This document shows, in pieces, positions 1 through 64,000 of a DNA stretch of 64,000 nt. Source of the DNA: an uncultured Pirellulaceae bacterium (GTDB lineage Bacteria > Planctomycetota > Planctomycetia > Pirellulales > Pirellulaceae). A model generated the notes under the pieces. That model was not told where the DNA came from. It worked only from the letters and a program-made list of their open reading frames with translations, and did not search any database. The DNA is taken from positions 70,159 through 134,158 of the forward strand of contig CAZMNY010000011.1 in NCBI GenBank assembly GCA_964567745.1, given 5' to 3'. Positions within the stretch are counted from its first letter, which is position 1. Each line of letters begins with the position of its first letter. Both the position numbers and the translations under genes were made by a program.

Positions 1-129
1 CTGGGTATGTCGCTGGAGAAACTGGGCGAGGACCGAGCGGCACAACGCGCAATGAAAATGTCGCAAGACCTTTACGGCGAGAAAACTGACTCGCAATGAA
101 CGGTTCAAACAATTGAGAGGAGAATTGCC

Positions 130-579
130 ATGGGTGTCACGATTGTCGTTGAAGAGGGGATTAACGCGAAGGTCGAAGACGTGTTTCGGCGAATGACCGA
201 CGTTGATGGCTGGGCGGAACTTGTATCCGGAATCAATTCGGTCGAGTTGTTAACGGATGGCCCTTTTCGAGTCGGCACGCGCTGGCGGGAAACCAGAACG
301 ATGTTCGGAAAGGATGCTTCCGAGGAGATGGAGGTCACGCGGCTCAAACAGAACGAGGCCATGACGATTGAGGCCAAGTCGTGCGGCGCGCTCTACCAAA
401 CAGACATTAGCTTTCGAGAGTCGGACGACGGGACGGTTGTCCGCATGACTACGGCGGTCAAGCCATTGACTCTAATGGCGAAACTGACAGCTCCTCTCGG
501 CTGGATGATGTCCGGGATGCTCAAGAGATGTCTCGCCAAAGATCTCGCCGACATTAAGCAGGCGGTTGAAGCGAGCTAG
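130..579 (+). CDS. SRPBCC (START/Bet v1-like polyketide cyclase/dehydrase fold) family protein
   Basis: 149-aa ORF with ATG at 130. Size and sequence pattern are typical of SRPBCC ligand-binding domain proteins. Ends at TAG 577-579. Confidence 0.55.
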   Translation: MGVTIVVEEGINAKVEDVFRRMTDVDGWAELVSGINSVELLTDGPFRVGTRWRETRTMFGKDASEEMEVTRLKQNEAMTIEAKSCGALYQTDISFRESDDGTVVRMTTAVKPLTLMAKLTAPLGWMMSGMLKRCLAKDLADIKQAVEAS

Positions 580-605
580 TCTAGCGACGGCGGTCATCAC
601 GTCTT

Positions 606-684
606 CGTTTAACCCGTTGCCGCAGGCAAGACGCGGCTTCTAGTCCGCAAGAAGAACGACTCGCCTGCGGCAACGGGTTAAACG
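606..684. terminator. Long perfect inverted repeat (22-bp arms, 35-nt spacer) between convergent genes; likely bidirectional terminator hairpin
   Basis: cgtttaacccgttgccgcaggc (606-627) is the exact reverse complement of gcctgcggcaacgggttaaacg (663-684). It lies between the stop of the + gene (579) and the stop of the - gene (711). Confidence 0.5.
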
Positions 685-710
685 AACAATCAAGGACGCG
701 GCAATCTCGC

Positions 711-1703
711 TTAGACAAACACGCTTATCGCCCCCGGCAGGACGGTCGCCGAAACGGGAGTGAGGCCCGTTATTTCACCATCCAAATTGAGAGGGTCTTG
801 GCTGGTCGGTTCGATGCGGAACGACTTCACTTGATAGAGTTCGACACACGGCAGCTCGATGTGCGACCCGTTGAAGACTTTGTTCAGCATTTGGAAGAAC
901 TGCCATCGGGTGGCGCGCCGTACGAGGATCACGTCAACCTTGCCGTCGCTCATGTCGGCCTCGGGCGCAGCCAGCATTCCTCGCCCTGTGAATCTCGTGT
1001 TGCAAGCGATGACGAGCGTAAAGTCGTCTTCGATCGTTTGTTCGTCGAGGATGATTTTGGCGCGCCGTCGCTTGGCTCGAAGAATATGAGACAGCGCGGC
1101 GAGCGTGTATCTTGTCGGTCCAAGGACTCGAAGTCGTTCCGCCGTGATGTTGATGTCGACGACGCCAGCCCAGCCGACAATATTGAGCGCGTGGACAATT
1201 TCGCCGTCGGTAGTCACTCGCATGACGTCGATTGGTTTTACGTCGCCGGCAACGATTCGCCGAGCGGCTTCGATTGGGTCAAGGCAATCGAGATGCATCA
1301 TGATCGAATTGCCGCTTCCCGCTGGGATCAATCCGAGTCGAGTCGCCGCGTCGTCGGCGCGTCGCAGTAGCCCGTTGACGACTTCGTGTATCGTGCCGTC
1401 GCCGCCCAGGACAACGAGTCCGGCGTAGCTCTGCAAGTCGGTCGATTGGGCCAATTCGCGAGCGTGTCCGGCATGCGTGGTCACTCGCACATCCAGTTTG
1501 GCTCCAGCGGCATCGAACACGGGCGTGACCGCTTCCAACACTTCATGCCCCCGGCGCCTGCCACCGCGCGGATTCACGACCGTCAAATATTGTGCGGGAG
1601 AATCGGTCATGTCGAGTGTGTCGGTTGGGAGTCCGCCTTGCCTTTGGCCACGAATTAAAAAAGCGAGCACTCGATTCGCTGCCGGCTCGAACAGGGCCAT
1701 CAT
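711..1703 (-). CDS. Lipid kinase, diacylglycerol kinase catalytic domain family (YegS/BmrU/sphingosine-kinase-like)
   Basis: 330 aa with a GGDGTIHEVVNGL motif characteristic of the DAGK_cat/NAD-kinase-like fold. Confidence 0.7.
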   Translation of the reverse strand: MMALFEPAANRVLAFLIRGQRQGGLPTDTLDMTDSPAQYLTVVNPRGGRRRGHEVLEAVTPVFDAAGAKLDVRVTTHAGHARELAQSTDLQSYAGLVVLGGDGTIHEVVNGLLRRADDAATRLGLIPAGSGNSIMMHLDCLDPIEAARRIVAGDVKPIDVMRVTTDGEIVHALNIVGWAGVVDINITAERLRVLGPTRYTLAALSHILRAKRRRAKIILDEQTIEDDFTLVIACNTRFTGRGMLAAPEADMSDGKVDVILVRRATRWQFFQMLNKVFNGSHIELPCVELYQVKSFRIEPTSQDPLNLDGEITGLTPVSATVLPGAISVFV

Positions 1704-1953
1704 AGCGTCGCGTCCGCTCGACGACAGCCATACCTTCGGCCGCGGGTTTAACGAGCGTTGTTAATACAGTCGGCGTAGGGCAACCTTGAGCCGGCCAGAG
1801 CAGCGTTCTGTTCGACTAACCCCCGCGCCGTCAGCCAGTTTGACTTGCAACGCCACCTGGGTTCGTCGATATTCGAGTACAACGCATGCGAAGACTCGAG
1901 CACTGGGTTGTCAGCCCGGGTGCTTGGCAGTTCCATTAACGAGCAGGCAACGG

Positions 1954-2319
1954 ATGGAAAAACTAGTAACAGTCGCCACGTTTGATTTTCCCGGCAAAGC
2001 GCAGGTATTGAAGCTGCTCTTAGAGGAACAGGGATTGGACGTGTTTCTTATCGACGACAATTTGGTCGGAACCAACCTGTTTCTGTCCAACGCGGTCGGC
2101 GGCGCGAAGCTCCAAGTTCGCGAGTCGGACGTCGAGACAGCGCTGCAGTTTGTCGAAGCAGATCGCCAGTCATCGCGTCACGCTGACAAGCCATTAAACA
2201 AGCCGGATGTGAAGTTTGATTGCGAGGAATGCGGGGAGACGATTTCGTTTGCGGCCAATCGTCGCGGCGGCGTTGAGACTTGCCCGTTTTGCCGAAAATA
2301 CGTCGACGTGCCGGAGTAG
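1954..2319 (+). CDS. DUF2007 (putative signal-transducing) domain protein with C-terminal CxxC...CxxC zinc ribbon
   Basis: ATG at 1954 (MEKLVTVATFDFPG...) in frame with the longer track ORF. C-terminus CEECGETISF...CPFCRK. The longer N-terminal extension has no start signal. Confidence 0.6.
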   Translation: MEKLVTVATFDFPGKAQVLKLLLEEQGLDVFLIDDNLVGTNLFLSNAVGGAKLQVRESDVETALQFVEADRQSSRHADKPLNKPDVKFDCEECGETISFAANRRGGVETCPFCRKYVDVPE

Positions 2320-2408
2320 ATGGCCTAGGGGCGCCGATCGCAAATCGCGGGATCTTTGACCCACACCGTGCGATCGTAGGCTAAAATGGCGCCTCGCTCG
2401 CCCGAAGT

Positions 2409-4301
2409 TTGTGGGCGAGTCGACAGCCTATTCGTCCCGCAAGGTTAGTCATCGTGAACGAAGAAAACTCGTCGTCGACGCGCGATCTCGGTGCGACGGA
2501 TCCCGAGTTCACGAAAGAGGGCGAAGCTGCTCAGGCAGCCGCTGCGGAGAACCGGCCATCCGGCGACATTGACGAGACGCTAGCTCTGCCAAGCGACGGC
2601 CCGGTTTCAACTCGACCTGTTGCCAGCGGTTCGCGGTATGACGTGTTGCGCGACCACGCGAAGGGCGGCCTGGGGAAAGTCTCGGTGGCCCGCGACAACG
2701 AGCTGAATCGAGAGGTGGCGTTAAAGGAGATTCAAGAACGGCACGCCCGCGATCCGGCGAGTCGTTCGCGATTTGTTCTCGAAGCGGAGATCACCGGTGC
2801 ACTCGAACACCCTGGAATTGTCCCCGTTTATGGGCTTGGTCAATATGACGATGGCAGGCCTTACTACGCGATGCGCTTCATCCGAGGCGACAGTCTGTCC
2901 ATTAACCATTTGGGCGTCGCGCATGCTCAGGCCGGTCATTTTGAAAAAGCCTTTCCACTGTTAAGGCACGCGCTCAGCCGTCGCGAGGAAACTCTGGGCG
3001 CCGATCACGACGACACGCTGCAGTCGATCGCCAGTCTCGCTTTCGCCCTTGCTCAAGTAGGCGACTACGGTGCCGCTGCGCCGCTATTTAAGAAACGCTT
3101 GGAATGGGCCGAGCGAAAACTGGGCAAGGATCATCCCTCGACGCTAGGCTCATTGCAGAATCTTGCGATTGCCTATCAAGGGCAGGGCGATCATGTCAGC
3201 GCGCTGCCGCTTCATCGAGAAGCCAATGAGCGTCGGCGAGAGGCGCTCGGTGAGGATCACATCGATACGCTTTTTGCAATGAACAGCCTGGCGCAGGCGT
3301 ACACGCGTGTCGGAGAGTACGATGAAGCGATCCCGATGCTGGAAGAATGTCTATCGCGACGAAAAAAGACGCTTGGCGCCGACCATCCTCACGTTCTGGT
3401 CACGATGCTGGACTCGGCCTTGGCTTTTCAGGCCGACGACGACATGCCGCAAGCGATCTCGATGTTCGAACAAGCTGTTGAGAGTCATCGAGCCAAGTTC
3501 GGCGCGGAGCACGGTTGGACCATCGGTGCCGCAAACCAGCTGACGGCCGCGTATCTTCGCGGCGGACAAGTCGACAAGGCGATCTCGGCCGTCGAGAAGA
3601 CCTGGGAACATAGTCAAGCGGGCCTGCTGGAAAGCGATGAGAAACGCAAAACGGCCATGAACTACTTGGCGATGGCCTACAAGACTGGGAAGAAATACGA
3701 CAAGGCTCTGCCGATGTTTGCTGAGATGCTCAAGAACGCTAGGGAGAAGTTGGGCGACGCGCATCCCAACACGCTGGCCTGCGTCTGGAACCTAGCCGTT
3801 ACGCAGCTCGCGGCTGACCAAGCAGAAACAGCGTTACCGTTGCTCAAGGAGTTTATCGACGGACGACGCGCGCTCGCGCCCGCCGATCCTTCGCGTTTTG
3901 CCTGCGAGTTGTTGTCGGCGGCCAACACGCTCAATGCCAACGGGCAATTTCAAGATGCCGAGACGTATTTGCGTGAGTGTCTGGCGTTTCAAAAGAGCAA
4001 TGATCTCGATGACGGGCCGTTTTTTGTCGCCCAAAGCTTGCTTGGCGAAACGCTCGCGGAACAGACCAAGTATGAAGACGCCGAAGCTCAGCTTTTGGCC
4101 GCCCACTCGGGCCAAGCCGATTCGGCAGGCGATGACGACACGCAACTCGTCGAAACCCTAACGCGACTGGTCGCTTTGTATACCGTCATGAAGAATCCGG
4201 CCGAGCAAGAAAGATGGCGGGCCAAGTTGGACGAGCTGCGTCCGCCAATGGAGCCCAGTCGCATCAAACTCAGCAAACGGTCGCCTCAAACCAGCAATTG
4301 A
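2409..4301 (+). CDS. Ser/Thr protein kinase-like N-lobe only (GxGxxG, VALK, alphaC Glu, HPGIV, hinge) fused to about 8 kinesin-light-chain-type TPR repeats; predicted pseudokinase
   Basis: The kinase similarity stops after subdomain V (YYAMRFIRGDSL). There is no HRD catalytic loop and no DFG; TPR_12-like repeats (LGxDHxDTL...) follow directly. Start is TTG 2409 or GTG 2454, with no in-frame ATG. Confidence 0.7.
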   Translation: MWASRQPIRPARLVIVNEENSSSTRDLGATDPEFTKEGEAAQAAAAENRPSGDIDETLALPSDGPVSTRPVASGSRYDVLRDHAKGGLGKVSVARDNELNREVALKEIQERHARDPASRSRFVLEAEITGALEHPGIVPVYGLGQYDDGRPYYAMRFIRGDSLSINHLGVAHAQAGHFEKAFPLLRHALSRREETLGADHDDTLQSIASLAFALAQVGDYGAAAPLFKKRLEWAERKLGKDHPSTLGSLQNLAIAYQGQGDHVSALPLHREANERRREALGEDHIDTLFAMNSLAQAYTRVGEYDEAIPMLEECLSRRKKTLGADHPHVLVTMLDSALAFQADDDMPQAISMFEQAVESHRAKFGAEHGWTIGAANQLTAAYLRGGQVDKAISAVEKTWEHSQAGLLESDEKRKTAMNYLAMAYKTGKKYDKALPMFAEMLKNAREKLGDAHPNTLACVWNLAVTQLAADQAETALPLLKEFIDGRRALAPADPSRFACELLSAANTLNANGQFQDAETYLRECLAFQKSNDLDDGPFFVAQSLLGETLAEQTKYEDAEAQLLAAHSGQADSAGDDDTQLVETLTRLVALYTVMKNPAEQERWRAKLDELRPPMEPSRIKLSKRSPQTSN

Positions 4302-4351
4302 TAACCACGCAAACTTACATTCACCAATCGAAAAGTCGGAGTTACTTGGAA

Positions 4352-5557
4352 ATGTCGAAGATGTCTCGCACCCGCTTGGCGGCTTGTTTCTTACTGGCGC
4401 TTGCTTGGGCCTTCTTGAGTATCGGTCTCGATTTGCCTCTCGCAGAGTCGGCCGAACCAGTTCAAGAATCAAAATGGCGATCGCTGCAGATCGACAAGAT
4501 TCAAATCGGATACGGGCTTCAGCTCGTCGACGTCGATGGCGATGGCGACACCGATATTCTGCTCGCAGACAAGAGCACGATTCAGTGGTACGAGAATCCT
4601 AAGTGGACGAAACATATCATCGCCCGCGACCTGACGAAGCGCGATAACGTCTGCATCGCGGCCCGCGATATCGACGGTGACGGCAAGTGCGAGATCGCTG
4701 TCGGCGGCCAATGGAATTATCGCGAGACGATTAAAGATGGCGCCGTCTTCTATCTCATTCCCCCGAAAGACCGCAGGCAGCTATGGACGCCTGTCGAATT
4801 GCATCACGAGCCGAGTGTGCATCGCATGCATTGGGTCAGGTGCAAAGGCAATGAGTACCGGTTGGTCGTCAAGCCCTTGCGCGGTCGGGGAAGCGTCAAC
4901 GGTGACGGCAATGGTCTGCGGATTCTCGAGTACTTCATGCCGCCAAATCCGCGCGACCCATGGAAGTTCAAAGTGATTAACGAATCGATGCACCTTTCGC
5001 ACAACTTCCATGTCGTCAATTGGGACGACGATCAAGAGGAAGAAATAATCGTCGCGGGCAAAGAGGGCGTTTGGCATTTTGACGAGCAAGACGATGGTTG
5101 GGCGGCCACCCAGTTGACCAAGAATTTCGCCGGTGAGATTCGCGACGGCAAACTGCCGAATGGAAAGCGATTTATCGCGACGGTGGAGCCGAATCATGGT
5201 GCCGTCTCGGCGGTCTACTCGGAGCCCAAGAACCCGGGCGAACTCTGGCGGCCGGTGCATGTTCTCGATCGAAAGCTCAAGGACGGCCATGCTGTGGCGT
5301 GTGCCGATTACCTCGGAGTTGGCTCCGACCAGGTCGTCGTCGGTTGGCGGGCGATGAATGATCCTGGCGTGCCTGGGATCAAACTGTTCACGCCGCTCGA
5401 TGCCAGCGGCGGAAAGTGGCGAGAGAAACGAATCTCTGCGGCTCAGGTCGCTGTGGAGGATATTAAAGTGGCTGATCTCAACGGAGACGGAAAGGTTGAC
5501 ATCGTCGCTGCCGCCCGCCAGACGAAGAACCTGGTTATCTTCTATAATGAACGCTGA
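4352..5557 (+). CDS. Secreted FG-GAP/VCBS repeat (integrin-alpha-like beta-propeller) protein
   Basis: Signal peptide MSKMSRTRLAACFLLALAWAF. Repeated DxDGDGxxD motifs (DVDGDGDTDILLAD, DIDGDGKCEIAVGG, DLNGDGKVDIVAAA). Confidence 0.75.
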   Translation: MSKMSRTRLAACFLLALAWAFLSIGLDLPLAESAEPVQESKWRSLQIDKIQIGYGLQLVDVDGDGDTDILLADKSTIQWYENPKWTKHIIARDLTKRDNVCIAARDIDGDGKCEIAVGGQWNYRETIKDGAVFYLIPPKDRRQLWTPVELHHEPSVHRMHWVRCKGNEYRLVVKPLRGRGSVNGDGNGLRILEYFMPPNPRDPWKFKVINESMHLSHNFHVVNWDDDQEEEIIVAGKEGVWHFDEQDDGWAATQLTKNFAGEIRDGKLPNGKRFIATVEPNHGAVSAVYSEPKNPGELWRPVHVLDRKLKDGHAVACADYLGVGSDQVVVGWRAMNDPGVPGIKLFTPLDASGGKWREKRISAAQVAVEDIKVADLNGDGKVDIVAAARQTKNLVIFYNER

Positions 5558-5695
5558 GCGGCTGCGGCTTAAGCGCCGTCGATCCGTTGAACACGCCGAC
5601 TTCCGAGTCGTTCGTCGATCTTGTCCGACGACTTCGAAGTCAAGCTTGCCTCCCTCACGACTCGATTCGCCACGCGACAGCTAACACGCCAAGGT

Positions 5696-8600
5696 ATGAA
5701 TGTGATGAACGATAACAAATCCCGGCGCTACTTCACGCCACTGCGTCTTCTGGTCATTGTCGTGAGCGCGACCTCGATTTGGACGTTGGCCCATTATGCG
5801 GCGACAGCCCAGAAGCCGCCGGCGAGACGCGTGACTAAGAAGGACATGCCGAGGATCCCGCATACGGAGCCAAAGGACGCGCTCAAGACGTTTCAGTTGG
5901 CAAAGAATTGCAGCCTGGAACTAGTGGCCGCGGAGCCGCTTGTCGCCGATCCCGTTGACGCTTGCTTTGACGAGAATGGGCGAATGTTCGTCGCCGAGAT
6001 GCATGGGTATCCGTTTTCCCAAGAGCCGACCAAGCTGAATCCAGCTGGGGGCGGCAAGAAAGACGCGGGCATTATTCGCTTGCTCGAGGATACCGATGGC
6101 GACGGGCAAATGGATCGAAGCGTCGTCTACGCCGACAAACTCAGTTGGCCCACGTCGGTCTGTTGCTACAACGGCGGACTGTTCGTGCTCGCGCCGAAGT
6201 ACCTGTACTACTTGAAAGATACCGACGGCGACGACCGAGCTGACGTGCGCGACGTCGTCCTATCTGGATTTGGTCGCGACAATGTTCAGTCGCTCGCCAA
6301 CAACTTGAAATGGGGCCTCGACAACAAGATCTATTTCGCCACCGGACGCAACCCAAAGAAGCTGCTGCATCGCGGGAAGCCTCTGTTTTCAACTTCCGGC
6401 AGCGACTTGCGATTCGATCCGAAGACAGAGAAATTCGAACGCGTCACCGGCGGGCAGCAATTCGGCCACTCGATGGATGATTGGGGAAATCGATTCGTTT
6501 GCAGTAACAGCAATCACATTCAACAGGTCGTCTACCCGCAGCGGTACCTCGCGCGAAACCCATACCTCGCCGTCTCCAGCCTCGTACGCAGCATCGCGGC
6601 CGACGGCGCGAGCGCTCGAGTTTATCGCACGAGTCCGCCTGAGCCGTGGCGGATTATTCGGCAGAAATGGCGAGCTGAGGCGAAGGGCTACAAGCTGGTC
6701 ATCAACGATGACGGGGCCTGGGAGTTTCTCCCGCTCGATCCGTCCAAGAAGAAAGGTGCCGTGCCGACCGAGTACCCCGTCGGCTATTTCACCTCGGCGA
6801 CCGGCGTCACCATTTATCGTGGCGGCGGTTACCCGACTGAATTTGCAGGCAACGCTTTCGTTGGCGATGTCGGTGGCAATATTGTTCATCGAAAGCGTTT
6901 GAACGCGAAAGGCGTCCTATTCTCTGCGAGTCGAGCGGATGAAGGCGAAGAGTTTATTCGTTCGTCGGACAACTGGTTCCGGCCGGTCAACTTTGTCAAC
7001 GCGCCCGACGGCAGCCTCTACGTTCTCGACATGTACCGCGAGACGGTCGAGCACCCGTATTCGATCCCCGAAGAGATCAAGAAGTTCCTGCACTTGCAGA
7101 GCGGCGCTGATCGTGGCCGAATCTATCGCATCGTGACGCCGAAAATGAAGCGAACCGCACAAGTCAAGTTGGGGTCGCTCTCGAGCGCTCAGCTCGTTGC
7201 GGCGCTCGATTCCAAAAACGCCTGGAGCCGACAGTCGGCCCAACGATTGCTCTGGCAACGACAGGATAAAACCGTCGCCGCCGACCTGGCTCGACTCGCC
7301 GCTACGTCCAAGAACCCGCTGGCGCGACTGCATGCGTTATGCACGTTGGCCAGTCTCGACATGCTCAACGCGGAGCAACTTGTGGGGGCGATGTCGGATT
7401 CCAATCCTCGAGTGCGTGAGCATGCGGTGAGGTTGTCCGAGCCCTTCTTGGCGGAGAGCGAGGCTGTTGCCAAAGCCGCGCTCGCGCTTTGCGGCGACGA
7501 CGATAACCGAGTGCGATTTCAGTTGGCGTTCTCGCTTGGCGAATCCAGCGATGCGACTGCGGTTAACGGATTGATGCGGTTGGCGCGCGACCGTCGCAAT
7601 GGCGGTGAGATCCGCACGGCGTTGCTCACCTCCGCCGGGGCCAACCCCGACAAGCTGATCGTCGCTTTGCTCAAAGACTCACAGTATCTCAAACAGCCTC
7701 ACGCTTCCGCCTTGCTTTCGGATCTCTGCGAAATCATCGGAGCGAATCCCAAGTCGATATTCGCTCAGCGTGTACTCGCCGCTGCGGCTTCTTCTGAGCT
7801 GCCGACCTCTTGGCAACAGACAGTCTTGTTTGGTGTCGGCGAGGGCTTGAGGCGACGGGGATCATCCGTGCCGCGATTGCTAGGCGAGAAGTCGACTCCG
7901 CCCGAGGTTCTCGAACAAACAGCAGGTCTCTTTGAGCGAGCCGCGGAGGTTGCGGGCGACGACAAACAGCCGATGGTCCAACGAGTTCAGTCGGTTTTGT
8001 TGCTGGCATTCGCGAACCCGGAAGTTGCCGACAAGTATTTGCCAGAGTTTCTTTCGCCGAGATCGCCTCAATCACTTCAGCTTGCCGCCGCCGCGTCGCT
8101 CGGCCGACAGGAATCGGCCTCGGCAGCTCGGCTCTTGCTGGAAGGTTGGCGTGGCTACAGTCCGGCCGTGCGGCGCGAAGTCATCGACGCTCTGTTGTCT
8201 ACGGTCAAACGCATTGACACGCTTCTCACCGCGATCGAGAGCGATGCGGTCAAGCCAAGCGAGCTGGAACGCGACAAGAAGCAGGTGCTGCTGAAACACC
8301 CGAACGTGGGCGTTCGCAAACGGAGCGTCAAGCTGTTCGGCGGCGAATTTAATTCAGATCGAGCCAGGGTCGTGGCTCAGCTCCAATCGGTGCTCGATCT
8401 GGACGGCGACATCAATCGCGGGCGGGAAATATTCGGCAAAAAGTGCTCCGTTTGCCATAGGGTCGACGAAGTCGGGCACGCCGTCGCGCCGGATTTGTCG
8501 TCGGTGAAGAATAAATCGTCGAGCGATCTATTGATCGCCATTCTCGATCCCAACCGAGAGGCTCAGCCCAACTTCAACACGTATAACGTCGTGACGGAAA

Positions 8601-8815
8601 GCGGCAAGATCTACACCGGAATCATTGCCTCCGAGACGGCGAACAGCATTACGCTTCGCCGTTCTGAAGCCAAGGAGGATGTGATCCTTCGCAGTACAGT
8701 TGAGGAGCTGACTTCGACTGGCGTTTCTCTGATGCCGGAAGGTCTCGAGAAGGAATTGTCGCCGCAAGATATCGCGGACGTGATTGCCTTCGTCAAGTCG
8801 ATTAAGTCGAAATAG
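5696..8815 (+). CDS. Large PVC-lineage protein: N-terminal putative membrane-bound dehydrogenase (Piru_Ver_Nterm-type beta-propeller), central HEAT/PBS-lyase repeats, C-terminal c-type cytochrome domain (CSVCH)
   Basis: ATG at 5696 (MNVMNDNKSRRYFTPLRLLVIVV signal/TM). HEAT-like repeats (NPRVREHAVRL, DDDNRVRFQLAFSLGE). CxxCH heme motif GKKCSVCHRVDEVG near the C-terminus. Architecture is typical of Rhodopirellula/Verrucomicrobium proteins. Confidence 0.8.
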   Translation: MNVMNDNKSRRYFTPLRLLVIVVSATSIWTLAHYAATAQKPPARRVTKKDMPRIPHTEPKDALKTFQLAKNCSLELVAAEPLVADPVDACFDENGRMFVAEMHGYPFSQEPTKLNPAGGGKKDAGIIRLLEDTDGDGQMDRSVVYADKLSWPTSVCCYNGGLFVLAPKYLYYLKDTDGDDRADVRDVVLSGFGRDNVQSLANNLKWGLDNKIYFATGRNPKKLLHRGKPLFSTSGSDLRFDPKTEKFERVTGGQQFGHSMDDWGNRFVCSNSNHIQQVVYPQRYLARNPYLAVSSLVRSIAADGASARVYRTSPPEPWRIIRQKWRAEAKGYKLVINDDGAWEFLPLDPSKKKGAVPTEYPVGYFTSATGVTIYRGGGYPTEFAGNAFVGDVGGNIVHRKRLNAKGVLFSASRADEGEEFIRSSDNWFRPVNFVNAPDGSLYVLDMYRETVEHPYSIPEEIKKFLHLQSGADRGRIYRIVTPKMKRTAQVKLGSLSSAQLVAALDSKNAWSRQSAQRLLWQRQDKTVAADLARLAATSKNPLARLHALCTLASLDMLNAEQLVGAMSDSNPRVREHAVRLSEPFLAESEAVAKAALALCGDDDNRVRFQLAFSLGESSDATAVNGLMRLARDRRNGGEIRTALLTSAGANPDKLIVALLKDSQYLKQPHASALLSDLCEIIGANPKSIFAQRVLAAAASSELPTSWQQTVLFGVGEGLRRRGSSVPRLLGEKSTPPEVLEQTAGLFERAAEVAGDDKQPMVQRVQSVLLLAFANPEVADKYLPEFLSPRSPQSLQLAAAASLGRQESASAARLLLEGWRGYSPAVRREVIDALLSTVKRIDTLLTAIESDAVKPSELERDKKQVLLKHPNVGVRKRSVKLFGGEFNSDRARVVAQLQSVLDLDGDINRGREIFGKKCSVCHRVDEVGHAVAPDLSSVKNKSSSDLLIAILDPNREAQPNFNTYNVVTESGKIYTGIIASETANSITLRRSEAKEDVILRSTVEELTSTGVSLMPEGLEKELSPQDIADVIAFVKSIKSK

Positions 8816-8836
8816 CGCTCGCAAGCAAAGGACAAA

Positions 8837-8860
8837 GCGGCGGAGTTAGTACTCCGCCGC
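8837..8860 (+). terminator. Stem-loop terminator candidate downstream of the 5696..8815 gene
   Basis: gcggcggag-ttagta-ctccgccgc is a 9-bp perfect stem, 22 nt after the stop codon. Confidence 0.5.
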
Positions 8861-9021
8861 TTGTCGGCCAATCGCTCCCAAGGAGTAGTGTCTGCAACTG
8901 AGATTGCCGGCGTACTGTGAGTATCTTAGTACTGCGCGGCTTGTCGACTCGAGTTGCCTGTTCGCGTTTGCCCCAAAAAGTCAGCTTGTTAGTTTTCGCC
9001 CCTTTGATCTCGTTTTCGACG

Positions 9022-10569
9022 CTAGGGCAGGGCGTAGATGCCGCCGAGCACGGTGCCCGTTTGCATGAGGGCGCCTCGGGCGCTGATCGGCACAGCGGGT
9101 AGGAGCCATGGGGCGCAGTCGCCCGGCCGATAATGGCCGAGCGGATACTGGCACTCGTTCAGCGGATGCACGCCCATGTTGTAGGGCAGCACAATGGCGC
9201 TGGCGAAGAAGTGGGCGGCTGAGAATGAGGGCTGGAGCCAGGGGCCCATCGTGTGGCCGTAACGCTCGAGCTGTACCTGTTCGAAGTAGAGCGGTTTGTG
9301 GCAAAGCGCGCTGGCTTTCCACGTTAACGTCATCGGCATGAAGTTTCTGCCGGCGTAGACTTCGTCACCCAAATTGCATTCAGTCGGCAGCGACCAGAAT
9401 GCGGTTACGTAACATTGATCGGTGTCGCTGAGATGCCGCAGCACCAAGCGATTTGTCGAGCCGTCTTCGTCTTCGATGATAACTCGGTGGTCACGCAGGT
9501 CGACGAGCCGACCGCGAGCGACAATGCTGCCGCCGCGATCTCGCCAGTCTCGCACCACGGCCTGCGACAGCCGTTTCGCTTTGTGGCGAGCTTCTTCGGC
9601 CGCGTCGGCGCCAGGCTCAAATCGGGGAGTCATGTCGAGCGAGATTGTCCGGATCGACATGCTCTTGAGCATGTGATTGTGATTGGCGCATCGATCGGAT
9701 TCGCTGCAGCAGTTGATGTCGTTGAAAATGTGAGGGCAGGGTTTGCCTGTCGGGTCGATCCCGCCGGCATTGCCTCGCGGCGCAGCCGATCCGGGAGCGT
9801 CATTCGGAGTTGTTTGCGTTGGCGGCGCGGGCGGCCCGTCTTGATAGCGAGGCGCGCGAACCGTAAGCGGCGCGGTGCCGATGCCGTCTCCAAATGGATC
9901 GTCGAATGGATCGGCCGCTTGATTTCGCCCTTGAGTTGATTGCTGGCTGTTTCGTCCGTTCAGCCTGTCCGAAGGCCGCTGCGCTGTTCGATAGGCCGGA
10001 CCATAGTCAGCTTTGTTTGCCGAGTAGGGTTCGTCGAGCAGTTTGGCGCCGGAGGCTCGGGGAGTCCAAGTTGTTTCACCGCTGCCGGACGTCGCCGGGC
10101 CGTCGAGCGGTAAATCGGCGGGCGCGGCGTATTGGCGGGGCGAAGGAGCTTGCGCGACGCGGACGCTGTCGTCTGACGTCGCCCGGCCTCGCCACTGCGG
10201 TTGTGACTCGTCGTAGACGACTGGGGCTACCGGCGATGTCGGCTGGGTCTTCTGCTCGATTTTTTCTCGCTCAGAGGTCAGGCGGATCTGTGTGCGAGTC
10301 GGTTTGGTTTCGAATAGCGAACGCCGGGTCGCAGATGACTCTTGGCCCGAATCGCGAGCAGGAGCGAGCTGCTTGGCGTCTTGAGAGAAGATGAGAGCTC
10401 GAGGGGGTTCGGCCATGGCGGCGGCCGGCAGCAGTGCGAGTCCGATCGACGCGAGTCCCTTGATGGCTCGCTGTTTGATCGCGAGTTTCGTCGAATTCAG
10501 GCTAGTTGGATTTGCCGTCGCTCGAGTCGGGGCTGTAGTTGGGTGCTTCTTGCGTAATCGCGATGTCAT
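9022..10569 (-). CDS. Secreted low-complexity protein with an SLA1-homology (SHD1) domain and a conserved Cys-rich C-terminal domain of unknown function
   Basis: SHD1-like stretch [45 protein letters not shown]. Signal-like [20 protein letters not shown] at 10569 (the track start 10638 is TTG). Either start overlaps the guaB 3 prime end. Confidence 0.6.
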
Positions 10570-11983
10570 GGGGGTGACTCTCTCGCACACTCGCCGCGGT
10601 GACTTTGATGAACTGCGCTTCCTTACGCAAGCTTTCAATCGTTGGTGTCCCGCAATAACCCATTCCCGCTCGCAACCCGCCGACCAACTGGTAGACGTAA
10701 TCGCTCAACGGGCCTTTGAAAGGCACTCGGCCTTCCACGCCTTCTGGCACGAGCTTGCCGGTTCCGATCTCCGCCTCTCGGCCTTGTCGGTACCGCTCGC
10801 TCGAACCCTTAACCATGGCGCCGAGAGATCCCATCCCGCGGTACGTCTTGAAGGTTCGCCCTTGATAGAGAATCGTCTTCCCTGGGCTTTCAGCCAAACC
10901 TGCAAACAGTCCGCCAATCATTACGCAGTGGGCGCCAGCCACGATCGCTTTCGTCAGGTCGCCGGAAAACCGGATTCCTCCGTCGGCGACGATCGGAATC
11001 CCTGCGTCGGCCGCCGCTGCAGCCGCTTCAAAGATTGCCGATACCTGTGGCACTCCCACACCGCTGATCACACGAGTTGTACAAATCGAACCCGGTCCGA
11101 TACCGACTTTGACCGCGTTGGCCCCGGCTCGAATTAGATCCGTACATCCCTCTCGCGTGGCAACGTTGCCCGCAATGACATCAATCTCCCAGCGTTTCTT
11201 TATCTCCTTGACTGTTTCGATCACGTTGGCCGAGTGCCCGTGAGCACTGTCCACAACCAAAATGTCGACGCCTTTCTCAATCAGGCATTTGGCGCGCTCG
11301 TAATCCTTCACGCCAACTGCACCGCCCACTCGCAAGCGTCCGAGTGCATCTTTGCTAGCAAGTGGGAACCGCTTCATCATGTCGATGTCTTTGATCGTGA
11401 TGAGGCCGGTCAGTTTGTAAGCTTCGTCAACCAGCAAAAGTTTCTCCACCTTTTTATCCGTTAAAATCTCCTCAGCTTGCTTAAGCGTTACGGTCCCCGT
11501 TGCAGTCACCAAGTTCTCACAGGTCGCCACGCCCTGAACCGCCGTCTCATTGCGGTCCAGAAAACGGAGATCTCGCCGGGTAATAATCCCGATCAAACGC
11601 CCATCTTGCTCGGTAATGGGCACGCCAGAGACGTTGTGCTGGTCCATCAACGCCTGGGCTTCCGTGACGGGAGCGTTGGGCCGTAGGGTGACCGGGTCGA
11701 CGATAATCCCGTTCGCGCTGCGCTTGACCTTGTTGACCTCTTCGGTCTGACTCTCGATCGACATGTTCTTGTGTATAACGCCCAGTCCACCAGCCTTTGC
11801 CAGACCAATCGCCATGGCCGATTCGGTGACCGTATCCATGGGCGAGCTGATGAGCGGGATGTTGAGGTCGATGTTTGCGGTCAAGCGAGTCCGCACATCG
11901 ACTTCAGCTGGCACCACTTCGCTGTAGCGAGGCGACAGTAAGACATCGTCGAAAGTGAATCCGGTCATGCGGATCTTGTCCAT
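10502..11983 (-). CDS. guaB: Inosine-5-prime-monophosphate dehydrogenase
   Basis: 493 aa, [23 protein letters not shown]..., CBS pair, catalytic [11 protein letters not shown] loop. Full-length similarity to IMPDH. Confidence 0.95.
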
Positions 11984-12234
11984 TGCCGTTCCTCCTCACA
12001 TGCCTGCCGTGAATTGAATCACGCATTATGCCGAGATCCTTCCACGCTGGCAACGAGTGGGCTCGATGAGGAAAGGCCATGCGACCATTGGATTGCGTCG
12101 AGCGGCCTTTGGCGGCTTGGTCGGGAGTGGCGAGCCCGCGACGTTACGCAAGACAGCTCGGCAACAGACGACTCGGCATGGTGGGACGGAACGTGAGCGT
12201 TCGCGAAGAGCGGGGTTTCACGTTCGCTCGCCGG

Positions 12235-13113
12235 TTATTTTCGGGGGGGGCGAGCAGGGTTGCGGAGGCGGAAAATGCGACCACGCGGCTGGCCCTCTGC
12301 GTTGCCGACGACCAATCCGTAGTCGATCAGCTCGATCGTCTGGCGCTCCACCAATTGGCCTTTCAGGTCGAGCACCTTGACCGATTGGTTCACGACGCCG
12401 CCTGGGACAGCTTGGCTGTAGGCTTCCATGGTGACGATTTGCTTGTCCGCTGTGACTTGGACCGTCCTCACATAGGCACAGGGCATTGTGTCGGCCATGA
12501 CCTTGAGCGGCATATTCTGAGCCAGGACGTCGACGTCAATCTGGAAGAGTTGGGTGCCGTCTTTAGAGGTGGCGAGGGTGTTCTGACGAAGCACCAAGCC
12601 CGAGCCGTTGAGCGGAATGTGAAAACTAGTGACTCGTTTCGAGTTGTCCGTGACGACTGCAACCTCGTGGAGTTCGCACTTGGTCTTTAAGCCGTTGAGA
12701 ATGAAATCGGTCAGCCTGACTTTCTTGAGCGGCGCTGCCTTGGGGACGCCGAAGTAATCTCGAGTCGTGGTTTTCGGCGCAGGAACGTATTTTTGCCCCG
12801 CCACTTCGATCGATGACTCGGTTTTGATTTGAAAGTCGTATTCAGACACCTTCATCAGCGTCGTCTTTGCCTCGGCGACGCTGACGCTGTTCACTTTGCC
12901 CTCTTCGCCAAATCGCTCTTTTCGAATTCGCACTTTCCGCCATGAGCCTGGCAGGAAACGGCCCCAACCGTGAAATTCGCGCAGCGACACCGGAGCGCCC
13001 GGTTGCTGGGTCGCGGTTGGTTGCCGCGACGCCGGCTGTTGAGCCCAAGCTGTGGTCGTCACAAAGAGTGCAACGACCAGCGCGATCAATGGCGTTATTC
13101 GAGGGTTGCTCAT
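12235..13113 (-). CDS. Secreted hypothetical protein
   Basis: Signal peptide MSNPRITPLIALVVALFVTTTAWAQQ. ATG at 13113. Overlapping + strand ORF 12079..12690 judged spurious. Confidence 0.6.
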   Translation of the reverse strand: MSNPRITPLIALVVALFVTTTAWAQQPASRQPTATQQPGAPVSLREFHGWGRFLPGSWRKVRIRKERFGEEGKVNSVSVAEAKTTLMKVSEYDFQIKTESSIEVAGQKYVPAPKTTTRDYFGVPKAAPLKKVRLTDFILNGLKTKCELHEVAVVTDNSKRVTSFHIPLNGSGLVLRQNTLATSKDGTQLFQIDVDVLAQNMPLKVMADTMPCAYVRTVQVTADKQIVTMEAYSQAVPGGVVNQSVKVLDLKGQLVERQTIELIDYGLVVGNAEGQPRGRIFRLRNPARPPRK

Positions 13114-13368
13114 ACCGTTGCAGTGGCGTGTGGGGCTTGACGCGAGTTGTGCCGATTTTGCGATTTATGCAGGCCGAACGACCGTGGTTGAATGCGATTT
13201 CGCCACGACCATGTGGGAGTGTACCTCACAGCAAGCCGCGCAAACTGATTCGATTCTCCCCCAAGCCAGCACGGCTCGATACCCCTCATTCGAGGAGCCA
13301 ATCATTCTGGCGGACAACGCCAGTCAATATCCAAGGAGGATGCTTCGCTCACTCGCTCACCGGCCATG

Positions 13369-14784
13369 CTAGTCCGCGTCGCCCTTGGAGTCAGATGGTT
13401 GTGATCCTGATTGTTGAAATATATCTACAATGGTCATGTCCTGGTCGGGCGTTACAGTTCGCAGATCGACAACCAGACGGTCGCGTTGCACTCGGCAAAC
13501 GACTGCGGGATCTCCGGCTCTCAATTCCGCCGCCATGCCGTTCACTCCCTTGGCGTCGGGTTCGATCTCGACACACCAGGTTTCGATTTGTTGAGTTGGC
13601 ACGCTGCCGCCGCCTAGGAATGTGTGGTCAAAAGCGGGCTCCGCGGAGGCGACGGAGGAACACGCGGCGAGCTGAGGCGCCATCCGTTCAGCTCGTTGTT
13701 TGAGGTTTTCGATCGGCGTCGAAAGCATCGTCATCAGCGGGACGCCCTGTTTCATCGCCTCTTCGTCTCGATGTAGTCGGAGTGTCGCTGCGAGTGCGGC
13801 GAGAGTCAGTTTGTCGACTCGCAAAGCCCTCATCATCGGGTGCTTCGCCACGCGGTCAACCAACGTCTTCTTGCCGACAATGATTCCGCATTGAGGTCCC
13901 CCGAGCAGTTTGTCGCCGGAGAACAAGACGATGTCAGCGCCTTGCTTAATGCTCTCGCGAGCAATCGGCTCGCCGGCAACTCCCCAGGGCGCCAGATCGC
14001 GCATCGCGCCGGAGCCGATATCGTCGATCACCGGAACGTGACGCTGTCGTCCGAGTTCGACAAGCTCTTCGAGCGACGGCTGTTCGGTAAACCCGACGAT
14101 GACGTAGTTGCTTGTGTGGACTCGCATCAGCGCCGCGGTCTCTTGTCCGATCGCGTCTCGATAGTCGGCGATGCGAGTTTTATTGGTGGCGCCAACTTCA
14201 CGGAGAATCGCGCCGCTCGACGTCATAACTTCCGGCAGCCGGAAACTGCCGCCAATTTCAACCAATTCGCCTCGCGAGACAATGATCTCTTTTCCGTGGC
14301 CCAATGCGGTCAATGTGAGCAGCGTCGCCCCGGCGTTGTTATTGACGACCACGGCCGCTTCGGCGCCAGTCAGCTCCTTCAGCAAGCCGTTAACCGCATC
14401 GACTCGCTGTGAGCGTTCGCCCGTTTTCAGGTCGAGTTCGACGCTCGCGTAACCTCGACCGATTTCTAGCATCGCCTGGAGAGCGGCTTCGGGCAGAGGC
14501 GCTCGGCCCAACCCTGTGTGCAGAAGAATGCCTGTTGCGTTGATGACCGGTTTGAGCGGCAAGCGTTCGTTGGAGCGAATCCAGTCCGCGATGCTCTCGG
14601 CCAGCTCAAGCGGTCCGCTCGTCGCCTTCTCCGCCGCCGTCTGCAGCTCAGATCGCATGTTGTCCAAGAAGTCCCGCACGCCGTCGACAACGACGCTGCG
14701 ACTTGCCGCGGACACCAACTGCTTGAGCGGTTGCGTTTCCAGGAGCTCGTTAACCGATGGGATTCGGCGAAATACGTTGGACAT
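13369..14784 (-). CDS. selA: L-seryl-tRNA(Sec) selenium transferase (selenocysteine synthase)
   Basis: 471 aa. Matches to SelA throughout (VINATGILLHTGLGRA, SRGELVEIGGSFRLPEVM, PLP-lysine context FSGDKLLGGPQCGIIVGKK, RALRVDKLTLAALAATLRLH). Confidence 0.92.
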   Translation of the reverse strand: MSNVFRRIPSVNELLETQPLKQLVSAASRSVVVDGVRDFLDNMRSELQTAAEKATSGPLELAESIADWIRSNERLPLKPVINATGILLHTGLGRAPLPEAALQAMLEIGRGYASVELDLKTGERSQRVDAVNGLLKELTGAEAAVVVNNNAGATLLTLTALGHGKEIIVSRGELVEIGGSFRLPEVMTSSGAILREVGATNKTRIADYRDAIGQETAALMRVHTSNYVIVGFTEQPSLEELVELGRQRHVPVIDDIGSGAMRDLAPWGVAGEPIARESIKQGADIVLFSGDKLLGGPQCGIIVGKKTLVDRVAKHPMMRALRVDKLTLAALAATLRLHRDEEAMKQGVPLMTMLSTPIENLKQRAERMAPQLAACSSVASAEPAFDHTFLGGGSVPTQQIETWCVEIEPDAKGVNGMAAELRAGDPAVVCRVQRDRLVVDLRTVTPDQDMTIVDIFQQSGSQPSDSKGDAD

Positions 14785-15022
14785 AAGGGCAGCTTTCGTA
14801 ATGGTAGGCGAGATCGCCGCGCGACGGCCAAACTCTCAATTCCTCATCATAATCTTAGTCACCGCAGCCAGGGAATGGCGTGGCGTCGCCTTTCGCTCCG
14901 CAAAAGTAGCGAAGCGGTCGCAGAGCGAACGAAGAACGCGCTACTTTCGCGGAATAACGAAGGACGCGCCACTTTCGCGGAGCGAAAGGCAACTGTGAGG
15001 CGATTAGGCGACGGTGAGGCGA

Positions 15023-16945
15023 TTAGGCGGTTGGTGCCATGACGCGGAGGTCGCCGTTGCGGCGGGTGACGCCGATTCGGTCGAGGTGTTCGCAGAAGGG
15101 TACGGCGTACTTGCGGGTCGTCTCCAACGCTTCACGTATCTCGCTCAACGTGAGCCCGTCGCCGCTCCGCATTTTTTCGCGGAGTGTTTCTACTGCGGCG
15201 TCTTGCGCGTCACGATGGATAAAATAATCGCTACTGACCTCGACAAGTGCGCCGTCGGCGGCAGCAAGCGAGATCAATTGAGGCACCGATTGTTTGAGCT
15301 TCTGCACCGAATCCTGACATTGCTTCACCGTCGGAGATTCGAGACCCGCGTTCTGATACATGTCGATGATCTGTTCGAGCAGTGCTCGTTCATTCTTGGA
15401 AAGCTTGGGGCCTCTGCCCTGCAGTGAGACGCCACGACTGGAGACGAGGATTGCCTTGGAGCGTTGCATCCTGCGAAGGAGCTGTTCGATCAACGCAGGG
15501 TTCTTCAGGTAGTCGAATTCGTGTGCGAGCTGGGTGCGGTCAAAGCTCGATCGCAATGGCACTTCGTCGTGCATTCGGCCCAACGCCTTGGCCACACGCT
15601 GCTCGATTCGGTTGAGCACGTCTCGATGAATCGCCTGTTGGCGAGTGACCGACAACGGAATGAGCTCGATCTCGCCTCGCTCAAGCAGCGCGTCCATGGC
15701 GGCTTGGACATCATCGACCCCAGCCGCGCGGGCCAGCGCGATCGGTGCCCATGGTGTGAGGCCGAAGAAGAACGCGGCCGCTGATGCTCGGCTCAGCGCG
15801 TCGTCCGAAGCGAGTTGCTTGAGCATTGCCCGATCCAGGTCATCAGGTTTCTTCAGTCGCTCAGCGTCCGTGGAGAGAATATTCCCGCCGCCGAGCGTCA
15901 CGACGGGCGACTCGCTTCGCAACACGTAGGGCTGACGCCACACGGACGTAACCGCTTCGCCCAACGCGAGCTGGGCGAACGCCGTTTGGCCTGGCTCCAA
16001 CGGGCCTTCCTGCAGTAGTCTGACGGTGCAGAGGACTTGGGCCGAGCCGAGGTGAAGCCGAACTCGCGAACGATCTTTCAGCGGTCGAGGCGTTTCCGCA
16101 AGCAGATTGAGTTCAACGGTTAGTAGCTGCGAGGGCTCGAGAAAGCCCGGTGCTGCGAGTTCTTGTCCGCGAACGATGTGATCGTGACGAACGCCGGCCA
16201 AGTTGACAGCGGCCCGCTGCCCCCGAGTAACTTGCTCCAGGTTTTGATCGTGGTTTTGCAGACCTCGGATTCGTACTTCGTCGCCGCCCGGCTGAATCAC
16301 CAACACATCGCCGACCTCAGCCGAACCGCTCACCACGCTGCCGGTGACGACGGCGCCGTGTCCGGCCATTGTGAAGACGCGATCGATCGGCATGCGAAAC
16401 GGCTTCACGGCTCGCAGCATCCGTTCCGATTGGCAGGCGGCGTCCGCAGCCAGAATGAGTTCGGCCTTGAGTTGCTCGATGCCCTCGCGAGTCTCGGCGC
16501 TAGTGGGCACGATCGAGGCCGACTCGAGAAACGTTCCCTCGAGCAACTCACGAATCTCCTCAATCACCATTTCCAGCCAATCCGGATCGACGAGGTCGGA
16601 TTTGGTTACCGCGACAACTCCGTGTTGCAGTCGCAGCAGCTTGAGGATTTCGAGGTGTTCGCGAGTCTGAGGTTTGATGGAGTCGTCGGCGGCAATCACC
16701 AGCAAAGCCAGATCGATTCCGGTGGCGCCCGCCAGCATGTTGCGGACAAACCGCTCGTGGCCAGGCACGTCGACGACGCCCAACCGATGCTCGCCGAGTT
16801 TCAATTCGGCGAATCCGATGTCGATCGTAATCCCGCGTTTCTTTTCTTCCGGGAGTCGATCTGTGTCAACTCCCGTCAGCGCACGGACCAGCGATGTCTT
16901 GCCATGGTCGATATGACCGGCCGTGCCGAGAATAAGGTCCGCCAT
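15023..16945 (-). CDS. selB: Selenocysteine-specific translation elongation factor
   Basis: 640 aa. N-terminal GTPase [25 protein letters not shown]..., then EF-Tu-like domains 2-3 and a long C-terminal winged-helix extension typical of SelB. Confidence 0.92.
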
Positions 16946-17179
16946 GATCGTTCGAGCAACAGTTGGCTAATCACATTGAAATGCCGATTTGGGCATCGGC
17001 GAATGCGGCATTGTAGCACACGATTGTCACTGAACGATTGAGCTGCGGAGTTGGCGAAGTGGGTCGACTGAACGTCGCGCGGCCATACCAAGCCACGACG
17101 ATTCGATCGCGCTACACGATTGTCGGAGTCGATTCCAACACGTTAGCTCGTCCGCAGTCGATTCTCCGCCAGTTTCGCT

Positions 17180-17710
17180 CTAGTCGTCAAAGCCTGGACG
17201 TTTTTGGCCCATGAATTCGGAGACAGTGCGAGGTTGCGGTGGGGGCGGAGTGCCGCCGCCGAGCCAGGATGGCAGCTGAAGGAGTCCGCCGCTGCTGGGC
17301 TGCTTTCTTCGTTGCGGCGAGTTTGTCATACGGGCCGGTGTCGAGCTTCCAGTGCTTGAGCGGAACGGCGCGGTGATGAAGTCCTTGGTCTTTCCGAAAA
17401 AGTTCTTGGCGCCCTGATTGAAGCTTTCAAGCGCGTTCGGTCGACGCGGACCCGTCGGTTTCTTCGCGCCCATTCCCGGCAGCGTCAGCTTAGGGAGCGT
17501 AATCTTGGGTAGTCGCGGCTTGGGAAACGTGAACTTCGGCAACGAAAATGGCGAAGCAGCCGGCGGCTCTGGCGGACGGTCCGACACCGTTCTGCGCACC
17601 GCATCAGGCGAAGGCTCTTTTTTCGTGAATGGCTGGAGCGAGAAACCTTGGGCGTTTGCGGACGAGGCGCAAGTTGACGAGACGACGGCCAAGGCAATCA
17701 GAATCGACAT
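17180..17710 (-). CDS. Secreted proline-rich hypothetical protein
   Basis: ATG at 17710 gives signal peptide MSILIALAVVSSTCASSANA. Pro/Lys-rich with low complexity. Confidence 0.45.
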   Translation of the reverse strand: MSILIALAVVSSTCASSANAQGFSLQPFTKKEPSPDAVRRTVSDRPPEPPAASPFSLPKFTFPKPRLPKITLPKLTLPGMGAKKPTGPRRPNALESFNQGAKNFFGKTKDFITAPFRSSTGSSTPARMTNSPQRRKQPSSGGLLQLPSWLGGGTPPPPQPRTVSEFMGQKRPGFDD

Positions 17711-17878
17711 GGTTTGACGAGGCACGGAATAGCCCTCCGAGACAGGGAACACTTGGCGTTGATCGCCGCGAATGGTCGTAAAAAGCGGGGCGAAGTGTCG
17801 CAGAATCGCGATTCGGCCACAAGGCGGGATTTCGACCGATTTTCGCCTAGATATTGGCGACCAACGTCTAACTCGAGT

Positions 17879-18694
17879 TCACTCTTCGCTGAGCTCCCGC
17901 GAGCGCTCTGTTGCGGCGACGACAGCATCGACCAGCGAGGCTCGAAAGCCGCCGGCTTCGAGCGCGTGGATGCCGGCGATGGTGGTTCCGCCGGGGCTAG
18001 CCACTCGGTCTTTCAAAACGGCCGGATGCTCGCCCGTCTCCAGCACCATCTTCGCTGCGCCCAAAACCGTTTGAGCGGCGAGTTTAGACGCGGTCGCTCG
18101 TGGCAAACCGGCTTTGACTCCGCCATCGCTAAGCGCGTCAATCGCCATGAAAACGTAGGCGGGACCGGAACCGGAGAGCCCGGTAACGGCGTCGAGCAAC
18201 GGTTCTGGCGTGGGAACGGCAATTCCGACTGCCGATAGCAGCTCCTCGACAAGTTGACCATCTTCTCGAGTTGCCTTGGTGCCGAGCGCGAAACCCGCGG
18301 CACCGGCGCCGACCAGGCAAGGCGTGTTCGGCATCACTCGAACCACTCGCGATTCGGGCAGCGCCGACTCGATTTGGGCGAGCCCAATTCCAGCTGCGAT
18401 GGAAACGATGAGTGTCTTGTCGCTGGCCTCCTCCGCGATCTCGGAAAGCACGGCCGGCATATGCTGAGGCTTCACAGCCAAGATGACGACATCGGATTCG
18501 CGGCAAAGCTGTCGGCTCGAGTCGTTTGAGCGGGCACCCGGCAACGCTTCGGTGAATTGACATGCGGCGTCTGGCGATACGTCGAATACCGTCATTTGCT
18601 CGCACGGAATCAAGCCGGCGCGAAAGAACCCGGTTCCCAGGGCTCGCGCCATTTGGCCGCCGCCGATGAAACCTATTTTCTGTTCCGTCGTCAT
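17879..18694 (-). CDS. proC: Pyrroline-5-carboxylate reductase
   Basis: MTTEQKIGFIGGGQMARALG Rossmann motif, full-length ProC similarity. ATG at 18694 (the track start 18706 is TTG). Confidence 0.9.
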   Translation of the reverse strand: MTTEQKIGFIGGGQMARALGTGFFRAGLIPCEQMTVFDVSPDAACQFTEALPGARSNDSSRQLCRESDVVILAVKPQHMPAVLSEIAEEASDKTLIVSIAAGIGLAQIESALPESRVVRVMPNTPCLVGAGAAGFALGTKATREDGQLVEELLSAVGIAVPTPEPLLDAVTGLSGSGPAYVFMAIDALSDGGVKAGLPRATASKLAAQTVLGAAKMVLETGEHPAVLKDRVASPGGTTIAGIHALEAGGFRASLVDAVVAATERSRELSEE

Positions 18695-18990
18695 TCGCAA
18701 GTCCAATGCATACGAGAGAATTCTACCGCGATCCTCGGCTCAAAGCGTTTCCGATCCTATTGGCCCAATCAGCATGGTGCAAGACAACCTGTCCACAGCG
18801 ATAGCGAACGAGCGCAATCAATCGGCGTCCCTGTCTCTTGGTCAGACAGTCGCACGCTGGCGTGGTCTCAGGGTTGGTCCGCCGCCTCGCCAGCGAGCAT
18901 GCCGCTCGACTCATTCAGCACCTTGGCCTAAAATGCAACGATGCCGTCGTTTGCTGTTATGCATTTGGCCGTTTCGCGTCAGGCAGTTGA

Positions 18991-19245
18991 TTGCCGGCTC
19001 ATCTCCCGTTTTCGGATGTCGCTATGATTTGCTTGATCGACGACAAGCACATTCCTGTTTACCGCATCGTGTGGATCTCCGATGTCCCTCATTTTTGTGG
19101 TGACGAGGAGTGTCTGGTCGAGGGACGGTATGAAGTTCGATTGGAGCAGGGCGAGGCGGTTTTTGGGAATCGCGATGAACGCGACAAGGCGCTAGAAATG
19201 GTTGACCGCTGGCAGAGCGGCGTGGACGACGATCCGCAATATTGA
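18991..19245 (+). CDS. Small hypothetical protein
   Basis: 84-aa ORF with no recognisable domain; weak call. Confidence 0.3.
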   Translation: MPAHLPFSDVAMICLIDDKHIPVYRIVWISDVPHFCGDEECLVEGRYEVRLEQGEAVFGNRDERDKALEMVDRWQSGVDDDPQY

Positions 19246-19520
19246 GTTCCAGTGACTTGAGCAGAGCGAATTGGCTGGGGTCGATCCGGTTATTGGAAGA
19301 GTTGGTTCGCACTGGACCATCAATCGCAGCTCGGAGATCGAGGCATTTCGACCTGGACGGGCGACACGGATCGCTAATTTTACGACGCCGCGGGAACGGT
19401 CACAGGACAAAGCGGGCGGGGGTTGGTCGGGCTGGATGGCGCCAACGCCAGGGGGTAGATTATTCGGCGTCGCTAACGGGCTTGCCCGCTCAGTCGTTCT
19501 TTCTTCCGCAGGAGTCGCGG

Positions 19521-20009
19521 ATGTCATTGTTCGAAAACAGCATGTATCAGTGGCGCGAGACCTACTTCGTGCTGTTCCCGATGGACTGCCGTCCGAGTGC
19601 GGCAGCGGTGCAGAAAGCCCTGGGCGATTTGGATCCAAGGTATGTCATCGAGGCCGGCCGTGTGGGGGAGCAGGGCGAATTTGAGTCGTGTACCCTGTTT
19701 TCGCCCCATGACTTCGCCGCGATGGACATCACATTCATCGACGGACCGGAAGTAGCCGAGCAGATTGCCGAGTTGACGCCGAATTTGACTCAGGTAGCCG
19801 ACACGGACGAAGAAAGGGCAAAAATCGCTTCGCTGTCGAAGTACGACGCCCGCCTCGACGTCTTTCACTTTGAGCAGATGGTGATCGAGCCGGACCCGGA
19901 AGCGGAAGACGAGCACTTGGACCCGGGCGCCCTTCTGATCGTCCTGGAACGCCTCGCGAAACTTTGTGAGGGCGTTGCGGTTGATCCTCAAAGCGGCTCT
20001 GTCCTATAG
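19521..20009 (+). CDS. Hypothetical acidic protein
   Basis: ATG at 19521, preceded by GGAG 7 nt upstream. 162 aa. In frame with the longer track ORF 19242. Confidence 0.5.
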   Translation: MSLFENSMYQWRETYFVLFPMDCRPSAAAVQKALGDLDPRYVIEAGRVGEQGEFESCTLFSPHDFAAMDITFIDGPEVAEQIAELTPNLTQVADTDEERAKIASLSKYDARLDVFHFEQMVIEPDPEAEDEHLDPGALLIVLERLAKLCEGVAVDPQSGSVL

Positions 20010-20048
20010 TCGCCGCCGTATTAAACTCTCCACAGGATCTCAATCGCG

Positions 20049-20612
20049 ATGCAGGCCAAAGAGATTAAGTCGGGCGCGGTCGTCAACTTCAACGGCTCGC
20101 CCGTTATGATTCAAGGCGTTCATGTGCAGACGCCGTCCGCTCGGGGCGCCGCCACGATCTATAAGTTTCGCGGCCGAAACCTCGTCACCAAGCAGAAGCA
20201 AGACATCACGTTGAAAGGGGGCGAGTCGCTTGAAGGCGCGGATTTTGAGCGTCGGAGCGTGAAGATGATGTTTTGCGACGCCGAGTCACTGCATCTTTTG
20301 GATCAAACGGACTTCAATCAATTCTCGCTCCCGCTGGCCGATTGTCAGGACGAGATGCAGTATCTGACAGAATCGCTCGAGGGCGTCCTGGCACTGATCT
20401 ACAACGAGGAATGTGTCGGAATCCAGATTCCGACCACGGTTGAGCTCGATATCACCCAGTGCGACCCGGGCGTCAAGGGGAACTCTGCGACCGGGCGAAC
20501 GAAACCGGCGACGCTGGAAACGGGTATCAGCATCCAAGTTCCCGAGTATCTCAAGCAGGGCGAGCGGATTAAGGTGGATACTCGCTCGGGTGAATTTCTC
20601 TCTCGCGCCTAA
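20049..20612 (+). CDS. efp: Translation elongation factor P, Arg-type (EarP/rhamnosylation-class loop SARGAA instead of KPGKG)
   Basis: 187 aa, full-length EF-P similarity. Modification-loop sequence TPSARGAA aligns to Pseudomonas KSGRNAA (Arg32) rather than E. coli KPGKGQAF (Lys34). Confidence 0.9.
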   Translation: MQAKEIKSGAVVNFNGSPVMIQGVHVQTPSARGAATIYKFRGRNLVTKQKQDITLKGGESLEGADFERRSVKMMFCDAESLHLLDQTDFNQFSLPLADCQDEMQYLTESLEGVLALIYNEECVGIQIPTTVELDITQCDPGVKGNSATGRTKPATLETGISIQVPEYLKQGERIKVDTRSGEFLSRA

Positions 20613-20709
20613 GATTTCGAATGCTAAAGCGTTTGTACGAGTTCGGTCGTCGCCTCAACCAGGTCGCGCTCGAGCCGCAGATTCGACTTTGCTCAAGGAC
20701 AATAGCACG

Positions 20710-23013
20710 ATGTTACATGCTCGCCTTATGACCGCATTGGTCGCCTCGATTCTGCTGCCCGCCGTATTGGTCGTACCTTCATGGGGCGACGATGCGGTGA
20801 CTCAAGAAAAGGGAGCCCAAGAAAAAGCGGACAAAGGACTGGCTATTGGCGCCGCCGGACCGGCAATCTCGCTGGGAGACTATCGAGGCAAGAAATGGGA
20901 TTGGGACGTGCTGCGAGGTCAGAAGCTGACGGTCGTCGCCTTTCTCGGTACCGAATGCCCTTTGGTGAAACTTTATAGCGGCCGGCTCGAAGCGATGTCC
21001 AAAACGTACGGCGCGAAAGGCGTCGCGTTTATCGGAGTCAACTCGAACCAGCACGATTCGTTGTCTGAGATCGCCCACTTTGTCCTCACGAACAAAGTCT
21101 CCTTTCCTCTGCTCAAGGATTCCGGAAATCGGATCGCCGATGCTTATCGAGCGAAACGAACTCCTGAGGTTTTTGTTCTCGACCAGGCCAATCGTATTCA
21201 GTACCGCGGTCGCATTGACGACCAGTACACCTACGGCCTGCAGAAACCCAAAGTCACTCGCGAGCATCTCAAGTCGGCCTTGGATCAGCTACTCGCCGGC
21301 AAACGAGTGACTGTAGCTAAGACCGAAACGGTTGGGTGTCACATCGGGCGGCTTCTCAAACCAGACTCGAGCAGCAAGGTCACCTATTCCAATCAGATCA
21401 GCCGCATTTTGCAACGCCGCTGTGTGACCTGTCATCAACCGGGCGAGATCGCTCCATTCGCGTTAACGGATTATCAGGAAGTCGTCGGCTGGGCACAAAT
21501 GATTGCGGAGGTTGTCGACGAGCAGCGCATGCCTCCATGGCACGCCAATCCGAAACATGGTGACTTTTCGAACGACGCCAGCTTGTCCGAGAAAGAAAAG
21601 GAACTGATCGCCGATTGGGTTGACGCCGGCGCGCCTCAAGGTGATCCGTCGAAACTGCCGAAGCCGATCGAATTCACGAAAGGCTGGCGGATTGGCAAGC
21701 CGGATTTGATCGTGAAGATGTCTGAAAAGCCGTTTCACGTTCCCGCCGAAGGCGAGGTCCGATACCAGTATTTTGTGGTCGACCCAGGTTTCAAAGAGGA
21801 CAAGTGGGTCAAGGCCGCTGAGTGCCGGCCGGGGAACCGAAGCGTTGTCCACCATATCATCGTGGCTTCACGTCCCGCTCGCGGCGGACGGCGGGCTTCG
21901 CACGCTGGGCTCAGTTCCGAATGGATCGCAGCGACCGCACCCGGCGCCGCCCCGCTGATCCTCGCCGATGGACTCGCCAAGCGAATACCGGCGGGCTCGC
22001 AGCTCCTCTTCCAGATGCATTACACGCCAAACGGCGAAGCTCAAGACGATCTCAGTTCCGTCGGATTCGTCTTTGCCGACCCAAAGACGGTCAAGAAGGA
22101 AGTTGTCACGAAGCAGGCGGCCAATGGTCGCTTTCGCATACCAGCCGGTGCCGACAACCACCCCGTGAAAGCTCAGCGAAGCTTCGAACGGGACACCATC
22201 ATGTTGACGATGTTTCCGCATATGCACCTGCGCGGCAAGTCGTTTCGTTACACGCTGGTTTATCCCGACGAGCGAGAGGAGATCCTGCTCGACGTTCCTC
22301 ATTACGATTTCAATTGGCAAAACCAGTACCGGTTTGCGGAGCCCAAGTTCATTCCTGCCGGCTCCCGACTCGTTTGCACCGCCCACTTTGACAATTCCGA
22401 GGCGAACTTGGCGAATCCGAACCCGAACAAGTCGGTCATCTGGGGAGACCAGACGTGGGAAGAGATGATGATCGGCTATTTCGACATGTGCCTGGCGGAC
22501 CAGGATCTGACACGCACTGTCAAAACGAAATCGCGTACTGAAAAAGTTCTAGCCGCTCTGAAGGGAGAGCCGTTTGAGTCCGGCCGATTTGGCCAGCAAT
22601 TGGCGGAAGGGCTGCGAAGCCAGGATGAGTTGAAGAAGTTCGGGCGCCACCTTCATGCCGAGATGGGGCAGATTGATCGCCTCGACTGGTCATTCGTCGA
22701 CGGCGACAAACTACGCATCGAGCGTGTTGTGCAGTCGATTGGGCCCGCGACGGCGAGCAAGCCGTTGTCGGTCTCCGCCGCCGGCTTGGCGCTGGCCGAA
22801 TACGCAGAAAAGCAGAGAGTCGTCGTCAACCAAGCGTTGGACTCAATCAGGAATCCGGACTTTCGATTGATGAATCGCCATTTTCAGTCGAGCTTGCATG
22901 TCCCGACCAAGCGTGACGGCAAAGAAGGTCTCATCAGTTTTTGGAGCAGCGAGAAAGACGCGTTTCCACCAGCTGTCGTCAAGGCGCTGACAGACATGGT
23001 CGAGTCCATGTAA
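20710..23013 (+). CDS. Secreted multidomain redox protein: AhpC/TSA peroxiredoxin-like domain + c-type cytochrome (CxxCH) domain + copper type II ascorbate-dependent monooxygenase-like domain
   Basis: Signal peptide MLHARLMTALVASILLPAVLVVPSWG. Prx-like LTVVAFLGTECPLV...FPLLKD. Heme motif RRCVTCHQPG. Cu-site-like NRSVVHHIIVA and MFPHMHLRGKSFRY. ATG at 20710 is in frame with the track ORF 20413. Confidence 0.75.
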   Translation: MLHARLMTALVASILLPAVLVVPSWGDDAVTQEKGAQEKADKGLAIGAAGPAISLGDYRGKKWDWDVLRGQKLTVVAFLGTECPLVKLYSGRLEAMSKTYGAKGVAFIGVNSNQHDSLSEIAHFVLTNKVSFPLLKDSGNRIADAYRAKRTPEVFVLDQANRIQYRGRIDDQYTYGLQKPKVTREHLKSALDQLLAGKRVTVAKTETVGCHIGRLLKPDSSSKVTYSNQISRILQRRCVTCHQPGEIAPFALTDYQEVVGWAQMIAEVVDEQRMPPWHANPKHGDFSNDASLSEKEKELIADWVDAGAPQGDPSKLPKPIEFTKGWRIGKPDLIVKMSEKPFHVPAEGEVRYQYFVVDPGFKEDKWVKAAECRPGNRSVVHHIIVASRPARGGRRASHAGLSSEWIAATAPGAAPLILADGLAKRIPAGSQLLFQMHYTPNGEAQDDLSSVGFVFADPKTVKKEVVTKQAANGRFRIPAGADNHPVKAQRSFERDTIMLTMFPHMHLRGKSFRYTLVYPDEREEILLDVPHYDFNWQNQYRFAEPKFIPAGSRLVCTAHFDNSEANLANPNPNKSVIWGDQTWEEMMIGYFDMCLADQDLTRTVKTKSRTEKVLAALKGEPFESGRFGQQLAEGLRSQDELKKFGRHLHAEMGQIDRLDWSFVDGDKLRIERVVQSIGPATASKPLSVSAAGLALAEYAEKQRVVVNQALDSIRNPDFRLMNRHFQSSLHVPTKRDGKEGLISFWSSEKDAFPPAVVKALTDMVESM

Positions 23014-23062
23014 ACGTCGCCGGTTCTTGAGCCGCCATACGAACGCAGTGCCGAACCGGTCC

Positions 23063-23094
23063 GCGGGGCGGCAGCTTATGATGGCTCGCCCCGC
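23063..23094. terminator. GC-rich hairpin between convergent genes (stop of 20710..23013 and stop of the selW-like gene)
   Basis: gcggggcg-(16 nt)-cgccccgc is an 8-bp stem, 13 nt from the selW-like stop on the minus strand. Confidence 0.45.
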
Positions 23095-23106
23095 TGTCAC
23101 GATCAA

Positions 23107-23340
23107 TCAAGTCATTGCGCTGAGTTTCTCGGCGATCAACTCGTCCGACGGGAATTCGCCGGTGCTCAACTTGGAATAGATGAGGTCGCCGTTTACGGTG
23201 ATCTCATAGCAACCGCCGCCGCCCGGTTCGAGTTCGAGTGAGGAGATTTGTTGTTTGAATGTCTCAAGCAAATGGCTGGCCAGACTGACCGCCGTCGGCG
23301 TGTAGTTTCACACCGAGCAATATTTGATGTGCACCTTCAT
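23107..23340 (-). CDS. selW: SelW/Rdx-family selenoprotein (77 aa) with in-frame TGA-encoded selenocysteine in a CxxU motif: MKVHIKYCSV-U-NYTPTAVSLASHLLETFKQQISSLELEPGGGGCYEITVNGDLIYSKLSTGEFPSDELIAEKLSAMT
   Basis: Manual translation of the minus strand. ATG at 23340..23338 with GAGGCGAGAA upstream; TGA at 23310..23308; stop TGA at 23109..23107. N-terminal KV.I.YC..U and C-terminal G.FEV.vNG.LI.SK...G.FP match the Rdx/SelW family hallmark. selA and selB are in the same window. Not in the ORF track because of the internal TGA. Confidence 0.75.
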
Positions 23341-23381
23341 GAGATTCTCGCCTCGCGCAAGAGAATAGTCGGGAAAACGGG

Positions 23382-23552
23382 CTATGTTTTCTTTTTGGCT
23401 TTCTTTTTTGCCGTTTTCTTTTTGGCGGTCTTCTTCTTAGCGCTAGCTTTCGTCGTGGCCTTTTTCGATTTGGTTGACTTGGTCGATTTGCCGAAAGCGG
23501 ATTCCCAACCACTCGCGTATTTGTCGTTGGATCCTAGACGTAAGATGGTCAC
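23382..23552 (-). CDS. Candidate small lysine-rich (histone-H1-tail-like) protein immediately upstream of selW (GTG start): VTILRLGSNDKYASGWESAFGKSTKSTKSKKATTKASAKKKTAKKKTAKKKAKKKT
   Basis: A-rich tract on the minus strand. The Lys frame is open from GTG 23552 (GGGGA 8 nt upstream) to TAG 23384..23382. The alternative Arg-rich and Phe-rich frames reported by the ORF track use codons atypical for a GC-rich genome. Confidence 0.3.
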   Translation of the reverse strand: MTILRLGSNDKYASGWESAFGKSTKSTKSKKATTKASAKKKTAKKKTAKKKAKKKT

Positions 23553-23742
23553 CGAATTCCCCAGTTGTTGATTGGTGTGATGAATTGAAAACGCCGCGCC
23601 AGAATGCGCGACGTATTGGATGTTGATACAACGAGCCTAGCGTAGGGTCAAGGCCCTTCGTAATGGTCTAAGATACGTTCCCGTCTCGCCTCTGCTGTCG
23701 GCTGGGTGTTCGCTATTTCGGGCTCGGCGTTGCTTTCTGGCT

Positions 23743-24570
23743 CTACCTTCTGGCCCAATAGTCGAGCACTCGCGCCTGGTCAATGAGCGGAGTGAGCTGT
23801 TCGACAAACGCCTTGTGGGTTTCGTGCTCCAAGTAAGTATCACGGCCTTCTTCCGAGTCGAAAGTCAGCATGAAGCAGTGGGTAAACCCATCGTCATGCT
23901 TTTCGGGGCTATTGTTCTGGCCCCATTCGAATTCTCGGACTTCCGCGATTTCGTTGCTGAGATTGGCGAACTCGGATTCGATTCGTTTGATATCCTCTTC
24001 CGAGGCGTCGTCCTTGAATTTCAGATAAACGGCGTGTCTCAGCTTCTCTTCCAGCGTCTTGGAATTCGGCCAACCGAGATAGTCGATAACGAAAACGTCG
24101 GCCATGTGTGGCCGCAAGACATCGCCGAATGCTCTGTGAGCGTCGTGAGGCAAATAGACGCCTCGGCCCGAGTCGTTCTTGAAAGTCAGCACGAAGCAAT
24201 GTGTGAATCCGTCATCCAGACCTTCAGGACTGTTGTTCTCGCCCCATTCAAAACCGACGATCTCCTCGATCTTGTTCGGCAGGTTCTTGAATGCATCAAC
24301 CACACCGTCAATGTCTTCGCTCGTCGATTCCTCTTTGAATTTGAAGAATACGGTATGCCGCAGCGGTCGATTCGCAGGCCGCGGCGCCCGAACAAAGTAG
24401 CTGCCAAACGTTATCGTCGCCGATCCTTCTGGCATCCCGGGCAATTCGTCTCGCTCGGCTACCGTTTCCGGTGAGGGCGCCGAACATGCGGCGCTGGTTG
24501 CGAGCCATAGTGCTGACAGGCCCAACAGCAAGAATGATGGCGTGCCGAAGGGGCGGTTCTTATTCTGCAT
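23743..24570 (-). CDS. Lipoprotein with two tandem Dabb (stress-responsive dimeric alpha+beta barrel) domains
   Basis: ATG at 24570 gives MQNKNRPFGTPSFLLLGLSALWLATSAAC (lipobox). Two repeats of the F/YLKFKDDASEEDI...EFEWGxNNSPE...DDGFTHCF module. Confidence 0.7.
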   Translation of the reverse strand: MQNKNRPFGTPSFLLLGLSALWLATSAACSAPSPETVAERDELPGMPEGSATITFGSYFVRAPRPANRPLRHTVFFKFKEESTSEDIDGVVDAFKNLPNKIEEIVGFEWGENNSPEGLDDGFTHCFVLTFKNDSGRGVYLPHDAHRAFGDVLRPHMADVFVIDYLGWPNSKTLEEKLRHAVYLKFKDDASEEDIKRIESEFANLSNEIAEVREFEWGQNNSPEKHDDGFTHCFMLTFDSEEGRDTYLEHETHKAFVEQLTPLIDQARVLDYWARR

Positions 24571-24830
24571 CTTGTCGTTTCCAGATTGGTAAGGTGGGAA
24601 TCGTCTTGGCGGGTGAACTCGCACTGTCAGCTGTTGTGCTGATCGACACCGCACAAAGCAGAGCCTGTCATCATACCGGCGGTTTGCCGGTTTGGCCACT
24701 TGGCTCAACGGGTCAATTGCCGCAGACTTGGTCCGACGAATAGGTACAATAAACGCCTGAGATTCCGAATGACCGGTTCGCCCGCCATGCGGATTGGCGC
24801 GGCGGAAAACCAAAAACATTGAGCTGAATC

Positions 24831-25067
24831 ATGCCCATCTACGAATATGAATGTGACGGTTGCCGCGATGAGTTTGAATTGCTCATTCGCGGAGACGAAA
24901 CGCCCAAGTGCCCCGATTGTGGCGGAACCAAGCTGCAGCGGTTATTGAGTACTCCGGCAGCCCACACCGGCGGCAGCCGCGATCTGCCGATCGCTGGTCA
25001 TGAACGCGGAGGATGCGGGCGCCCTCAATGCGGTAGCGGTGGCTGTATGGGCATGGGCGGCCCCTAG
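24831..25067 (+). CDS. FmdB-family zinc-ribbon regulatory protein
   Basis: MPIYEYECDGCRDEFELLIRGDETPKCPDCGG is the canonical FmdB CxxC...CxxC N-terminus. Gly/Cys-rich tail. Confidence 0.8.
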   Translation: MPIYEYECDGCRDEFELLIRGDETPKCPDCGGTKLQRLLSTPAAHTGGSRDLPIAGHERGGCGRPQCGSGGCMGMGGP

Positions 25068-25261
25068 CTCCCACCAACTCGGCGGGCGTTGGCCGCACCT
25101 CGGCGAGTTCATTCATCTCGCGCGAGTTTTTCCCATCTCGGCCCGACGGAAAATGCAAAGTCCAAAGTGGAAAGTGCAAAATGTGTCCCCAACGAGCTCG
25201 CTCGTTCGGTGAATTAGATTCGCAGCTAACAGTTCTGCCTCAACCAGGCGGAGGTCGTTCG

Positions 25262-25945
25262 ATGACCCAATGTCTTACGAGCTCGCAGGTCTACGAATTT
25301 GATCGGATGGCCGCCGAGGAGTTTGGCATGCAGACGCTTGAATTGATGGAGTCGGCGGGGAGCGGTGTCGCAGACTGTCTGATGCGTTTGAATGCCGATC
25401 GCGCGCCGGTCGTCGTTTGCTGCGGCAAGGGTAACAATGCGGGGGATGGATTCGTGGTGGCGCGGCATCTTCATCGGGCCGGATTCGCAGTGACGGTTGT
25501 CGCAACAGCCGACCGCGAGACCTACCGAGCCGATGCGGCGGTGAATCTCAAACGAGCTGAAGAGCTCGGCGTGAAAATCGAGTACCTCGACGAGGCGGGC
25601 GAGTGCGCTATTCTGTGCGAGTTGCCGCAACCGGCGTGGGGCGTGGACGCCTTGCTTGGCGTGGGCGCTGCCGGCGCTCCTCGTGCGCCGATGGACAATA
25701 TCATTCGGCGTCTAAATGCGGCGCCGATCAAGAGGCTCGCGATCGACTTGCCGAGCGGGCTCGAGGCCGATACCGGGGAACCCTCGGAGCCGACGTTTCG
25801 AGCTGATGTCACTTGCACGCTGGTCGCGCCGAAACCGGGCTTGCTGGAAGCTCGAGCCAAGCCGTATGTCGGCGAGCTGAAAGTCGTCGGCCTGGGAGTT
25901 CCCGACGAGCTGCTGCGCCGGTTTGAGTTGCTCGAATCACTTTGA
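25262..25945 (+). CDS. nnrE: NAD(P)H-hydrate epimerase (YjeF N-terminal domain)
   Basis: ATG at 25262 (MTQCLTSSQVYEFDRMAAEEFG...). VVVCCGKGNNAGDGFVVARHL motif of YjeF_N. Confidence 0.8.
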   Translation: MTQCLTSSQVYEFDRMAAEEFGMQTLELMESAGSGVADCLMRLNADRAPVVVCCGKGNNAGDGFVVARHLHRAGFAVTVVATADRETYRADAAVNLKRAEELGVKIEYLDEAGECAILCELPQPAWGVDALLGVGAAGAPRAPMDNIIRRLNAAPIKRLAIDLPSGLEADTGEPSEPTFRADVTCTLVAPKPGLLEARAKPYVGELKVVGLGVPDELLRRFELLESL

Positions 25946-25974
25946 CAAAACGAATGTCGCTCGAGCTGCGAATG

Positions 25975-26910
25975 CTAGGCTTCGCTTGCCGGGGGCGAAT
26001 CGTATTCGAATTCGACCCACTTCATTGCTCGCCGGAACGGTTCGATCCGCAACATGATCTCGCCGTTTTGGAATAGCCGCACGGTGCCGTTCGATTCGCT
26101 CACGACGATGGCCAAGGCGTTTGTAATTCGAGTGATCGCAGCCGCCGCCCAGTGACGCGAGCCGAGTCCCTTGCTGAGCGTGATGTTAGCGTGGGTGGCA
26201 CCGACGATCTGGCAGGTCTTTTCCACCGTTCCGTCTACCGAGATGAGGAACGCGCCATCGAGCTGGGCAATTTCCTTGACCGCTTCGCGGGTCCGCCGAT
26301 CTTGCAGATTGCGCTCTTTTCGCCCGTACCCTTTGACCGCGTCGAAACCGGCGGCGTGACAAAGCGGGGCGGTTTTTCGCGTGTCGCCAACAATGAACAT
26401 CGTGCCGACCGGTTTGCCTTCACGACCCTCGCGACCAATCTCGACAGCTAAATCGACGACTTGCTTGAGCGTATCGAGCGGTACGCTCGTCTCCAGCGCC
26501 TGCAAGTCGCGCGACGTCAGACGCCCAAGGTGCTCGTCGAGGCGAATGTAGCTGACCGTATCGATGTTGCCGGCCTCAAACCCGCTGTAGATGGCGATGA
26601 CGTTCGCGCTTGGCGTCACAAGATCGTCGGCGACGCTTTCCAGGAGCGCTTGAGTCAGCTTCTCGAGAACAGGGGCTTCATCTTTGTCGATCAAAACCGT
26701 GGCAAAACCAACATCGACGGCGCCCACCAACTCGCTCTCTTGATCCGCCGCGATCAAAACTCGTTGATCTCCGGCCAAGTCTTTCAGCTTTTTCCAGTCC
26801 GTCGGATCGTCCAGCATGACAAGAATCGCATCCGCCTCAGTCGCATCGGACAATTGCACCGCGATCTCAAAGAAGAAAGCGAATTGTTTGCTGAATTTGG
26901 CGGGAGACAT
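25975..26910 (-). CDS. Diadenylate cyclase (DAC) domain protein without transmembrane segment and with an unrelated roughly 140-aa N-terminal domain
   Basis: C-terminal DAC motifs GTMFIVGD, LDGAFLISVDG, GSRHWAAAAIT (RHR-type), TNALAIVVSESNGTVRLFQNG. N-terminal domain of unknown type. Confidence 0.7.
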   Translation of the reverse strand: MSPAKFSKQFAFFFEIAVQLSDATEADAILVMLDDPTDWKKLKDLAGDQRVLIAADQESELVGAVDVGFATVLIDKDEAPVLEKLTQALLESVADDLVTPSANVIAIYSGFEAGNIDTVSYIRLDEHLGRLTSRDLQALETSVPLDTLKQVVDLAVEIGREGREGKPVGTMFIVGDTRKTAPLCHAAGFDAVKGYGRKERNLQDRRTREAVKEIAQLDGAFLISVDGTVEKTCQIVGATHANITLSKGLGSRHWAAAAITRITNALAIVVSESNGTVRLFQNGEIMLRIEPFRRAMKWVEFEYDSPPASEA

Positions 26911-27099
26911 ACGCGTATTGCAGTGCTTGAAGCGTGTGCATTCGCGAAAACGGATCGTGAAGGCACGAGGAGACGGATGGATGGCAACTCGTCCGCAGCG
27001 GTTGCGGGGTGAGTTGGGTGGGGCGAGAACGCGGAGTCAAAAGTACTTTGTGCTCCGCGCGTACATCGTAGTGAGAAAACAAAATCACTGCAACTATAA

Positions 27100-29244
27100 C
27101 TATCGGAGACGCCGCGCGATTTCCGCGAGTTGCACATTGCGCTCACCCGGTCTGCCGCCGAACACGCGCTCGTCATACAACGCGAGTGCGCGAATCGCGT
27201 GCCCCTTCGGCCCGACCGGCCACTCATGCCCGCGATTGCTGAACATCAAGTGGTTGAGGTAGTCAACCGACTCCACGATGTACCGCTTTTCTAGCTCCTC
27301 TCGAGGAAGCGAAAAGACAAGCCATTCGAGAATGTGGCCGGTGGTCTGCATGCGACGGTCGATGTCGCGGTACGCTTCCGGTTTTTCAAACCAGCTGGTG
27401 CTGTAACTTCCGTCCGAGTTCCGCAGCGTTGCAGCGTGCTTGTGGTATTTGCGAACCAAATCGGCCGCTCGACGCCATTGCCCCGTAAGAGGTTCGTCGC
27501 GTTTGAGTCGTCGATTGACCGCGTAGGCGAAGCCCATGAGTCGGTGAGTTCCGCCGCACGCCGCGCCATTAACTTGTTGGGCCAATTCCTCTTCGATCAA
27601 CCGCTCGATGCTCCATTGTTCGCCGTCGGACGTCGTCCAGGTCGTATCTGATTTCAGATAGTGCGAGAGGCCGATCAATTTGAACGTCAGCTCCGATTTC
27701 GGGCGGCAGGTGTCCATTTCGTAGCGGACTAGATCGCCGACGGTGAAATCGGCACCGTCGACGCGAAGAGCAAAGTCGCGTTTGACCTTGGATTGGGCCA
27801 GCATCGAGAGAAACTGGCCGCGATGGCCTTGGACGCCCGGACCTTGTCGAGTGCGGAGCTCGCCCTGTTCGGTGTACAGCAACTGCTGGTCGCGACACTG
27901 GCCGTTCCAGCAGAGCCAGCCCAACGTATTGACTCGGCGCCCGTCGACAGCCAGTTGTGAGTCGACGCCGAAGGGCAGCATCGAGTGCATGACGCCCCAA
28001 GGACTGCGAGTGCGGTAATTTTCCAAGTCGTTGTAGTAGAACGCCAACGTCGCGCGCACTCGCGACTTCATTTGTTCCATCTCCGGCGACAACACCGCAA
28101 CCGGCGGCGCGACGCGCGTGATGACCGGCTGCTTTTTCTTCGGCGCCACGGCCACGGAGTCCATCGGTCCCTCGTTCGAGTCGGCCAATGCCTGCTCGTT
28201 CAAGGCGTCGGACGTGTCCGCCGCAGTGTGCGGCTCCTCCGGCGTTCGCGTCACGGTCGCTTGCGGCTTCGCTGGTTTCGTCGCTGCTGGTTTCGTCGCT
28301 GCTGGTTTCGTTGCTGCTGGTTTCGTTGCTGGCGGTTTCGTTGCTGGTGGTTGTTCGTTTGTGTTGCTCGTTGTGTTTTCTTCCAGCTCGTTCTCCGCCG
28401 GCCTGTCAAGCGGTTTTTTGTTTGCCTCGTTCGCCGGCTTGTTCAGCGAGTCGCCACCGCTGCTTGTGTCTGTCAGAGATTTGGCGGCGATTTCTTTCGG
28501 CACCGAGATGCCCGGAAACTCATCCGGTTCGTTGTTCACAGCGGCAGCGTTCTTCGCGCGCCGTTCCATGTCCAGGATTTGGCGCAGCGAGCGACGCATC
28601 GATTCACTGATCTCTTTGGCTCCGCGCGGCGTGGCGAGTTCTCGCCTCGGCAAGGTCGGTCCGGGCGGAGTGGCATTCAAGTCGTCGGGCGTCGAGCGAA
28701 ACTGGGTGATCTTTCGGGGGCTCAGGCCCAGTTCGAAATCGGGCGGCAAGGTTTCGATCTGCTCGGATGTCGCCGAGACGCGGTCTGACGCGATTGCGAC
28801 GGGCGAGTCAGCGGCGGGAAATATTTTCTTGTCGCCGCCCGACGCGACAGGATCTGAATTTCGAGTTCGAGCGGGTTGAATAGGCGCGACGAGCGGCTGG
28901 TGTTGCGGCATCGCTTTGCTCTCGGGCCTCGCATCGCTGGTCTTGTCCGCCAAGGACTCGATCGCAGCTCGAGCCGGTTCGATTGCTCGGTCGATCGTTG
29001 TCGGCTCCGGCGTGGCGTTCGCGTCGGAGTTTCGCGCGATCGAAGCCTGTTGTTGATGTTGCTGTTCTTTTGCGTCCGCCATTCTCTGCTGACGCTCGTA
29101 CCACTCGGGTTCCAGATGAGGTCCGGCGGGCTGGTTGTAAAACGGCTGGTCGAGCGAGTCGGCGTCACTTGTCTTTTGTATCCAGTGATTGACGCCGAAG
29201 AGTGTCAACAACAACAGAGCCGAGGAGAAGAGAGTACGAGACAT
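27100..29244 (-). CDS. Secreted protein with (A/P)TKPA tandem repeats and a conserved roughly 370-aa C-terminal domain of unknown function
   Basis: ATG at 29244 gives signal MSRTLFSSALLLLTLFGVNHW. Low-complexity PPATKPPATKPAATKPAATKPAATKPAKP. Confidence 0.6.
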   Translation of the reverse strand: MSRTLFSSALLLLTLFGVNHWIQKTSDADSLDQPFYNQPAGPHLEPEWYERQQRMADAKEQQHQQQASIARNSDANATPEPTTIDRAIEPARAAIESLADKTSDARPESKAMPQHQPLVAPIQPARTRNSDPVASGGDKKIFPAADSPVAIASDRVSATSEQIETLPPDFELGLSPRKITQFRSTPDDLNATPPGPTLPRRELATPRGAKEISESMRRSLRQILDMERRAKNAAAVNNEPDEFPGISVPKEIAAKSLTDTSSGGDSLNKPANEANKKPLDRPAENELEENTTSNTNEQPPATKPPATKPAATKPAATKPAATKPAKPQATVTRTPEEPHTAADTSDALNEQALADSNEGPMDSVAVAPKKKQPVITRVAPPVAVLSPEMEQMKSRVRATLAFYYNDLENYRTRSPWGVMHSMLPFGVDSQLAVDGRRVNTLGWLCWNGQCRDQQLLYTEQGELRTRQGPGVQGHRGQFLSMLAQSKVKRDFALRVDGADFTVGDLVRYEMDTCRPKSELTFKLIGLSHYLKSDTTWTTSDGEQWSIERLIEEELAQQVNGAACGGTHRLMGFAYAVNRRLKRDEPLTGQWRRAADLVRKYHKHAATLRNSDGSYSTSWFEKPEAYRDIDRRMQTTGHILEWLVFSLPREELEKRYIVESVDYLNHLMFSNRGHEWPVGPKGHAIRALALYDERVFGGRPGERNVQLAEIARRLR
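28271..28345. repeat. 15-bp tandem repeat (gctggtttcgtcgct/ttgct) x5 inside the 27100..29244 gene, encoding the TKPAA repeats
   Basis: Direct reading of 28271-28345. Confidence 0.85.
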
Positions 29245-29658
29245 GGCGGGTCCGTATGGTTGGCCGTTGGGCACGCGTCGTGCCGTTCGGTAAATGTCAG
29301 GCTGGATTAGTCTCACCGGCAGCGAATTGCGACTGGCCGGGATAGAGAGGGGAGGCGAGAGGGTGCCGTTAGAGTCATCGGCATCCGATCAGGCGCCAAT
29401 GCGCATTGCATTCCGAGAAACCGCCACAACCCTACCCGTTGGCCGACAAGCTGAGTAAAAATTGCCGATTATTGTGATAAAGCGGGCAGACTCTCGCTTA
29501 GTCGCCAATTCGTTCAGCGAACGAGAAGCTCGTTAGGGGGCGTGGTGAAGTTGCCCCGAAGGGCCTTTCGGGGCAAGACTCACGTCAAGATTCACGTCAA
29601 GATTTACGAGCCGAAAACACGCATCGTGACGCTAGACGATCACCGAGCCCGTTGCGGT

Positions 29659-30360
29659 TTAATAGAACCAGCTTGTGAATCGAGCCGTGACGGATCGCTG
29701 AGGTCGGTTCGGCTCTCGGCCTTGGGCGAATTCTCTCCAGGAAGCGACGTCATTGCCATAGTCTCGGCCGGAGACTTGGCTCAATGACTTCATGGCGCGC
29801 AATTGCAGCGCGGGATCACGATCATTCAGGGCTTCACCGAGTGCTTTGATGGCGACGGGAGCGTGCTCTCGAAAGTCGGCGAGCGCGCGGACAGCGGTGA
29901 TTCGAACGTCGACGTCGGTATCTGTCTTGGCGATAGTGGCTAGTGATTCGGCCGAATTCGCGTCGCCTCGGATTCCCCACGCTTCGCATGCGGCAACACG
30001 CACCTCGGGATCTTCATCGGCGCTGGCCATGTCGAGTCCGTAGGACGCGCCCGGCAACGGAATCGCGGCCAAGGCTTTGACGCTCTGCGCGCGCAGCAAG
30101 GGAGTGGTCGCATCGTCGCGTATTAACGCATTGAGCTGGTTGACTCGAAATTCTTGCTCGGCCGCGGGCAGACGAGCTCCCTCGGACTGAATCGTCTTCA
30201 ACTCAGCGATCTGTTCGTGAAACGTTGGCCCAAAACTGAGATCCTGACGCCATTGCTGGCGCTGGTACGGGTTCATCGAATCGAGTTCCGGCAAAGTGCC
30301 GTCGGCACAGCCGCTCAGGCAAGGAACGACGACCAGGCAAAGAAGGCAAATGTGCTTCAT
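29659..30360 (-). CDS. HEAT/PBS-lyase-repeat lipoprotein
   Basis: ATG at 30360 gives MKHICLLCLVVVPCLSGC (lipobox). HEAT-like repeats (DEDPEVRVAACEAWG, TDVDVRITAVRALADF). Confidence 0.65.
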   Translation of the reverse strand: MKHICLLCLVVVPCLSGCADGTLPELDSMNPYQRQQWRQDLSFGPTFHEQIAELKTIQSEGARLPAAEQEFRVNQLNALIRDDATTPLLRAQSVKALAAIPLPGASYGLDMASADEDPEVRVAACEAWGIRGDANSAESLATIAKTDTDVDVRITAVRALADFREHAPVAIKALGEALNDRDPALQLRAMKSLSQVSGRDYGNDVASWREFAQGREPNRPQRSVTARFTSWFY

Positions 30361-30696
30361 TGGAGACCCAAGTTTGACATCCATGTCGGTTGATTGGTCG
30401 GAATAGATTGGCCGGTATTGATTGGAACGGGCGGCGGGATGTTAGCAAAACGCCTCCCAGGCCGCCAGACGAACCAAAAGACCGTATGAATCCTCGCAAC
30501 ATTTGTTACGATATCGGCTTAGGGTTGGTTCGTGTTTCGCGTAGAACAGCCCCTTTTGAATGTTTCTTGAATTCCGCTCGGAGATTCGGAAAACGCCTCG
30601 CGCGTTGAACCTCAGCCACATTTCGCGCCCAATGGCCGCGGAGCGTCCGCCCTAAACTGACCACGCCCACACCCGTGCTCCAAGAGGAAGACCGAA

Positions 30697-31209
30697 GTGC
30701 CCGATCCCCAAAAACACGCCGATAGTCGAGGCTATATCGAGTCGTTTCTGCGGTACATTCCTGGATTTCGCGGATACTTGGAAAAAGATTTCCGCCAAGA
30801 GAGCGACTATCTGATTCGGACCCATATGGCCGACAAAATTCGAGACTCCAAGCGGGGGCTCGATGACTACATGAGGGCGATGGTCGAGCAAGCTCAAATC
30901 GATGCGATGCCGATACTCGAGCGGGTTCGCACCAGGCTCGATAAATTCGAATCGACTATCCGATCGCAAGTACGCGGATACAGCGGGTTCTTTGATTTCG
31001 TCACCGTCAACACCGATCTATTGGATCAAGTCTACCAACACGATCTCGCCATGGTTGACCAAGTTGAAGGCCTGACCAAAGACCTCAACTCACTCGCCGC
31101 GAAGAACGACACGCCAAGCGTTGTCGCCAACGACTTGCTGTCCAAAATTGATGACGCGGAGAAACGATTCGCCAAGCGAGGCGAGATGTTACAAGGCCTC
31201 GGCGACTGA
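30697..31209 (+). CDS. Hypothetical coiled-coil protein, first gene of a two-gene operon with the SPFH protein
   Basis: GTG at 30697 with AGGAAG RBS. 170 aa, no recognisable domain. 82-bp gap to the next same-strand gene. Confidence 0.5.
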
Positions 31210-31291
31210 TACGAACACGATTGCCACCTCGACGCGAGTTCACGCTTTCGGGGATCAATTTCCGGCACACATTAAGAGGAAGCACCACCCC

Positions 31292-32710
31292 ATGGGAATT
31301 CAGTTAGAAGTCCTTGAGTATTTTGACGAATCGAACCGTTCGCTGGTCCATCGGATCCCGCCTCAAGGCTCCGCCGATATCAAGTTCGGCGCGCAGCTCA
31401 TCGTGCAAGAGAGTCAAGAGGCGATGTTCTTTCGCGACGGCAAAGCGATGGACAGCTTCGGACCGGGCCGCTACACGCTGACCACAGCCAACGTCCCGAT
31501 ACTGACTCGGATTCTGACGATCCCTTGGCAGAAGTCTCCCTTCACCGCTCAGGTCTACTACATTGGCAAGCAGACGTTCCTCGACCAAAAATGGGGAACT
31601 CGCCAGCCGATCACGGTGAGGGATAAAGATTTTGGCATCGTGCGGTTGCGAAGCTTTGGTAAATACTCGTTCCGAGTCGCCGATGCCAGTTTGCTTGTTA
31701 ACACGCTCGTCGGTACGCAGGGCAAATATACGACCGACGAAGTTTCTTCATTCCTCAAGGATCTCATCGTATCGCGGCTGACCGATCTGCTCGGCACCCT
31801 CAACATCCCGATGCTGGACCTGCCGGCCAAGTTCGACGAGATTGCCGCCGCGACTCGGGTCAAAGTCAGCGAAGAGTTTGGCAAATACGGCCTCGAATTG
31901 GTCGACTTTTTTATCAACTCCATTACGCCTCCCGAGGAGGTTCAGAAGGCAATCGACACGCGTTCGAGCATGGGGGCGATTGGCGACTTGCAAGCCTTCA
32001 CGATGTACCAGGCCGCGAACAGCATGGCCAAAATGGCGGAGCAGGGGGGCGGCACAGGCGGCAACGCGATGGGGATGGGAATGGGCGCCGGCTTCGGCAT
32101 GATGATGCCTGGGATGATTCAGCAGGCAATGGTGCCTGGTCAACAGGCCGCTCAACAGGCCCCTCAACAAGTCCCTCAACAAGCGCAACAGCAGGCGGCC
32201 CCGCCTCAACAGGCCGCTCCGCCACAAGCGGCAGCCGGCGCCGCGGGCGCAGCAGCAGCCGCAACGGGGGCTGGGATGGACTTTGGTAACTTGCAGCCCG
32301 TGTCCGTCGACCCCAAAGCGATCGTCAAAAGCGTCTGCGAATCTTCGAATTGGAAAGTCCAGGAAGACGGTGATACGTGGCACGTCACCATGCCAATCGG
32401 CTCGCTTCGCAAACAGACGGTCCAAGTGCAGTTTGGAGGCAAGGACACCGAGGGCCAAAACATTATTTCGTACACCTCGAAGTGCGGGCCGGCAGCCGAA
32501 CAAAACGCGATGACTCTGTTGCGCTACAACATGCAAATGGTGCACGGAGCGTTCGCGATCCAAGGTTCGGACTCAGGCGAGTTCTTGGTGGTCCAAGCCA
32601 ATCAACTCTCCGATACCGCCGACATCATGGAAGTAACTCGGCTGATCACCGCCGTTGCGTGGCAGGCCGATAAAGTCGAAGAACGCCTCATGGGCGGAGA
32701 CGAATTCTAA
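31292..32710 (+). CDS. SPFH/Band-7-like (COG4260 virion-core-protein-type) domain protein with Gln/Ala/Pro-rich linker and C-terminal YbjN-like domain (tentative)
   Basis: ATG at 31292 with AAGAGGAAG RBS; [51 protein letters not shown]... Low-complexity [37 protein letters not shown]. Globular C-terminal roughly 130 aa. Confidence 0.65.
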
Positions 32711-32809
32711 ACATCCCACCGCGGCGACTAAGCCCGTTCCCACCCTGCGACGTGAACTAGAGGGACTCCGACGAGCTGTTTCAGCCACTTGCTCGCTGAC
32801 CAGAAGTTG

Positions 32810-33817
32810 ATGAGTATGCTCTCGATAATGTTCGGCGTCGGCATGGTGTTGATGGCCGAACGCCGTGTTGAGCGAGGCAAATGAGCGGCCGGGCTGCACT
32901 ATCGACGGATGTTCTGGCTGCTTCTGATCGGCTTACTTCATGGGCATCTGATTTGGTACGGGGACATCCTTGTCGTCTATGCCATGTGCGGCATGATTCT
33001 CTACCCGTGCCGCTTCCTGCCAGGATGGGCCGCGTTGTTGCTGGCGATTGTTATTATCGGAATCGGCTCAGCTATCAGCCTCGGCATCGGACAATTGATT
33101 CTCCACTTGGAGCCGGAACACACGGCGGAAATGGCCTCGAATTGGCAACCCAACACAGAGGCGATCACCAAGGAACTCGCTATCTATCGAGGGAGCTACC
33201 TCGAGCAGGCGAGTAGCCGCAGTGCGACGGCGCTGATGATCGAGACCTTCTTGTTTGTCATTCTTTTCTTCTGGCGCGCCGGTGGAATGATGCTTCTCGG
33301 CATGGCGCTCTACAAGTTCGGATTTTTTAAGGCCAGCGCAAAGCCGGTCGTGCTGACTGCAATGGTCGTCATCGGGTTTACTGCCGGGTGGGGCCTCAGC
33401 GGTTGGGGAGTCGTACAAAATGAGGCCGGAGAATGGTCATTTAACTACTCGCAGCTGATCCGCTCGCAGTTCAACTACTGGGGCAGCCTCTTCAGTTCCT
33501 TGGCCATGATGGCCGTCATCGTCTTGATCGGCCGGAACGGATGGCTGACCCGGTTGTCGAACCGATTGGCGTCGGTTGGACGAATGGCGCTGACGAATTA
33601 TCTGCTGCAGTCGATTGTTTGCACCTTGATCTTCTACGGCCATGGACTCGGTTACTTCGGGTACGCGTCGCGGGTCGAGCAGATATTGTTGGTCGCTGCG
33701 ATCTGGGCCGCCCAACTGTTGCTCACACCAATTTGGCTCAGACGATTTCGCTTCGGGCCAGTCGAGTGGGCTTGGCGATCGCTCAGCTACTGGCGCCGGC
33801 AACCGCAGCGCATTTGA
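32810..33817 (+). pseudogene. DUF418 (YeiB-like) membrane protein gene, N-terminally truncated and interrupted by an in-frame TGA (32882..32884); 302-aa ORF from ATG 32909 remains intact
   Basis: MSMLSIMFGVGMVLMAERRVERGK-TGA-AAGLHYRRMFWLLLIGLLHGHLIWYGDIL is one frame and aligns to E. coli YeiB from about residue 70 (FGAGLQML...FWDGDIL). C-terminal RMALTNYLLQS...FYGHGLG...GPVEWAWRSL signature is present. Only 100 bp separate it from the upstream gene, so the first roughly 65 residues are absent. Confidence 0.6.
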
Positions 33818-34396
33818 TCGCCGCAATCTACTCACGCCTGAATCCTGTCTCGAGCGATCCGGGGGTGATGATGGTGTGGCGCGATCGTCGGCTCCGGCCT
33901 CGGATAAAAGCCAGTTATGGTATGGGTGATGTACGTGTCAAAATGTGCGCAAAAATCGCAAAATGCGCTCTTACCCGTTGTTGCCTAAATCGACCAGCTG
34001 TCCTCTATTGTTGGCACGCCCAGCGGACGAATTGGGTGAGGTAGCACTAGGCGGCCTGCGGCACCAGCCTAGTTCGAGTTGACTTGCTCAACGCAATCTT
34101 CTTGGCCTCAAAGACAAGGAATGTCATTCCAACACGGATGTGATATCGACGCGGGCGGACGCCGTACCCCACCTACGTTTTTCCTTCCCGCATTACTGCA
34201 CCGGAAGGACGCGTACTTCAACAGCGTCGAATTGTCTGACGGCAGTTCTTGTTGGTGCCACCGGTGTCGTTTTTTGTCGCTCCGTTGGTGTCGCCGCGAG
34301 TTGAGATGAGTGAATTCGATTTGATTCCTGGGGCGGATATTTGAACCAGTTTTTTGGACAGAGTTTTTCGCAACCACTAGAACAGGAACCGTATTG

Positions 34397-35407
34397 ATGA
34401 ACCCCAGAATGCTGGCGCATGGATTATGGATTTGCCTCGCAGTCGCCGCCTGCCCCGCTTTCGCTGACGATCCCACGACAGCGCCGACCGACAAGAAAGC
34501 CGCAACCGAAAAAGCGGATCAAACGAAGAAGGCTGTTGATTCCGACGCCAAGAAGAAGCAAGTCAAAAAGGCGCCGGTCAAAAAAGACCTCACACTCAAA
34601 ACACAGATGACGGCTGCCTTGAAGCAACTTGCTCCCATTCTCAAGGGCAAGAAAATCATGGCTGCAGCAGTGCCTCATTACGCCAATAGCGACCAACACT
34701 GGCCAGCCGCACCGGCCGTACTCGACCAACTGCTCAACCAGTTGGTGGAAAACAAATACGAAGTTCCTGCACGCGTGGAGCATCTAATTTTAGGTGAAGA
34801 TGCGACGCCGCCGAAGGAATTGATCGACGATCTGCAAAGCCAGTTTCCATTTGACCTGTTGGTCACGGCCGACTATCAGAGAAGCGATACTGAGATCGGC
34901 GTTTCTCTTCGCGTGTTTGACGCGAAGACTCAGAAACTCGTCAAGCGTCAAGTTATCAGTCTCGGCAATGACGTCGAAAACCTCGGCTACGCCGAGAACC
35001 GTAAAGTGTGGGAATACTGCCACAAGATGAAGGGCTACATGGTCGGCAATGGCGAGTGCTGGACATTGGCCGCATCGGCGCTTGTTGAGTCCGACGCACA
35101 GCATCCTTACTCGTATCAGTACGGTCGTCCGATCGCGATGGATGACCTGCTTGTTCCGGGCGACCTTTTTCAGCTCGAAGGTGTAAGTATCCAAGGTCCT
35201 GACGGATTCCCGATTGGGATGGGGCACCATACGGCGATCGTCCACAAAGTCTTGGGCGGCGGCGTCATCGAGCTGATCCACCAGAACGGTCCGCCACTCG
35301 GACGTTACGTCTGCTTGTTGCAGGTCAACATCTACACGCAGCAGGGCGGCACCATCGCTCCCTACCGCCCGATTCCCGTGGAAACCGAACCGGCAACGGA
35401 AAACTAA
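34397..35407 (+). CDS. Secreted Lys-rich protein with C-terminal papain-like (CHAP/NlpC-P60/transglutaminase-like) putative cysteine peptidase domain
   Basis: Signal MMNPRMLAHGLWICLAVAACPAFA. Candidate catalytic Cys in GNGECWTLAASAL and His in GMGHHTAIVHK. Assignment is tentative. Confidence 0.5.
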   Translation: MNPRMLAHGLWICLAVAACPAFADDPTTAPTDKKAATEKADQTKKAVDSDAKKKQVKKAPVKKDLTLKTQMTAALKQLAPILKGKKIMAAAVPHYANSDQHWPAAPAVLDQLLNQLVENKYEVPARVEHLILGEDATPPKELIDDLQSQFPFDLLVTADYQRSDTEIGVSLRVFDAKTQKLVKRQVISLGNDVENLGYAENRKVWEYCHKMKGYMVGNGECWTLAASALVESDAQHPYSYQYGRPIAMDDLLVPGDLFQLEGVSIQGPDGFPIGMGHHTAIVHKVLGGGVIELIHQNGPPLGRYVCLLQVNIYTQQGGTIAPYRPIPVETEPATEN

Positions 35408-35687
35408 GCGTCGATCACCAACGGCCTGCCGCCTTCGGCGGGTGTTGCAAGGCCGTCGATTCGCAATCCGACGGGAGCTCCAAACTGGCTTTGGAGCTCC
35501 CGTTTTTCATGCGCGTGTCGCCTTGTTACTGGTGTATCGGCGACAAATCTGATCCTGCGGGATCGTCCAGTCATATCGGTCGCACTTGTGGCGGCCCGTC
35601 CCATGGCGAAGCGGCTCATCAACTGCCGAAGAGAAGAATGATGAAGTCTCGTAATAGGCTCGCAGGTTGTTCTTAGGCAGTCCACGC

Positions 35688-36425
35688 ATGTTCAAATTCA
35701 TGACGCGAAAACTTGCACTCACTCTCCTTCTGGGCATGGCGTTAGGGCTTCCGTACCTAATCCAAACCGGCAAACTCAGCGACATCGGAAATCTCGCCCA
35801 GTGGACCCAAGGCGACTCGAGCGACGGCCAGTCAACAGGCGACGTGGCGATAGGCAGCCTGCTGTCGATTAGCGGCGCCGGTCAAGCAGAAGGCGGCGCG
35901 GCAGACTCACAACCCGGCGCGATGTTGTCGGGTCCAGAAGTGGGTGACATGCGCACGGTCTTCCGTTTCTCTGCGACGCCCGAGTGGATCATGCAGCACT
36001 GGTCCCGCGTCTCGGTTCTCGAAATCGACTCGATGCGAGCTTTCCGCGTACCTGTGGTTACCGGCATGCAGTTAAACGACGTCGCTGGTTCGCTGACGTA
36101 TTGCTTTGACGAGAAGAATCGTTTGCAGCGGATCAGCTTTCGCGGTGCCACGGGCGATCCTCGTCAACTTGAACAGCTGGTGACAACGTCGTTCGGACTG
36201 AAGCCACAGGATTCAAGAAGCGCTGGTCTCTATTTGGCTCGTTGGAACGGGTTGCCGACAAGCTTTCTGAAGATCGAAAACGCCGGCGTCGTCCGAGCCG
36301 ACTCGCCTTATTCTCGCTTCGCCGTTCGCATGGAAATCAATCGCCCCCGGACGCATCTCAAAGTGGGCCAGGAACTCGAACAGATCGCTTCCCGCCTGAA
36401 GGAAGACACAACCTGGCGGTGGTAG
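35688..36425 (+). CDS. Secreted hypothetical protein
   Basis: ATG at 35688 gives MFKFMTRKLALTLLLGMALGLPYL signal. No recognisable domain. Confidence 0.55.
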   Translation: MFKFMTRKLALTLLLGMALGLPYLIQTGKLSDIGNLAQWTQGDSSDGQSTGDVAIGSLLSISGAGQAEGGAADSQPGAMLSGPEVGDMRTVFRFSATPEWIMQHWSRVSVLEIDSMRAFRVPVVTGMQLNDVAGSLTYCFDEKNRLQRISFRGATGDPRQLEQLVTTSFGLKPQDSRSAGLYLARWNGLPTSFLKIENAGVVRADSPYSRFAVRMEINRPRTHLKVGQELEQIASRLKEDTTWRW

Positions 36426-36473
36426 ATCACCGCGCCTCGTCGTGTTCCTCTTCTACTCGACCGCCCCTGCGTA

Positions 36474-36515
36474 CGATCCTGTCCAAAACAAGAACGAAAG
36501 TAAAGGACAGGATCG
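36474..36515. terminator. Perfect 11-bp stem / 20-nt loop hairpin between convergent genes
   Basis: cgatcctgtcc (36474-84) and ggacaggatcg (36505-15) are reverse complements. Confidence 0.45.
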
Positions 36516-36711
36516 ACATGATAAGCCGGAGGGAAGGAAAGGCAGGAGGGGAATATCGAATATCGAATAAGGAATGATGAAGGGCTGGAGGTAAGAATCC
36601 AAGACCAACTTGGCGACGCACTCGTTGGCCAAGGGGCAACCTCACCGTAGCCTGGGGTAACATCCGGGGAAGTGGATAAGAATCCGTCTCCTCGCCCTCA
36701 TTCTTTCGAGC

Positions 36712-37119
36712 CTAGCTAAACTCGGGCGGGCCGAATGTGTCGAGCGATGATAGTGAAACGCCCAACAGCGATGCGGCGTATTCCTCATCGCTGAAGTACG
36801 CGTCTCGCTCGTTGGCTGTATCGATGTTGAGCCCGGTCATCATCTTCTCGGCCTTTTCGAGTGGATACTTCCGCTCAACCTGATGGAGGAAATGGCGGAA
36901 ATCCGGGTCGTCGAGCGCGTCGCTGATCGTCGGCCAGCGACGCATCATATGGTTGCGATTCAGTTCGAGCATCTTGGCGCGACAGGCGGCGCTGATTCTG
37001 TGCAATTTCAGTTGGTACGCCACGATGGCCGCCATCAAGAGCAGGCGGACCTGAGCCATAGGACGAAGGCGATGCGAGGCGGCGCGGGCCAAATGCAAAT
37101 AGATGGCCAGCTGCGTCAT
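36712..37119 (-). CDS. Hypothetical protein (135 aa), downstream partner of the PDZ protein gene
   Basis: ATG at 37119. 58 bp after the upstream same-strand gene. Confidence 0.5.
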   Translation of the reverse strand: MTQLAIYLHLARAASHRLRPMAQVRLLLMAAIVAYQLKLHRISAACRAKMLELNRNHMMRRWPTISDALDDPDFRHFLHQVERKYPLEKAEKMMTGLNIDTANERDAYFSDEEYAASLLGVSLSSLDTFGPPEFS

Positions 37120-37177
37120 GATTCGCCTTCTTCACTTGATTGGTGGACGCCGTCGATGGCCGCTGACAGTGGATTCG

Positions 37178-38398
37178 CTATGTATCCGACTTGGGCGGAG
37201 TCAGCTCGGGCTGCCCGGGTGCGGCATTCGGTGGCTTGATTTCAAGCTGCGGTTCTTGGGGCGGGAGCGGCAGTTTTGGTGCCGGCAAGTCCTCGACTTT
37301 GGGACCCGATTTTTCGACAGGAGTTGCGCCTTCGAGCCGCGCGACTCGTTCTTCAAGTCGCGCGATCGTCTCTTGCAATCGTCGAATCTGCTCGCTGAGC
37401 ATGGCGACTTCGTCGCTTCCCAACCGTAGCCCATCGGGGCTCACGCCAGGCACCGCCCCAGCTTCGGGCGGAAACGGAGTCGGCGGAAGCGGATGGGGGC
37501 CGGCCAGCGGCACCGGGTCTTTACCGACGACGTCGTCGAGCAACCTGCCGAGTGCGCCGAGGACGGGACGTCGGCCGCCATCCCCCAAACGATTCTCCAT
37601 TCCGCTGGGTGTCTCCGGAGCTTGAGCCATCACCGTCACGTCTCGCAATTGAAGAACCGTTCCTTCGTAGAGCGACAGCTGCAGTCTTTGACCGATCCGC
37701 GCCGAACTGACGATGGCAATGAGATCCTCCGGCCTTTGCACTCGACGTCCATCGACGGCGATGACGACCGAACCGGCTCGAACGCCTGCGCGTGCCGCGC
37801 CCGATCCGGGCACCACGCTGGAGACCAACGCGCCCTGCCTGACTCTAAGCCCGTGGGTGACTCTTGCCGATTCGGTGACTGGAACAACGGAGACGCCCAA
37901 CGATCCTTTCGCAGCTGATGCGGTGCTGGTATCCGCTGGCGGCACCGTCGGCGAAGCAGGGGCTGCGCCTCCAGCGACCTGGCCAATTCGCATGGTCGTG
38001 GAAATTGAGGTGCGTAAACGCCGCAGTCGAATCGGTACGGTCTGTCCCACGCGAACGCCCGCCACAGCTCGCGAAAGCGTCGCCAGCCCAGCCACTCGCG
38101 TTGTGTCGAATCGAGTGATCACGTCGCCGACGCGAATCCCCGCCAGTTCTGCGGGACCGCCTCGATCGACCGATAACACTTCCACTCCGCCGTCGATGCT
38201 CGTATCTCCTCGAAAACCGAGATACGGCTGTTCGACTCCGCGGGCCGATCTCGCTTCGGTCCCGCCGCCAAGCAATCTCTGTTCAAGGCGTTCCAAGGCC
38301 GACTGTGCGAAGCCCGATGTGGCGACGCCGAGCCACAACGCGATCGACCAACGGATCGACTGCCAGATTGGTTGCCCCAACGTCATCGCCTTGTTCAT
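37178..38398 (-). CDS. Secreted protein with two PDZ domains and a Pro-rich coiled-coil C-terminus
   Basis: Signal MNKAMTLGQPIWQSIRWSIALWLGVATSGFAQ. PDZ-like GVEVLSVDRGGPAELAGIRVGDVITRFD and GALVSSVVPGSGAARAGVRAGSVVIAVDGRRV. Confidence 0.7.
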   Translation of the reverse strand: MNKAMTLGQPIWQSIRWSIALWLGVATSGFAQSALERLEQRLLGGGTEARSARGVEQPYLGFRGDTSIDGGVEVLSVDRGGPAELAGIRVGDVITRFDTTRVAGLATLSRAVAGVRVGQTVPIRLRRLRTSISTTMRIGQVAGGAAPASPTVPPADTSTASAAKGSLGVSVVPVTESARVTHGLRVRQGALVSSVVPGSGAARAGVRAGSVVIAVDGRRVQRPEDLIAIVSSARIGQRLQLSLYEGTVLQLRDVTVMAQAPETPSGMENRLGDGGRRPVLGALGRLLDDVVGKDPVPLAGPHPLPPTPFPPEAGAVPGVSPDGLRLGSDEVAMLSEQIRRLQETIARLEERVARLEGATPVEKSGPKVEDLPAPKLPLPPQEPQLEIKPPNAAPGQPELTPPKSDT

Positions 38399-38586
38399 CT
38401 CGGTCTCCTTGCCACGCTCGACGCTCGAATTCAGATTCGTCCGTACTTGGCCTTCCGAACATTATGGCAATTATAGGCGTAGGTTGGCCAACTCGGCGAG
38501 CTCGATCGGACCCGCACACCCGGAATTATCACCAGCCCCGCCCAACCTCGTCTGGCCTCACTGCCAAGCTTCGCTATGCTACCTAC

Positions 38587-39498
38587 ATGTCGACAGATGA
38601 TTCGATCAAAATTGAACAACCCAGCGGAGCGTCCTTGATCGCTTGCTTGGGTTTTCTATTCGACCAGATTCCCGTGGCGCAGCGAGCGAAATTGGTTGCC
38701 GAAACGATGCGTCAAGCGGCGCGGCGCGAAATTCTCGTCTTTGCCGCCAAACAGCAAGATCGATTTGTCGCCGCTTGCGCCGCCCAGCTCGCTTCCGGCG
38801 ATCAGGCGTTGGTGCGGCCGCCGCGAATGCAGGGTGATGTCGGGAACGATGCTTTTTCCCGCCTGTGGGCCGAAATGGAGTCTGAACTTTCGGGCCGAGG
38901 CGCAACCTATTTCCAAGTGTCGCTCCCGATGGATGTCGACGTCAACGCCTTCGAGGCGGCCCGTTTTCAGCGAATTGCCCGGCTTTCCTATCTCGAAGCC
39001 GACGTCGCATCGGCAGAACAGCCGACCGGCCAAGATGTCGCTCTGGAAGCGTATTGCGAGTCCGATCGGGAACGACTGGCGAAAGTTATCGAACTGACGT
39101 ACGAGCAATCCCAAGACTGCCCAAACGTCGACGGCATGCGCAGTCTCGATTCGGTCATCGAAGGGTATCGGCAAACTGGGGAATTCCGCGAGGAAAACTG
39201 GTTCTTTGTCGTCTTGGACGGAAAGGACGTAGGTTGCCTGCTGCTTGCCGATCATCCGATAACGGTCCGTTGGGAATTGGTCTACATGGGATTAAACGTC
39301 GAAGTGCGTGGTCGAGGCCTGGGGACTCATCTGGCCGAATTTGCTCGCTGGCGAGTCCAGCAGGGCGGCGGGAAACGCTTGGTGGTCGCTGTCGACTCGA
39401 ACAATTCGCCGGCAATTTCGGCCTACACGCGAGCAGGGTTTGATGGATTTGCCGAGCAACAGGTGTTGGCAAAATCCTCGGCACCAACCGAGTCGTAG
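38587..39498 (+). CDS. GNAT-family N-acetyltransferase with N-terminal domain of unknown function
   Basis: ATG at 38587. C-terminal GNAT motif A: ELVYMGLNVEVRGRGLGTHLAEF. Confidence 0.65.
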   Translation: MSTDDSIKIEQPSGASLIACLGFLFDQIPVAQRAKLVAETMRQAARREILVFAAKQQDRFVAACAAQLASGDQALVRPPRMQGDVGNDAFSRLWAEMESELSGRGATYFQVSLPMDVDVNAFEAARFQRIARLSYLEADVASAEQPTGQDVALEAYCESDRERLAKVIELTYEQSQDCPNVDGMRSLDSVIEGYRQTGEFREENWFFVVLDGKDVGCLLLADHPITVRWELVYMGLNVEVRGRGLGTHLAEFARWRVQQGGGKRLVVAVDSNNSPAISAYTRAGFDGFAEQQVLAKSSAPTES

Positions 39499-39917
39499 CA
39501 AGCTCAATCGCCGTAGTGATTTGCGGCGATCGGCGAATTGTGTTCGCGGCGGAGGTCCCTTTGAGGCGACAGGTTTTCCACCGTCGAGACAGAATGAAAT
39601 CGGACGGAACTGGCAAAATATTCGGCGGGCCTTATTCTGCTTTTTCCGTACTTTCCGACCGGTGACTCGCATTGCTTCCAAAAAAAGAAGGCAACGCTCA
39701 ACTGAGAGGTTTGACACCTCTGCTAGCAGCCTTACAATCGGGCCTCGGTAACGGACTCGATTTTCAACGCGGCGCATCGGCGTCGCCTTATCTAGCATCG
39801 TGGCGTTCGTGGCGGCAAGTGGCGCCTTCCACTTATTGACGGAATTGGTGCAAACCACCCCACCCACTGGCGTTCGCGGTATGCGCATGGGATGCGTCCA
39901 ACGTGACCAGGGACGAT

Positions 39918-41273
39918 ATGGAGATCGTGTCAGCGATTCGGCAGCGGCTTGCTGACAAGGTCGGGAAAGAACGATTTGAGTTGTGGTTTGGCCACAATGT
40001 CAGCCTCGCCTTTCAGGCGAACGTTCTTTCCGTGGTAGCGCGGAACGATTTCTGGCTTGACCGGCTCCGCACTCATTTTCGTCGAGATCTTGAGCTCGCC
40101 TGTTTCGAAGTCGTTGGCCAGCCGCCGCAGCTCAAGTTCGTGTCCCGCGGAGCGGAAAAACCACAACCGCGGAAAACGACCCGTCGTCGGTCCGCAGCCG
40201 ATCCAAATCAAAAAACGACGGACTCATCGTCGTTGGGTGCCGAACGCGGTCTGACCTCGTACGTGATCGGCGAGTGCAACAAACTCGCGCACATGTCGGC
40301 AGCGACAGCGCTTTCGCGATTGGGGCGTTGGTCGCCGTTGTTCATTCACGGCCCGCACGGAAGCGGCAAGACGGAGCTGCTGAAGTGCCTAAAGAATTCG
40401 GCTAGAGACAACCTAAACGCGACTCGCGTCGTGATGATGTCGGCTGAGCAATTCACGACATTTTTCTTAGAGGCTTTGCACGGCAGCGGTCTGCCCAACT
40501 TCCGGCGTAAGTATCGCGACCTCGACCTGTTGATTATCGACGACGTGCAATTTCTGGCGGGCAAGCCGGCAACGCTCGTGGAATTACACCACACGATCGA
40601 CTCGATTCAGCGGAATGGACGACAACTGGTTTTCGCTTCCGATCGTCCCGCGCTGGAACTGTCCGGACTTGGGCAAGAGTTAATTGGCCGCATGACCGGC
40701 GGTCTGACTTGCGCCATGGAGTCCCTCGACGAAGCAACTCGCCGATCCATTTTTCGAGCTCAAGCAGCTCAGCGCGGACTCAAGATTCCGGCGACCGTTG
40801 TGGATGAAGTGGCGTCGCAGATTTGTGGCGACGGCCGACAAGTCATTGGCGCCTTGAATCGTCTCGAGGCGGTTAGCATCGCACAGCAAAGTCCGATCAC
40901 CGACGAGCTGGCCTCTGAATGTCTCCACGATATCTTTCGCAGCCAACGCAAGGCGGTGCGAATGGATGACATTGAAGGTGCCGTGTGTGAAGTATTTGGT
41001 CTCGATCGACGGACGCTGCAATCGGATCGAAAGACGAGAAGCATTTTGCAGCCGCGGATGTTGGCCATGTGGCTCGCACGAAAACACACGCGAGCCGCCT
41101 ATTCCGAAATCGGCCGATACTTCGGCAAACGCAGCCACAGCACGGTCATTTCCGCACAGCAGAAGGTGACTCGCTGGATGAGTGAAAACGCGGCGGTGCA
41201 ATTGCCCAACGGCGAATGCGGAGTGCAGGCGGCGTTGCACCGCATCGAGTCACAGCTTCGCACCGGAGGTTAG
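39918..41273 (+). CDS. dnaA: DnaA-family replication initiator-like AAA+ protein with atypical Walker A (GPHGSGKT)
   Basis: N-terminal DnaA-like domain, AAA+ module (Walker A GPHGSGKTEL, Walker B LLIIDDVQFLAGK), C-terminal DnaA-box-binding helix-turn-helix (EIGRYFGKRSHSTVISAQQKV). ATG at 39918; the track start 39903 is GTG. Confidence 0.7.
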   Translation: MEIVSAIRQRLADKVGKERFELWFGHNVSLAFQANVLSVVARNDFWLDRLRTHFRRDLELACFEVVGQPPQLKFVSRGAEKPQPRKTTRRRSAADPNQKTTDSSSLGAERGLTSYVIGECNKLAHMSAATALSRLGRWSPLFIHGPHGSGKTELLKCLKNSARDNLNATRVVMMSAEQFTTFFLEALHGSGLPNFRRKYRDLDLLIIDDVQFLAGKPATLVELHHTIDSIQRNGRQLVFASDRPALELSGLGQELIGRMTGGLTCAMESLDEATRRSIFRAQAAQRGLKIPATVVDEVASQICGDGRQVIGALNRLEAVSIAQQSPITDELASECLHDIFRSQRKAVRMDDIEGAVCEVFGLDRRTLQSDRKTRSILQPRMLAMWLARKHTRAAYSEIGRYFGKRSHSTVISAQQKVTRWMSENAAVQLPNGECGVQAALHRIESQLRTGG

Positions 41274-41406
41274 CGCCGGTCGTATCGGCAGTCATTTCGC
41301 GTTCCGCCAATCATTTCGGCCTCGCCGATTGCTCTTTGGCTGCTCATGTCCTACGCTTCAAGCTGATTTGGTCCACGATTCAACTGACTGTTTCGCTTGA
41401 TACGCA

Positions 41407-43173
41407 ATGGCTGACGCCGACAAAAAAAAACGCCTTCGCCATGCGGCAATCATTCTTTGCACGTTTGTATTCGTCGTTACTGGAAGTCTCGCCGTCTACT
41501 CGTTTATGAGTATCTGCGTGGTACCCGAGGATCCGCCCTTCACTGGGCTGACCGAGGAGCACCAGCGACGCATCTGGGACGCCGAGCACACAACGTTTGC
41601 GCTGGAGACCCACTTTGGCAAGCCGTTTGTCGCGGCGCTAAAAACGGGCGCCGCGGACGAGCTGGCCGCATTCTTCAGCGATGATTTTGAAGGGAGCCTG
41701 ATCGATTCCGAGGCGTCGGAAACACGCGGTCAATCCATTGTTGCGGAAAACCTGTTTGGGGCGAGTGGGCATGCAAGTTCGCGCAAGCAGTGGGTCCGCA
41801 GTTTGCTTCAATCGCTCGAGTCCGTTGAGAAGATGGATCGCGCCCGCTTGCGTGTGCTTCACATTCAGGAAATCGAGGACGACACATGGAGATGTGAATT
41901 GTTGCTCACAGCCAGCGGCAAGGACGAAGGCGGGCAGCTCGTACGCTGGTCGGCGCGTGGCAAAGGGGATTTTCGGCTAGCCGACAAGGCCGAGGCTGGA
42001 ACGGCTCCGATTGCCTCGCGGTGGAGTTTTGAGTCGGTTCGTGTTGCAACAAGTCCGCGTCCATTGATGGAAGAAGTCACAGACGCATCGAATTTGCAGG
42101 CGGTCGAGATTCCCGACAACTGGGATTTGCCGGTGGCTCAGGCGACGGCTTATCGTTTTCAATTTTCGGTTGAGGACTTTGACCGAGATGGTTGGCTCGA
42201 CATCGCCGTTGCCACCAAACGCGAACCTCCGATCTTGTTGCGCGGCAGACCGGATGTGACGTTTGAGGAGGTGGGCGAGCCATTTGGGATCTCGAGCGAG
42301 ATGGCTGCGGATGATGTCTACTTGGCCGCTTGGATCGACTTTGACAACGACGGCTTTTCCGATTTGCTGTTGGGCGACCGGCTTTATCACAACGAGTCGG
42401 GCAAGAGTTTTCGGGACGTGACAAGCGAATGCGGGCTCGAGTTTGGGGCGTCGCCCAAAGGTTGTACTGTCGCCGATTTTGACTGCGACGGTCGACTCGA
42501 TCTGTACATCATTTACGATCAACCCAACCTCGACGTCGACGCGTCTCCGGGCGGGGAATCGGCCGCTTGGGTTGGGGACGGACGGTCGGGCGGCGACAAT
42601 CAGCTGTGGAAGAACTTGGGCGACGGGCGTTTTCGCCGCGAGACGTACCAGTCGGGTGCGGATGGAGGACCGAGGCGAAGCCATGCGGCGGCTTGGTTGC
42701 ATTTTGACGACGACCGTTTCCCCGATCTGTACATCGTGAACGATTTTGGCCCCAACCGTCTGTTGAGAAACCGAGGCAACGGGTCGTTTGAAGATGTCAC
42801 CGAGCCAACGGGAGCCGGCGATTTCGCCACCAGCATGGGCGTCGCGGCGGGCGACTTGAGTGGCGACGGGCAAGCGGAACTTTATGTCGCCAACATGTAT
42901 TCGAAGATGGGGCGGCGGATCATCGATTACGTCTCAAACGACGATTACCCGCCAGGCGTTTACGAACAGATTTGCGGGTCGTGCGCTGGCAATCGCGTCT
43001 ACCAATTCGACCCGTCTCAGTCGAAGTTTCATGAGTCCAGCGAGGAATTGGAAGTCAACGGAGTCGGCTGGTCCTACGGTCCGGCTCTTGCTGACTTTGA
43101 TGGCGACGGACTGCTCGACATCTACGCCACGACAGGTTATCTGAGTTTCGCGCGCAACGAACCCGACGGCTGA
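41407..43173 (+). CDS. CRTAC1-family FG-GAP/VCBS repeat protein, N-terminal part (ends at in-frame TGA 43174..43176)
   Basis: N-terminal TM/signal MADADKKKRLRHAAIILCTFVFVVTGSLAVYSF. Multiple FDRDGWLDIAV / DFDNDGFSDLLLG / DFDCDGRLDLYI / FDDDRFPDLYIVN repeats. Confidence 0.75.
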   Translation: MADADKKKRLRHAAIILCTFVFVVTGSLAVYSFMSICVVPEDPPFTGLTEEHQRRIWDAEHTTFALETHFGKPFVAALKTGAADELAAFFSDDFEGSLIDSEASETRGQSIVAENLFGASGHASSRKQWVRSLLQSLESVEKMDRARLRVLHIQEIEDDTWRCELLLTASGKDEGGQLVRWSARGKGDFRLADKAEAGTAPIASRWSFESVRVATSPRPLMEEVTDASNLQAVEIPDNWDLPVAQATAYRFQFSVEDFDRDGWLDIAVATKREPPILLRGRPDVTFEEVGEPFGISSEMAADDVYLAAWIDFDNDGFSDLLLGDRLYHNESGKSFRDVTSECGLEFGASPKGCTVADFDCDGRLDLYIIYDQPNLDVDASPGGESAAWVGDGRSGGDNQLWKNLGDGRFRRETYQSGADGGPRRSHAAAWLHFDDDRFPDLYIVNDFGPNRLLRNRGNGSFEDVTEPTGAGDFATSMGVAAGDLSGDGQAELYVANMYSKMGRRIIDYVSNDDYPPGVYEQICGSCAGNRVYQFDPSQSKFHESSEELEVNGVGWSYGPALADFDGDGLLDIYATTGYLSFARNEPDG

Positions 43174-43179
43174 ACGTGT

Positions 43180-43833
43180 TTGTGGCGGGCTGTCGTGACA
43201 CAGCCACTCGATCGAACTCATCGAATGCAAGCCAAAGGCGAAATCGATGAAGAGCATGGCGAGTTTTGGGTCGAGAACCCGTTCTTGATTGCCGAGGAGG
43301 GCAAGAACCTCAGCGCTTACGAACGCAATAAACTGTTTCTCAATCGCCGCGCCAAAGGGCCCTTCCTCGACGTTTCCTTCGCGTCGTCGGCCAATATCGA
43401 TTCCGACAGTCGTTCGGCGGTCGCCGCCGACTTCAATCGGGACGGTGCCCCAGACCTGCTCGTCGGCTCAGTCGGCGGAGGCCCGTTGCGTCTGTTCCTC
43501 AACCGATTTCCGCACGACAACCGCTTCGTGCGATTGAGACTTCGAGGCGCCAAGAGCAACGCCGATGGGATCGGCGCCCGCCTCGAACTCACCGCTAGCG
43601 AGACCGTTATTCGGCGGCAGCTATTCGCGCCGAATGGATTCATGGGACAGGGGCCAGCCGAGTGGAGCATCGGCGTCGGACCGGCAGAAACCATCGATCA
43701 ACTGACCATCGACTGGCCATCCGGACTCAAGCAAACCTGGCGCGACATTCCGTCCGATCGAGCCATCACGCTCAGCGAAGGCGTCGACAAGGCGCAAGTA
43801 AACGCGTTATCCAGCCAAGCGACTCAGCCCTGA
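43180..43833 (+). CDS. C-terminal part of the same CRTAC1-like gene: one more FG-GAP repeat plus ASPIC/UnbV domain; same frame as 41407..43173, separated only by one TGA
   Basis: ADFNRDGAPDLLVGS repeat then ASPIC-like GIGARLELTASETVIRRQLF...GFMGQGPAEWSIGVG...IDWPSG. The track start 43180 is TTG. The first in-frame ATG is at 43225. Confidence 0.65.
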   Translation: MWRAVVTQPLDRTHRMQAKGEIDEEHGEFWVENPFLIAEEGKNLSAYERNKLFLNRRAKGPFLDVSFASSANIDSDSRSAVAADFNRDGAPDLLVGSVGGGPLRLFLNRFPHDNRFVRLRLRGAKSNADGIGARLELTASETVIRRQLFAPNGFMGQGPAEWSIGVGPAETIDQLTIDWPSGLKQTWRDIPSDRAITLSEGVDKAQVNALSSQATQP

Positions 43834-43929
43834 CTCAGTTCTCATGACATTCTCCTTCTCGATCAAATCCGCCATCGGGAGATCGAAAGAAGTCACATTG
43901 GGCGGATTCGTTCTCCGTCACGCTGGGCG

Positions 43930-43960
43930 GACGAGCTGGCTCGTTCGGTGAATCAGATTA
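43930..43960. repeat. REP-like palindromic element (gACGAGC-tg-GCTCGTtcggtgaatcagatt family), copy 1
   Basis: Palindrome acgagctggctcgt followed by conserved cggtgaatcagatt. Confidence 0.7.
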
Positions 43961-44041
43961 CGACGCCAGAGCCGGTCTCATTTCGGCCTCGGCGAAACGG
44001 CCCCTAGAAACAAAATTGCGAGCTCGGCCGACTCGTTGGGA

Positions 44042-44131
44042 TCCACCCAACCCAGGGCGTCGCCGACGCTCGTTTCACTCACGTCAGCTTTGCCCTGGGC
44101 TGCGATGAGGTTGGGCTTCGCCCAACAGGTG
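44042..44131. repeat. Roughly 90-bp dispersed repeat (family C), inverted copy at 63705..63795 (about 90% identity)
   Basis: tgccctgggctgcgatgaggttgggcttcgcccaacaggtg and upstream cgtcgccgacgctcgtttcactcacgtc match the reverse complement of 63705-63786. Confidence 0.7.
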
Positions 44132-44156
44132 CGAGTGCATCCATCACGTTGCGGTC

Positions 44157-44190
44157 TGCATCCATTTGTGCATCCATTTGCATCCATTTG
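44157..44190. repeat. 12-bp tandem repeat (tgcatccatttg) x3
   Basis: Direct reading. Confidence 0.8.
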
Positions 44191-44342
44191 CGGTCAGACG
44201 TCGTATGTCGAGAAATGGACGATCCAGGCAGTTTGGAAATCCCTTGGTTAAAGTCAGGGCGCGCGTCATCCACGCAACCTCAAGACTCCTGACACCGATG
44301 GCAACTGAAGTGGGTGATGGACCAGGAGTAGCTGAGATGGAC

Positions 44343-44400
44343 GCTAACAGTCCAAGCAATCTCAGCAAGACCCAACGAGCTTGCTCGTTCGGTGAATGAG
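44343..44400. repeat. REP-like unit (gctaacagtccaagcaa...cccAACGAGCttGCTCGTTcggtgaatgag), copy 2
   Basis: Perfect 7+7 palindrome aacgagc-tt-gctcgtt at 44374-44389. The same unit recurs at 44681-44744. Confidence 0.75.
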
Positions 44401-44401
44401 A

Positions 44402-44510
44402 CTAGTGTTGCGTCAACTCTAAAAATGGGGGTTGGCTTCGGCGTAACTTGACTTGGCGGCGTACGATACAAACACTGGGATCCTAATTCTTAGTGTTGAC
44501 GCTGCACTAG
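44402..44510. mobile_element. MITE-like element 1 (109 bp) with 14/16-matching terminal inverted repeats ctagtgttgcgtcaac / gttgacgctgcactag, flanked by TA within CTAG
   Basis: The termini are near-perfect reverse complements. Related termini to MITE 2/3 but different internal sequence. Confidence 0.6.
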
Positions 44511-44538
44511 TCGATATCGACGACACAACCAAGACCTC

Positions 44539-44567
44539 AACGAGCTTGCTCGTTCGGTGAATCAGAT
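44539..44567. repeat. REP-like palindromic element, copy 3 (aacgagcttgctcgttcggtgaatcagatt)
   Basis: Identical core to the other copies. Confidence 0.75.
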
Positions 44568-44572
44568 TCACT

Positions 44573-44680
44573 CTAGTGCTGTGTTACAGCTTGGAATTGG
44601 GATCGACAATTCGTTTGGTCAACGCCCGCCACGGCGAATCGGGTGCGCCACCCTAAAACTAAGGCGTAACGCAGCACTAG
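44573..44680. mobile_element. MITE-like element 2 (108 bp), IS630-type: 15-bp TIRs ctagtgctgtgttac / gtaacgcagcactag, CTAG target with TA duplication; 100% identical inverted copy at 58890..58997
   Basis: The reverse complement of 58890-58997 equals 44573-44680 base for base. TIR 14/15. Confidence 0.75.
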
Positions 44681-44714
44681 CAGCTAACAGTCCAAGCAAC
44701 TTCGACGAGACCCC

Positions 44715-44744
44715 AACGAGCTTGCTCGTTCGGTGAATGAGATT
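44715..44744. repeat. REP-like palindromic element, copy 4
   Basis: aacgagcttgctcgttcggtgaatgagatt. Further copies at 25191-25220 and 29521-29550. Confidence 0.75.
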
Positions 44745-44828
44745 AGCCGCGAGAGCCGGTCTCATTTCGGTCTCGGCGAATCGACCCCGAGATGCTGCGG
44801 TCAGACGTCGCTTGTCGCGCAACGAGAG

Positions 44829-46475
44829 TTAGAGGTCGAGAACGAACTTCGTCCACTTCTCTTGGAACGTTTCCATGTCCTCTTCCTTGAGAATCTTCTG
44901 CAGCGTCTTGTAGCCGGTTGGATCGTCTTTAGCCGATCGCTTGAATTCATGGAAAAACTTGACGAGCAATCCCTTCTGCTGCAAGTAATAGCAGAGGTAT
45001 CGAGCTTGTGAGTAATTGGTGCCCGGATCAGCTCGATAGAATTCATGCGTCGATGTACCGCAGAGTTCCTTGAACGTCGGCATCTCGTAGTCTTCGTCAT
45101 TTATCGATTCACGCAGCCCTCGAAGCCGCCAGTTGACTTGACCCCAAATGTGACCGTTGTGATCGGAGCATTGTTCGTAAAGCGAGGCCAATCCCTCGTT
45201 GAACCAGGACGGGCATTTGGGGAAATTTTCGGCCATGAATGGATGCACGATCTCGTGCACGAGAGTTCCACCGCCGGTGTTAATGTTCATCACCAGGGCC
45301 TTCTCTGTTCGCGAGTAATAGCCGAACGGCGTGTGCGGACGCGAGGCAAAAATGTCGTAGACGTTTTGCTCGTAGCTCGTCTTGCCCGCGAACAGCCATA
45401 TCGTGATGACATGGTCCGGGTCATTCTTGAAGTAATCCTGCTTGATTCGATTGACCGCCCAGGCGATCGTGCCCGTTGCGTGAGCGCTCACATCAGCTAA
45501 CGACTCGTCGCCGACGACGACAAACGGCTCTTGGATCACGAATTGAAAATCGCTGACGATCCGCGGCTTGAGTTTCGACGGTCGGAAGCGAATCGGTCGG
45601 GCGGGTGGCGGCGTCTCGCCCTCGGCGATGGCGTCGCGTCGGCGTTTTTCGGCTGCGGCCTTCTCCTCGCGAACTCGCTTCTCTTCCGCCTTGTTGTACG
45701 CTTCGATTTCCTTTTCGCGTTGACGTTTGAGCGAGACTTGCTTGTTCTTCAGGTCGCTTAACTTACCCTTGAGAGCCAAGATATGTTGGGCGTAATCGGC
45801 GTTGGTGAGCTTCGTCGAGGACTTTCCGGCAATCAGTCTGGCGGGCTCGAGCCGAAAGCGGATAACCGTCCACTCTCGTTGGTCGTACTTCAGCGGCCAG
45901 AGCGACAAGAGCTTCGACAGTTTCATGCGCTGAAGGGCGCCGTTGGCGACGGCCGGCTCGTGATAGATGACATCTTGGGATTTTGCATCGAAGCCCAAGA
46001 CGAGTCGAAAATGTTCGGTCGAGTTTGGGCGGTCGTCGTAGTGCATACAGATGATCGACGGAACGCCGTTGAGCAAATCGCTGTGCATCGAGCGAAACAG
46101 CGAATCGAGCTGCTTACTTGCGTTTTGAGCGGCGACCGTGTGCCAGACGGCGCCGGTTTGAAAACCGATTCGCCGCAATGCGGTTGACAGTTCGCGCGTG
46201 TAGCATCCGCGGCCTTCGCGCGGGTCGAGCCCCGCTTGGTCGAACACGAAGTCCTGGTCCATCTTCTTCCCCAGCTTGCTGAGGAACATCTCGGCACATG
46301 CCTCGCCGCAAAAATCGGGCCGCTGATGTACGTGCGGCACGTCCCGGATCAACACACTCTTCAGCGAACTCGTTTCGAATTCCGCCGCGCGGCTCAGGTC
46401 GCCACATAGACAGCACGCGACCGCGACTAGAAGCGAGAGGCGGATCCAGTTCGAGCAATTCGGCGCGTTTCTCAT
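44829..46475 (-). CDS. Secreted two-domain putative peptidase: N-terminal peptidase-C39-like domain, Lys/Glu-rich coiled coil, C-terminal HExxH zincin-like (DUF1570-type) domain
   Basis: Signal MRNAPNCSNWIRLSLLVAVACCLCGDLSRA. C39-like QRPDFCGEACAEMFLSKLG. HExxH in GGTLVHEIVHPFMAENF...WFNEGLASLYE. Confidence 0.6.
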   Translation of the reverse strand: MRNAPNCSNWIRLSLLVAVACCLCGDLSRAAEFETSSLKSVLIRDVPHVHQRPDFCGEACAEMFLSKLGKKMDQDFVFDQAGLDPREGRGCYTRELSTALRRIGFQTGAVWHTVAAQNASKQLDSLFRSMHSDLLNGVPSIICMHYDDRPNSTEHFRLVLGFDAKSQDVIYHEPAVANGALQRMKLSKLLSLWPLKYDQREWTVIRFRLEPARLIAGKSSTKLTNADYAQHILALKGKLSDLKNKQVSLKRQREKEIEAYNKAEEKRVREEKAAAEKRRRDAIAEGETPPPARPIRFRPSKLKPRIVSDFQFVIQEPFVVVGDESLADVSAHATGTIAWAVNRIKQDYFKNDPDHVITIWLFAGKTSYEQNVYDIFASRPHTPFGYYSRTEKALVMNINTGGGTLVHEIVHPFMAENFPKCPSWFNEGLASLYEQCSDHNGHIWGQVNWRLRGLRESINDEDYEMPTFKELCGTSTHEFYRADPGTNYSQARYLCYYLQQKGLLVKFFHEFKRSAKDDPTGYKTLQKILKEEDMETFQEKWTKFVLDL

Positions 46476-46772
46476 GGGGACTCGCTTACCTGATAGTGGA
46501 ACTTGCGACGAAGCTTTTTCGAACTCAGCGTTCGAGAACGACTCCGGTCACCGGCGGACGCTGGGCGAGTTTGCCGAGCGGGCTCGGATAAGCCACGCAT
46601 TGAAACCCAAATGGACTCGCCGAGGAAGACCAATATTGATCCTAGCAGAGCCCCCGCGCTGGGCGTGTAACGCCCTTGTAACTCAGCGACGGCGCAAAGC
46701 AGCAAAGTCGATGTCTGGTCGCTCGCGCAAACGGCATGCGGAGACAGTTAGCGAACCGGTTTGGACACAGCC

Positions 46773-47471
46773 TTATTTGCTTCGAAGAAGAATGTCCTTG
46801 AATTGGATCTTCATCGGCGGCCCTTGGTGGAGTTGCAGGGCGAGAATGCCTTGCTTGGCGGCGCGCGAGTACTGGTTGTCGGTAACATCGACCGTGGTGA
46901 AGCCGTTGATTTGCTGCACAATGTGATTTCCCTTGACGGTAATCACGTAGTCGTTCCAGCCGCCCTCTTTGATGGCGCTCATGAATTTCTTTTCATCGAG
47001 TGTCGCCCCGGCTTTTTTCTTTTCGCCGCGTTCGCTAATGACGACCTTGCTCGAACGCTCCGCCAGGATGCCTCGTCCACGCTCCTCATAGAGAATGCCC
47101 ATGAACCGGTGCGGTTTCGAATCGATATCGGCCTGGTAGCCGGAGACGACAAAGTCATCTAGTTCCTTGCTGCGAAATTGAATGCCTGAATTGCCTTTCT
47201 CGCTAACCAAACGGAACTTGAGCTTGAGCGTGAAGTCTTTCAGTTCGGCTTTACGCCAAATCAAGAAGGTGTTTTTCTTCAGGGGCGATTTCGCCGACGT
47301 CTGCCCCGTGATGGCGCCTTCCTCGACGGACCACAGCCCTTTTTGTCCCTCCCAGCCGTCGAGCGATTTTCCATCAAAAATCTTGGTGAATCCTTTGTCG
47401 TCCGCCGCGGCGATCGAAGGGAGCAGGGCGACGAGGCTGACGAGAAAAGCGAGCGAGCTGATTGTTTTCAT
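46773..47471 (-). CDS. DUF1080 (3-keto-disaccharide hydrolase-like, jelly-roll) family secreted protein
   Basis: ATG at 47471 gives MKTISSLAFLVSLVALLPSIAAA. FDGKSLDGWEG...GAITG signature. Confidence 0.8.
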   Translation of the reverse strand: MKTISSLAFLVSLVALLPSIAAADDKGFTKIFDGKSLDGWEGQKGLWSVEEGAITGQTSAKSPLKKNTFLIWRKAELKDFTLKLKFRLVSEKGNSGIQFRSKELDDFVVSGYQADIDSKPHRFMGILYEERGRGILAERSSKVVISERGEKKKAGATLDEKKFMSAIKEGGWNDYVITVKGNHIVQQINGFTTVDVTDNQYSRAAKQGILALQLHQGPPMKIQFKDILLRSK

Positions 47472-47562
47472 CGGAGGGGCCAATCATGTGAGTGGTGTAA
47501 CGGGTGGGCTTTTGGTTGCAAAACATGGCGGCTTGGCGTTGCCGATCTTTCGCGGCGATCGA

Positions 47563-48399
47563 TCACGTCAATTCCGCGGACTCGTGTTCGTGCGGCGGCG
47601 AAAACGAAAATCCTTGACTCTGTCGAAAGAACTCGAGCGGATTGTCGTAGACGATCTTGCGAATGGTCGATTCGGAATGGCCGCGCCGCTTCATTTCCAT
47701 AATGAAGTCGGGCACCGCCGTCGGTTTGGACGGGCCCCAGTCGCCGGCCGAGTTCACCATGAGCCGTTCGGTTCCGTAGATCTCAACCATGTCCGCAGCG
47801 CGGGCCGGTGTGCATTTGGTGACGGGATATAACGTCATCCCTGCCCAAAATCCCTCATCGAGAACATGCCGAATCGTGTGTTCTTCGACGTGGTCGACGA
47901 GGACTCGCGACCGATTGATTCGGCTGTCGTCGCAGAGCATATCGAGGATCATTCGAGTACCTTGATATTTGTCTTCCAGGTGCGGCGTGTGGATCAAGAT
48001 CTGCTGATCGTACTGGAGCGCCAACTCCATGTGCTCGACGAAAATTGTTGCTTCGTTCTTCGTGTTCTTGTTGAGTCCGATTTCGCCGATGCCGAGGACG
48101 TTGGGGCAATCGAGGAAATCGGGAATCATCGCAATCACTTCGCGAGACAGTTCAACGTTCTCCGCCTCTTTTGCATTGATGCAAAGCCAAGTGTAGTGCT
48201 GGATGCCGTACTGGGCGGCCCGCTTGGGTTCGACCTCCGTCAGTTGCTTGAAGTAGTCTCGAAAGCTCTCGGCGCTGCCGCGATCGAAACCGGCCCAAAA
48301 GGCGGGTTCACTCAATCCGACGCAGCCCATTTTGGCGAGCGTTTCATAGTCGTCGGTCGTTCGCGAGACCATGTGAATATGGGGGTCGAGGTAATACAT
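47563..48399 (-). CDS. TatD-related TIM-barrel metal-dependent hydrolase
   Basis: DPHIHM, IHTPH and VDHV metal-ligand motifs spaced as in the TatD/amidohydrolase fold. Confidence 0.6.
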
Positions 48400-48509
48400 G
48401 CTGAGTTTCCGATCGTTGAGCGGTGTTGCGCAAAATTGAATCAGCCGCCAGTCCGCGCCGAAAACGACTTTGTCGTGTTTCGAGCTACGAGGCGCGAGCG
48501 GCTATTTGG

Positions 48510-48770
48510 CTATTTCGCGGCCAAGTCGTAGGTCGTCTGCCAGTCGTCTTCGTAGGGGCGGGAGAACAGCAGCTGGAATTGTTCCGCGCGTTCGCTTGAG
48601 CTGGAGAGAATCTCGATTCCCTCGCGCAAGAGGCCGAGCCGGCTGTCGTTTTCGACATCGCCTTCCGCTCGATCTAGACGGTCGAATGCCGCAGCGATCT
48701 GCAGAATCTTGGCACGCAATTCGAGAAATTCTCGATCGAGAATCTCACTCGCCGAAAGTGGCTTGGACAT
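48510..48770 (-). CDS. Small hypothetical protein (86 aa)
   Basis: ATG at 48770 (the track start 48773 is GTG). Downstream of the TatD-like gene, same strand. Confidence 0.4.
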   Translation of the reverse strand: MSKPLSASEILDREFLELRAKILQIAAAFDRLDRAEGDVENDSRLGLLREGIEILSSSSERAEQFQLLFSRPYEDDWQTTYDLAAK

Positions 48771-49262
48771 CACACAACTCTCTCTGAGTTTGGAACGGCC
48801 AGGCCGTCCGGCGCCGCGTTATCGAGGGGCCGGCAGTCCTGGTCAAAATCACATCCCGAGCGTCGTTTAAAACCTATACTTCAGGGCCATTCCCAGAGAC
48901 GGAGATCCTTTTCTTTGCTCTGTCGCGGTCAAGGGCCATTCGGGATCGGACAAACCGCAAAAGTCTGCTCGATGTCCCGTTAGTGTCCCCTTAGTTTCGT
49001 CGTCGCCGAGGTTGAAAGCAACCCGCGAATTGCCCGCGAGCGTCCGGTTGTGCCAAAAACTCGGTCGATGAGGGCCACGCGGAATGAATCGAGAAAAGGG
49101 CCGTTGTAGGGATTGTGACTTTTATGTTTAGGCAAGCCGTGCGGTCTCGGCAAAAGATCCGACTCGGCGTGAAGTCGGCGGCTTGGCGGTGACGATCGAT
49201 CCAAGAATGGAACACGCATTTTTGACGTGCCCCGCGGAACTGAGTAGGGAAGTTGCTAGGAG

Positions 49263-50897
49263 ATGCGGATGAGCGGAATCGACGCGACCTTTGATTTCCT
49301 CGCGGAAACGATGAACGAATCGGCGAGCGATCTTCTGATCGATCTTCTCGATTCGAAAGACCGCGATATGCGCGAACGCGCGCTCACCGCGATCCTCAAG
49401 AGGCGTGAGTGTTTGGGGCATGCGGTTCTGTTGCTTCGCTGGCAGGATTGGAGCGACCGATGGAAGGGACTCATCGCGCAGTACTCTCACCATGTCGCGC
49501 CTGCGATCAAGGAGGCCATCGGCAGCCCAGATGTTCAGCTTCAGTCCAACGGCTGCGACGCCGGGCTTTGGTGTCGCGACTACGACTTGGTCTCCGATCT
49601 AGCCAATGCGGTCCTGACCGGCAAGAGCGAAGAACTTGTCACACGAGGCGAGTCAACTCTTGTCCGACTCTGCGAAATGCTTTCAGAGGAATTGTTTGCC
49701 AATCGTGAATCAAGACGCGGGCACGACCCGAGTCTGGCGCGGCGATTTGTGATGGGCGAGCTCGAATCGGCATTGCGCAGGATGGGTGACAGAATTCGGC
49801 CGGCCTTGATCGAATCCTATTTGCTGTTGGCGACCAAAGAGACTTCGTTCCTGCGGTGCGCACTCGACAATTCCGGCCGAGCGCTTGGTCAAGCGATGAC
49901 CGAACGACTCGTCTCGAGCAATCGGCCCGGCGTGATGCGAGTGATCATCGATCTTCTGCAAATGCAACACGTCCCCGCCGGTGCCGCCCAGGCGGCGAGT
50001 CAACGCTGTGATGTCCCCTTTGTGCGAAGGATGTTCAACGCCATTGGCGTCAACCCAGCCGACGTCGTCGCTCGAAACACGGCGAGGATCACTGAAATCG
50101 CCTGGCTCGATCCTCAGCGAAGCGTGCTGACGGCGCTCGATAGCGACGAGCAAGCCGCTGCCGTCGCCTTTGTATGCCGGTCTGGAGTTGAAAAAGAAAC
50201 GAAACTCGAATTCCTCCGAATGGTCTTCGAGAAAGCCGGCGTGAGCGGTCGACTCGAAGCTGGCAAAGGAATTGGCGACATCCGCGGATCCGAGGCGAAC
50301 GAACTTGTGGTGCAGGCGTTCGAAGATGAGGACGCGCGAGTCAGAGCGATTGTCGCACCTCAGCTTCGATCTCGTTCGATACCGGGTGCCACCAAGCGAC
50401 TTTTGGCGTGCGCCAATAGCGAAGATCCAACACTTAGTCGCGTCGTGAAAGAATGTTTGGCCGATTTCACTTTTCAGAGCTACCTCAATTCTTTCGACAA
50501 ACTCGATGAAGAGTCACGCTGGGACACCGGTAAGACCGTCGCGCAAGTCGATGAAAACGTCCTTGAAGAATTGCTTGAAGAGATTGAGTCTTCTTCGAGA
50601 ATGCGACGTTTGCAGGCCCTGCGAATCTGCCCAACGCTCGAATTGATCAACGAGGTGTCGCCGATTGTCTTGTCGATGCTTTACGACGAGGACGCGTTCA
50701 CTCGCAGCGCGGCCGCCACAGCACTCGGATATTGCAACTTGCCCTCGGCTGCCGAAGCACTTGAGCAAACACTGCAAGACTCGAACTCGACCGTCGTGCA
50801 GGCGGCTCGAGAATCGCTGTCAAGGCTTGGGCTAAATCCGCAGGAAAGCAGCGGAGCGGAAACTGCCGAGACGCCGGTCAACACAAGTCAGACTTAG
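49263..50897 (+). CDS. HEAT-repeat protein
   Basis: 544 aa. Repeated HEAT-like modules (EDARVRAIVAPQL, DEDAFTRSAAATALGY, DSNSTVVQAARESL). Confidence 0.65.
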   Translation: MRMSGIDATFDFLAETMNESASDLLIDLLDSKDRDMRERALTAILKRRECLGHAVLLLRWQDWSDRWKGLIAQYSHHVAPAIKEAIGSPDVQLQSNGCDAGLWCRDYDLVSDLANAVLTGKSEELVTRGESTLVRLCEMLSEELFANRESRRGHDPSLARRFVMGELESALRRMGDRIRPALIESYLLLATKETSFLRCALDNSGRALGQAMTERLVSSNRPGVMRVIIDLLQMQHVPAGAAQAASQRCDVPFVRRMFNAIGVNPADVVARNTARITEIAWLDPQRSVLTALDSDEQAAAVAFVCRSGVEKETKLEFLRMVFEKAGVSGRLEAGKGIGDIRGSEANELVVQAFEDEDARVRAIVAPQLRSRSIPGATKRLLACANSEDPTLSRVVKECLADFTFQSYLNSFDKLDEESRWDTGKTVAQVDENVLEELLEEIESSSRMRRLQALRICPTLELINEVSPIVLSMLYDEDAFTRSAAATALGYCNLPSAAEALEQTLQDSNSTVVQAARESLSRLGLNPQESSGAETAETPVNTSQT

Positions 50898-50985
50898 AAC
50901 ACGAAATCGCAAACTTAGATCAAACAACGCAAAGAAGAAGCGGGGCGAGTCGGATTCGCTCGCACGAATTGCCGGAGCATCGGAT

Positions 50986-51420
50986 ATGAGCATCGAATTC
51001 ACCCTGTTGTTGCAGGACGCGATGGGCAAACTGCAAGTGCTGCTCGGACAGGGCCGACTTTCGTCTTTGAGCCGTAACTTCCGCGGCACTTCGGACACGA
51101 CAAGTTTTCTGGTCATCGTGTTTGTCGTGACCGCTGCGATCGCCTTTCTTGGCTGGCTCGCCTTTCGCTACTTCAGCGTCAATGAAGACAAAAAACACTG
51201 CTGTCCGAATCGCTTGTTCAAGAAACTCTGCCGAGTGCATGAGCTTAGTTGGAGCGATTCGGCGCTGCTTCGCAAACTGGCCCTTCGTCATCACCTCGCC
51301 TCGCCAGCCGAGATCTTCATCAACCCGAGACTGCTGGATATTCAGCCTGGCTCGCAACGTTCGATGATGGCGCAAATTGACGCGATCCGAGAGAAGCTTT
51401 TCGGGTCAGAGCCGAGCTAA
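50986..51420 (+). CDS. Hypothetical single-pass membrane protein
   Basis: TM helix FLVIVFVVTAAIAFLGWLAF. Confidence 0.5.
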   Translation: MSIEFTLLLQDAMGKLQVLLGQGRLSSLSRNFRGTSDTTSFLVIVFVVTAAIAFLGWLAFRYFSVNEDKKHCCPNRLFKKLCRVHELSWSDSALLRKLALRHHLASPAEIFINPRLLDIQPGSQRSMMAQIDAIREKLFGSEPS

Positions 51421-51538
51421 CTCGAAGCGTTCTCGGTCAATAAGAAAACGCCGCTGTTTGGGGATCCCAGACAGCGGCGTTTTCCATTGTTATCGTTGTT
51501 GACGCAGATTCAGCTCTTCGTCAGCTCGTTACAGGCTC

Positions 51539-52981
51539 TTAGAAAGCTCCGTCGTCGCCACGTTTGGGAGCATTCTTGATTGCGTCAGCCGGCGTCTCAC
51601 CTTCGAGATACGAACCAGGCGATGTTCCGCCGAGTCGCTTACCGAGCGGCACCGTTTGCGAGCCGACTCGCCATCCCATGAAGTTCAGGAATTGGTCGAG
51701 CGAAATCGTGCTGACGCCCAACTGGTTGGCGTCTTTGATGACGCTGGCGTAGGTCGTCATCATGTCTGCATCGACTTTGCCATCGGCGCCGATGGGCGGT
51801 TCGCCCAAGACGAGGTAGCGAGTGTTAACCGACATCTTACCATCGACCGACCCGTCCGGTTTTAGTTCGAGATCGACTTGTCCGCCGTTCATCGTCACGA
51901 CTCGGCGAACCGTTGAGGGGTCGCTTCGGTCGTCGCCATCGACGTCGAGAATGCCGGCCATCGCGAATCGTAGTTTTCGTCCGGGTTGCCAAGCGGGGGT
52001 ATGAATCAAGTCGCTCTTGAGAATCGGGTTCGCCAATTCATCTTCAAGGATTCGGCATTCGGCTTGATGGGCACCGACAATCTTGGTGACTTCGATACGC
52101 GCTTTGGAGTTTTTGTTGGCAACGCCGTTCGCATTGTGATCGTAGACAGAGAAGGTCGTCTGGGGGCGAAGCATGTCGGCTGAGCCGAGGTTGATCCAAA
52201 CGACGTTGGCTCGCTGATTCACCCAGGAGATTTTGCCATCGGGAATCTCAAAGTCCTTGTTGCTGAGCTTACGCTTCTCGGCTTGAAAAGCTTCGGCCAA
52301 CGTCGTTAGTTTCTCGACGTCTTTGTTTAATTCTTCTTCACGAGCTTTCGAGGTCTCGCGTGTCGAAACCAACAGTTTGCTCTGGTCGGCGATCGTCTTT
52401 GCTTGTGCGGCTGTTTCTGTGGTGTATCGAGCACGTTCGATCGTAAAGCCACTGTTGACAGCGACCAAATCGTCGGCGGCCTTCTTGTGGGCCGTGTTGG
52501 CCAATGCTGTCTTCTGGGCTTCGTCAGTGACAGTTCGGTCTCGGGTGTCAACCGCCGTCTTAACACGATTATTGGCGTCGGTCAGGCCACTGTTCTTTTG
52601 GCGAATCGCCGCGATCAGGTTTTCCGGCAAACTGCTGTAATTCTTGTTGTCGTCTGGAAGTCCCTGTCCATAAACTTCCATGTCCTTCTCGTACTTGGCC
52701 TTGATGGCGTCCAAGTCATCGTCGGTCGGCAAGTTGGCGTCCTCGAGCGAGGTTCGATCGGTGTCTTTCATGCCGATGAAGAATCGCAAGTGCTGCACCT
52801 TGGAATCGAGCAGGGCGTGCGAAGTTCGCATCGTATCGAGCTGTTGCTGCACCTGAGCCAGCTCTTTGCCGCGAGTCTCGCTTTGGCTGTAAAAGAAGTA
52901 CGTGAACACGCAAAGCACAACCGTGATAATCACAAACAGGATCAGTGCGATCTGAATGCCTTGGTTTTCGCGATTCGACAT
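51539..52981 (-). CDS. Membrane-anchored long coiled-coil protein with C-terminal globular domain (hypothetical)
   Basis: N-terminal TM IQIALILFVIITVVLCVFTYFFY, then about 250 aa coiled-coil-like. Confidence 0.55.
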   Translation of the reverse strand: MSNRENQGIQIALILFVIITVVLCVFTYFFYSQSETRGKELAQVQQQLDTMRTSHALLDSKVQHLRFFIGMKDTDRTSLEDANLPTDDDLDAIKAKYEKDMEVYGQGLPDDNKNYSSLPENLIAAIRQKNSGLTDANNRVKTAVDTRDRTVTDEAQKTALANTAHKKAADDLVAVNSGFTIERARYTTETAAQAKTIADQSKLLVSTRETSKAREEELNKDVEKLTTLAEAFQAEKRKLSNKDFEIPDGKISWVNQRANVVWINLGSADMLRPQTTFSVYDHNANGVANKNSKARIEVTKIVGAHQAECRILEDELANPILKSDLIHTPAWQPGRKLRFAMAGILDVDGDDRSDPSTVRRVVTMNGGQVDLELKPDGSVDGKMSVNTRYLVLGEPPIGADGKVDADMMTTYASVIKDANQLGVSTISLDQFLNFMGWRVGSQTVPLGKRLGGTSPGSYLEGETPADAIKNAPKRGDDGAF

Positions 52982-53426
52982 GGTTTCGATTTCTCCGTCG
53001 AGAAAAAACTCGAAGTGGGTTCACAAGGAATTGTCCAAGCGAAGGATCATTCGCCTGACGAGTTGCGAACTATTCCGCAGGCACTTTCGACTACTGAAGT
53101 GCGGAGCGGATGGACGGGGTGAATTGACCTAACCCGATACTAAACAGAGGCCTACGAACTGTCAATAAAAACTGGTCCAGCAAGGCGTCGCTCGCGATCG
53201 AAGCCGCCTCCTGTCCGCTGTCACCGTCGCAATCGGCCTGCCGCCGGGTGATCTTCGTTGCGCGGGCCGCGGGCCGATCCGCTCGGCGCCCTCCTGTAGT
53301 ACGACGATCCGACTGACGATATACTCGGCCTGCAGGAAATCGAACCATCTACATGGTCCAAGCCTTTCTTTTCGCTCGCCTCAAACTCATCGAGGCAATC
53401 GCAACGATTGCGGTCGGAGAAACCAA

Positions 53427-53885
53427 ATGAAAATTGCCATCGGAGTCGCCCTGGGGGGATTGCTCGGTGCCGTGATCGGATTGTGCGCCGCAATGTATTC
53501 AAGCTGGACTGGCTTTTGGGGCTACGACCTGTTTGGCGGCCTCATTGCGGGCGGAGTCCCCGGAGTGGTCCTCGGGTACTCGATGGCTGGACTCGCTTGC
53601 AATCTCGCGTCGAGCGAGCAAAAGGTGTCGATGTCACCTGCTTGGGGGGTGTGCACAGGGCTGGTCTACGGCGCTTCACTTGGCCCAGTTCTTTGTGCGG
53701 TCTGTGGTTTCACCTTCGGTCAGATGTTGATGTTGATGGGCTACCGTGACTTGGGGCTCGACTTGCTCATCGCTGGCCTTGTCGTTGGACTCCCTCTTGG
53801 GCCGATCGTTTCGGTGGTGGCATGGGAAGCCTGCTATTTCATCGGAATGGGCGATCTGCTTGGTGGTCCTTCCAGCGACGGCTAG
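53427..53885 (+). CDS. Gly-rich polytopic small membrane protein (hypothetical)
   Basis: 4 predicted TM helices rich in Gly/Ala. Confidence 0.5.
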   Translation: MKIAIGVALGGLLGAVIGLCAAMYSSWTGFWGYDLFGGLIAGGVPGVVLGYSMAGLACNLASSEQKVSMSPAWGVCTGLVYGASLGPVLCAVCGFTFGQMLMLMGYRDLGLDLLIAGLVVGLPLGPIVSVVAWEACYFIGMGDLLGGPSSDG

Positions 53886-54374
53886 CTCGAGACCATTTTC
53901 TCGTGATCGACCCACGTCTTTCGGCGATCGCTCGTTGTTTCAGAGTTAGCTCTAGAACCGAGCGGCAAGCGACCGCCTTTCGCAGGACGGTCATTTCTAA
54001 GGCCAGTGGGCCGTTTGTGAAGTCGAGATAACGACTTGAGACGCTGTGAGTTACGTTGCGCGGTTTGAGCCGGCCTGAGGATTGGCTGGAATGATGGGTC
54101 AGCATTGGCTATGATGACACGAGCCTCACGGTGGTGAAGTCTCGCCGCCTCTTCGGTCAAGCCAATACCCAAACAATTCCCGATTTGTTCTAGGGCAAAT
54201 TCGTCAGCGCCACGCTCGACTCTCGCCTGAGCTGTTGTTCAATTCCAATCCCCACCCCCCCGCTGCGCGTCGCCTCGGCCTTTTTTCGTTGGATTCTCGC
54301 CGGCTGCGTTTGTTGAGCCGCGTCGAGCCTCCGTTGTGTCACCGCGCCGCCGCTAATCCACACGAGGATTACAG

Positions 54375-54992
54375 ATGTTTGTCATCGGAGTCGTGGGTGG
54401 AATCGCAAGCGGGAAAAGCGCGGTGAGTCGAATGATGGAAGAGTTTGGCGCGACCGTCTTGAACGCCGATCGCGTCGGGCATGAGGTGCTGGAAGAAGAG
54501 CCGGTGATTCAGCTCTTGGACGAGCGATGGGGAATGGATGTCATGACGTTGGAGGGCGCAATCGACCGGCAATCTGTCGCTTCGCGAGTTTTCGGCGATT
54601 CGCCTCGAGCCGCCGAGGAGCTCCGATTCCTCGAATCGGTTACCCATCCACGAATTGGTCAGCGACTTCAAGAGCGGATTGATCAGGCCCGTGAGGAGAC
54701 TGAAGTCGCCGTTGTTCTCGACGCTCCGTTGTTGTTTGAAGCCGAATGGGACAAGCTTTGCGACTTTGTCATTTTTGTCGATGCATCCTGGCCAAATCGC
54801 CGGAATCGCGCCTTGGAGCGAGGTTGGTCAGAAAAAGAATTGAAAGAACGCGAAACTTCTCAGGACCCAATTGAGATTAAGAGAGAGCGAGCCGACTGGA
54901 CCCTGTCCACCGATGTCCCGCTGGAAGAGACCCGAGCCCGCCTGCTTCAGTGGTGGGTGGAGACGGTCGAACCGACGCGGGCGCTCGGATAA
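54375..54992 (+). CDS. coaE: Dephospho-CoA kinase
   Basis: MFVIGVVGGIASGKSAV P-loop. Full-length CoaE similarity. Confidence 0.9.
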   Translation: MFVIGVVGGIASGKSAVSRMMEEFGATVLNADRVGHEVLEEEPVIQLLDERWGMDVMTLEGAIDRQSVASRVFGDSPRAAEELRFLESVTHPRIGQRLQERIDQAREETEVAVVLDAPLLFEAEWDKLCDFVIFVDASWPNRRNRALERGWSEKELKERETSQDPIEIKRERADWTLSTDVPLEETRARLLQWWVETVEPTRALG

Positions 54993-55134
54993 CTGATCAA
55001 GCAGATCGCCCTTAGACCGAATATCAACAAGCAAAGGACCATTGAAAAATTCCCTCCTTCCTAGAGCCGCTCGAGCTCATGGAAACCCACGCCCTTGATT
55101 TTGGCGCTTCGCTATTCAGCCGCGTCATCCCACA

Positions 55135-56565
55135 ATGGAGCATTCGCTCATGTCAAAAACACGCAACCCTCGGGAATCGCAGACTCCCGATTCGACCGAT
55201 GGGAGCAAGAAAGAGCTTTCGTTGGCCGAAGAAATCGCCGCTGAGGGCGAGAATCAGCGCGACACCGAAGAGACTCACGACCGATACGAACGTATCAAAC
55301 AAGGCGAGATTCACATCGCTGTGCTGCAGAAGATGAACATGTCGCAGCTCATGGAGGAGGCTCGCAAGGAGAACGTGAAAGAGGTCGCTGGCCTGAAGAA
55401 GCAGGATCTGATTTTCAAGATCCTCAAGGAACGGGTCAAATTGAACGGTCTGATGTACGGCGAGGGCACGCTGGAGATCCTCCCGGACGGGTTTGGATTC
55501 CTCCGCAGTCCTGACTACCACTATCTCTCTTGCCCCGACGACATCTACGTCTCGCCCAGTCAGATTCGCCGATTTGGTTTGCAAACGGGTTCGACGGTAT
55601 CGGGGCAAATTCGGCCGCCGAAGGAAAACGAGCGCTATTTTGCGTTGCTTCGAGTTGAAGCGATCAACTACGAAGATCCCAACCTGATGACCGATAAGGT
55701 CTCCTTCGACGACCTGACTCCGATGCATCCGGATCGTCGCATCGTGGTGGAGACGGACGGCGAGTTGTCGACTCGTGTCGTCGATCTAGTCACGCCGATT
55801 GGATTCGGCCAGCGTGGGCTGATTGTCAGTCCGCCTCGGGCCGGGAAGACGATTCTGTTGCAGAAGATGGCCAGAGCAGTTTTGACGAATTATCCCGATA
55901 GCTACGTCATCATGCTGCTGATCGATGAACGTCCCGAAGAGGTGACGGACATGGAGCGGGAGGTCCGCGGGGAAAACTGCGAGGTGGTGAGTTCGACATT
56001 CGATGAGCCGCCGTCGCGACACGTGCAAGTTTCGCAGATGGTAATCGAAAAAGCCAAGCGAATGGTGGAATACGGAATCGACGTCGTCATCTTCCTCGAC
56101 TCGATTACGCGATTGGCCCGAGCTTGGAACGGCGAGTGCCAGCAGTCGGGGAAATTGCTTTCCGGCGGACTGGACGCGAACGCCTTGCAGCAGCCTAAAC
56201 GGTTTTTCGGTTCGGCGCGTCGAGTCGAAGAAGGCGGCTCGCTGACGATCTTGGCGACGGCACTGGTCGATACGGGAAGCAAGATGGACGACGTCATTTT
56301 TGAAGAGTTTAAGGGGACGGGGAACTTAGAAATCGTCCTCGACCGCCGCATCGTCGACAAGCGAGTTTGGCCGGCCATCGACATCAATCGCAGTGGAACT
56401 CGGCGCGAGGAAATGTTGATGGACCCGGACGAGTATCGCCGCGTTTGCGTGCTGCGAAGAGTGCTGGCGGACATGAATCCGCCGGAGGCGATGGAGTTGT
56501 TGACGTCGCGATTGCAAAAGACCAAGACGAACGGGGAATTCCTGATGGGAATGAACCTCAGTTGA
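55135..56565 (+). CDS. rho: Transcription termination factor Rho
   Basis: Rho N-terminal and cold-shock-like RNA-binding region, Walker [11 protein letters not shown] loops. Lys/Glu-rich N-terminal extension. Confidence 0.95.
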
Positions 56566-56592
56566 GCCGTGGTCCTAAGTGAAGAGTCGATT

Positions 56593-57072
56593 ATGCCCCA
56601 AGTAATTGAGCCGCTGAATTCTGATGCCGATGGCCGATACGCCATTGCGGTGTCGCGATATAACGAGACGATCACGTCGCGTTTGTTGGATGGCGCCGTT
56701 GAGACTTTGGTTGGCGCTGGGGTGCCGGACGGTCAGATTGACGTCGCCTGGGCGCCCGGCGCGTGGGAGCTGCCGCTGGTCGCAGCGGAATTGGCCGCCT
56801 CAGACCGCTACCAGGCAATACTCTGCTTGGGCGCCGTGATCCGCGGCGAGACGACTCACGATCAACATATCAACCGCCAGGTGAGTTCCGCGTTGGGAAA
56901 TCTCTCGCTGGAACAGGGCCTGCCAATCTTGTTCGGCGTATTGACTTGCCAATCGCTCGAGCAAGCTCTAAACCGAGCGGGCGGCTCGGTGGGCAACAAA
57001 GGCCATGAATGCGCCGAGGCCGCTCTGGAGATGGTCGGCCTGTTGCAGGCGCTCAGACAAGCAGCACAATAA
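56593..57072 (+). CDS. ribH: 6,7-dimethyl-8-ribityllumazine synthase
   Basis: ATG at 56593. [20 protein letters not shown]...[15 protein letters not shown] signature. Confidence 0.92.
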
Positions 57073-57316
57073 TCCGCACTCGTCAGCGAGGGCGGCTCTC
57101 CTCGAGCAGCACGCTCGCGACCGCCGGCTTGCCCCGTCACGGGCATTTCTCGCGGTGTTTTAATGCGAGCCAAAACAGTCGCTCGCCGCCAACGGGCATT
57201 TGTAGAAAGCTCGAAAGCGGTATAATTGGACGTGAACTCGATCGCAATCGAGCCCCGCCCTGTTCTCACCAAGCATTCATGTCGTTTCCTTCCTCCGTTT
57301 CAATCGGTTTGCCCTT

Positions 57317-57739
57317 ATGGCTCGTCGCAGCCGCGCACGCGAAGTCGCCTTGCAGGTTCTCTACGAGGACGACATCAACCCCGATCGCAACATGCACACA
57401 GCTGATACGTTCGTTAGTCGCCGTCTGCGCAACGAGTCGGCTCTGGTCGAGTTTGCTCAAAGCTTGATAAGTGGAGTGAGGCGAAACCGAGGTGAGTTGG
57501 ACGACTTGCTTGCCCAACGAGCGGCGAACTGGAGTCTCGGGCGGATGGCGGTCATCGACCGGAACATCATACGAATCGGCGCGTTTGAGATTCTCTACGC
57601 CGAGACGCCTGGCCGAGTGGCCATCAACGAGGCCATTGAGATCGCCAAAAGATACGGCGGCGAAAACTCGGCGCACTTCGTCAATGGAATATTGGACCGA
57701 ATTTTTCGCGATCAATCTGAACCGCCGACAGAACGCTAG
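57317..57739 (+). CDS. nusB: Transcription antitermination factor NusB
   Basis: MARRSRAREVALQVLYE...; classic ribH-nusB arrangement. Confidence 0.92.
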   Translation: MARRSRAREVALQVLYEDDINPDRNMHTADTFVSRRLRNESALVEFAQSLISGVRRNRGELDDLLAQRAANWSLGRMAVIDRNIIRIGAFEILYAETPGRVAINEAIEIAKRYGGENSAHFVNGILDRIFRDQSEPPTER

Positions 57740-57792
57740 GGGAAGGCCGGTTGGCGATAGGGCAACTCGGCGAGTCACACCAGGAGCAAGAG

Positions 57793-58893
57793 ATGGGTAT
57801 TTTTGACCGTTTTCGAAAGAAGTCTGAGGCGGCGGGTGCCGTAGAGGAAGCCCAGACAACCGAGAGTGAGAGTGATTCAGGCAGCGATTCAAGCGAGTTG
57901 GCTGAGGATACCGCGAAGGTCGAGTCAGAGCCGTCGGTGACGCGGGAATCGGCGGAAGAGGTTGCGCCCAAGAAACGGCTGTGGGCCCGACTTCGAAGTG
58001 GACTCAAGAAGACGTCTGACCTTCTGCATACCGATATTCGCGACTTGCTGAAATCGGATGGTCAGCTTGTCGATGACGAGTTCTTGACGAAGCTCTACGC
58101 GATCCTGATCAAGACCGACATGGGAGTTGCCGCGGCAAATCAGATTCGAGAGCAGATTCAACAAGACTACCGAGGTCGCAAAGTTCAACTGTCGGATGTG
58201 TTGGCCGTTATCAAAGCCAAGTTTGCCGAACTGCTTGCTCAGCCTGAGCGGCCAATTGAGTACGCGGCGGAGGGTCCAACGGTCGTCATGGTCGTGGGCG
58301 TCAATGGTTCAGGTAAAACGACGTCGATCGCCAAGTTGACCAAAATGTTTTCGGACGAGGGGCGTCGCGTCGTGCTCGGCGCCGGAGACACGTTTCGCGC
58401 AGCGGCCGTAGCTCAACTGACAATTTGGTCAGAACGGCTTGGCGCCGAGATCGTCAAGGGAGAGCAGGGGGGAGACCCCGCCAGCGTTGCGCATCGAGCG
58501 GTTGCCGCAGCTCGAGAGTCCAATGCCGATATCTGTATTATTGACACTGCCGGTCGATTGCAGACCCAGTCCAACTTGATGGACGAATTGGCGAAGATTC
58601 GCCGAGTGGTTCAGAAGCAGATTCCCGAGGCCCCGCACGAAGTCTTGCTGGTGCTCGATGCGACGGCGGGTCAAAACGCGATCAGTCAGGCTCAAGGCTT
58701 CTCGGAAGCGGCCGGCTGCACCGGGATTGTCCTGGCAAAGCTCGACGGCACGGCCAAAGGTGGGGTAGTTGTTCCGATTCGCCAACAATTCAGTCTTCCC
58801 GTAAAATACATTGGCGTCGGTGAAACGCCTAGCGACTTGGAGCTCTTTCGAGTCGATCGATTTGTCGACGCCCTGTTTGACGAACACGCCTAG
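57793..58893 (+). CDS. ftsY: Signal recognition particle receptor FtsY (acidic N-domain + NG domain)
   Basis: ATG at 57793. GVNGSGKTTS, DTAGR, KLDGTAKGG motifs. Stop TAG 58891-93 lies inside the CTAG terminus of MITE copy 3. Confidence 0.93.
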   Translation: MGIFDRFRKKSEAAGAVEEAQTTESESDSGSDSSELAEDTAKVESEPSVTRESAEEVAPKKRLWARLRSGLKKTSDLLHTDIRDLLKSDGQLVDDEFLTKLYAILIKTDMGVAAANQIREQIQQDYRGRKVQLSDVLAVIKAKFAELLAQPERPIEYAAEGPTVVMVVGVNGSGKTTSIAKLTKMFSDEGRRVVLGAGDTFRAAAVAQLTIWSERLGAEIVKGEQGGDPASVAHRAVAAARESNADICIIDTAGRLQTQSNLMDELAKIRRVVQKQIPEAPHEVLLVLDATAGQNAISQAQGFSEAAGCTGIVLAKLDGTAKGGVVVPIRQQFSLPVKYIGVGETPSDLELFRVDRFVDALFDEHA

Positions 58894-58997
58894 TGCTGCG
58901 TTACGCCTTAGTTTTAGGGTGGCGCACCCGATTCGCCGTGGCGGGCGTTGACCAAACGAATTGTCGATCCCAATTCCAAGCTGTAACACAGCACTAG
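58890..58997. mobile_element. MITE-like element 3, identical inverted copy of element 2 (44573..44680), inserted at the ftsY stop codon
   Basis: Exact reverse-complement identity over 108 bp. Flanked by TA within CTAG at both ends. Confidence 0.75.
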
Positions 58998-59167
58998 CGG
59001 CTTGTTCGCGCGGCGTGCGGGACGGCAAGAGGCGCCGCGCGGCCAGCGTTGCAGTGCATCGCGACAATGAGCGCGTCGACTCTTTTCAATTTGAATTCCT
59101 TGTTCGCCGTCACACATTCTTGTATGGTTTCATTCATCTACTCCCTTCAATTCATGGGTAACTCGGA

Positions 59168-60112
59168 ATGGGACCGCATTTGGCTGTTGGTTTAAGCGAA
59201 CCAAGACATCTGTTTGCTGCGGCCTTGTTTGATCGACTTTGGAGTCGCTATCGCAAGCGAGTTGAGTTTGTTCAGACGTACGAAAAATTGATCGCCGATG
59301 AATCGGCGGTGTTTGTCAACGATCACATCGCGTTTCGCACCATCTCATGGCAAGATCCGTTTTGCGGCATCGCTATGATCTCGCGGATCTTTGAAGCCTT
59401 GGGTTTTCATCCCGCCGGCGGCTATTCGTTTCCAGACAAGTGCTTGAGCGCGATCCATCTGGCGCCGCCCGACCCGCGACTCCCCAAGATCTTCATTTCA
59501 GAATTACGCGCGGGCGAATTGCCCAAAGCGGCCCGCGACGCCATCGGCGAGACCCTGGGCAGCCATCGACCCGCGCCCACTCAAGAGTTTCTGACGTCCT
59601 TGGCAACAATCGAAAACGACACGGACGAAGCCAAACTGAACGGTCTGCTTGAGCATTCGTCGGATTGGTTTTTTTCGCTGCCTTGGGACGTGCCCCAAAA
59701 GTCGGCAGTCGAGCTCGTCAACGAGTCGTCGCAATATGGCGCGTGGACCATGTTGCACGGATACGGCGTCAACCACTTCACAAGTTTGATCGATTCTCAC
59801 GGCGTGCCCGCTCTCGACAACATTGACAAAACGGTTGAAGCTCTCAAGAATGCCGGCGTTCCTATGAAAGGCTCGATTGAAGGCGACGCCGACGCGGCGC
59901 TAAGGCAAACCGCCACGCAAGCAGTGACGATTGACGTCCCCGTTCACGACGAAGCCGGCGAGACAATCACCATGCCCTGGACCTACGCCTACTTCGAGTT
60001 GGCTCAACGGGCGATGCAAGAAGATAAGTCGGGCAACCCTTGGAGATTCGAGGGGTTCTTGGGTCCTCAAGCGACGAATCTGTTCGAGATGACTCGCACA
60101 AGCAAGCAGTAA
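59168..60112 (+). CDS. DUF1338 family (HglS/YdcJ-type 2-oxoadipate dioxygenase/decarboxylase-like) protein
   Basis: VNDHIAFRTI and GYGVNHFTSLI His-containing motifs typical of DUF1338. Confidence 0.65.
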   Translation: MGPHLAVGLSEPRHLFAAALFDRLWSRYRKRVEFVQTYEKLIADESAVFVNDHIAFRTISWQDPFCGIAMISRIFEALGFHPAGGYSFPDKCLSAIHLAPPDPRLPKIFISELRAGELPKAARDAIGETLGSHRPAPTQEFLTSLATIENDTDEAKLNGLLEHSSDWFFSLPWDVPQKSAVELVNESSQYGAWTMLHGYGVNHFTSLIDSHGVPALDNIDKTVEALKNAGVPMKGSIEGDADAALRQTATQAVTIDVPVHDEAGETITMPWTYAYFELAQRAMQEDKSGNPWRFEGFLGPQATNLFEMTRTSKQ

Positions 60113-60304
60113 GAATCAGGTTTGCTTGGAGGTTACCTGCAGTTTCGCACGCCTTGTCGGAACGGCGAAGGCGAAGCTGCAATGTCTCGCTAACCACTCG
60201 CCGGACTGTTTCAATTCATCTTAGATCTTTTACAGATCGAAATGTCGGTCGTACGATCTCCATTGGAGAGTGAGTTCGACCGAACGTCTCTTGGAGTCCA
60301 ACTA

Positions 60305-60916
60305 ATGAAACGTATCGTGATTGCAGGCGTTCTCGGTGCCGTCGTGGTTTACGTTTGGAACATGATGGCCTGGATGGCGTTGCCGCTCCACACTCCCACG
60401 ATCGAAAGGATACCCGACGAGTCGGCGCTTACCGACACGCTCAAGGGGCAGCAATTGGAGACTGGCGTTTACGTCGCGCCGGGCGGCGAAGAGGCGGACA
60501 TGTCGGATCCAGACTCGGAGTTCAGCAAACGACATAACGCCGGGCCGATCTACGTGCTCGTCTACCAAAAAGAAGGGGCACCCGTGATGGGGCCCAAAGT
60601 GCTCCTTGGCGGATTCCTCATCGATCTTCTCGCAGCGTCCCTGGTCGCCTGCATGTTGCAATGCGCCGCGGGAGGTTGTTGCTGCAATGGGTACTTAGCG
60701 CGAGTTGGGTTTGTCGCCGGGTTCGGCGTGTTCGTCGCTTTGGTTGGTCATCTGAGTTACCTGAATTGGATGTCGTTCCCTTTAGGTTATACGATCGTTT
60801 TTTGTGTCGACGTGATCGTTGGCTGGACGCTTGCCGGGCTCGCCATTGCTGCGGTGATCAAGCCGATCAATGGCGGCAAACAGGACGGTCAAGAGAAGAC
60901 CGTCGCTTTGGATTGA
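60305..60916 (+). CDS. Hypothetical polytopic membrane protein with CAAGGCCCNGY Cys cluster
   Basis: ATG at 60305 (MKRIVIAGVLGAVVVYVW). Ends 2 nt before the start of the MBL-fold gene. Confidence 0.5.
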   Translation: MKRIVIAGVLGAVVVYVWNMMAWMALPLHTPTIERIPDESALTDTLKGQQLETGVYVAPGGEEADMSDPDSEFSKRHNAGPIYVLVYQKEGAPVMGPKVLLGGFLIDLLAASLVACMLQCAAGGCCCNGYLARVGFVAGFGVFVALVGHLSYLNWMSFPLGYTIVFCVDVIVGWTLAGLAIAAVIKPINGGKQDGQEKTVALD

Positions 60917-60918
60917 CG

Positions 60919-61920
60919 ATGCCGATGAACGACCTGAAAGTAACTCGCCGCCGAGCGATCGCGGCCACGCTGGGCCTGTGTTGCTCTGGCGCCTCGCTCT
61001 GTGACGGCCAAGCTGAGTCGCCAAAAGAGACGCCAAAAGATTCACCTTTCTTGGTTGTGCTCGGCGTGGCTCAAGACGCCGGTTACCCGCAGGCCGGTTG
61101 TCTGAAAGACTGTTGCCAAGCGGCTCGCAGCAATCCCAAACTCAGACGGTTCGCCACGTCTTTCGGCATTGTTGACCCGAAGTCGCGACAGCGGTGGATG
61201 ATCGAATGTACGCCGAACTTTCCTGGTCAATTGAGCTTGCTCGATGAGGAGGCGCCGGTTCGAACCGCACGCGGCGTCTCGGCACCTGGACTCGACGGCA
61301 TCCTGTTGACCCACGCCCACATCGGGCACTACGCCGGTCTGATTCACTTGGGCCGTGAAGTCATTGGCGCCAAGAAAACAAATGTTTTCGCGATGCCTCG
61401 CATGGCGTCATTTCTGCGCAACAACGGTCCCTGGGGCCAACTCGTTCGGCTCGAACAGATTGTCTTGCAGTCGCTCGCCGCTGACAGATCCCGTCCATTG
61501 AACAGCCGGATCGGAGTCACGCCCATTCTTGTGCCGCATCGCGACGAGTACTCTGAGACAGTCGGGTTCATCGTCAAAGGCCCCAGCAGGTCCGCCTTGG
61601 TCTTGCCGGACATCGACAAATGGGGTCGCTGGCGAACTCGAATCGAAGACGTGCTGGCCCAAGTCGACGTCGCTTATCTCGACGGAACGTTTTTTGCGAA
61701 CGGTGAGTTGCCGGGTCGAGACATGTCAAAGATTCCCCACCCATTCATATCTGAGAGCATGAGGCGTTTCGCTCCGCTCGCCGACGAAGAACGGGCCAAA
61801 GTGCGCTTCATCCACTTCAACCACACCAACCCTGCATTGCAGAGCGACTCCAATGCCGCGGATACAATTCGTCGCCGAGGCCATCAGGTCGCAGTGCAGG
61901 GTGAACGATTCAGCTTGTAG
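60919..61920 (+). CDS. MBL-fold metallo-hydrolase (PqqB-like) with twin-arginine signal
   Basis: ATG at 60919 gives MPMNDLKVTRRRAIAATLGLCCSGA (Tat motif). LTHAHIGHYAGL metallo-beta-lactamase motif. Confidence 0.7.
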   Translation: MPMNDLKVTRRRAIAATLGLCCSGASLCDGQAESPKETPKDSPFLVVLGVAQDAGYPQAGCLKDCCQAARSNPKLRRFATSFGIVDPKSRQRWMIECTPNFPGQLSLLDEEAPVRTARGVSAPGLDGILLTHAHIGHYAGLIHLGREVIGAKKTNVFAMPRMASFLRNNGPWGQLVRLEQIVLQSLAADRSRPLNSRIGVTPILVPHRDEYSETVGFIVKGPSRSALVLPDIDKWGRWRTRIEDVLAQVDVAYLDGTFFANGELPGRDMSKIPHPFISESMRRFAPLADEERAKVRFIHFNHTNPALQSDSNAADTIRRRGHQVAVQGERFSL

Positions 61921-62305
61921 CTGACGCTATGAACTGCTTGCGGAACCGCTCCATCCGCTTTCGATTGACGCCGAAGTCGGATACGCCCGTACGCGACGCG
62001 CTTCGAAAGTGAATCGTCTGCGACGCCGGTTCGACGACGAACTCAACGTCATCAACGAAGCGAAAGAGTCGAGAACGATATACGGCTCGCAGGTAACTCT
62101 TCGTTCGCTCAACAATCGATCCGCCCGTTTGTTCAACGACGAAAGCGATTTGCGACATCACCTCTTCTGAGTCGAAATCAGCCCCGCTCTCGAACTTGCC
62201 CTTGGCTAATCCAATCGGTCGAATCGCGTGCCGGTCGTCAGTCGCTGTTGTGCAGACACAATTCGACTTGTCCGGGCATGGCTCGAGTCGCTGGATTCCA
62301 CTCAT
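61910..62305 (-). CDS. DUF1499 family protein
   Basis: CPDKSNCVCT...RSASRTGVSDFGVNRKRMERFR pattern of DUF1499. ATG at 62305 (TTG at 62329 alternative). Confidence 0.6.
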   Translation of the reverse strand: MSGIQRLEPCPDKSNCVCTTATDDRHAIRPIGLAKGKFESGADFDSEEVMSQIAFVVEQTGGSIVERTKSYLRAVYRSRLFRFVDDVEFVVEPASQTIHFRSASRTGVSDFGVNRKRMERFRKQFIASATS

Positions 62306-62379
62306 CGCGATGCTTGCCCTGAGTTTCAAATCTTTCGTGCTGAGTCGTTGGCGAACAAGTGGTGGCGATTGGGCGTCGA

Positions 62380-63522
62380 CTAGCCGACGGCGACTTCTTC
62401 TCCGACCGTCCAGTCCGACGGCGAATCCGGGTTGCGAATAACTCGGCGATAGACCGTGTCGCGCTCGACCGGTTCGCGTCCCGCTTCGACGATCAATTGA
62501 CGGATATCCTCGACGGATAAAACCTCGGGTGTCGTGGCACCGGCGTCGTGGTAAATCAACTCGTGGCGGACCGTTCCATCAATGTCATCGGCGCCGTACG
62601 AGAGCGCGGCTTGCGCGGTGCCAATTCCGAGCATGATCCAATAGGCTTTGATGTGCGGGATGTTGTCGAGCATCAGACGGCTAACGGCAATCGTCCGCAG
62701 GTCCATGATCGCGGACGGCTTCTTGATGTGGTCGAGTCCCGTGTTGTCGGGATGAAAGGCAAGCGGGATGAACGTTTGAAAACCGCCTGTTTCATCCTGC
62801 AGTTCGCGCAGTCGAATCAAGTGATCGATCCTATGAAAAGCGTTTTCGATGTGCCCGTAAAGCATGGTGCAATTGGTTTTGATCCCCATGCCGTGGGCGG
62901 TTCGATGAATGTTCAGCCAATTGTTGGCGTCGGACTTATGCTCGCAGATCTCGTCGCGAACCTCCGGATGAAAGATTTCGGCACCACCGCCAGGCATGCT
63001 GCCAAGCCCGGCGTCGAGCAAGTCTTCGAGGATTTCTCTGACCGATTTTTTCGTTAGGAATTCAAACCAGTTGATCTCCACGCCCGTCCAAGCTTTCAGG
63101 TGTAACTTGGGATATGCGTCATGAAGGATTTGCACCAAGTTGACGTACCATTCGTACGGCATCTTGTGGTGCAAGCCGCCGACAATGTGCAGTTCGGTGC
63201 AGCCATTGGCCACTGCTTCGGCGCCTCGAGCCAGAATCTGCTCGTCGGACATGCGATAGCCTTTGGGGTCGCGCAAGTCGGCGCGAAAGGCGCAGAAGAT
63301 ACAGCGATAAACGCAAACATTAGTCGCGTTCAGATGAGTATTGATGTTGTAGTAGCCGAAGTTGCCATTCACCCGTTCGCGGACAAGATTGGCCAGCTCA
63401 CCCACTTCGTGCAGCGGGGTCGTCGGTTCGTACAGAAACAGACCATCGTCCATCGTAAGCCGTTCGCCAGCTTCGACTTTGGCTCGAATCGATTGCATCG
63501 TGGGTCCGGCCGAGCCATTCAT
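62380..63522 (-). CDS. mqnC: Radical-SAM menaquinone (futalosine pathway) enzyme, MqnC/MqnE family
   Basis: CxxxCxxC motif NVCVYRCIFCAF, 380 aa, full-length similarity to cyclic dehydroxyfutalosine / aminofutalosine synthases. Confidence 0.8.
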   Translation of the reverse strand: MNGSAGPTMQSIRAKVEAGERLTMDDGLFLYEPTTPLHEVGELANLVRERVNGNFGYYNINTHLNATNVCVYRCIFCAFRADLRDPKGYRMSDEQILARGAEAVANGCTELHIVGGLHHKMPYEWYVNLVQILHDAYPKLHLKAWTGVEINWFEFLTKKSVREILEDLLDAGLGSMPGGGAEIFHPEVRDEICEHKSDANNWLNIHRTAHGMGIKTNCTMLYGHIENAFHRIDHLIRLRELQDETGGFQTFIPLAFHPDNTGLDHIKKPSAIMDLRTIAVSRLMLDNIPHIKAYWIMLGIGTAQAALSYGADDIDGTVRHELIYHDAGATTPEVLSVEDIRQLIVEAGREPVERDTVYRRVIRNPDSPSDWTVGEEVAVG

Positions 63523-63704
63523 CTTCGATCGCTTTCAAAACGGAGTTCATCGTCACCTTGGGAGAGTCGACTGCGGCTCTCCTCTCTGACTAACCGTGGA
63601 GTTTAGGGCCGAATTAACAGGCTGTCCACGGGACGCGAAAGGGCGGCGGTCGGCGCGATCAGCCACCGGTCGATACGAAATCGAGAATAAGTCATGATGT
63701 TTAC

Positions 63705-63864
63705 ACCTGTTGGGCGAAGCGCAACCTCATCGTAGCCCAGGGCAGAGCCAGACGTGAGTGAAACGAGCGTCGGCGGTGCCCTGGGTATTGGGTGCCGAGT
63801 GGATCGGCCGAGCGCGTGCTCGTGTTTTGAAGGGCCGGTTCGCCGAGGCCGAAACGAGACCGGC
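63705..63864. repeat. Dispersed repeats: inverted copy of family C (63705..63795) and of the gccggtctcatttcggcctcggcgaa element (63835..63864)
   Basis: Reverse-complement matches to 44042-44131 and to 43971-44000 / 44755-44784. Track ORF 63701..63940 is repeat-derived. Confidence 0.7.
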
Positions 63865-64000
63865 CCGGCATCGTGTGGAATCGATGGATTACGGTCAACG
63901 TACCGCTCGAACGAGCCCCTTCCCTAACAACAAAACTCAATTGGCCGCTTTGATGATGCGAATCGTGATTTCCGCCAACTTGCGGATCTCTTCATCACCG

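What the first reader, a model, noticed from the sequence alone, without database searches (positions are those of the whole stretch)
41407..43833. CRTAC1-like FG-GAP/ASPIC gene interrupted by a single in-frame TGA: Sec recoding, pseudogene or error?
ORFs 41407..43173 and 43180..43833 are in the same frame, separated only by TGA (43174-43176). FG-GAP repeats run up to the stop (...DFDGDGLLDIYATTGYLSFARNEPDG-TGA-TCLWRAVV...) and another FG-GAP repeat plus the ASPIC/UnbV domain follow, i.e. the normal single-protein CRTAC1 architecture. The second piece has no proper start (TTG; first ATG 15 codons in). A 6-bp stem / 6-nt loop (GGCUGU-CGUGAC-ACAGCC) begins 15 nt downstream of the UGA. With selA/selB nearby, Sec read-through giving an approximately 805-aa protein with a U-x-C motif is conceivable. 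A nonsense mutation or sequencing error is the simpler explanation.
Basis: partly seen in the sequence, partly recalled or inferred. Interest (0 to 1): 0.55.

Follow-up and report, generated by a model that had tools for sequence, protein, structure and literature searches.

The report
Unrecognised selenocysteine beta-propeller protein gene
The "interrupted" gene is intact: its in-frame TGA almost certainly encodes selenocysteine, and it belongs to a large family of membrane-anchored CRTAC1-like propeller proteins that public annotation splits in two and that I could not find listed as a selenoprotein.

Summary
It is neither an error nor a pseudogene. The identical N-terminal product lies on 14 contigs, three of them read here from different metagenome samples. 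All 25 orthologues found by protein homology in reference genomes have TGA at this codon. So did 120 of 120 metagenome hits when that codon was left free. Codons directly after the TGA (T-C-L-W) vary synonymously, so they are translated. A 6-bp/6-nt hairpin 20 nt downstream meets the published bacterial SECIS criteria. One pair covaries perfectly in 126 unique sequences (U-A 108, C-G 18), with at least 8 independent switches, each costing a Gln-to-Arg change. Hairpin wobble positions are frozen only where TGA is present. selA and selB lie 26 kb upstream, and TGA is a normal stop elsewhere in the window. The 808-aa product has a membrane anchor, an NTF2-like domain, an FG-GAP propeller and an ASPIC domain. 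The Sec sits in a U-x-C motif within a conserved insertion that splits one blade. Homologues almost never carry Cys there, which may be why Cys/Sec-pair searches missed it. The family is absent from the 2026 catalogue of 119 families and from NCBIfam, and RefSeq truncates it. Its biochemical role is unknown.

The parts
41407..43170 (+). Coding part upstream of the Sec codon (residues 1-588): N-terminal membrane anchor, NTF2-like domain, and FG-GAP propeller blades up to strand 2 of the split blade
   Evidence: The exact product P0001 is on 14 contigs. 120/120 best homologues end at the same ...PDG.
41440..41508 (+). Predicted N-terminal transmembrane signal anchor (about residues 12-34: HAAIILCTFVFVVTGSLAVYSFM, preceded by KKKRLR)
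   Evidence: Read directly from the translation. A helix at residues 2-22 is predicted in the AF2 model of orthologue P0241. The extracytoplasmic topology is inferred.
41539..42081 (+). Conserved N-terminal domain (about residues 45-225; invariant W57, E60, H61, F64, E67); NTF2/ketosteroid-isomerase-like fold, no Pfam family
   Evidence: Invariant columns in A1. No Pfam hit. The Foldseek search of the P0241 model gives sub-hits to 3hx8, LinA 3s5c and 2bmo_B. Boundaries are approximate and transferred by homology.
43171..43173 (+). In-frame UGA, read as selenocysteine (residue 589) in the motif PDG-U-T-C-L-W
   Evidence: TGA in 25/25 genome orthologues and in 120/120 metagenome matches with this codon left free. 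It is never TAA or TAG.
43188..43205 (+). Bacterial SECIS-type hairpin: stem GGCUGU/ACAGCC (43188-43193 and 43200-43205), loop CGUGAC (43194-43199)
   Evidence: Hairpin MFE is -9.2 kcal/mol. In 126 unique sequences 98.7% of cells are paired, against 18-65% for slid controls. One pair is U-A 108 / C-G 18 with no mismatch and needs at least 8 independent switches. The RNAalifold consensus gives the same hairpin. All four published bSECIS criteria are met.
43174..43830 (+). Coding part downstream of Sec (residues 590-808): rest of the conserved insertion, strands 3-4 of the split blade, one more FG-GAP blade, and the UnbV/ASPIC domain. The true stop is TGA at 43831-43833.
   Evidence: C-terminal pieces are 53-60% identical among orthologues. 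Codons 590-592 vary synonymously.
43318..43470 (+). FG-GAP blade downstream of the Sec codon (residues 638-688)
   Evidence: Pfam FG-GAP_3/FG-GAP on the C-terminal piece, residues 49-99.
43567..43767 (+). UnbV_ASPIC domain (residues 721-787)
   Evidence: Pfam PF07593, E = 2.4e-15.
13369..14784 (-). selA, L-seryl-tRNA(Sec) selenium transferase
   Evidence: NCBIfam TIGR00474, 558 bits against a cut-off of 268.
15023..16945 (-). selB, selenocysteine-specific elongation factor
   Evidence: NCBIfam TIGR00475, 363 bits against a cut-off of 242.

Best explanation
Window 41407-43833 is one gene for an 808-residue selenoprotein. The ribosome reaches UGA at 43171-43173. SelB, carrying Sec-tRNA(Sec), binds the hairpin at 43188-43205 inside the coding sequence and inserts selenocysteine, so translation continues to the real stop at 43831. 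The product is an N-terminally membrane-anchored, probably periplasm-facing protein. It has an NTF2-like domain, a CRTAC1-type FG-GAP beta-propeller and a C-terminal UnbV/ASPIC domain. Sec589 and the invariant Cys591 form a U-x-C motif at the start of a conserved insertion of about 60 residues. That insertion sits between strands 2 and 3 of one propeller blade. By analogy with integrin-type propellers, this loop would project from the face that usually binds ligands. I infer that U-x-C, possibly together with the co-conserved Cys526, is a redox-active or metal/chalcogen-binding site. SHOWN: the conserved UGA, translation of both sides as one frame, the covarying SECIS-type hairpin, selA and selB in the same genome, and the domain architecture. 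INFERRED: that the inserted residue is Sec, the topology, the position of the loop, and the chemistry of the site.
For: 1. It is not an error or a private mutation. P0001 is on 14 contigs; the three places read come from different metagenome samples.
2. The UGA is conserved. All 120 best protein homologues stop after ...(K/E)PDG. 25/25 genome orthologues (Planctomycetota including Fuerstiella marisgermanici and Stieleria marina, Verrucomicrobiales, Akkermansiaceae) have TGA, followed in frame by [TS]C[LMF]WRAVV and 200-220 more codons. 120/120 metagenome matches have TGA with that codon unconstrained.
3. The downstream codons are translated. Codons +1 to +3 show free synonymous change (ACA/ACG/ACT/ACC; TGC/TGT; 8 Leu/Met/Phe codons) with the amino acid conserved, and no start codon lies between.
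4. It is a single protein. Non-Sec homologues are single ORFs with homology running across the site. In the model of the Ser-variant orthologue the site lies between strands 2 and 3 of one blade.
5. The hairpin behaves as a SECIS. It has a 6-nt loop with G at position 2 in 126/126 sequences, a 6-bp stem, 20 nt of spacing and an MFE of -9.2, so it meets all four criteria quoted in PMC13188914. One pair is U-A 108 / C-G 18 / 0 mismatches, achieved by a synonymous GCU-to-GCC change plus a non-synonymous CAG(Gln)-to-CGG(Arg) change. This needs at least 8 independent switches on a tree built from the flanks. RNAalifold finds the same hairpin.
6. Controls. In 45 non-Sec paralogues the Val-Val codons vary freely, whereas they are GTC GTG in all 5 distant TGA-bearing paralogues, and these positions are near-invariant in the 126 main-group sequences. 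In the Ser-variant clade the hairpin is lost and the wobble positions are relaxed.
7. selA and selB are in the window.
8. TGA is an ordinary stop for rho, the DUF418 gene, the TatD-like gene and this gene's own end.
9. One Cys homologue exists at 47% identity, with PDG-C-N-C.
Against: There is no direct evidence that Sec is incorporated, such as 75Se labelling or a Sec-containing peptide. tRNA-Sec and selD were not found in the window, and the rest of the genome is not available. The hairpin's stability in a single sequence is not exceptional against shuffles (z = -1.68 for 24 nt and +0.71 for 45 nt), and no Rfam family matches it. Cys homologues are nearly absent. Close non-Sec relatives carry Ser or Ala, and more distant ones carry Val, Asp, Glu, Leu or Asn. 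This is unusual for a catalytic Sec and weakens the redox inference. The metagenome census required the A-V-V codons that form part of the hairpin, so it is biased towards Sec-type genes. The Sec-bearing insertion is modelled with pLDDT below 50, so its position in three dimensions is unknown. Co-occurrence of the gene with Sec machinery in other genomes was not tested.
Confidence: 0.9

Rival explanations
1. Pseudogene or sequencing error: a nonsense mutation or a miscalled base truncates a once-intact CRTAC1-like gene.
For: This is the a priori simplest reading of a single in-frame stop. Public annotation calls two ORFs.
Against: The identical sequence lies on 14 contigs. The same TGA occurs in more than 140 distinct orthologous sequences from two phyla. 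The part downstream of the stop is more conserved (53-60% identity) than the part upstream (43-51%). Synonymous-only variation begins directly after the stop.
Confidence: 0.01
2. A genuinely split gene: two polypeptides (588 aa and about 200 aa) are made separately and assemble, with the UGA acting as a true stop.
For: Gene callers find downstream starts, either an internal ATG or a Leu/Met codon read as a start. Split propellers are physically possible.
Against: No start codon is conserved. Callers pick different positions: MWRAVV, MQAKG, MSRPLD, VTQPL. The three codons between the TGA and the earliest possible start are conserved as amino acids with synonymous drift. The stop is always TGA and never TAA or TAG (145/145). 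The break falls between strands 2 and 3 of one blade. A split gene would not explain a covarying hairpin at SECIS distance that disappears when the TGA is replaced.
Confidence: 0.03
3. Read-through without selenocysteine: the UGA is decoded by a near-cognate tRNA (Trp, Cys or Arg), or the hairpin stimulates generic read-through.
For: Downstream RNA structures can stimulate read-through in some systems (own knowledge). No direct Sec evidence exists.
Against: If Trp, Cys or Arg were acceptable, single-step sense mutants (TGG, TGY, CGA) should be common among orthologues. Only one Cys fragment was found, and the one 'Trp' is a TGA translated with genetic code 4 by a gene caller. The hairpin fits the SelB-type bSECIS geometry. 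selA and selB are present. TGA terminates other genes normally.
Confidence: 0.04
4. Sec is inserted, but the recoding event matters more than the residue. The UGA/SECIS would act as a selenium-dependent switch between a truncated product and the full-length protein, and the side chain at position 589 would not be catalytic.
For: The aligned position is variable in non-Sec homologues (S, A, V, D, E, L, N). Close relatives tolerate Ser or Ala. Sec occurs at the same column in three divergent subfamilies, two of which lack the +2 Cys.
Against: A truncated product would lack 1.5 blades and the ASPIC domain, so it is unlikely to fold. Cys591 is invariant and Cys526 is conserved at 90% or more in the TGA-type orthologues, and both are variable in more distant non-Sec homologues. 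The one Cys-for-Sec homologue keeps C-x-C. Strict retention of a costly codon in more than 140 lineages argues that the residue itself is selected.
Confidence: 0.1

Closest known systems
Bacterial selenoprotein genes decoded through an in-ORF SECIS (prototype: E. coli fdhF; consensus bSECIS model of Zhang and Gladyshev as summarised in PMC13188914)
   Same: An in-frame UGA is followed by a stem-loop inside the coding region. The loop is small, with G (then U) in its first two positions, and lies 16-37 nt from the UGA. selA and selB are in the genome. The gene is mis-annotated as truncated.
   Different: The host protein is not in the published list of 119 families or subfamilies. Cys homologues are almost absent, although the review states that nearly all selenoproteins have them. 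The hairpin sequence is family-specific and matches no Rfam model.
CRTAC1 / ASPIC / UnbV family (murine CRTAC1 structure 9etn; bacterial 'CRTAC1 family protein'; enediyne cassette protein E4/UnbV)
   Same: FG-GAP propeller plus UnbV_ASPIC domain. For the model of a 43%-identical orthologue, the best structural match in the PDB is CRTAC1 (E = 2e-26, TM 0.70 normalised to the target). The W-R-x-V-V motif after the Sec column is shared with Acidobacterial CRTAC1-like proteins.
   Different: It carries Sec and a U-x-C motif, an N-terminal membrane anchor and an NTF2-like domain. It has no EGF-like domain. Sequence similarity to CRTAC1 itself is marginal (E = 1.8e-6). No selenoprotein member of this family is mentioned in the searched literature.
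Known selenoproteins with U-x-C or C-x-U motifs outside the thioredoxin fold (for example SO_0444 family Cu/Zn efflux transporter with UxC; rhodanese form 3 and UshA-like with CxU; Table 1 of PMC13188914)
   Same: A Sec and a Cys separated by one residue, in proteins thought to handle metals or sulfur/selenium species, some of them extracytoplasmic.
   Different: There is no sequence or fold relationship. The comparison is by motif only and is a lead, not a test.
DUF3179 (PF11376) predicted selenoprotein family
   Same: One variant of the present family (P0444, 972 aa) has a DUF3179 domain with a CxxC motif fused to its N-terminus, and it is likewise truncated at ...KPDG. This hints at a shared redox context.
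   Different: The window protein has no DUF3179 domain. The fusion occurs in one cluster at 90% identity (7 member sequences).

Membership tests
Bacterial selenoprotein gene (Sec-UGA with bSECIS) | In-frame UGA conserved at the same codon in orthologues, never replaced by UAA or UAG | tested here: met
   25/25 genome orthologues. 120/120 metagenome matches with the codon left free. 120/120 best protein hits end at ...PDG.
Bacterial selenoprotein gene (Sec-UGA with bSECIS) | Protein-level conservation on both sides of the UGA in one frame | tested here: met
   Synonymous variation with conserved amino acids begins at codon +1. The downstream part is 53-60% identical. Homology is continuous in single-ORF homologues.
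Bacterial selenoprotein gene (Sec-UGA with bSECIS) | Stem-loop fitting the bSECIS model: 3-9 nt loop, 4-16 bp stem, G in the first two loop positions, 16-37 nt from the UGA, MFE of -7.5 kcal/mol or lower | tested here: met
   Criteria taken from PMC13188914. Observed: 6-nt loop CGUGAC, 6 bp, G at loop position 2 in 126/126, 20 nt, -9.2 kcal/mol. Covariation is shown. bSECISearch itself could not be run.
Bacterial selenoprotein gene (Sec-UGA with bSECIS) | Sec machinery in the same genome (selA, selB, selC, selD) | tested here: inconclusive
   selA and selB are present at 13369-16945. No tRNA was found in the 64-kb window, and no selD was found among the ORFs scanned. The rest of the genome is not available.
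Bacterial selenoprotein gene (Sec-UGA with bSECIS) | Cys-containing homologues with Cys aligned to the UGA | tested here: inconclusive
   One read-derived fragment has Cys (P0302, 47% identity). All other spanning homologues carry S, A, V, D, E, L, N or G.
Bacterial selenoprotein gene (Sec-UGA with bSECIS) | Physical incorporation of selenium (75Se labelling or MS of the Sec peptide) | not testable with these tools
   This needs an experiment. Cultured carriers exist: F. marisgermanici and S. marina.
CRTAC1 / ASPIC-UnbV family | FG-GAP (VCBS) repeat beta-propeller | tested here: met
   Pfam FG-GAP_3, E = 3e-46, 5 stretches, plus one blade after the UGA.
CRTAC1 / ASPIC-UnbV family | C-terminal UnbV_ASPIC domain (PF07593) | tested here: met
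   E = 2.4e-15, 56.6 bits against a cut-off of 23.4, covering the full model 1-67/68.
CRTAC1 / ASPIC-UnbV family | Three-dimensional similarity to the solved CRTAC1 structure | tested here: met
   Tested on the AF2 model of orthologue P0241 (43% identical to the window protein), not on the window protein itself. Match to 9etn_A: E = 2.1e-26, TM 0.70.
CRTAC1 / ASPIC-UnbV family | Vertebrate CRTAC1 architecture with a C-terminal EGF-like Ca-binding domain | tested here: not met
   No EGF domain was found in Pfam. The protein is therefore a bacterial CRTAC1-like relative, not an orthologue of CRTAC1.

The most novel reading that the evidence does not exclude
Sec here does not upgrade a pre-existing catalytic Cys. 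It was recruited, possibly more than once, at a normally variable position of a blade insertion in CRTAC1-like propellers. It appears at the same alignment column in three divergent subfamilies: PDG-U-TC-LW in Planctomycetota and Verrucomicrobiota, DL-U-SFFW in Acidobacteriota, and DL-U-SNLW in an Akkermansiaceae paralogue. This would create a new selenium-based active or binding site on an extracytoplasmic beta-propeller. It would be the first integrin-type propeller selenoprotein and the first biochemical handle on the bacterial ASPIC/UnbV family, whose function is unknown. It would also mean that Cys/Sec-pair searches systematically miss a class of selenoproteins.
Probability: 0.3. Interest if true: 0.8.

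Novelty: new member of a known kind. Interest (0 to 1): 0.66.

Why it matters
1. Annotation. At least 120 protein clusters in public databases are truncated at this codon. They include the RefSeq entries WP_077024970.1 (Fuerstiella marisgermanici) and WP_145417794.1 (Stieleria marina). Their C-terminal ASPIC parts are called as separate genes. One caller even switched to genetic code 4.

2. Selenoproteome. This adds a large, environmentally widespread family from marine and soil Planctomycetota, Verrucomicrobiota and Acidobacteriota. Its fold is a membrane-anchored beta-propeller, a fold not evident among the 119 catalogued families or subfamilies, most of which are thioredoxin-like.

3. Method. 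The near-absence of Cys homologues shows a blind spot in the standard Cys/Sec-pair strategy.

4. Function. A conserved U-x-C site marks where the chemistry of the uncharacterised bacterial CRTAC1/ASPIC/UnbV proteins probably happens. Two cultured carriers make this directly testable.

Tried and rejected
I modelled the Ser-variant orthologue P0241 instead. No coordinates are returned, so distances between Sec589, Cys591 and Cys526 could not be measured, and the insertion has pLDDT below 50.
- Rfam. No family matched at gathering threshold over the window or at E up to 10 over 43140-43280.
- Single-sequence folding statistics. They are not significant, so I did not use hairpin stability as evidence.
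- Gene neighbourhood. No neighbour is conserved in 128 loci. The largest cluster is in 17 loci in mixed orientation and was not identified, so context gives no functional inference.
- Other in-frame TGA candidates in the window. The only other long pair is rho plus ribH, which are unrelated genes. The PDZ protein at 37178-38398, which weakly hits the Trx7/PDZ (seleno)protein model, has no upstream Trx part.
- 'Never Cys'. I first concluded this. An HMM census then found one Cys fragment (P0302), and one apparent Trp turned out to be a TGA translated with code 4.
- An HMM of the junction region also matched generic FG-GAP repeats, so its residue counts are not a clean census and were used only to pick out individual cases.
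- My first guess that Sec occupies the 'G-x-F' turn of a canonical FG-GAP repeat was wrong. The canonical strands 3 and 4 of that blade lie after the insertion of about 60 residues.
- Literature. Searches for selenoprotein or selenocysteine with FG-GAP, ASPIC or CRTAC1 returned only unrelated papers. There is no mention in the 2026 review, deep-Sep, the GOS paper or the BSepDB paper. BSepDB supplements are not held.
Full report
OBSERVATION. The window holds an ATG-initiated ORF at 41407-43173 and a second ORF in the same frame ending at 43833. A single stop separates them, a TGA at 43171-43173. The junction reads ...YLSFARNEPDG-UGA-T-C-L-W-R-A-V-V..., and read-through gives 808 residues. Pfam finds FG-GAP/FG-GAP_3 repeats on both sides of the stop and UnbV_ASPIC at residues 721-787. 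selA (13369-14784, minus strand) and selB (15023-16945, minus strand) are confirmed by NCBIfam equivalog models. Same-frame neighbours separated by a TGA also occur by chance in this window, for example rho and ribH. The frame alone therefore proves nothing.

NOT AN ERROR, NOT A PSEUDOGENE. The exact 588-aa product is on 14 contigs; the three places read are from different samples, JGI 3300007511, JGI 3300007513 and ENA ERZ23498945. A search of 5.8 billion proteins with the read-through sequence returned 120 best hits at 43-51% identity. All are 547-666 aa long, and all end at ...(K/E)PDG. A search with the C-terminal part returned fragments of about 200 aa, started by gene callers at assorted internal codons. 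At the DNA level, 25 of 25 orthologous loci from reference genomes have TGA there. These include the isolates Fuerstiella marisgermanici and Stieleria marina, many Planctomycetota MAGs, Verrucomicrobiales and Akkermansiaceae. In each the TGA is followed in frame by [TS]-C-[LMF]-W-R-A-V-V and another 200-220 codons. I then scanned JGI metagenomes with a degenerate pattern that left the critical codon free (CCN GAY GGN NNN WSN TGY NTN TGG NNN GCN GTN GTN). One caveat applies: the A-V-V codons in that pattern are part of the hairpin, so the pattern favours Sec-type genes.

THE DOWNSTREAM CODONS ARE TRANSLATED THROUGH THE UGA. The first three codons after the TGA vary synonymously while the amino acids stay fixed. 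Thr is ACA, ACG, ACT or ACC; Cys is TGC or TGT; and eight different Leu/Met/Phe codons occur. No start codon lies between the TGA and these codons. Non-Sec homologues are single polypeptides whose similarity to the window protein runs straight through the site. Acidobacterial paralogues of about 1260-1350 aa align over residues 77-808. Same-architecture proteins of 790-845 aa align at 32-43% identity. In the AlphaFold model of the closest full-length non-Sec orthologue (P0241, Ser at the position; pLDDT 79, pTM 0.80) the site lies between strand 2 (DLYAATG) and strand 3 (NRLYLN) of one propeller blade. A product ending at the UGA would lack half a blade, a further blade and the ASPIC domain.

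SECIS. The hairpin GGCUGU-CGUGAC-ACAGCC at 43188-43205 starts 14 nt after the UGA, and its loop starts 20 nt after it. It satisfies all four criteria of the consensus bacterial SECIS model as quoted in the 2026 review PMC13188914:
- loop of 3-9 nt (observed 6 nt);
- stem of 4-16 bp (observed 6 bp);
- G in the first two loop positions (position 2, in 126/126 sequences);
- spacing of 16-37 nt (observed 20 nt) and MFE of -7.5 or lower (observed -9.2).

Its stability in one sequence is unremarkable against shuffles. The weight rests on comparison.
- In 126 unique sequences the six stem pairs are 98.7% paired, against 18-65% when the 3' partner is slid by 1-3 nt.
- One pair is U-A in 108 sequences and C-G in 18, with no mismatch. 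The switch combines a synonymous GCU-to-GCC (Ala) change with a non-synonymous CAG(Gln)-to-CGG(Arg) change, so the protein pays to keep the pair.
- On a neighbour-joining tree built from flanking protein sequence, with the hairpin excluded, this switch needs at least 8 independent events.
- RNAalifold predicts the same hairpin as the only consensus structure.
- Third-codon positions inside the hairpin are almost frozen (GTC in 119/126, GTG in 120/126, NCA in 113/126). Those just outside it use all four bases.

Two natural controls show that this freezing is tied to the TGA.
- In 45 non-Sec paralogues with the same W-R-x-V-V peptide, the two Val codons vary freely: GTG, GTC, GTT and GTA.
- In the Ser-variant clade (TCC at the site) the hairpin is destroyed and the wobble positions differ between close relatives.

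TGA is not reassigned in this genome. rho, the DUF418 gene, the TatD-like gene and this gene's own end all stop at TGA.

WHAT THE PROTEIN IS. The N-terminus (KKKRLR followed by a hydrophobic stretch of about 23 residues) looks like a signal anchor. Residues of about 45-225 form a conserved domain with no Pfam family. In the orthologue model this domain resembles NTF2/ketosteroid-isomerase folds. The remainder is an FG-GAP propeller plus an ASPIC sandwich. The best solved match is murine CRTAC1, 9etn_A (Foldseek E = 2e-26, TM 0.70 normalised to the target; sequence E only 1.8e-6). Sec589 and the invariant Cys591 open a strongly conserved insertion of about 60 residues (U-T-C-L-W-R-A-V-V-S-Q-P-L-D-R...G-E-F-W-V-E-N-P-F), which the model cannot place (pLDDT below 50). 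Cys526, in the motif G-S-C-A-G-N, is conserved at 90% or more in Sec-type orthologues. It tends to co-occur with Cys591 in the nearest non-Sec relatives. From general knowledge of integrin-type propellers, the 1-2 loops carry the DxDxDG calcium sites on one face, and the 2-3 and 4-1 loops form the opposite, ligand-binding face. The insertion should therefore project from the functional face. That placement is inference.

WHAT OCCUPIES THE POSITION ELSEWHERE. Most selenoproteins have Cys homologues; this family largely does not. At orthologue-level similarity I found a small Ser clade (P0241, P0388, P0389), an Ala sequence (P0122) and a single read-derived Cys fragment (P0302, PDG-C-N-C-V-W, 47% identical). 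An apparent Trp (P0276) is a TGA translated with code 4 by a gene caller. More distant full-length relatives carry Val, Asp, Glu, Ala, Leu, Ser or Asn. TGA also occurs at exactly the same alignment column in two other, much more distant subfamilies. Four Acidobacterial proteins of about 1160-1400 aa have DL-U-SFFWRQVVS, followed by an fdhF-like hairpin GCGGC-AGGUCGU-GUCGC. A second paralogue in an Akkermansiaceae MAG that also has the main orthologue has DL-U-SNLWRTVV, followed by GCGCAC-GGUC-GUGCGC. Either Sec at this column is old and was lost many times, or the column has recruited Sec repeatedly.

MECHANISM, WITH STATUS.
- Shown: a conserved UGA; one reading frame translated on both sides; a covarying hairpin of SECIS geometry linked to the UGA; selA and selB in the same genome; the CRTAC1-like architecture.
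- Inferred with high confidence: SelB-dependent Sec insertion giving one 808-aa protein.
- Inferred with low confidence: periplasmic exposure; a U-x-C site (possibly with Cys526) that is redox-active or binds a metal or chalcogen on the propeller's functional face.
- A weak supporting hint: one variant has a DUF3179 domain with a CxxC motif fused to its N-terminus and is likewise truncated at ...KPDG (P0444). DUF3179 is itself a catalogued predicted selenoprotein family.
- Gene neighbourhood gives no help.

COMPARISON WITH WHAT IS KNOWN. The recoding mechanism is the ordinary bacterial one. The protein family is not known as a selenoprotein as far as I could check.
- Full-text searches linking selenoprotein or selenocysteine with FG-GAP, ASPIC or CRTAC1 found only unrelated papers.
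- The May 2026 catalogue of 119 prokaryotic selenoprotein families and subfamilies has no such entry.
- The deep-Sep, GOS and BSepDB papers do not mention it.
- NCBIfam release 20 has no model that hits either half at E of 1e-5 or lower.
- RefSeq annotates the isolates' genes as truncated 'FG-GAP repeat domain-containing protein' (WP_077024970.1, 599 aa; WP_145417794.1, 648 aa).

The usual discovery strategies require the UGA to align with Cys in homologues. That is a plausible reason the family escaped them. I cannot exclude that it is listed in a supplement or database I could not read.

VERDICT. This is a genuine selenoprotein gene that is mis-split in public annotation and apparently undescribed. 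It is a new member of a known kind. Confidence in Sec recoding is about 0.9. Confidence in any specific chemistry for the site is low.

Noticed in passing
L027:4174, L044:4714, L058:4726, L066:4087 (Acidobacteriota/Bryobacterales); L026:4669 (Akkermansiaceae MOX_bin55): Distant CRTAC1-like paralogues (27-36% identity, read-through lengths about 1020-1400 aa) also have TGA at exactly the same alignment column (DL-U-SFFWRQVVS or DL-U-SNLWRTVV). They lack the +2 Cys and are followed by a different, fdhF-like hairpin with a GGUC-containing loop. The Akkermansiaceae MAG carries both this paralogue and the main orthologue (L022).
   Followed up: partly
L208:77-958 (protein P0276): A public gene call translated the family's TGA as Trp because the caller chose genetic code 4. 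The 'full-length' product then runs through three further TGA codons into junk. This is a database artefact that could mislead residue censuses.
   Followed up: yes
protein P0444 (972 aa; Logan/ENA contigs): A DUF3179 domain (PF11376, with a CEAC motif) is fused N-terminally to a Sec-type FG-GAP protein that again ends at ...RRKPDG. DUF3179 is itself listed as a predicted selenoprotein family.
   Followed up: partly
window 41539-42081 (residues about 45-225): A conserved N-terminal domain with invariant W57, E60, H61, F64 and E67 has no Pfam or NCBIfam family. In the orthologue model it resembles NTF2/ketosteroid-isomerase-like folds.
   Followed up: partly
window 13369-16945 (minus strand): selB and selA lie head to tail, 238 nt apart, and probably form an operon. 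No tRNA-Sec or selD was found in the window.
   Followed up: partly
window 55135-57072 (+): rho (ending in TGA at 56563-56565) and ribH (GTG start at 56569) are in the same frame, separated by the stop plus one codon. They look like an interrupted gene but are two ordinary genes.
   Followed up: yes
window 39903-41273 (+): A DnaA-family gene lies directly upstream of the selenoprotein gene (TIGR00362, 336.6 bits, just under the 343.9 cut-off). The same arrangement is seen in the other metagenome contigs carrying this gene (L002, L003). In other orthologous loci the neighbours differ.
   Followed up: partly
window 5621-8815 (+): A PVC-type heme-binding CxxCH protein (TIGR02604/TIGR02603) is present, consistent with a Planctomycetota/Verrucomicrobiota-type host. 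Window GC content is 57.4%.
   Followed up: no
L015 (JBBDHZ010000287.1): A contig carrying a typical Sec-type orthologue is deposited under 'Candidatus Paceibacterota'. Given the family's distribution, this looks like a binning error.
   Followed up: no
window 37178-38398 (minus strand): A PDZ-domain protein weakly hits the NCBIfam 'Trx7/PDZ domain-containing (seleno)protein' model through its PDZ part only. The upstream frame has several stops and no Trx module, so it is not a selenoprotein.
   Followed up: yes

What the first reader, a model, noticed from the sequence alone, without database searches (positions are those of the whole stretch)
44402..44680. IS630-type MITE family; identical 108-bp copy sits inverted at the ftsY stop codon 14 kb away
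Element 2 (44573..44680) and element 3 (58890..58997) are exact reverse complements of each other. They have 15-bp TIRs (ctagtgctgtgttac / gtaacgcagcactag) and are flanked by TA inside CTAG, the IS630/Tc1-mariner target signature. Element 1 (44402..44510) shares the termini but has different cargo. Perfect identity of two dispersed copies implies recent mobilisation in trans by an IS630-family transposase encoded elsewhere. Copy 3 inserted exactly at the FtsY C-terminus, and the TAG stop is contained in the element terminus/target duplication.
Basis: partly seen in the sequence, partly recalled or inferred. Interest (0 to 1): 0.55.

Follow-up and report, generated by a model that had tools for sequence, protein, structure and literature searches.

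The report
Small IS630-type mobile DNA elements (MITEs)
Three ~108-bp non-coding "hitch-hiker" transposons sit in this marine Pirellulaceae genome, one exactly on the ftsY stop codon; they are real, most likely moved by an IS630/Tc1-type transposase encoded elsewhere, and are an ordinary kind of bacterial mobile element.

Summary
44573-44680 and 58890-58997 are exact reverse complements (108/108), and identity stops exactly at a CTAG on each side. 44402-44510 is a diverged relative.

These are MITEs: short, non-coding, with ~31-nt imperfect terminal inverted repeats.
- A 98% identical copy lies in unrelated flanks in another metagenome.
- A 133-bp sister type with the same termini occupies about 14 further sites.
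- Arms of the same type occur in many Planctomycetota genomes.

No transposase lies in the window or within ~9.5 kb on either side, so the autonomous partner in this organism is not identified. Bona fide IS630-family elements (helix-turn-helix plus DDE_3 transposase) in Ktedonobacter, Streptomyces and Rhodococcus do carry near-identical ends. The Rhodococcus copy matches 10 of 12 terminal bases and shows an unambiguous TA duplication. IS701 elements also sit in CTAG but match only 3-4 of 12.

The ftsY stop (TAG) lies inside the element's CTAG. The FtsY end lines up residue for residue with that of an element-free relative. Landing on a stop codon is no more frequent than expected for a CTAG-targeting element.

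One caveat: seven other assemblies of the same population show elements 1 and 2 abutting, with element 2 differing from element 3 by 2 bases.

Verdict: a new member of a known kind, of modest interest.

The parts
44402..44510 (.). Element 1: a 109-bp MITE, a diverged member of the same superfamily. Arms are CTAGTGTTGCGTCAAC... and ...GTTGACGCTGCACTAG.
   Evidence: CTAG-bounded 14/16 TIR. Its arms fit the Planctomycetota arm consensus CTAGTGCTGcGTCAc.gCT.a.a.TT.GGGT. It is 62-68% identical to element 2. ENA contigs L120 and L122 stop 55 and 63 nt inside it, as expected if it is repeated elsewhere in the community.
44511..44572 (+). A 61-bp spacer between elements 1 and 2 plus the flanking base. 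It contains one copy of the local hairpin repeat AACGAGCTTGCTCGTTCGGTGAAT. It is not part of a MITE and is absent in seven other assemblies.
44573..44680 (+). Element 2: a 108-bp MITE.
   Evidence: Exact reverse complement of 58890-58997. Folds as a long hairpin, -46.6 kcal/mol, z = -5.1. No Rfam match. Contigs L004 and L008 stop 53 nt inside it.
44573..44603 (+). Left terminal inverted repeat of element 2: CTAGTGCTGTGTTACAGCTTGGAATTGGGAT. TA at 44574-44575 is the presumed duplicated target.
   Evidence: Arm alignment. Ten of 12 terminal bases equal the end of the Rhodococcus IS630 in L112 (re-registered on TA).
44650..44680 (-). Right terminal inverted repeat of element 2. Read on the minus strand it is CTAGTGCTGCGTTACGCCTTAGTTTTAGGGT.
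58890..58997 (-). Element 3: a 108-bp MITE, inverted relative to element 2, inserted at the CTAG that contains the ftsY stop codon.
   Evidence: Present and identical in independent contigs L028 and L106. Absent from the closest relative L029.
57793..58893 (+). ftsY, whose TAG stop (58891-58893) lies within the terminal CTAG of element 3.
   Evidence: ORF. An exact 366-aa protein is on record with SRP54 domains. The C-terminus aligns residue for residue with that of the element-free relative.

Best explanation
[quoted passage not shown] Each is about 108 bp, non-coding, and carries a ~31-nt imperfect terminal inverted repeat beginning GTGCTGYGT. An IS630-family DDE transposase encoded elsewhere in the genome, or now lost, would bind these repeats. 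It would cut the element out and paste it into a TA dinucleotide, strongly preferring TA inside CTAG, and duplicate the TA. Because the element starts with G and ends with C, each insertion rebuilds a CTAG on both sides. This accounts for three observations. (a) Elements cluster and abut, sharing one CTAG, because each copy brings two fresh targets into a genome where CTAG is rare. (b) An insertion into the C-TAG of the ftsY stop codon leaves the stop and the protein intact. (c) Identity between copies ends exactly at CTAG. What is shown: the anatomy, the dispersal to unrelated flanks, TIR homology to real IS630 elements, and the TA duplication in one such IS630 and in one Phycisphaerae MITE. 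What is inferred: that an IS630-type enzyme moves the copies in this organism, and that movement was recent.
For: The anatomy and exact identity boundaries are. Copies lie in unrelated flanks: L013 is 106/108 identical, and a 133-bp type shares the left 31 nt and right ~31 nt at about 14 distinct sites. Every complete copy has CTAG at the end that the search pattern did not specify. Contigs from many assemblies break k-mer-deep inside elements 1 and 2, as repeats do. A two-terminus pattern found 70 loci in reference genomes against roughly 8 expected by chance (my estimate). These include multi-copy, near-identical families in Planctomycetota whose arm consensus fits elements 1 and 2. Full-length IS elements with such ends encode HTH_32/HTH_Tnp_Tc3_2 plus DDE_3: L098 at 519-1740. 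Their 64-69% identical homologues are annotated as IS630 family transposases. The Rhodococcus IS630 in L112 ends TA|GTGCTGTGTTCC...GGAACACAGCAC|TA, with flanks cT-TA and TA-Ag. That is a TA duplication and not a 4-bp direct repeat, and it matches element 2's end at 10/12. A Phycisphaerae MITE with the Planctomycete-type arm has TTAG on the left and CTAG on the right. This fits a TA duplication but not a 4-bp duplication. IS630's preference for TA inside CTAG is established (Tenzen & Ohtsubo 1991, cited in PMC2170065). The element-free relative L029 has an FtsY whose C-terminus aligns residue for residue.
Against: No IS630 transposase lies in the window or within ~9.5 kb on either side. This rests on tblastn and on precomputed Pfam tables covering the whole window. 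No full-length element with these exact termini was found in genome, metagenome or viral collections. The one Planctomycete IS630 examined, on an Isosphaeraceae plasmid, has different ends. CTAG is palindromic, so the window's own copies cannot separate a 2-bp TA duplication from a 4-bp CTAG duplication. IS701 elements also lie in CTAG/TTAG and begin TACTGC, which superficially resembles TGCTGC. The TA evidence for Planctomycete-type MITEs is a single copy.
Confidence: 0.77

Rival explanations
1. The elements are MITEs derived from an IS701-type (or IS5-type) element. It would insert into YTAG and duplicate all four bases, so the element proper would be TGCTG...CAGCA flanked by CTAG direct repeats.
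For: IS701-family elements in Streptomyces, Rhodococcus, Ralstonia and Acetobacter plasmids are flanked by CTAG or TTAG 4-bp duplications and begin TACTGC, TACTAC or CACTAC. The literature gives IS701 a conserved 4-bp duplication and ends '---YACT' (PMC2266710). The Streptomyces and Acidobacteria MITE arms (CTAGTGCTGTGACCGC...) resemble the IS701 end CTAGTACTGCAACCGC.
Against: Over terminal positions 5-16, element 2 matches IS701 ends at only 3-4/12. It matches IS630 ends at 7-8/12 for L098 and L100 and at 10/12 for L112. All IS701 ends seen have A where these elements have G (TACT versus TGCT). The one Planctomycete-type copy at a non-CTAG site has TTAG on one side and CTAG on the other, which is not a 4-bp direct repeat. 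No IS701 homologue occurs in the window or in the Planctomycete loci.
Confidence: 0.12
2. The elements are REP/REPIN-like or 'TIR repeat' elements spread by a HUH tyrosine transposase (RAYT/TIRYT), not by a DDE transposase.
For: The 133-bp sister type carries in its core a doublet of GTAG-tagged stem-loops with compensatory stem changes, and a free-standing doublet occurs at L024:177-239. Di Nocera et al. 2013 report many tyrosine-transposase genes with flanking repeats in Rhodopirellula baltica, and describe TIR repeat families (PMC3733652).
Against: Elements 1, 2 and 3 contain no GTAG- or CGTC-tagged stem-loop. The conserved parts are the outer arms, which match IS630 ends. The strictly symmetric CTAG/TA flanks are typical of DDE cut-and-paste insertion, not of the asymmetric single-strand insertion of IS200/IS605-type enzymes (my knowledge of those families). 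No Y1 transposase domain appears in any called gene of the window. The REP doublet is more simply read as cargo or a nested insertion in the 133-bp type.
Confidence: 0.04
3. The elements are not mobile. The pair is a simple segmental duplication, or an artefact of metagenome assembly threading one repeat copy into another locus.
For: The window's junction of element 1, the 61-bp spacer and element 2, and the exact identity of elements 2 and 3, appear in no other retrieved contig. Seven contigs show a different junction and 106/108 identity. Elements 1 and 2 are both longer than typical assembly k-mers, so a chimeric path through two repeat copies is possible.
Against: The elements themselves are present in many independent assemblies (L001-L003, L009, L010, L028, L106, L116-L118). 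Identity stops exactly at CTAG, with TIRs at both ends. A third site (L013) and a large family exist in other genomes. An artefact could affect only the exact identity and the 61-bp spacer, not the existence of the family.
Confidence: 0.03
4. The 108-bp unit is primarily a functional RNA or a regulatory hairpin, such as a small RNA, a terminator or an mRNA stabiliser, conserved for that role.
For: It forms a strong hairpin (-46.6 kcal/mol, z = -5.1 on one strand; -40.2 kcal/mol, z = -3.6 on the other). It sits immediately 3' of ftsY.
Against: It has no Rfam match and no promoter-like or terminator-like site. It occurs in both orientations. The fold is the trivial consequence of terminal inverted repeats. 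The core differs completely between family members while the arms are conserved. A secondary effect on ftsY mRNA is not excluded.
Confidence: 0.03

Closest known systems
RUP (repeat unit of pneumococcus), a 107-bp MITE of Streptococcus pneumoniae thought to be moved by IS630-Spn1
   Same: Nearly the same size, non-coding, with terminal inverted repeats resembling IS630 ends. It targets TA, is dispersed in intergenic DNA, and is mobilised in trans. RUP is listed among bacterial MITEs in PMC3733652; the other details are from my own knowledge.
   Different: The sequence is unrelated and the host phylum differs. For RUP a cognate IS630 is present in the same genome. Here no cognate was found, and the target is almost always the full CTAG.
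Nezha (cyanobacterial MITE derived from an IS630-family element) and Stowaway (plant Tc1/mariner MITEs)
   Same: Deletion-derivative or TIR-sharing non-autonomous partners of IS630/Tc1-mariner transposases with TA duplication. Nezha is listed in PMC3733652; the other details are from my own knowledge.
   Different: The TIR sequences differ. Here the arms (~31 nt, with conserved blocks at nt 1-15 and 25-31) are shared across many Planctomycetota while the cores are unrelated.
IS630 of Shigella sonnei and ISY100 of Synechocystis (autonomous IS630 family)
   Same: Insertion into TA with TA duplication, and for IS630 a marked preference for TA within 5'-CTAG-3' (PMC2170065 and the Tenzen references cited there). 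The IS630-clade elements found here (L098, L100, L112) have ends GTGCT(G/C)..GTT(C) like the MITEs.
   Different: Those elements are 1.1-1.2 kb and encode the transposase. The window elements encode nothing.
IS701 family elements
   Same: They also sit in CTAG or TTAG, and the first bases after the duplication look similar (TACTGC versus TGCTGC) (PMC2266710).
   Different: They make a 4-bp direct duplication, their ends are YACT with a conserved A, and they use a different transposase fold family. They match element 2 at only 3-4/12.
REP / REPIN elements (GTAG-tagged palindromes moved by RAYT)
   Same: Short, palindromic, intergenic and multi-copy. A REP doublet is embedded in the 133-bp sister type (PMC3733652).
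   Different: The window elements lack the GTAG/CGTC tag and the short REP stem-loop. They are bounded by long TIRs and symmetric CTAG.

Membership tests
Bacterial MITE | Small (under ~300 bp) with no coding capacity | tested here: met
   Lengths are 108-109 bp. The only internal ORF is 34 codons, and no gene with that product is on record.
Bacterial MITE | Terminal inverted repeats | tested here: met
   14/15 for elements 2 and 3 and 14/16 for element 1, with arm similarity extending to ~31 nt.
Bacterial MITE | Multiple dispersed copies in unrelated flanks | tested here: met
   Two sites in the window plus L013 for the 108-bp type, and about 14 sites for the 133-bp type. Contig breaks fall inside the elements.
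Bacterial MITE | Target-site duplication flanking each copy | tested here: inconclusive
   Every copy is flanked by CTAG on both sides. Because CTAG is a palindrome rebuilt by the element's G...C ends, the window copies cannot show whether 2 or 4 bases are duplicated. No precise empty site was recovered, because the relative L029 is too diverged.
Bacterial MITE | Termini matching an autonomous IS that can supply the transposase | tested here: inconclusive
   This is met at clade level: the IS630 elements L098, L100 and L112 match at 7-10/12 terminal bases. No matching IS was found in this organism or in any Planctomycete.
IS630/Tc1-mariner-derived element | Insertion into TA with duplication of TA | tested here: inconclusive
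   The window copies are compatible with it. The related IS630 L112 shows TA only (flanks cT-TA / TA-Ag). One Phycisphaerae MITE has TTAG on the left and CTAG on the right. That is a single Planctomycete-type example.
IS630/Tc1-mariner-derived element | Preference for TA within CTAG, as known for IS630 itself | tested here: met
   All window copies, and all complete metagenome copies at the end not fixed by the search pattern, are flanked by CTAG.
IS630/Tc1-mariner-derived element | A cognate transposase with N-terminal helix-turn-helix domains and a DDE_3 catalytic domain, bounded by the same TIRs | tested here: inconclusive
   Shown for L098 by Pfam (HTH_32 3e-16, DDE_3 4e-16) and for L100 and L112 by annotation, all in other phyla. 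It is absent from the ~83 kb examined in this organism. The rest of the genome could not be searched.
IS701-derived element | 4-bp direct duplication and ends of the type YACT | tested here: not met
   The ends are TGCT, not YACT. They match four IS701 elements at 3-4/12 (PMC2266710). The TTAG/CTAG flanks of the L094 copy are not a direct repeat.
REP / REPIN | A short stem-loop tagged by GTAG or CGTC, associated with a RAYT gene | tested here: not met
   Elements 1-3 have no such tag or unit. It is present only in the core of the 133-bp sister type. No Y1 transposase domain appears in the called genes of the window.
Known structured RNA family (Rfam) | A match to a covariance model at its gathering score | tested here: not met
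   There are no matches in the window. Only chance-level hits appear at E up to 10.

The most novel reading that the evidence does not exclude
The window elements belong to a Planctomycetota-wide MITE superfamily defined by a conserved ~31-nt two-block arm, with freely exchangeable cores. Some members have captured GTAG-tagged REP doublets. They would then be hybrid elements that carry recognition sites for two unrelated transposase classes, an IS630 DDE enzyme and a RAYT HUH enzyme, and could be moved by either. The CTAGTGCTG terminus, shared by MITE families in at least eight phyla including one archaeal MAG, would mark one horizontally spreading IS630 clade whose MITEs persist where the autonomous element has been lost.
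Probability: 0.15. Interest if true: 0.5.

Novelty: new member of a known kind. Interest (0 to 1): 0.3.

Why it matters
For this genome the elements explain a repeat-rich intergenic region, the positions where metagenome assemblies of this population break, and a strain-level difference confined to the MITE cluster in otherwise identical DNA. More generally, they illustrate how a CTAG-targeting element can land on a C-TAG stop codon of an essential gene (ftsY) without harm, and how each insertion creates new targets that cause nesting. A conserved arm shared across Planctomycetota could serve as a marker for cataloguing such elements and for finding the missing transposase. None of this changes current understanding of MITEs or of IS630 transposition.

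Tried and rejected
1. A 22-mer TIR pattern found nothing in reference genomes or viral contigs. The source genome and the exact family are not in those collections.

2. A look-up of the 34-aa ORF inside the element, meant to list all identical copies, found no record.

3. A search for the parent IS led nowhere in several ways.
   - No inverted TIR pairs 0.9-1.7 kb apart occur in the metagenome loci, and the ORFs next to solo TIRs look like host genes.
   - tblastn with IS630 and IS701 transposases against all held loci and the window hit only Ktedonobacter and the plasmid loci.
   - A database search with the Ktedonobacter DDE_3 protein returned only Ktedonobacteria and Streptomyces names.
   - A blastn of the Planctomycete arm consensus against plasmids gave one chance-level hit.
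   - The Isosphaeraceae plasmid IS630 has unrelated ends.

4. Candidate long pairs in L061 and L044 turned out to be other IS types lying beside a MITE.

5. I tested whether MITE ends coincide with stop codons more often than CTAG sites in general. They do not: 13/70 against 42/313 at 250 codons or more, p = 0.26. The ftsY position is therefore not special.

6. Walking ~9.5 kb beyond each window edge found no further copies.

7. Full-text searches for the terminal motif, for MITEs in Planctomycetes, and for IS630 MITEs in Streptomyces found no description of this family.

8. The GC skew shows no switch in the window. The repeat-rich region ~2.5 kb downstream of dnaA is therefore not supported as a replication origin on that basis.

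Full report
**Observation**

- 44573-44680 is the exact reverse complement of 58890-58997 (108/108). Alignment of the flanks shows that similarity stops abruptly at the CTAG on either side.
- The termini CTAGTGCTGTGTTAC and CTAGTGCTGCGTTAC match at 14 of 15 positions.
- A search for this end with up to three mismatches gives seven hits in the window against 1.25 expected. Six of them are the ends of the three reported elements.
- Element 1 (44402-44510) is also bounded by CTAG and has its own 14/16 inverted repeat. It is only 62-68% identical to element 2 overall.
- CTAG is strongly under-represented in the window, at 64 sites against 239 expected from base composition. A scan of all CTAG-bounded inverted-repeat pairs finds only these three elements above background.
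- ftsY ends at 58893, and its TAG is the last three bases of the element's terminal CTAG.

**Source and context**

FtsY homologues place the organism in uncultured Pirellulaceae, Planctomycetota. The window matches metagenome contigs from several marine samples at about 100% identity.

Elements 1 and 2 lie in a ~1-kb non-coding gap between convergent genes, an FG-GAP/UnbV_ASPIC protein and a peptidase_C39-like protein. This gap also holds other local repeats:
- a hairpin repeat, AACGAGCTTGCTCGTTCGGTGAAT, with five copies in the window, all on the + strand;
- a ~160-bp family shared with 63704-63864.

The two MITEs sit at CTAGs between tandem units of the hairpin repeat.

Precomputed Pfam tables for the called genes across the whole window show no transposase domain of any kind. 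tblastn with IS630 and IS701 transposases is negative. No Rfam family matches, and no promoter-like or terminator-like sites fall inside the elements. The strong predicted hairpin is the direct consequence of the inverted repeats.

**The elements are dispersed repeats, not a duplication**

A scan of JGI metagenome contigs with a relaxed 22-nt end pattern returned 17 loci.
- L013 carries a 107-bp copy that is 106/108 identical to element 2, in unrelated flanks.
- Most of the other loci carry a 133-bp type. It shares the left 31 nt and the right ~31 nt with element 2 but has a different core, and it lies at about 14 distinct sites.
- Every complete copy has CTAG at the end that the pattern did not specify.

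Contigs from several assemblies stop 53-63 nt inside element 1 or element 2, as assemblers do at repeats. Element 3 is present and identical in two independent contigs. It is absent from the closest relative available, whose FtsY is 81% identical, ends at the same aligned residue, and uses TGA.

**Which transposase family?**

CTAG flanks are the classical preference of IS630, which duplicates only the central TA. A second scan of reference genomes used only the outer 11 nt of each end and returned 70 loci. I estimate about 8 by chance. The hits include multi-copy, near-identical families in many Planctomycetota, and also in Chloroflexota, Actinomycetota, Acidobacteriota, Bacteroidota and one archaeal MAG.

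The Planctomycete arms share a ~31-nt consensus, CTAGTGCTGcGTCAc.gCT.a.a.TT.GGGT, and both arms of elements 1 and 2 fit it.

Full-length elements with such ends turned up in three places.
- In Ktedonobacter racemifer (L098), a 1222-bp element bounded by CTAGTGCTCCGTTCG encodes HTH_32/HTH_Tnp_Tc3_2 and DDE_3 proteins. Two MITEs abut it, sharing CTAGs.
- Homologues at 64-69% identity on Streptomyces, Rhodococcus and Deinococcus plasmids are annotated as IS630 family transposases.
- The Rhodococcus copy (L112) is the most informative. Its ends are TA|GTGCTGTGTTCC...GGAACACAGCAC|TA, with different outer bases on the two sides. The duplication is therefore TA and not four bases. Ten of its twelve terminal bases equal those of element 2.

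**The serious rival: IS701**

The same Streptomyces locus contains an IS701-family element flanked by CTAG, with ends CTAGTACTGCAACCGC. I sampled three more IS701 elements.
- Two have 4-bp direct duplications of TTAG; the Rhodococcus one has GTAG on one side and CTAG on the other. Ends are TACTGC, TACTAC or CACTAC. This agrees with the literature (PMC2266710).
- CTAG flanks alone are therefore not diagnostic.
- These IS701 ends match element 2 at only 3-4 of 12 positions.
- A Phycisphaerae MITE with the Planctomycete-type arm has TTAG on one side and CTAG on the other. That fits a TA duplication but not a 4-bp one.

I therefore favour IS630 at about 0.77 and IS701-like at about 0.12. Some of the 70 families, namely the Streptomyces and Acidobacteria group with ...YGACC arms, may well be IS701 derivatives.

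**The REP/REPIN alternative**

The core of the 133-bp type is a doublet of GTAG-tagged stem-loops with compensatory stem changes, and a free doublet lies nearby in L024. Tyrosine-transposase-associated repeats are reported to be abundant in Rhodopirellula (PMC3733652). The window elements lack any such unit, and what is conserved across the family is the outer arm. I read the REP doublet as cargo or a nested insertion.

**The ftsY stop codon**

Because the element begins with G, insertion into the TA of a C-TAG stop regenerates the TAG, so the protein is unchanged. This is a neat consequence of the target, not a special adaptation. Among 70 MITEs, 13 have an end that doubles as the stop of an ORF of at least 250 codons. 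Among all other CTAG sites in the same loci the figure is 42 of 313 (p = 0.26).

**Caveat on 'perfect identity'**

Seven contigs from seven samples carry a different junction: L001/L116, L002, L003, L009, L010, L117 and L118. In them, elements 1 and 2 abut and share one CTAG, and the 61 bp at 44511-44572 are absent. Element 2 has two substitutions (positions 10 and 18), which makes it 106/108 identical to element 3. The longest of these contigs (L001) is otherwise 100% identical to the window over 21.6 kb.

No other contig shows the window's version. There are two readings.
- It is a real minority haplotype. In that case all the differences in 21.6 kb lie in the MITE cluster, which argues for recent activity or gene conversion.
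- It is a chimeric assembly path through second copies of elements 1 and 2 elsewhere in the genome.

I could not decide between these. Either reading implies additional copies.

**Verdict**

The elements are a previously undescribed family of a well-known kind: bacterial IS630-type MITEs, comparable in size and logic to RUP or Nezha. The autonomous partner in this organism remains unidentified.

The wider observations are modestly interesting but not surprising:
- a conserved arm across Planctomycetota;
- CTAGTGCTG-ended MITEs in many phyla;
- REP doublets carried as cargo;
- frequent nesting at regenerated CTAGs.

Noticed in passing
window 25191-25214, 43930-43953, 44374-44397, 44539-44562, 44715-44738: A local hairpin repeat, AACGAGCTTGCTCGTTCGGTGAAT (6-bp stem, CTTG-type loop), has five copies, all on the + strand. 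Three lie in tandem-like units around the MITEs, often with an upstream GCTAACAGTCCAAGC... block and a downstream GAGCCGGTCTCATTTCGG... block. It was not found in the flanking 19 kb or in relatives. Its nature is unknown.
   Followed up: partly
window 43971-44131 and 63704-63864: A ~160-bp repeat family is present in inverted orientation at 82-94% identity. One copy lies in the same intergenic gap as the MITEs and the other near the window end.
   Followed up: no
window 44511-44572; L001:11899-11903: Seven other assemblies of the same population lack these 61 bp, so elements 1 and 2 share one CTAG, and they carry two substitutions in element 2. Apart from these, the longest of them (L001) is 100% identical over 21.6 kb. 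This is either a real minority haplotype or a chimeric assembly path through other copies.
   Followed up: partly
L011:558-619, L024:177-239 and other 133-bp copies: The core of the 133-bp sister MITE is a doublet of GTAG-tagged REP-like stem-loops with compensatory stem changes (CCGGAGTC/GACTTCGG, CTGGCTTC/GAAGCCGG, CCGGATTC/GAATTCGG). A free-standing doublet occurs next to one MITE. In L017 the core is inverted relative to the arms.
   Followed up: partly
L030-L099 (reference genomes): MITE-sized elements ending CTAGTGCTGYG...CRCAGCACTAG occur as multi-copy families in at least eight phyla, including a Thermoplasmatota MAG. Two arm groups are visible. One has ...YGTC/YGTT (Planctomycetota, Chloroflexota, Vicinamibacteria, Acidimicrobiales). 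The other has ...YGACC (Streptomyces, Acidobacteriota, Bacteroidota) and looks more like IS701 ends.
   Followed up: partly
L098:519-1970; L100:820-3522; L073:3605-3872; L091:51-160; L038:212-425: Elements of this kind, both MITEs and full IS630 and IS701 copies, frequently abut one another and share a single CTAG. This is as expected if each insertion regenerates its own target.
   Followed up: partly
L098:534-1058, L100:1387-2025, L112 right end: In the IS630 clade with these termini, the transposase stop codon (...Y-R-L/I-stop) lies inside the right terminal repeat. The Chloroflexi MITE arms retain these codons. The Planctomycete arm consensus has an in-frame CCC-TAA at a similar place.
   Followed up: no
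window ~39918-41273 and 43834-44828: dnaA lies about 2.5 kb upstream of the repeat-rich non-coding gap. GC skew is positive throughout the window with no switch, so there is no compositional sign of a replication origin here.
   Followed up: partly
window 604-686 and 14885-14993: Two further near-perfect palindromes: 30-nt arms at 93% with a 23-nt spacer, and 27-nt arms at 89% with a 55-nt spacer. They are unrelated in sequence to the MITEs.
   Followed up: no
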